Shown: one piece after another, positions 1-12,708 of the stretch | Position numbering within the stretch: the stretch's first letter is position 1 | Layout of the letters: the number at the start of each line of letters is the position of its first letter | NCBI GenBank assembly: GCA_049509455.1 | Contig: JBEKZX010000044.1 | Location: 1-12,708 of the forward strand | Source of the DNA: Conexivisphaerales archaeon | Lineage (GTDB): Archaea > Thermoproteota > Nitrososphaeria > Conexivisphaerales > DTJL01 | Length of the DNA: 12,708 nt | Direction: 5' to 3' | Program-made: the position numbers and the translations under genes | Notes under the pieces: generated by a model | Databases searched by the model: none | What the model saw: the letters and a program-made list of their open reading frames with translations, nothing else | What the model was told of the DNA's origin: nothing

Positions 1-494
1 ACGAGCTCGTTCCTTCGAAGACCCGTCTTCGCCAGGAGGACGAGGACGGCCCTGTCCCGCGGGTTCAAAACCGAACCGATCAAGCGGGACATCTCCTCCA
101 CGGAGATGAGCTTCCTCGGCGGGTCGTCCTGGTCGTCCTCCTTGTACTCCCTCAGGAAGCGCTTCCTCACCGCTAGGACGGGGTTCCCCGGGACGTAGCC
201 CTCGAAGGAGAGGAAGCCGTAGAAGGTGGAGAGGGCCGTGAAGTTGTGATCAAGCGTCTTGTGATCCAGGCCCAGCCCCCTGCGGTAGTGGAGGTACTCC
301 CTGAAGACGAACCGGTCGGCGTCGAAGGGATGGAGCCCCTTCTTTGAGAGGAACTCCAGGAAGTCCTTCACGGTGTGCCTGTATCCGACGATCGTCGAGT
401 CGGCGAGGTTCCTGTCCTTGCAGTCCTGGATGAAGCCCTCCAGGAGCTTCGAAAGGTCGACCCTCTTCTTTACGCCGGACTCCTCCTGGGTCAA
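1..494 (-). CDS. Tyrosine recombinase/integrase (XerC/D-like), N-terminal 164 aa; runs off the left edge of the window
   Basis: Not in the ORF track. Manual translation from TTG at 494: MTQEESGVKKRVDLSKLLEGFIQDCKDRNLADSTIVGYRHTVKDFLEFL...NPVLAVRKRFLREYKEDDQDDPPRKLISVEEMSRLIGSVLNPRDRAVLVLLAKTGLRRNEL. This gives a SAM-like core-binding domain followed by the RDRA..LL..TGLR..EL box carrying the first catalytic Arg. The start overlaps the upstream stop (TTGA, 491-494). Confidence 0.93.
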   Translation of the reverse strand, partial: MTQEESGVKKRVDLSKLLEGFIQDCKDRNLADSTIVGYRHTVKDFLEFLSKKGLHPFDADRFVFREYLHYRRGLGLDHKTLDHNFTALSTFYGFLSFEGYVPGNPVLAVRKRFLREYKEDDQDDPPRKLISVEEMSRLIGSVLNPRDRAVLVLLAKTGLRRNEL

Positions 495-1018
495 TCCCTC
501 CACCTCCAGCCTCTCGCCGTGGCCTCCAGGAGGCCGTAAGCCTCCAGCCCCGCCAGCTGGGCGTCGATCGCTTTGACGGTACCAGTCTCCCTGGGGTCAA
601 TCCCCAGCTTCTGGAGGAGGCGGTCGCTGTCGATGATGCCCTCCCTCTTGAATAGCTCTACGAGGCTCCGGTCATACGAACGGATTCCCTGGAACCCAAC
701 CTGCCCGAAAGGCTGGAGCCTGTAGCTCCTCAGCTCCTTGTCGAGGCGCTCCGCCAGCTCCTTCATCAGCTTGTCCTCCCGCTGGAGCTTGGAGATCTCC
801 TCGTCCTTCTCCCTCAGGAGCTTTACGAGATCCGCCCGAGACTTGTACTCCGCCCCTTCCTCCTCCTGCTTCAAGGAGTTCTCCACGTGCTCCGATACGA
901 ACTTGGAGATGGTCCTCCCCGACTTGTCTGCCAGCCCCTTCCACCGTTCGGCCATGCCGACCGAAGGCAGGTAGACGTAGATGGCCCTCTCTTTCAGCTC
1001 ATTTTTGTCGACGACCAA
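491..1018 (-). CDS. Putative DNA-binding protein: N-terminal ribbon-helix-helix, central coiled coil, C-terminal winged-helix-like domain
   Basis: 175 aa from TTG. Beta strand AIYVYLP followed by helices MAERWKGLADKSG and TISKFVSEHVENSL (RHH/CopG pattern). Heptad-rich middle (LVKLLREKDEEISKLQREDKLMKELAERLDKEL). C-terminus QLAGLEAYGLLEATARGWRW resembles a helix plus wing. Confidence 0.7.
   Translation of the reverse strand: MVVDKNELKERAIYVYLPSVGMAERWKGLADKSGRTISKFVSEHVENSLKQEEEGAEYKSRADLVKLLREKDEEISKLQREDKLMKELAERLDKELRSYRLQPFGQVGFQGIRSYDRSLVELFKREGIIDSDRLLQKLGIDPRETGTVKAIDAQLAGLEAYGLLEATARGWRWRD
501..507 (-). promoter_or_regulatory. Shine-Dalgarno site for the integrase
   Basis: GGAGGTG on the minus strand, 6 nt before the TTG at 494. 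Confidence 0.75.
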
Positions 1019-1068
1019 GTTACACGCAGCCCCAGTATGGAGGTGGCCATAGATAAGGCTATACTAGT

Positions 1069-1072
1069 AAAA
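1069..1072 (-). terminator. Oligo-T terminator of tRNA-Ser
   Basis: TTTT immediately after the encoded CCA on the minus strand. Confidence 0.5.
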
Positions 1073-1198
1073 TGGCGCCGGGAGAGGGATTCGAACCCTC
1101 GCGGCCCATGAAGGGCCACGGGCTCTCATTCCGACCGGCGGAAGGAGCTCCGCCTTCGGCCTCAAGGCCCGCGCGTTAATCCACTTCGCTACCCCGGC
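1073..1198 (-). tRNA. tRNA-Ser(UGA) with a 36-nt intron at canonical 37/38 (exon 1 1198-1161, intron 1160-1125, exon 2 1124-1073); CCA encoded
   Basis: Acceptor GCCGGGG/TCCCGGC with discriminator G73 then CCA. Anticodon stem CGGGC/GCCCG with spliced loop CT-TGA-GA. Long variable arm GGCCC-TTCAT-GGGCC. T arm GAGGG-TTCGAAT-CCCTC. The intron inner helix CCGA/TCGG starts exactly where 37/38 BHB geometry predicts. Confidence 0.93.
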
Positions 1199-1233
1199 GA
1201 GAACAGACCTTGTAAGCAAAGCGCGCGGTTTCC

Positions 1234-1248
1234 TTTAAAACGTTTCCC
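1234..1248 (-). promoter_or_regulatory. BRE/TATA of tRNA-Ser
   Basis: Minus strand GGGAAACG-TTTTAAA, about 36-42 nt upstream of the mature tRNA 5' end. Confidence 0.65.
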
Positions 1249-1264
1249 GATCGCCCATTCCAAC

Positions 1265-1271
1265 TTTTTAA
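1265..1271 (+). promoter_or_regulatory. TATA box for archease (divergent from tRNA-Ser)
   Basis: TTTTTAA upstream of the ORF. The spacing fits TTG at 1312 better than ATG at 1288. Confidence 0.5.
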
Positions 1272-1287
1272 GGGCTTAAGTCCAGCC

Positions 1288-1758
1288 ATGTGTAAGGGTA
1301 AGCTGAGGCTCTTGCGGACCGGGAAGTCTTTCAGGAAATTCCGTCTTCTGGACTACATGTCCGACGCCCTCGTCCAGAGCTACGGCCGGACCCTGGAGGA
1401 CGCCTTCTCCAACGCCGCATCGGCGATGACCGCTGTGATGGTCGACCTGCGCAGGGTCTCCCCCGCTCCACTGACGAGGGAGGTCGTCGCAGAGGGTTTC
1501 GACGAAGAAAGCCTTCTCTACAACTGGCTGGAGGCGGTCCTCGTTAAGAAGGACATAGACCAGGAGATCTTCAGGTCGTCACATGTAAGGATCAAGACAA
1601 CACCCAAGGGCCTCTCCCTTCGAGGCACCCTCCACGGTGAAGCCGTGGACGCGAAACGCCACGTGTTCAAGCGCGACGTCAAGGCCATCACCTACCACGA
1701 AATGTCAATCACGAGGAAGGACGGGAGATACACCCTCAGGTTCCTCCTGGACCTCTGA
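1288..1758 (+). CDS. Archease (RtcB tRNA ligase cofactor); start may be TTG at 1312
   Basis: F.LLDYMSDALVQSYG.TLEDAF.NAA, LLYNWLE, DVKAITYHEM and the C-terminal ...LLDL match the archease family pattern. Confidence 0.92.
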   Translation: MCKGKLRLLRTGKSFRKFRLLDYMSDALVQSYGRTLEDAFSNAASAMTAVMVDLRRVSPAPLTREVVAEGFDEESLLYNWLEAVLVKKDIDQEIFRSSHVRIKTTPKGLSLRGTLHGEAVDAKRHVFKRDVKAITYHEMSITRKDGRYTLRFLLDL

Positions 1759-1874
1759 CATAGGGGCAGGGGAGATCGAGCCAGCCTGCCAGCCGGACAA
1801 CTACTTTTCAGCCGCGGGTCGACTTAATTGACGCTATCCCTATTTCTTCCCGGGAGGCACTCTCCGGCATCGGG

Positions 1875-2246
1875 ATGAGCGACAAGCCCGAGCCGGGCGA
1901 CGACCTCATGTCGATGAGCACAATCTCCAAATACGCTAAGATGATCGAAGACCTACGCTCCGGTCTGGACCCGGAGATCATCAAGACATGGTACGAGAAG
2001 GTCGAGCATGACGCCCGTGAGCTGGCCCCCGCGAACGTGAAGGACACGATCGATGTCATACAGGACGACCTCCTCCCCATGAAGTACAACTTCAAGGCTT
2101 CCAAACGCGCGGTCCCATTCGTCGTGGAGGCCATCGAGAAGAACCTCCAGGGGATGCCCTTCGCCACCAAGCTCTACTTCCAGAAGGTTGAGGAGTCCAT
2201 CTGGGAGGAGTACGAGCGATACATCAAGCAGACCCCGACGCCATAG
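1875..2246 (+). CDS. Conserved hypothetical protein, 123 aa, helical
   Basis: Codon usage like neighbouring core genes. The PMKYNFKASKRAVPFVVEAIE...MPFATKLYFQK segment resembles small hypotheticals I recall from Nitrososphaerota (from memory, unverified). Real start could be M12 or M14. Confidence 0.75.
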   Translation: MSDKPEPGDDLMSMSTISKYAKMIEDLRSGLDPEIIKTWYEKVEHDARELAPANVKDTIDVIQDDLLPMKYNFKASKRAVPFVVEAIEKNLQGMPFATKLYFQKVEESIWEEYERYIKQTPTP

Positions 2247-2256
2247 CCCAGTTACC

Positions 2257-2263
2257 TTTTATA
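2257..2263 (+). promoter_or_regulatory. TATA box for the aminopeptidase gene
   Basis: TTTTATA. With AAGGTG at 2298-2303 it supports ATG 2314 as the start. Confidence 0.55.
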
Positions 2264-2313
2264 GCCGTCTCATGGATTCTCAAGACATCGTCATCCAAAG
2301 GTGCCTGCATAAC

Positions 2314-4827
2314 ATGGATTCATATTATGGTGAAAAGTGCGCCAGTTCCGCCCTGAAGTCCTTCGTTACTCCCTTCTCCAAGCCGCACTTCACGCCTGAC
2401 CGGCCTCTGAACCTCGAACACATCGTCTTGAACGTGGTCCCCGATTTCGAGCAGCAGAGCATCGAGTGCACCGCGACCCTCAGCCTCAAGGCCCTCGCCG
2501 ACAGGGTGGAATCGGTCTGCCTCGACATGGCGGACCTCAAGGTGAAGTCGATAAGCCTGAAGGACAAGGGGCTCCTGCTCTTTCACAGCGAGGACGGCAA
2601 GGTCGTGGCCCAGCTCCCAGACGAAGTGTCTTACGGCTCAACGATCGAAATCGCCGTGGAATACGCCGGAAAGCCACGGAAGGGCCTGTACTTCAGGAAG
2701 CCCGACAAGGACTACCCCAGCAGGCCCGTCCAACTCTGGACGCAGGGGGAGGACGAAGACAGCCATTATTGGTTCCCTTGCATAGACACGCCCGCACAGA
2801 AGGCCACAAGCGAAGTCCTGGCCACCGTCCCGGCGAGCTTCACCGTCATCTCCAACGGCAAGCTGGCTGAAGTGAAGGAGGACGCCGCCAAGGGTCTGAA
2901 GACCTACCACTATGTCCAGGACAAGCCTCATTCCATTTACCTGATCACCCTCGTGGCCGGCGAATTCGTGGAGCTGAAGGATGAGGCGAACGGAATCCCG
3001 CTCCTCTACTACGTACCCAAGGGTAGAGAAGATGATGCCAAGCGCAGCTTCTCGGAAACCCCCAAGATGGTGGAGTTTTTAGCCGAGAAGACGGGGATGC
3101 CCTATCCCTGGGACAAGTATGCGCAGACCTGCGTCAGTGAATACATCTTCGGGGGGATGGAGAACACCTCCGCCACAACGCTGACAGACACGACGTTGCA
3201 CGACGAAAGAGCCCATCTAGACTTCTCGAGCGTGCCTCTTGTTTCGCACGAGCTGGCTCATATGTGGTTCGGCGACCTCCTCACCTGCCGGTACTGGAAG
3301 CATGCATGGCTCAACGAGGGGTTCGCGACCTTTTGCGAGGCCCTGTACACGCAGTTCAGCAAGGGGGACGACGAATACCTGTTCGAGATGCTCCAGAACC
3401 AGGACATCTACCTCGGCGAACTGGACCGCTACGCGCGCCCGATAGTCACAAACGTCTTCGAGACGGCCTCAGAGCTCTTCGACAGGCACCTCTACGAGAA
3501 GGGCTCCGTCGTGCTTCATATGCTTAGGTCGATGGTGGGTCAGGAGACCTTCTGGCGAGGCATCCAACTCTATGTCAAGGACAACGCTTTCAAGAACGTG
3601 GAGACCTCCGATCTGAGGGCCGCTTTCGAGAAGGCTTCCGGGATAAACCTGGACGCCTTCTTCGCCCAGTGGACGGGTCGGCCCGGTCACCCCGACCTGT
3701 CTGTGAATTATGAATCCAAGGCTGAAGACGTGGCCGTACTGAGGGTCGTCCAGAAGCAGGCTGAGGACGCATTCAACTTTAGGTTGAGGGTCAAGGTCCA
3801 ATATCAGGGCTCCGCGGAGGAGACCTGCAGCGACATCACCTCCAAGGACCAGAGCATAGCCCTGCATTTGGCCAGGAGGCCGCTCTACGTCTCTGTGGAC
3901 CCCAAGTTCGAGGTCCTGAAGACCATCGAATATGTCCGGCCGAGGGAGATGATGCTGGCCCAGTTGTCGTCCGACACCGTGCCTGGTCGGATACAGGCCG
4001 CGAAGGGTCTGGCGAAGGATGCCTCGCCTGACGCGGTGGAAGCTCTCAGGAAGGCCCTGGGCAGCGACCCCTTCTGGGGTGTGCAGGCTGAGGCAGCAAA
4101 GGCGTTGGGTGAAGTCGGGAACGAGTCCTCCCTTAAGGCTCTAATCGGAAGCCTTTCCGTCAGCCATCCTAAGGTGAGGCGGGCAGTGGTCTCCGCCCTC
4201 GGACAGTTCAAGAAGGAGGAGGCAGCCGACGCGTTGATCTCTCTCTTCGCAAAGGGAGACCCGAGCTACTTTGTTGAGGCCGAATGCCTGCGCAGCATCG
4301 GAAAGACGAAGTCGGAGAAGGCATATGAGTTCATCGTTAAGGGGATGGAGAGGCCGTCATGGCAGGAGGTCGTCAAGATCGGTGGGGTCGACGGCCTGGG
4401 CAGCCTCGGCGACCCGAAGGCCGTTCCCGTGTTGCTAGAGAAGGTCAAGCTGGGGAATCACCTTCGCGTGAGGGAGTTTTCCACTGTCGCCCTGGGCAAG
4501 GTCGGAAGGGATAACGTCGAAGTCATCGGTCGGCTCACGGACCTACTAAGCGACTACTGGTTCAGGGTCAGGGGTTCCGCGGCGTCTGCGCTGGCAGAGC
4601 TGAAGGCCACCGATGCAATGCCGGCCCTTACTAAGGCAGCCGAGAAAGAGCTGGACGGAAGGGTGAGGCGTTTGATGCGAGAATCGATTATCCGGCTGAG
4701 GGCGAGCAGGACGCCGGATGACGAGCTCAAGCGCGTCTCGGATGACCTTGACAAGCTTCGAGAGGAGAACCGCCTCCTCAAGGAACGCGTTGATCGGCTA
4801 GAGCTGGCAGGAAAGCAGAAGGGTTAG
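2314..4827 (+). CDS. pepN: M1-family Zn aminopeptidase (PepN-like) with C-terminal HEAT/PBS-lyase-like repeats and a terminal coiled coil; about 837 aa
   Basis: GGMEN exopeptidase motif, HELAH-x18-E zinc motif (HELAHMWFGDLLTCRYWKHAWLNE), catalytic Tyr in HLYEKG, and repeated VRxxAAxALG units. The ORF-track start at 2188 overlaps the upstream gene and precedes the TATA box, so ATG 2314 is preferred. Confidence 0.93.
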   Translation: MDSYYGEKCASSALKSFVTPFSKPHFTPDRPLNLEHIVLNVVPDFEQQSIECTATLSLKALADRVESVCLDMADLKVKSISLKDKGLLLFHSEDGKVVAQLPDEVSYGSTIEIAVEYAGKPRKGLYFRKPDKDYPSRPVQLWTQGEDEDSHYWFPCIDTPAQKATSEVLATVPASFTVISNGKLAEVKEDAAKGLKTYHYVQDKPHSIYLITLVAGEFVELKDEANGIPLLYYVPKGREDDAKRSFSETPKMVEFLAEKTGMPYPWDKYAQTCVSEYIFGGMENTSATTLTDTTLHDERAHLDFSSVPLVSHELAHMWFGDLLTCRYWKHAWLNEGFATFCEALYTQFSKGDDEYLFEMLQNQDIYLGELDRYARPIVTNVFETASELFDRHLYEKGSVVLHMLRSMVGQETFWRGIQLYVKDNAFKNVETSDLRAAFEKASGINLDAFFAQWTGRPGHPDLSVNYESKAEDVAVLRVVQKQAEDAFNFRLRVKVQYQGSAEETCSDITSKDQSIALHLARRPLYVSVDPKFEVLKTIEYVRPREMMLAQLSSDTVPGRIQAAKGLAKDASPDAVEALRKALGSDPFWGVQAEAAKALGEVGNESSLKALIGSLSVSHPKVRRAVVSALGQFKKEEAADALISLFAKGDPSYFVEAECLRSIGKTKSEKAYEFIVKGMERPSWQEVVKIGGVDGLGSLGDPKAVPVLLEKVKLGNHLRVREFSTVALGKVGRDNVEVIGRLTDLLSDYWFRVRGSAASALAELKATDAMPALTKAAEKELDGRVRRLMRESIIRLRASRTPDDELKRVSDDLDKLREENRLLKERVDRLELAGKQKG

Positions 4828-4834
4828 AGGCGCG

Positions 4835-4859
4835 GATGCCGTCGGCGGTCAACGGCATC
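4835..4859 (+). terminator. Stem-loop just after the pepN stop (possible terminator or mRNA-stabilising hairpin)
   Basis: GATGCCGT (4835-4842) / ACGGCATC (4852-4859), a perfect 8-bp inverted repeat 7 nt after the stop, with no clear U tract. Confidence 0.4.
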
Positions 4860-5181
4860 TATGCTCTGAGCGGTTAGACGTGTCCATGACCAAAGAATAT
4901 CGTAAAGTTAGCACCTACCGGACACTGTTGTTGAGCGTCATCAGGAGGGCTCTACGGTTCAGAATGCACAAACAATTCGCACGCACGTCATTCCACTCCG
5001 CTAATCAGAGGCCTACGTGAAGGTCGAACCCATTCGAGAGGGCGTTGTCGACGGTCAAAGCTTTGTTCAGTACAGCCAAATTGGTCCAGAAGGCGAGGAA
5101 ATGGTTTAGCGCATCTCCACAGAACCTCTGAAGCGGGTGCCCCAATGGACCTAAATACTCATACAGTATAGAATCCATGGA

Positions 5182-5634
5182 GTGACGGCACTGAGAACTC
5201 CCATTGTTCTAGGAGCAATCGCAATCGCCATAGTTGCGGCAGCCGGTATAGTATCAATGGCAGGCCAGTCAGGCTCGAAGCCTGCATGTACATCAACAAG
5301 CACATCCTCCAAAGTGATGATCAATGTGGTGTCGGCAAAAATGGTCCAGCCGCTTACGGGAGCAGGTCCAACGGTCGAACTGACCCTCCAAAACCAATGG
5401 GGATGCCCTGTGACTAGCCTTTCAGCGATACTTGAGCTGTACAAGAATTACACCTACTATTTCAACGACGTGAATAGCTCACACCCGCTTGGCCAAGGAC
5501 AAACGGTCACAGCCAATCAAACCCTTTTTGAAGGCGAATTCGATTCCACGGTAAGTTATCCTCTCGTTATCGAAGGAACAATTCAAGACACATTATTCAC
5601 TGAGACGGTCATGATACAGATTCTTCCCGTATAA
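5182..5634 (+). CDS. Secreted or membrane-anchored beta-rich protein of unknown function, 150 aa
   Basis: Hydrophobic N-terminus (IVLGAIAIAIVAAAGIVSMA), S/T linker, two Cys and three N-glycosylation sequons (NYT, NSS, NQT). TAAATA at 5152-5157 suits a leaderless GTG start. Many A/T-ending codons, unlike the flanking genes. Confidence 0.75.
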   Translation: MTALRTPIVLGAIAIAIVAAAGIVSMAGQSGSKPACTSTSTSSKVMINVVSAKMVQPLTGAGPTVELTLQNQWGCPVTSLSAILELYKNYTYYFNDVNSSHPLGQGQTVTANQTLFEGEFDSTVSYPLVIEGTIQDTLFTETVMIQILPV

Positions 5635-5699
5635 GTTAACGGATAAGACGGGAGTTCACACGTGTGGAGCACAAGAAGAGGACAGAGGACGTAGGGTGA

Positions 5700-5763
5700 A
5701 AGCCCGGTGATGCGAAGGTATCACGCCGGGTTCGGGAGGTAGGGCGCGTGCTTCCTGCCCTAC
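5700..5763 (+). ncRNA. Group II intron domain V (5700-5733) plus domain VI-like hairpin ending in AC (5734-5763); orphan fragment
   Basis: 34-nt AAGCCCGGT-GATGC-GAAG-GTATC-AC-GCCGGGTTC with AGC triad, 9-position lower stem (first pair A.C, then A-U, G.U, five G-C/C-G pairs, U.G), AC bulge, 5-bp upper stem and tetraloop. It is followed by GGGAGGTAGGG...CCTGCCCTAC, typical of D6 and the 3' splice site. Confidence 0.82.
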
Positions 5764-6144
5764 GTTTTGGACGGGCTTCGGCCTCCTTCAGATGATCAAC
5801 GGGATATGTGACTTCGTCGAGCTTCGTCGTAGGCATCCTTTGGACGCTGGTGTCGTCGACTCCGCCGACCAGCGAGTCCCCTCCTGTTAAAGGCCTCAGG
5901 AGAAGATGGGCCTAGTGCCGCCTCGATGGACGCTCTGAAATGGCCGGTATCTCAAGAACAAGTGATGGCCACCGAAGATCCATTGGTGGTCAAAGGCGCC
6001 GCGAGACAAGCCGTTCTGGAGGGTAAAACACGCATAACACTTGAGTTACTCAAACAATCGACGTTCGGCACTCAGCGCCATGTTCTAAACGCAATCCCGA
6101 ATCTCGTTACGTCATAGGCACAGAATCTATACATTGAAGAAGGG

Positions 6145-6179
6145 TTTGGCCGAATTGAAGCTCACTTTGGCCGATTGAA
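6145..6179. repeat. Tandem direct repeat TTTGGCCGA(A)TTGAA x2, 21-bp period
   Basis: 6145-6159 TTTGGCCGAATTGAA and 6166-6179 TTTGGCCGATTGAA, with a partial third ATTGAA at 6133-6138. Confidence 0.85.
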
Positions 6180-6249
6180 AAATACTTTAACCATCGACAG
6201 GCGTCTACCCTCTCTGCCCGAGAGTCTCTCTCTGTGCGATGAAATGATA

Positions 6250-6390
6250 TGGGGCCGGCCGGATTTGAACCGGCGATCTCTAGCGCCCTTGGCCTCGCAC
6301 GGCGGCAGCCGCGCGATCAGGCTAGTATCCTAGTCCAAGCTATCCACCGAACAATTCGAAAGCACTGGTTCGGCTCTGGACGACGGCCCC
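6250..6390 (-). tRNA. tRNA-Pro(GGG) with two non-canonical introns: 36 nt at 15/16 (6375-6340) and 29 nt at 34/35 (6317-6289); CCA not encoded
   Basis: Joining exons 6390-6376, 6339-6318 and 6288-6250 gives a 76-nt cloverleaf: GGGGCCG TC GTCC AGCTTGGACTA GGAT A CTAGC CT-GGG-GC GCTAG AGATC GCCGG TTCAAAT CCGGC CGGCCCC A. Both junctions form BHB-like motifs. Confidence 0.88.
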
Positions 6391-6421
6391 ACACTCACTC
6401 GAAAGGCTCGAAGCTCTGTTC

Positions 6422-6428
6422 TATATAT
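6422..6428 (-). promoter_or_regulatory. TATA box of tRNA-Pro
   Basis: ATATATA on the minus strand, 32-38 nt upstream of the mature 5' end. Confidence 0.6.
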
Positions 6429-6526
6429 GTATTGGAAGGAGGCGCCCTCATCGCCGCCTTCCTGACTCAGGGTCAAGTAGATACTCACCCCTTCATGCGC
6501 GATGACCTCGTCATAGAGCGCCTAGC

Positions 6527-7306
6527 TCACGGACGCTCTGCCAGCTTCATCGACCGCAGAATCGTCCGATATGAATCATCATCAGGAGATCTCCTGTAAG
6601 CCCTCAACGCGGCCAGCACTTCCTCTCGTTCCGCTCCCAACCTGGACAAGACGATGGGGCCATATGGCCTTGATAACGTCAGGTACTGAAGGAGGTCGTT
6701 GACGTTCCTCCTCCTCCCGCCTGTTGCCGCGGTCTCGAAATCCAGCACACGCGCTCGGCCGTCCAGCTGAATTATGACGTGGCGGCGTGGGTCCGAGAGC
6801 TCCTTGTGGTCGACACCGGCGACGTCCAGGAGGCGGGCCAGCCCGCAGATGTCGGTCAGGATGCTCCTGAAAGCGCCGTCGGCAAGGTCCTTCGACCCTT
6901 TCAACCAGTCGACTAGATTGTTGCCCACCAGTTCCTCCATCACGATGAAATCTCGTGACGCGGCGAACAGGACAGGTCCTATCTTCGACCTGTTCGATTC
7001 CTTGAGGATCTCCCCCTCTCTTTCTAGGCTTTCTCTGTCCGCGTCCGTCCGCCTGATTTTCAAAGCAGCCCTCTTCCCCTTCCAGAGGCATTCGACCACC
7101 ACTCCCACATGTCCCTTGCCGAGCACCTTGAGGCCACCGACCTCGATACTTCCGACGAAGACCAGAGCCTCCACTCCCATTTCCTTAAGAGAGATAATGC
7201 GCCGCTGAGCTTCAGACTGCGAGCCCGAAGGGTAGCAGAGCACACTCACGAAGGGAGGAACGCAGAGCCCGTCGACGTCCACCTTCCTAGAAACGGAAGC
7301 CGGCAA
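6527..7306 (-). CDS. Atypical RIO-like / predicted Ser/Thr protein kinase (COG2112-type)
   Basis: Gly loop LGKGHVGVV, ALKIRR lysine, catalytic-loop-like HKELS, and DFE. Start is TTG 7306 or GTG 7282. Confidence 0.85.
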   Translation of the reverse strand: MPASVSRKVDVDGLCVPPFVSVLCYPSGSQSEAQRRIISLKEMGVEALVFVGSIEVGGLKVLGKGHVGVVVECLWKGKRAALKIRRTDADRESLEREGEILKESNRSKIGPVLFAASRDFIVMEELVGNNLVDWLKGSKDLADGAFRSILTDICGLARLLDVAGVDHKELSDPRRHVIIQLDGRARVLDFETAATGGRRRNVNDLLQYLTLSRPYGPIVLSRLGAEREEVLAALRAYRRSPDDDSYRTILRSMKLAERP

Positions 7307-8648
7307 GCTCCGACAACGCCATCCTGTCGACGACCCGCCTGCTGGAGTATGCTTCTCGGCCGACTAGCACCTCATGCGTCTCCTTGGCCTCGGCCGCCAG
7401 GCCCTTCGCGAATCCGACCCTCGTCACGGGATCCTCCATATACTTCAGCAGGAGGTCGGCAGGCCTGGACATGTCGTTCTTTGAGAGGGCGTGGCTCCTC
7501 ATATCGTCGCCTAGCCACCATGAGTCAGACCGACCATTCGACTTGGCCAGGAACCTTTCATTCGCATCCTTCATGAAGATCTCAGGCCCAATCCTTTCGA
7601 GCGTTCTCGGCAGCACCTCGACCGAAACGAGGAAGGCCATCGAGACGCGCCCTCTTTCTGCGGCCACCCTGTGCCTCAAGACTCGAACCCCGTCCTTGGC
7701 CAGGTGCTCGGCGACGCCGTTGGCGCTCTTCCATAGCTCGCCCCACAGGATGTCCTCGCTTCGATCCTTGAAGGCGAACCTCAGCATGAGCGTGTGACTC
7801 TTGATGTGGCCCGGTGGGGCGCTCACGGGCTGCAACTGCCTGGCGCCAAAGAACTCTAAGCTGGGCTTCTTCAGGAAGAGCCTTGACAAGTGAACGAACT
7901 CCGCCAGCTTGGCCGGAGAGACGGCTAGCCCGAGGTTTCTGGTCGTGTCGACGGGGTCCAAGAGTATGAACGCTTCCCCTTCGAAGAGGGACCTGGCATT
8001 TTCTTCGCCTCCCTCCAGGCTGATGACTACGCCTTTCTTCCAGGAAGATGCTGAGCGAAGGAGCTCGACAAACGATCTGTACTTCAGGACGAGCACCTCG
8101 CAGGCGTAACCGCTAAAGCCTCGCACGCGGATTTCGGCGCCGTAGAGCGCTTGTGCCTTGAGGAATCTCTTCAGCATCCTGACTTCGGATCTCAGACCTT
8201 CGTTCAAATGGGCCTCCAGGTACTTCGTGTGAAAGGGCGAACGGTCAGCGGCGCTCTTCCACTCTCCCTTCGTTACCCCATAGCACGGGACTACGTTGAC
8301 GGTCACAGAGTCCACGTCGGCTTCGACGTAGGGGTGCTCGGCGTACCTCCTCCTGGGCGAGCGCCCTTCCAGGGCGGCCTCGGCCAGGGAGAGCCCCAGC
8401 CCCTCGAACTGCGTCCGATTCACCTCCTTCGGGTAGACAAGGAAGAAGTCCACGTCCGTCTCAGTTTCCAGCCAGGTGTCGTGCGCGTAGGAGCCTCCTA
8501 TCTCGATTCGCGGCGAGATCTTGGCCCCCTTTGAGGCTTCTTCGAGGAGCTGGATGACGTTCTCCACAGCTAGTGCGACGGCCCTCCGTCGTTTCAGGCT
8601 CGGCATCGATTCCTTCTTCGCCTCGGCCAAGACTTGATCTAGATTCAA
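7287..8648 (-). CDS. cca: Archaeal class I CCA-adding enzyme
   Basis: GSYAHDTWL..ETDVDFF nucleotidyltransferase motif, YAEHPYV, SAADRSPFH and GAEIRVRGFSGY. SD GGGGTGA (8659-8653) overlaps the thpR stop. Confidence 0.96.
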   Translation of the reverse strand: MNLDQVLAEAKKESMPSLKRRRAVALAVENVIQLLEEASKGAKISPRIEIGGSYAHDTWLETETDVDFFLVYPKEVNRTQFEGLGLSLAEAALEGRSPRRRYAEHPYVEADVDSVTVNVVPCYGVTKGEWKSAADRSPFHTKYLEAHLNEGLRSEVRMLKRFLKAQALYGAEIRVRGFSGYACEVLVLKYRSFVELLRSASSWKKGVVISLEGGEENARSLFEGEAFILLDPVDTTRNLGLAVSPAKLAEFVHLSRLFLKKPSLEFFGARQLQPVSAPPGHIKSHTLMLRFAFKDRSEDILWGELWKSANGVAEHLAKDGVRVLRHRVAAERGRVSMAFLVSVEVLPRTLERIGPEIFMKDANERFLAKSNGRSDSWWLGDDMRSHALSKNDMSRPADLLLKYMEDPVTRVGFAKGLAAEAKETHEVLVGREAYSSRRVVDRMALSELAGFRF

Positions 8649-8652
8649 GGGC

Positions 8653-9204
8653 TCACCCCAGGGGGAAGACGGCCAGGTCGCTGTAGAGCGGCCCCGAAGA
8701 CGTTAGCACGCTCTTCTTCAGCTGGAACTCCCTGAACTCGACAGTCCCTCCATCCTCCTCGCCAAGCTTCCGCACCGACTCGGACAGCTTGGTAACGTTG
8801 CGCTCGCCCTTGACACGCAAGATGGTCAAGTGAGCCCGAAAAGCCTCAGGCTTGCCGTAGGACGCGAGCTTCTCGTTTACGATCGAACTAAGGGCCTTCA
8901 TCGTCTCCCCGCCTTCGGCGACGCCCAACCAGACCACGTTGATCTTCGAATTCGAGGGGAATACACCCAAGCCCTTGAAGTGAGCGGAAAAGGGGGGAAT
9001 CCTGATCGTCTTCAGTGATTCGACGACAGTCTCCACGGAAGCTTCGGGGAGGTCCCCAATGAACTTCAGCGTAATGTGGAGATTCTCCGTCTCCACAGCC
9101 TTCAGTTGCGCTCCGGTGGCTATGAGGACCCTCTGGAGCTCGGCTATCTTCCTCTTGAGCGCCTGTTCTTTCAGCTCCAGGGCCACGAACGTCCGCAAAC
9201 TCAC
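8653..9204 (-). CDS. thpR: RNA 2',3'-cyclic phosphodiesterase / 2'-5' RNA ligase (2H family)
   Basis: RTFVAL N-terminus, two HxT motifs (NLHITLKF, AHLTILR), and C-terminal KKSVLTSSGPLY. Confidence 0.95.
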   Translation of the reverse strand: MSLRTFVALELKEQALKRKIAELQRVLIATGAQLKAVETENLHITLKFIGDLPEASVETVVESLKTIRIPPFSAHFKGLGVFPSNSKINVVWLGVAEGGETMKALSSIVNEKLASYGKPEAFRAHLTILRVKGERNVTKLSESVRKLGEEDGGTVEFREFQLKKSVLTSSGPLYSDLAVFPLG

Positions 9205-9325
9205 GAGTTGTGTATGTCTTGTCGAGGTAGATATGTGTATTCTGATGAAGACGCACGAAACGCCTTTGCTCCCCCGTCCTCCTTAATACCAAGTCGATGA
9301 GACCCTCTATCCAGAGGAACGACCT

Positions 9326-9889
9326 TTGAACGGCGGAGACGTCTTCATAGTCTGCGTGACGGGCATGCCCGGAGCTGGGAAGACCACCGCCACGAAGGCC
9401 TTGGTGGGTTCCGGCTTCACCGTCTTGAGCATGGGTGACGTCGTCAGGCGTGAAGCCAAGAAGAGAGGGCTGGGAGTGGGCAAGGAGGGGCAGAAGCAGA
9501 TGATGTTCGCTCTCAGGGCTGAAGGAGGGCCCGCGGCCGTAGCGAAGCTGTGCGTGGAGGAGATAAGGTCGAAAAGCCTTCAGAGGGTCGTAATAGACGG
9601 CGCACGTTCCGTGGACGAAGTGAATGCATTCAGGGGCGTGGGTGAAGTCAAGGTACTGGGAATCCACGCCTCCCCATCGCGTCGTTACGAGCTCCTCAGT
9701 TCGCGCGGACGCGACGACGATCCCTTGTCCCGTGCCGAGTTCGAAGTCAGGGACCAGAGGGAGCTGGACCTCGGCCTGGGCAAGGTAATAGCGCTGGCCG
9801 ACCGGATAATCGAAAACGAGAGCACCTCCATTGAGATGCTCGATGACAGGGTCAGAGGGGTCGTGGTGGAATGGCAGGAGAACGCCTGA
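9326..9889 (+). CDS. P-loop kinase of the archaeal UPF0200 / dephospho-CoA-kinase-like family
   Basis: Walker A TGMPGAGKT, SMGDVVRREA, VIDGARS..EV and R....RGR.DD. Confidence 0.88.
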   Translation: MNGGDVFIVCVTGMPGAGKTTATKALVGSGFTVLSMGDVVRREAKKRGLGVGKEGQKQMMFALRAEGGPAAVAKLCVEEIRSKSLQRVVIDGARSVDEVNAFRGVGEVKVLGIHASPSRRYELLSSRGRDDDPLSRAEFEVRDQRELDLGLGKVIALADRIIENESTSIEMLDDRVRGVVVEWQENA

Positions 9890-10326
9890 AGAGCCGTTTC
9901 GGCTTCGGGTGCCAAGTCACGGTCAGGGCACCGGTCAACCCGTCCGAAGACCCGGTGAAGGTCCTGAGTGCTGTGGACCAGCTCTTCGGGTCCTCCTCCA
10001 GAACGGGCCTCTCGTCCTCGGCTGAGTTCGTCGTTGCGGAGTACGCGGGGGATCAGGCGCTCACCAAGGTCTACGAACAGGCGAGGTCCAGGATGACGAT
10101 CAGCGTCCTGAGGCGGCTCCTGAGGCAGCGCCAAGAGGAAGGTTCCACGAGCTTCATGCTTAACAAGCAGGTGGCCGCAGGAGGGATCGTCGTCTTCTGT
10201 GAAAGCGAAGCGGAGTCCCCTCTAGGTCCGATTACCGTCTACATCGAGACGCCGGAACTGGAGCACTTCATCGACTGGATAGCGCCCGACCTGCGGGGCC
10301 CCAGACGTTCATTCAGGAAGCGCTAA
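9871..10326 (+). CDS. DUF54 / UPF0201 putative RNA-binding protein
   Basis: V..PVNPSED..KV..A, LNKQVA..G.V and ESPLGPI patterns; usual partner of the preceding kinase. Confidence 0.85.
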   Translation: MAGERLKSRFGFGCQVTVRAPVNPSEDPVKVLSAVDQLFGSSSRTGLSSSAEFVVAEYAGDQALTKVYEQARSRMTISVLRRLLRQRQEEGSTSFMLNKQVAAGGIVVFCESEAESPLGPITVYIETPELEHFIDWIAPDLRGPRRSFRKR

Positions 10327-11220
10327 CTCGTAGCTGCTGAAGTCTTCGCCTATCGTGACGTTCTGGAAATGTTTCGAAGCTTGTTTCAATAACAGCGCAG
10401 AATCGTTAATGCGAGCGCTGACGTGAGTTATGACCAGGCGTCCCACCTCCGCTTCTGAGGCGAGTTGCGCGGCCTCCCCTACCGTCGAATGGAGGTATTC
10501 CTTTGCCTTATCCACGAACTCTTCGCTGTAGGTCCCGTCGAAGACCAGGAGGTCGACCTTTCGGAAGAACCTCACCAGGTCCTTCGTGGGCCTGGTGTCC
10601 CCCGAATAGCCGAAGCTCCTCCCTTTCCTCCTGGGGCCTGACACCTCGTCAGGCCGGATGGCTCGCCCATCCAGCTTTACGGTACAGCCGTCCTGGAGCC
10701 TCTTCCAGAGAGGGCCCTGCGGAACCCCTAAGGCCCGTGCCTTTTCAGGGAAGAACCTGCCGGGCCTGGTCGATTCGTCGACGCGGTACGCGTAGCTGTC
10801 GCCTATGTGAAGGGTTCTTTCCGCTCTCAACTTGAACTCCCTCTCCTTCAGCACGATACCGGGGGAGACTCGGTGAAAGGAGATTTTGTAGGGAACGTAA
10901 ACGTGAAGGGCGGAGATGTTGAATTTGATGATCTTATCTAGATCTCGGGGGCCGTATACGTTGAGAGGCTCCTTTCTGTTCTGGAGTGCGAGGCTTTGGA
11001 TGAGGCCGAGGAGCCCGAGGAGATGGTCGCCGTGGAGGTGCGTTACGAAAATATGCTGGGGGTTGGAGATCGGAGGCTTGGCCAGCATCATCTGCCGCTG
11101 GGTCCCTTCGCCGCAATCGAACAGCAGCAGCTTGCCCTCTCTCTGCAGCGCCACGGCTGGGAGCCCCCTCTCCCTAGTAGGGGCCGCGGCCGCGGTTCCC
11201 AGCAAAGTCACCTTGAACAC
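10309..11220 (-). CDS. rnz: Ribonuclease Z (tRNA 3' endonuclease)
   Basis: LLGT...PT..R, FDCGEGTQRQ, THLHGDH metallo-beta-lactamase motif, GP-type exosite GVPQGPLWKRLQ, SGDTRP, HST and THVSAR. Confidence 0.96.
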   Translation of the reverse strand: MFKVTLLGTAAAAPTRERGLPAVALQREGKLLLFDCGEGTQRQMMLAKPPISNPQHIFVTHLHGDHLLGLLGLIQSLALQNRKEPLNVYGPRDLDKIIKFNISALHVYVPYKISFHRVSPGIVLKEREFKLRAERTLHIGDSYAYRVDESTRPGRFFPEKARALGVPQGPLWKRLQDGCTVKLDGRAIRPDEVSGPRRKGRSFGYSGDTRPTKDLVRFFRKVDLLVFDGTYSEEFVDKAKEYLHSTVGEAAQLASEAEVGRLVITHVSARINDSALLLKQASKHFQNVTIGEDFSSYELALPE

Positions 11221-11224
11221 GATC

Positions 11225-12220
11225 TTATGACCTCCTCAGCACCGATATCACCCTGGTCAGGCTTCGGTGCGCGTAGAAGTCATATTCACCTAGTACCTCA
11301 AATCCTTTTGGCCCCTCCAGCGGCACGCTCTTCTGGTGCATCGCCACCAGCCTTCCCCCGCGACGCAGGCACTCTCTGCTTTGTGCCAGAAGCGCTTCGA
11401 GGAGGTCCTCCGTCCGGGCGCCCTTCGTCGAGCTGGCCCTGCCGTAAGGGAGGTCTCCTGCGATGGCGTCGACCTCCCGGAAGGGCAAGAACCTTGCGTC
11501 GCCCCGCAGCACCTGGCTCGCGGAATCTAGGCTGAAGCCACGCAGGTTCCTCCGTCCGCCGAAGACCATTCTCTTGTCCAGGTCTAACCCGAGGCCGTAG
11601 GAGCCCACCAGGCACGCCTCGATGACGGTGCTGCACGTCCCCGAGAACGGGTCTAGGAAGGTGCCTTCCTCCGCGACCGCCGTGAGGTTGACCATCAGCC
11701 TCGCCAGCTTGGGGAATAGGGCCGAAGGGTGAAAGAAGGCGCGTGCCCTCGGCCTTCGGGCCACCCACTTCCCCGCGCCCTTGGAGGTCGTCAGCCCGAT
11801 GAAAGCTCTCCTCCCCCTCTTTACGACCCTGATGACGGCGTCGGGGTCCTTCATCTTGACCGACGAGCCGTCGGCCTCCCTGAGGACACGGTCACCGACG
11901 GCTTCGTCGACGGCCCTCTTTACCGAGTCGTCGAAACCTTCGGCGTCGACCTTAAACGTCCTCCCCGTCAGCCTAGAGAAGTCTACAGATCTGGCTTCTC
12001 TCAATATATCCTCAGCGTCGGCAAAGAGGAGAAGCTCCCCTACGTCCTGCAGGAAAGCCGCCCGCGTAGCCACTTCACGGTGGAGCTCGCCTACGTTGCA
12101 AGTCACGAGCCACTCTTTCACGCTCACCTTGGCCCGCTGGCCCGAGGCCTCTAGGAGCGCCTCAAGCTCACCCTCAGCAACATCGAGCCTCCCGCCGCTG
12201 GGGTCGCCATAGACTATCAA
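11225..12220 (-). CDS. trmG10: THUMP plus Rossmann methyltransferase, tRNA m2G10/m2,2G10 methyltransferase (Trm11 family)
   Basis: RPRARAFFHPSAL.PKLARLMVNL, FLDPFSGT, GLDLD, GDA..LP and DLPYGR. Confidence 0.88.
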   Translation of the reverse strand: MIVYGDPSGGRLDVAEGELEALLEASGQRAKVSVKEWLVTCNVGELHREVATRAAFLQDVGELLLFADAEDILREARSVDFSRLTGRTFKVDAEGFDDSVKRAVDEAVGDRVLREADGSSVKMKDPDAVIRVVKRGRRAFIGLTTSKGAGKWVARRPRARAFFHPSALFPKLARLMVNLTAVAEEGTFLDPFSGTCSTVIEACLVGSYGLGLDLDKRMVFGGRRNLRGFSLDSASQVLRGDARFLPFREVDAIAGDLPYGRASSTKGARTEDLLEALLAQSRECLRRGGRLVAMHQKSVPLEGPKGFEVLGEYDFYAHRSLTRVISVLRRS

Positions 12221-12271
12221 GAAGGGCCTCTCGCCTTGCCGGAGGCTTCGGCCATATTTAGGATGGTGGAG

Positions 12272-12708
12272 TTAGAGTTGTTTCATGAAATCGGCGATCA
12301 ATGGAGCCACCGATACTTTACTGTACGGTGTGGGTATCGTGTTCGTCGCCACCAGCTCCTTAATCCCCGCCTTCCTCATCTTCTCCATGGCGCCTTCAGC
12401 CAACAGGGCATGAGTGCAAGCCGCCAGGACCTTCTTGGCCCCCTGCTCTCTGGCCAGCTTGGCCGCCTTCGCGATGGTCCCTCCCGTGGATATCACGTCG
12501 TCAATGATCACGATGTCCTTGCCGGCCACGTCGACGCCTTGTGGGACCCGTATGGAAGTTTCGCCCGTGACCCTGTCTCGGGTCTTCTCAAGGGCGGCGA
12601 ACTCGCATTTCATCCTTGTCGCCATGGCCTCCGCCCGGACGGTGGCCCCCACGTCAGGGGCCAGCACGAAGGGCTTGGCCAGCGACCCATTGACCAACAC
12701 ATAGTCTG
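12272..12708 (-). CDS. prs: Ribose-phosphate pyrophosphokinase, C-terminal part (5' end lies outside the window)
   Basis: VLAPDVGA, KTRDRVTGE, PRPP-binding loop VIIDDVISTGGTI, CTHALL and TNTIP. Confidence 0.95.
   Translation of the reverse strand, partial: DYVLVNGSLAKPFVLAPDVGATVRAEAMATRMKCEFAALEKTRDRVTGETSIRVPQGVDVAGKDIVIIDDVISTGGTIAKAAKLAREQGAKKVLAACTHALLAEGAMEKMRKAGIKELVATNTIPTPYSKVSVAPLIADFMKQL

Follow-up and report, generated by a model that had tools for sequence, protein, structure and literature searches.

An internal piece of a group II intron, probably without function, in a tRNA-adjacent islet of a Conexivisphaerales archaeon

The window analyzed in this study is a stretch of 12,708 nucleotides (contig JBEKZX010000044.1, assembly GCA_049509455.1) from a Conexivisphaerales archaeon, the genome of which is a metagenome-assembled genome (MAG) of 2.05 Mb in 140 contigs with a completeness of 95.5%. 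Genes for archease, the archaeal CCA-adding enzyme, Alba, and tRNAs with inserts mark the host as archaeal. From an M1 peptidase gene to a tRNA gene extends a private islet of 1.3 kb (positions 4915–6226), which holds an open reading frame called ORF150, a piece of a group II intron, a scrap of a gene for a transporter of the MFS family, and an ORF of 63 codons (ORF63). The flanks are collinear with the genomes of two congeners (window 1009–4914 and 6227–6439 with G004, and 1–4821 and 6247–6435 with G002), and in both of the congeners the unaligned sequence from the M1 peptidase gene to the tRNA amounts to only about 40 nt; the tRNA-linked islet proposed in the original prediction is thus real, namely an insert that is missing from G004 and G002. 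The tRNA gene bounding the islet (6250–6390, minus strand) has two introns and was matched by the Rfam tRNA model at 42.8 bits with two inserts. At gathering thresholds, the only Rfam matches in the window are two tRNAs with introns, and because of these introns, no tRNA was reported in the window by ARAGORN. A search for att-like repeats of the tRNA end at the opposite edge of the islet yielded nothing convincing. Also, tandem direct repeats of 21 nt (ATTGAAG...TTTGGCCGA, 76% alike) were noticed at 6133–6174, inside the tRNA-proximal edge of the islet.

ORF150 (5182–5634, plus strand) encodes a protein with an N-terminal membrane anchor and occupies the space where domains 1–4 (D1–D4) of an intron would be. 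Its product is 40% identical to residues ~25–170 of a 310-aa ORF in G039, a genome of the same class (E 2.7e-20), and ORF150 is hence a real coding sequence; no match was obtained in Pfam or NCBIfam, and no relative was found among the viral contigs searched. ORF63 and the other small ORFs of the islet had no family match, either. The MFS scrap (5771–5861, plus strand) is a pseudogene fragment corresponding to codons ~368–398 of 424, with 79% nucleotide identity to G004:C2:106693-106779 inside an intact MFS ORF of 424 aa. The homology begins sharply at 5771 and was split by tblastn into two frames, 5771–5815 and 5814–5861, with the frameshift near 5814–5816; what is left is a piece of 30 codons without the last ~26 codons of the gene and without its last transmembrane helix. 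The sole long MFS homologue in the genome, on contig C69, is 50% identical and represents a different, uninterrupted paralogue. By the MFS gene of G004, furthermore, we noticed an element of ~85–100 nt (L168, G004:C2:106379-106475) matching six contigs of the genome studied here at 78–89%, probably a dispersed repeat of the MITE-like kind; in the regions around it, short matches to many contigs form a mosaic.

Between ORF150 and the MFS scrap, the plus strand at 5700–5733 reads AAGCCCGGU-GAUGC-GAAG-GUAUC-AC-GCCGGGUUC and has the exact 34-nt architecture of domain V (D5) of a group II intron. It folds, as had been described in the original prediction, into a 9-bp lower stem containing the AGC triad with a G.U pair at the triad G, a 2-nt AC bulge, and a 5-bp upper stem closed by a GAAG loop, in which 13 of the 14 pairs are formed and the first one is replaced with A.C. 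Comparison with the canonical D5 reproduced both the identity at 20 of 34 positions and the double compensatory changes in five stem pairs (counted by hand). Metagenomes were scanned with a pattern for the D5 stem that put no constraint on the 8 nt at the apex (the tetraloop plus the two pairs closing it), and 44 loci were returned. The two deviations pointed out earlier, the A.C pair and the GAAG loop, turned out to lie at sites that are invariant in all of the 42 related metagenome D5s, where position 1 is G and the loop is GAAA; only the window and two copies from the same population have A and GAAG. These changes, which are derived in the window, have thus broken the first pair and abolished the GNRA loop. 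The GNRA loop is what docks D5 onto D1.

As for the Rfam search that had been proposed, the model of D5–D6 (RF00029, Intron_gpII) matched 5698–5763 on the plus strand at 37.7 bits, with E 2.6e-5 when all Rfam families were searched over 2 kb and E 6.2e-6 in a search of the whole genome; the score is just below the gathering cut-off of 40 bits, and the match does not belong to the family by score. This shortfall is due to the truncation of D6; complete D5–D6 units of the relatives described below reach 56–64 bits. A covariance model built from the nearest relatives (R1) scored the window at 51.1 bits (E 1e-10). The hairpin at 5700–5733 is therefore a true group II intron D5, and the match is beyond chance.

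The stretch 5670–5765 was found by blastn to be 80–91% identical to sediment metagenome contigs (L145, L125, L110, L126, L112, L118, L120, L152, and others). The identity to introns encoding a reverse transcriptase (RT) spans 54–89 nt and goes beyond D5 on both sides. In L145, an ORF upstream of D5 encodes a protein of 597 aa with RVT_1, GIIM, and HNH domains and ends 34 nt before D5; its homologues in L125, L110, and L126 are 56–82% identical, and the closest solved structure for this RT-maturase-HNH protein is that of the T.el4h IIB maturase (6me0). D6 of the relatives is ~60 nt long and consists of a 14-bp basal helix with a hairpin at its apex; it contains a bulged A and ends in ...CUAC. 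Rfam models of D1–D4 gave no match to the sediment relatives at E<=0.01. This homology to RT-encoding introns, of which only a part is present at our locus, means that the piece in the window derives from the 3′ region of a mobile intron lineage. The genes flanking the relatives are those of sugar metabolism and IS110, some of the proteins being 58–62% identical to those of genes here. In L110, L142, L120, and L122, the intron is directly followed by the C-terminal domain (Transposase_20) of a transposase of the IS110 family, and judging from such positions, this intron lineage seems to home into IS110 elements.

Two further metagenome contigs, L140 and L133, represent the same locus as the window with 99.7–99.9% identity over 1 kb; the arrangement is hence not an assembly artefact. 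All four differences between the window and these copies (one in L140 and three within 11 nt in L133) are located at 5674 and 5769–5779, that is, inside the intron piece and the MFS scrap, and none is in the remaining ~0.9 kb of either alignment of ~1 kb. No DNA match to 5698–5765 was detected among 40 relatives of the archaeon, nor was any conserved homolog found at the syntenic sites of G004 and G002, and the R1 model had no match in 150 other genomes of the class under strict filters. The check in related genomes that had been called for therefore describes an element that is present in a single lineage with no syntenic conservation.

The intron has been reduced to about 100 nt, which run from the end of D4 through D5 into D6, where the 5′ strand and the apical part survive. 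On the left, the homology begins at 5670, and 5670–5697 (plus strand) corresponds to the 3′-side remnant of D4 and the D4–D5 linker. In blastn, 5670–5755 matched L145 3730–3817 (82%) and L125 (80%), and the counterpart of 5670 in L145 is the first base past the stop codon of RT; further upstream, 5640–5669 is about 40% identical to the relatives by eye, which is near random. On the right, 5734–5770 (plus strand) aligns with the D5–D6 linker of the relatives and then with D6, from the 5′ strand into the apical hairpin, where D6 is cut off. Only 7 of the 14 basal pairs and 4 of the 7 apical pairs are kept, whereas six relatives have 13–14 of 14 and 7 of 7, respectively. Neither the 3′ strand of D6 nor the branch-point A nor the 3′ splice site is present, the last ~30 nt of the intron being gone, and the positions for the branch A in the R1 model are deleted in its alignment of the window.

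Rfam instead draws a short D6 (GUAGGGC/GCCCUAC), which has no bulged A and carries G at the branch position. This was rejected as the real D6, since the alignment of the relatives shows that D6 is truncated within the apical hairpin; GUAGGGC/GCCCUAC is hence a fortuitous pairing of homologous 5′-side pieces. We also considered the boundary 5763/5764 as a 3′ splice site, given that CCCUAC is identical to the 3′ end of L112, but the letters fit better to the 5′ strand of the apical stem in the relatives (UGCCCGAC/UGCCCAAG; 14 of 18 versus 10 of 18, by eye) and are not preceded by a bulged A. A microhomology deletion that kept a splice site at 5763/5764 would be a less likely account. The junction at 5770/5771, nonetheless, appears from these alignments to be an illegitimate join with no 3′ splice site. 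In terms of the phrase “intron 3′ end” in the original prediction, therefore, the remnant nature stands, but the piece is not strictly a 3′ end because the last ~30 nt is missing.

The other parts of an intron were then looked for. No model of D1–D4 matched 4700–6700 at E<=10 or the whole window in the all-family Rfam search, and four of the models (RF02005, RF01998, RF02001, and RF01999) gave nothing above noise in the genome; RF02003, RF02004, and RF02012 were covered by the all-family scans of the window and had no match there. An RVT_1 domain was found nowhere in the genome, the RT (intron-encoded protein) of the relatives left no trace by tblastn, and the L145 intron had no other match by blastn. 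Searches by Rfam, protein domains, and tblastn thus agree with the earlier statement that neither an RT ORF nor D1–D4 is recognizable on either side of D5, and neither D1–D4 with a 5′ GUGYG end nor an intron-encoded RT/maturase is seen in this 95.5%-complete MAG. Multi-copy mobile elements often fail to assemble, and a full-length intron or RT could be hidden in the assembly gaps.

In the same genome, a second orphan D5–D6 unit was found at C62:5060-5155 (1501–1596 of the extracted locus L001) with an RF00029 score of 55.9 bits. Its D5 is different in sequence from that in the window and has the canonical GAAA loop, and G is present at the expected branch position. The unit sits in the ~330 nt that separate a GNAT gene from a gene for Alba, is private to this genome, and has flanks that lie on separate contigs of G004 (C7 and C3), the breakpoints being the start of D5 and ~19 nt past the end of D6; this relic hence marks a synteny breakpoint. 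Two relics from two intron lineages, both private and both at junctions, are what a history of invasion and then purge would leave and would not be expected of a conserved gene for a small RNA. Just past D6 of the second unit, at 1609–1639 of L001 (C62 ~5168–5198), a sequence of ~30 nt recurs in at least four other places in G004 with 93–96% identity and looks like a short dispersed repeat.

Other group II introns were noticed in the course of the searches. A genome of the same order (G026) has a compact intron on contig C12 (L005 1501–2239) with a D1D4-6 match at 58.9 bits and, ~375 nt downstream, a D5–D6 match at 43.5 bits; it is apparently ORF-less, and D5–D6 units near-identical to its own are present in G018 and G035. 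Also, the lower D5 stem AGCCCGGUG/CACGCCGGGUUC is common to many introns of Actinomycetota, Ktedonobacteria, and other bacteria (L013–L092), in which the two halves are separated by 13 but not 12 nt, making a 35-nt D5. A scan of genome contigs with the pattern containing 13 N returned at least 96 bacterial 35-nt D5s, mostly in Actinomycetota.

Taken together, we consider, with a probability of about 0.88, that 5670–5770 is an internal piece of a group II intron that no longer functions and that comprises the end of D4, D5, and the first two thirds or so of D6. The parent would belong to a lineage whose RT-maturase-HNH protein is nearest to the chloroplast-like/IIB type, and this intron, or DNA bearing it, would have entered the lineage of the archaeon. 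D1–D4, the gene for RT, and the end of D6 on the 3′ side would then have been lost through deletions and illegitimate joins, so that the remainder now has a small unrelated ORF on one side and the frameshifted MFS scrap on the other, in a 1.3-kb patchwork insert by a tRNA gene; we infer this order of events, as well as the lack of function. The fragment may be passively co-transcribed with ORF150. Of the two options left by the original prediction, a decayed intron agrees with the truncation on both sides, the mutations, the non-splice junction, and the absence from the congeners, while nothing was found for a retained RNA.

The hairpin might instead have been exapted, with the D5 stem and TTTT at 5765–5768 serving as a 3′-end or termination/stability element of the ORF150 mRNA. 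D5 is located 66 nt downstream of the stop codon of ORF150 on the same strand, and a strong hairpin followed by four T would suit such a role. Archaeal termination uses oligo-T tracts. The T's are only four, however, the fold of 5640–5800 is not unusually stable (z = −1.2), and the islet, being private to the species, provides no comparative support; we thus regard this role as unlikely. Even less probable would be a stand-alone D5(–D6) small RNA with a catalytic or regulatory role in trans. The architecture of D5 is largely intact, and with its triad, bulge, and 13 of 14 pairs retained, the hairpin alone would possibly be catalytically competent; furthermore, D5 supplied in trans works in vitro. 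Two orphan D5–D6 units in one genome devoid of RT could also be read as a pattern rather than as accidents, and both of them might be kept as structured RNAs, that is, a domesticated catalytic or protein-binding hairpin working in trans, with the truncation as trimming to a minimal core. We see very little chance of such domestication, because the two units differ in D5 sequence and stem from separate intron lineages, and both are private and positioned at rearrangement or insertion junctions. In the window, moreover, D5 has lost both the GNRA loop and its first pair through changes at sites invariant in the relatives, D6 is without its 3′ strand and branch A, and no D1–D3 partner was detected in the assembly with the four D1–D4 models.

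The direct adjacency of D5–D6 and the MFS fragment on the same strand could also suggest a split intron spliced in trans, of which the 3′ half would lie here with the MFS piece as the 3′ exon, while the 5′ exon with D1–D4 would be encoded elsewhere. The supposed exon is, however, a frameshifted piece of ~30 codons without the last transmembrane helix, and the junction at 5770/5771 falls inside the apical hairpin of D6 with no branch A, so neither an intact 3′ exon at a true splice site nor a partner 5′ half was found; the four D1–D4 models detected nothing in the genome, and the long MFS homologue on C69 is a different and uninterrupted paralogue. Trans-splicing is accordingly extremely improbable here. 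Equally negligible is a chance GC-rich hairpin unrelated to group II introns: while the Rfam score of 37.7 is under the cut-off of 40, the E values range from 1e-5 to 1e-10 and the identity to RT-encoding introns amounts to 80–91% over 54–89 nt.

The decayed fragment proposed here has well-known counterparts. Most copies of group II introns in prokaryotes are truncated or inactive and reside among other mobile DNA (Zimmerly & Semper 2015, PMC4424553), and fragmentation has been described as a route to inactivation of group II introns, by which fragments linger in the genome (Molina-Sanchez et al. 2015, PMC4496777). Like these truncated copies, ours is an RT-less ribozyme piece with inactivating mutations, confined to one lineage and situated in a variable region with mobile debris; it is different in that mainly the 5′ 95% was lost together with the last ~30 nt, so that an internal piece remains, and in that its archaeal host does not belong to the groups in which the introns of archaea are concentrated. 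Archaeal group II introns are known in Methanosarcinales and other Halobacterota, mostly of the CL1A type, and none was found in most other archaeal phyla (PMC8919778), whereas maturases have been described in a preprint from all archaeal supergroups including TACK (bioRxiv 10.1101/2024.12.10.627823). The introns of Methanosarcinales/Halobacterota share with our piece an archaeal host, the chloroplast-like type, low copy number, and association with mobile DNA, but are full-length and often active. Compared with the freshwater-sediment introns (L145, L125, L110, L126, L112, and L118), D5 is identical except for two positions, and the D4–D5 linker and the D6 5′ strand are 80–91% identical; those introns are nonetheless complete with an RT ORF and a full D6 of ~60 nt, several of them being within IS110 transposase genes. 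D5 acting in trans and the internal stem-loop of U6 snRNA resemble our hairpin in the triad, the 2-nt bulge, and the upper stem, but D5 in trans requires D1–D3 and the GNRA loop for binding, neither of which is available here. This kind of object is therefore already known, and our locus adds one more instance of an ordinary relic, not a new type of RNA.

In conclusion, a lone archaeal D5 of textbook appearance, which is tempting to regard as a free catalytic module, was revealed by its relatives to be debris, and the result is in this sense a clean negative. Matches to RF00029 below the threshold can thus be true but truncated, and sites adjacent to tRNA genes as well as rearrangement junctions are graveyards for pieces of mobile elements. 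If the reading as a domesticated RNA were nonetheless true, it would be a prokaryotic parallel to the U6 stem-loop. For this peat archaeon, the two relics speak of a past invasion by two lineages of group II introns and then of a complete loss of the retroelement machinery, which fits the picture of archaeal introns as being gained and purged.

Follow-up and report, generated by a model that had tools for sequence, protein, structure and literature searches.

Structure of the locus

The window analysed here, a 12,708-nt stretch of DNA from an uncultured soil or peat archaeon, carries on its minus strand a 141-nt tRNA gene whose parts are listed in Table 1. The gene matches Rfam family RF00005 over the full length of the model (42.8 bits; E 1.9e-6; model positions 1-71), with two large insertions placed in the D loop and the anticodon loop. 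Excision of both yields a 76-nt product that ARAGORN recognizes as tRNA-Pro(ggg), a perfect cloverleaf with all four arms intact, and excision of intron 1 alone suffices for the program to call the same 29-nt intron 2 unaided. The fold of the precursor has a z-score of -3.2 relative to shuffled sequences.

Table 1. Features of the interrupted tRNA gene and its upstream region, in window coordinates.
Feature	Position	Strand	Description
tRNA-Pro(GGG) gene, complete	6250..6390	-	141 nt, CCA not encoded; Rfam match and call on the spliced product
Exon 1, tRNA nt 1-15	6376..6390	-	Acceptor 5' strand, U8 C9, D-stem 5' strand GUCC, A14 G15
Intron 1	6340..6375	-	36 nt, interrupts the D loop; 6381-6378 pair with 6345-6342 as central helix, followed by an inner helix of 7 bp
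Exon 2, tRNA nt 16-34	6318..6339	-	Remaining D loop, D-stem 3' strand GGAU, A26, anticodon-stem 5' strand CUAGC, C32 U33 G34
Intron 2	6289..6317	-	29 nt, splits the anticodon between G34 and G35
Exon 3, tRNA nt 35-73	6250..6288	-	G35 G36 G37 C38, anticodon-stem 3' strand, variable loop AGAUC, T arm, acceptor 3' strand, A73
TATA-like box	6421..6428	-	ATATATAG (gene strand); 31-38 nt upstream of the mature 5' end; invariant in 7/7 homologues

The anticodon loop of the spliced product reads CUGGGGC, comprising the anticodon G34 G35 G36 followed by G37, and its frame (CUNGGGC) is common to the Pro(UGG) and Pro(CGG) tRNAs of the same genome. Both of these tRNAs are intronless, and they share with the spliced product an identical acceptor stem (GGGGCCG/CGGCCCC) and A73. 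The anticodon bases, G37, A73 and the G1-C72, G2-C71 and G3-C70 pairs of the acceptor stem are taken here to be the synthetase identity elements of proline tRNA. Because G34 and G35 are separated by intron 2, the anticodon exists only after splicing, as the first-pass annotation of the sequence had recognized. Its caution that standard scans often miss or mislabel genes of this kind was equally apt: ARAGORN makes no call at the locus by default and, with introns allowed, reports a tRNA-Arg(tcg) whose intron spans 68 nt and whose D stem has 2 bp, and a whole-genome tRNA search passed over the locus.

Regular-expression and BLAST scans of the assembly, which is 95.5% complete, yielded three proline tRNA genes, only one of them with a GGG anticodon. 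A second gene of this type, for which a check had been advised, was not found by regular expression, BLAST or ARAGORN over the same 95.5%-complete assembly, an absence that is not absolute because the assembly is a metagenome-assembled genome (MAG) of 140 contigs. The codons CCC and CCU (CCY) account for 60% of the proline codons in 428 long ORFs. The main value of the locus lies in annotation: without intron-aware tools, the genome seems to lack the tRNA for its commonest proline codons, or else gains a false tRNA-Arg. Two kinds of candidate were discarded during the scans, namely an ARAGORN 'Pro(ggg)' call on another contig (C72), which is spurious and has no tRNA features, and four look-alikes of the anticodon arm elsewhere in the assembly that are not tRNAs.

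Splice junctions

Intronless Pro(GGG) genes of the sister genera were located with a pattern for the 5' end. The spliced 76-mer forms a gap-free alignment of equal length with the Pro(GGG) tRNAs of the family's other three genera (genomes G005-G008) and of G009, a genome from a second family. It also agrees with 22 genomes belonging to two further families of the order across the segment that the search pattern spans. Identity amounts to 65 of 76 bases with G007 and 66 of 76 with G009, exon 1 matches the opening 15 nt of the intronless G007 and G008 orthologues without a difference, and the isoacceptor signature U8 C9 G10 U11 C12 is common to all Pro(GGG) orthologues seen. The junctions are fixed by this colinearity with intronless orthologues. 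For intron 2, which has no repeat at its borders, the loop CUGGGGC results solely from the 34/35 junction. An AG repeat flanks intron 1, with the consequence that a cut at 13/14, 14/15 or 15/16 would yield the same mature RNA, and the predicted site of 15/16 is chosen by the geometry of the splicing motif alone. With that qualification for 15/16, the perfect cloverleaf and the colinear alignment bear out the Pro(GGG) identity and both intron positions as initially proposed.

Splicing motifs and folding of the precursor

In the strict archaeal splicing motif (hBHBh'), a 4-bp central helix is flanked by two 3-nt bulges, one on each strand, and each bulge is cleaved behind its second base. In intron 1, the central helix is formed by tRNA nucleotides 10-13 (GUCC) with GGAU of the intron, giving four pairs of which one is G.U; it is flanked by 3-nt bulges on the 5' side (A14 G15|A) and the 3' side (AG|C16) and by a 7-bp inner helix (GCCGAAC/GUUCGGU), and an outer helix is absent. 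In intron 2, nucleotides 29-32 (AGCC) pair with GGCC of the intron to give three pairs and an A.C mismatch at the outer end, a mismatch present in 7/7 sequences of the genus (see below). Its bulges are U33 G34|A and AA|G35, and it is extended by a 9-bp inner hairpin and a 2-bp outer helix. Every helix and bulge drawn for the two motifs in the first-pass annotation is present, in the right topology. Given the missing outer helix of intron 1 and the mismatched central helix of intron 2, both motifs are relaxed (HBh'-type) rather than strict. No C or D box of a small RNA was seen within either intron on reading by eye, and the introns are too short to hold one.

Each motif had been expected to sequester the 5' strand of a tRNA stem, such that the cloverleaf would be blocked until splicing, and ensemble calculations with ViennaRNA divide this expectation between the two introns. 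It holds for intron 1, where the central helix has a probability of 0.6-0.7 and the D stem of about 0. For intron 2, however, the central helix reaches only 0.01-0.02 versus about 0.3 for the anticodon stem, and the best fold that contains this helix lies 3.2 kcal/mol above the minimum. The anticodon stem is thus favoured over the motif, and it must open for splicing rather than being locked away. A register of intron 2 shifted by one base would provide four Watson-Crick pairs at nearly the same predicted energy (-54.8 vs -55.1 kcal/mol) and would yield a 78-nt RNA with a 9-nt anticodon loop. A mismatched central helix combined with an equally stable shifted register makes intron 2 a natural substrate for learning how a two-subunit endonuclease sets its cutting register.

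Conservation within the genus

The two-intron gene occurs in 4/4 congeneric genomes, one of which has two copies, and on five metagenome contigs, one of these (L108) bearing a gene identical to that of the window; together they provide seven distinct sequences. The homologous genes are 139-142 nt long, with indels of 1-2 nt in the intron loops. Variable alignment columns number 2 of 78 in the exons and 21 of 65 in the introns when the two copies of congener G001 are left out. The central helices and bulges of both introns do not vary among the seven sequences, and four inner-helix pairs, two of them in intron 1, have changed on both sides. Pairing holds in 92.5% of alignment cells and falls to 30-50% once the 3' partners are displaced by 1-3 columns. 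Shuffling provides a modest control, with 23 of 500 shuffles attaining the observed covariation score in a sample of seven closely related sequences from one genus. This pattern indicates that the motif is probably maintained in evolution as the intron sequence drifts.

Indels of 1 nt that disturb the anticodon arm were encountered in exon 2 of both G001 copies and, at one position, of G004, and these may be sequencing errors or signs of decay. The two copies of G001, itself a MAG, lie on separate contigs (L035 and L061/L105; C31 and C29) with identical flanks and different exon 2 indels, and one of them also has a change in the T loop. Co-binning of two strains, errors in sequencing or decay of a duplicate could each account for them.

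Putative promoter, processing enzymes and a proposed pathway

The TATA-like box upstream of the gene (Table 1) would presumably act as its promoter. It is embedded in a conserved block of about 40 nt (6395-6435, minus strand; ...CCAATACATATATAGAACAGAGCTTCGAGCCTTTCGAGTGA...) that is found in 7/7 homologues and is longer than a TATA box alone would need. A helper element in the 5' leader was sought as conserved pairing between the leader and the tRNA precursor, and none was found; the best pairing differs among species.

The genome encodes two EndA paralogues, on contigs C130 and C108. The paralogue of 181 aa matches the catalytic half of the fused enzyme and that of 269 aa its structural half, the layout of a two-subunit (alpha-beta type) splicing endonuclease. 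Endonucleases of two subunits have been linked to non-canonical introns in Thaumarchaeota and Crenarchaeota (PMC4090602). RtcB is likewise encoded in the genome, and archease, CCA-adding enzyme and RNase Z are encoded within the window.

A plausible pathway for the maturation of this tRNA can be outlined from these components, in which transcription, cleavage at the predicted bonds, ligation and the order of the steps are all inferred. Transcription from the TATA-type promoter would produce a precursor of about 150 nt, in which the two-subunit endonuclease would cut after the second base of each 3-nt bulge, that is, at G15|A and G|C16 for intron 1 and at G34|A and A|G35 for intron 2. RtcB, together with archease, would then ligate the three exons, and the resulting 76-nt tRNA would have its GGG anticodon made up of G34 with G35 G36. 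The ends would be trimmed by RNase P and RNase Z, and the non-encoded CCA would be added by the CCA-adding enzyme.

The window as a whole is rich in genes for tRNA maturation. Archease (the RtcB activator), an archaeal CCA-adding enzyme, RNase Z and a THUMP-domain methyltransferase (TIGR01177/Trm14-like) are encoded at 1288-1758(+), 7287-8648(-), 10309-11220(-) and 11225-12220(-), and two intron-containing tRNA genes lie among them. The second of these tRNA genes, at 1076-1198(-), scores 45.3 bits with Rfam and has a long variable arm; ARAGORN reports it as Ser(tga) and places a 36-nt intron within the anticodon loop, and CCA is apparently encoded. Elsewhere in the genome, the match to RtcB (C108:22430-25716; L074-L076) is split into model positions 1-54 and 45-426, separated by about 1.3 kb within a single frame of 995 aa, an arrangement that suggests an intein. 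The gene for the structural-type EndA subunit directly adjoins this RtcB locus.

Interpretation and alternative explanations

The locus is most probably (at about 0.9) a functional archaeal gene for tRNA-Pro(GGG) that contains two protein-spliced introns of the bulge-helix-bulge type, a reading based on sequence comparison and predicted structure. One alternative account of the same features is a decaying pseudogene, a former tRNA-Pro with two insertions that has lost both splicing and use. Such decay would accommodate the thermodynamically disfavoured motif and ambiguous register of intron 2, the irregular anticodon arms of the G001 copies, and the loss of the CCA that intronless orthologues encode. 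It would not be expected to leave exons nearly invariant across species while the introns change with compensation, to conserve the promoter block, or to yield a perfect cloverleaf upon excision, and it would affect the only Pro(GGG) gene found in a genome where CCY makes up 60% of proline codons; the probability of decay is accordingly very low. Just as improbable is a real gene in which intron 2 is cut one base away, following precursor positions A74 and A101, or at mixed positions, such that part or all of the product would carry an abnormal 9-nt anticodon loop. The four Watson-Crick pairs of the shifted central helix and its matching predicted energy speak for such a cut, but only the 34/35 junction gives rise to the loop CUGGGGC possessed by all intronless orthologues and paralogues. 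Moreover, the 34/35 intron of genome G037, from another family, forms its central helix (AGCC/GGCU) without a mismatch in the unshifted register, and in the shifted register of the present intron the expected start of the outer helix is mismatched.

Two further readings are so poorly compatible with the data that they deserve hardly any credence. The call by ARAGORN of a tRNA-Arg(UCG) with a single 68-nt intron, obtained with introns allowed, entails a D stem of 2 bp and a 73-nt body in which the sequence of intron 1 serves as the anticodon arm; this molecule is colinear with no orthologue, and it shares its acceptor stem and 3' half with the proline tRNAs of the genome. The conserved sequence could also be ascribed to a plus-strand protein-coding frame (6249-6599) that starts with ATG, spans 116 aa, overlaps the region and has tblastn matches in congeners. 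Those matches are confined to the tRNA, however, and the frame would be broken by the 1-2-nt intron-loop indels of the homologues (139-142 nt), whose sequence changes track RNA pairing.

Relation to known multi-intron tRNA genes

In the first-pass annotation, multi-intron tRNAs were set against the background of the Thermoproteales, where they were said to be best known. This background needs to be widened, as the relevant one is that of Thaumarchaeota/Nitrososphaeria and not the Thermoproteales only, with two-intron genes tabulated in Table S7 of the report on tRNAscan-SE 2.0 (PMC8450103). That program includes an intron model for Thaumarchaeota (Thaum-BHB-noncan), and of the 498 tRNA genes that the table covers in 11 genomes, 39 have two introns, the non-canonical introns numbering 107 (PMC8450103). 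The present gene resembles this Thaumarchaeota (Nitrososphaeria) set, as tabulated, in its phylum-level lineage, in having two short introns per gene with relaxed motifs at non-canonical positions, and in its two-subunit endonuclease; it differs in stemming from an uncultured genus. The sites 15/16 and 34/35 are absent from the reviews consulted, which list example sites only.

Among the Thermoproteales, Pyrobaculum islandicum is cited for a tRNA-Pro(UGG) with introns at 25/26, 37/38 and 56/57 (Sugahara 2007, cited in PMC4090602). As cited there, this gene is likewise a proline tRNA with several protein-spliced, non-canonical introns and BHB or HBh'-type motifs, whereas the present gene belongs to another phylum-level lineage, serves another isoacceptor, has its introns at other positions, lacks the canonical 37/38 intron and has its anticodon split. 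The tRNA-Thr(GGU) of Caldiarchaeum subterraneum has introns at 24/25 and 45/46 (PMC3293823) and is likewise a two-intron tRNA from a relative of the Thaumarchaeota, with gene variants that show recent change in intron content (PMC3293823). In contrast to that case, which was tied to transposable insertion and recombination of gene fragments (PMC3293823), no paralogues of the present introns were found in the genome, and the flanking genes of the locus are unchanged. The gene type is already known and common in the lineage, and the locus is a further example of it that leaves the current understanding of archaeal tRNA splicing unchanged.

A sample of 200 genomes of the class besides the host, in which intron sites were read from the Pro(GGG) loci fetched, contradicts the initial impression that a D-loop site such as 15/16 is uncommon: within this clade the sites are not rare, given a 34/35 intron in G037 and D-loop introns at 13/14 in two further families. 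Across the class, Pro(GGG) introns occur at 13/14 (G165, G173), at 29/30 and 30/31 (several genomes of one family), at 34/35 (G037), at 37/38 (several genomes) and in the variable region, and Pro(GGG) is an intron hot spot in this class. One member of the sample, G131, is an unpublished genome and underlies none of these statements. The gene of G165 (L118) has three introns, at 13/14, 30/31 and 37/38, and that of G173 (L129) combines its 13/14 intron with one in the variable region. The 34/35 intron of G037 (L121) is 13 nt long and lies in the same isoacceptor as the present intron 2, with which it also agrees in its bulge bases (UG|A, AA|G). The D-loop introns of G165 and G173 also lie in the same isoacceptor and within two bases of intron 1, and they differ in placing their central helix on nucleotides 8-11 rather than 10-13. 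In sequence and length, the introns of all three genomes are unrelated to those of the present gene. Because the families between these lineages and the present genus are intronless, separate intron gains are suggested.

Other interrupted loci were noted in the same searches. The Pro(GGG) gene of G052 has introns at 30/31 and 37/38, and the intron-bearing Pro(GGG) loci noted in the class comprise L112-L117 and L130 besides L118, L121 and L129. As by-catch of the pattern search, another heavily interrupted tRNA gene of about 150-190 nt with several insertions appeared from GGGGGCGTCGTCTAGCAAGG onwards in L081 (G009:C89) and L085 (G006:C1), and is common to two families of the order.

Origin of the two introns

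In genomes G005, G006 and G007, an intronless Pro(GGG) gene lies downstream of genes homologous to the pair, CCA-adding enzyme and kinase-like, that precedes the present locus, and the gene order of CCA-adding enzyme, kinase-like gene and tRNA-Pro(GGG) is conserved in the sister genera. These shared neighbours identify the two-intron gene as the positional orthologue of the intronless ones, from which it follows that both introns were gained on the branch leading to the genus. An intronless and a two-intron gene downstream of the same neighbours form a clean comparative case of two recent intron gains that could help to date the gain of tRNA introns and to clarify its mechanism. When both introns with their borders were compared by BLAST with the whole genome, only chance-level matches of 12-16 nt were returned, and spread by transposition was rejected because no similar intron sequence exists elsewhere in the genome.

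A tentative and rather unlikely scenario is that both introns arrived together, the resident gene having been overwritten through gene conversion or recombination by a diverged, intron-bearing copy devoid of CCA. Several features hint at such a joint arrival: both introns appeared on one branch with no single-intron intermediate seen; the encoded CCA, present in every intronless orthologue, has been lost from the two-intron gene; and the T arm and variable loop are unlike those of the family's Pro(GGG) tRNAs and match those of an extra, intron-bearing Pro(UGG) of G005. Were this scenario true, the locus would provide a datable natural example of the spread of protein-spliced tRNA introns. The extra proline tRNA of the sister genus G005 (L062; G005:C17:52187-52276, minus strand) has the anticodon UGG and a canonical 15-nt intron at 37/38, and its body is of the GGG type (U8 C9).
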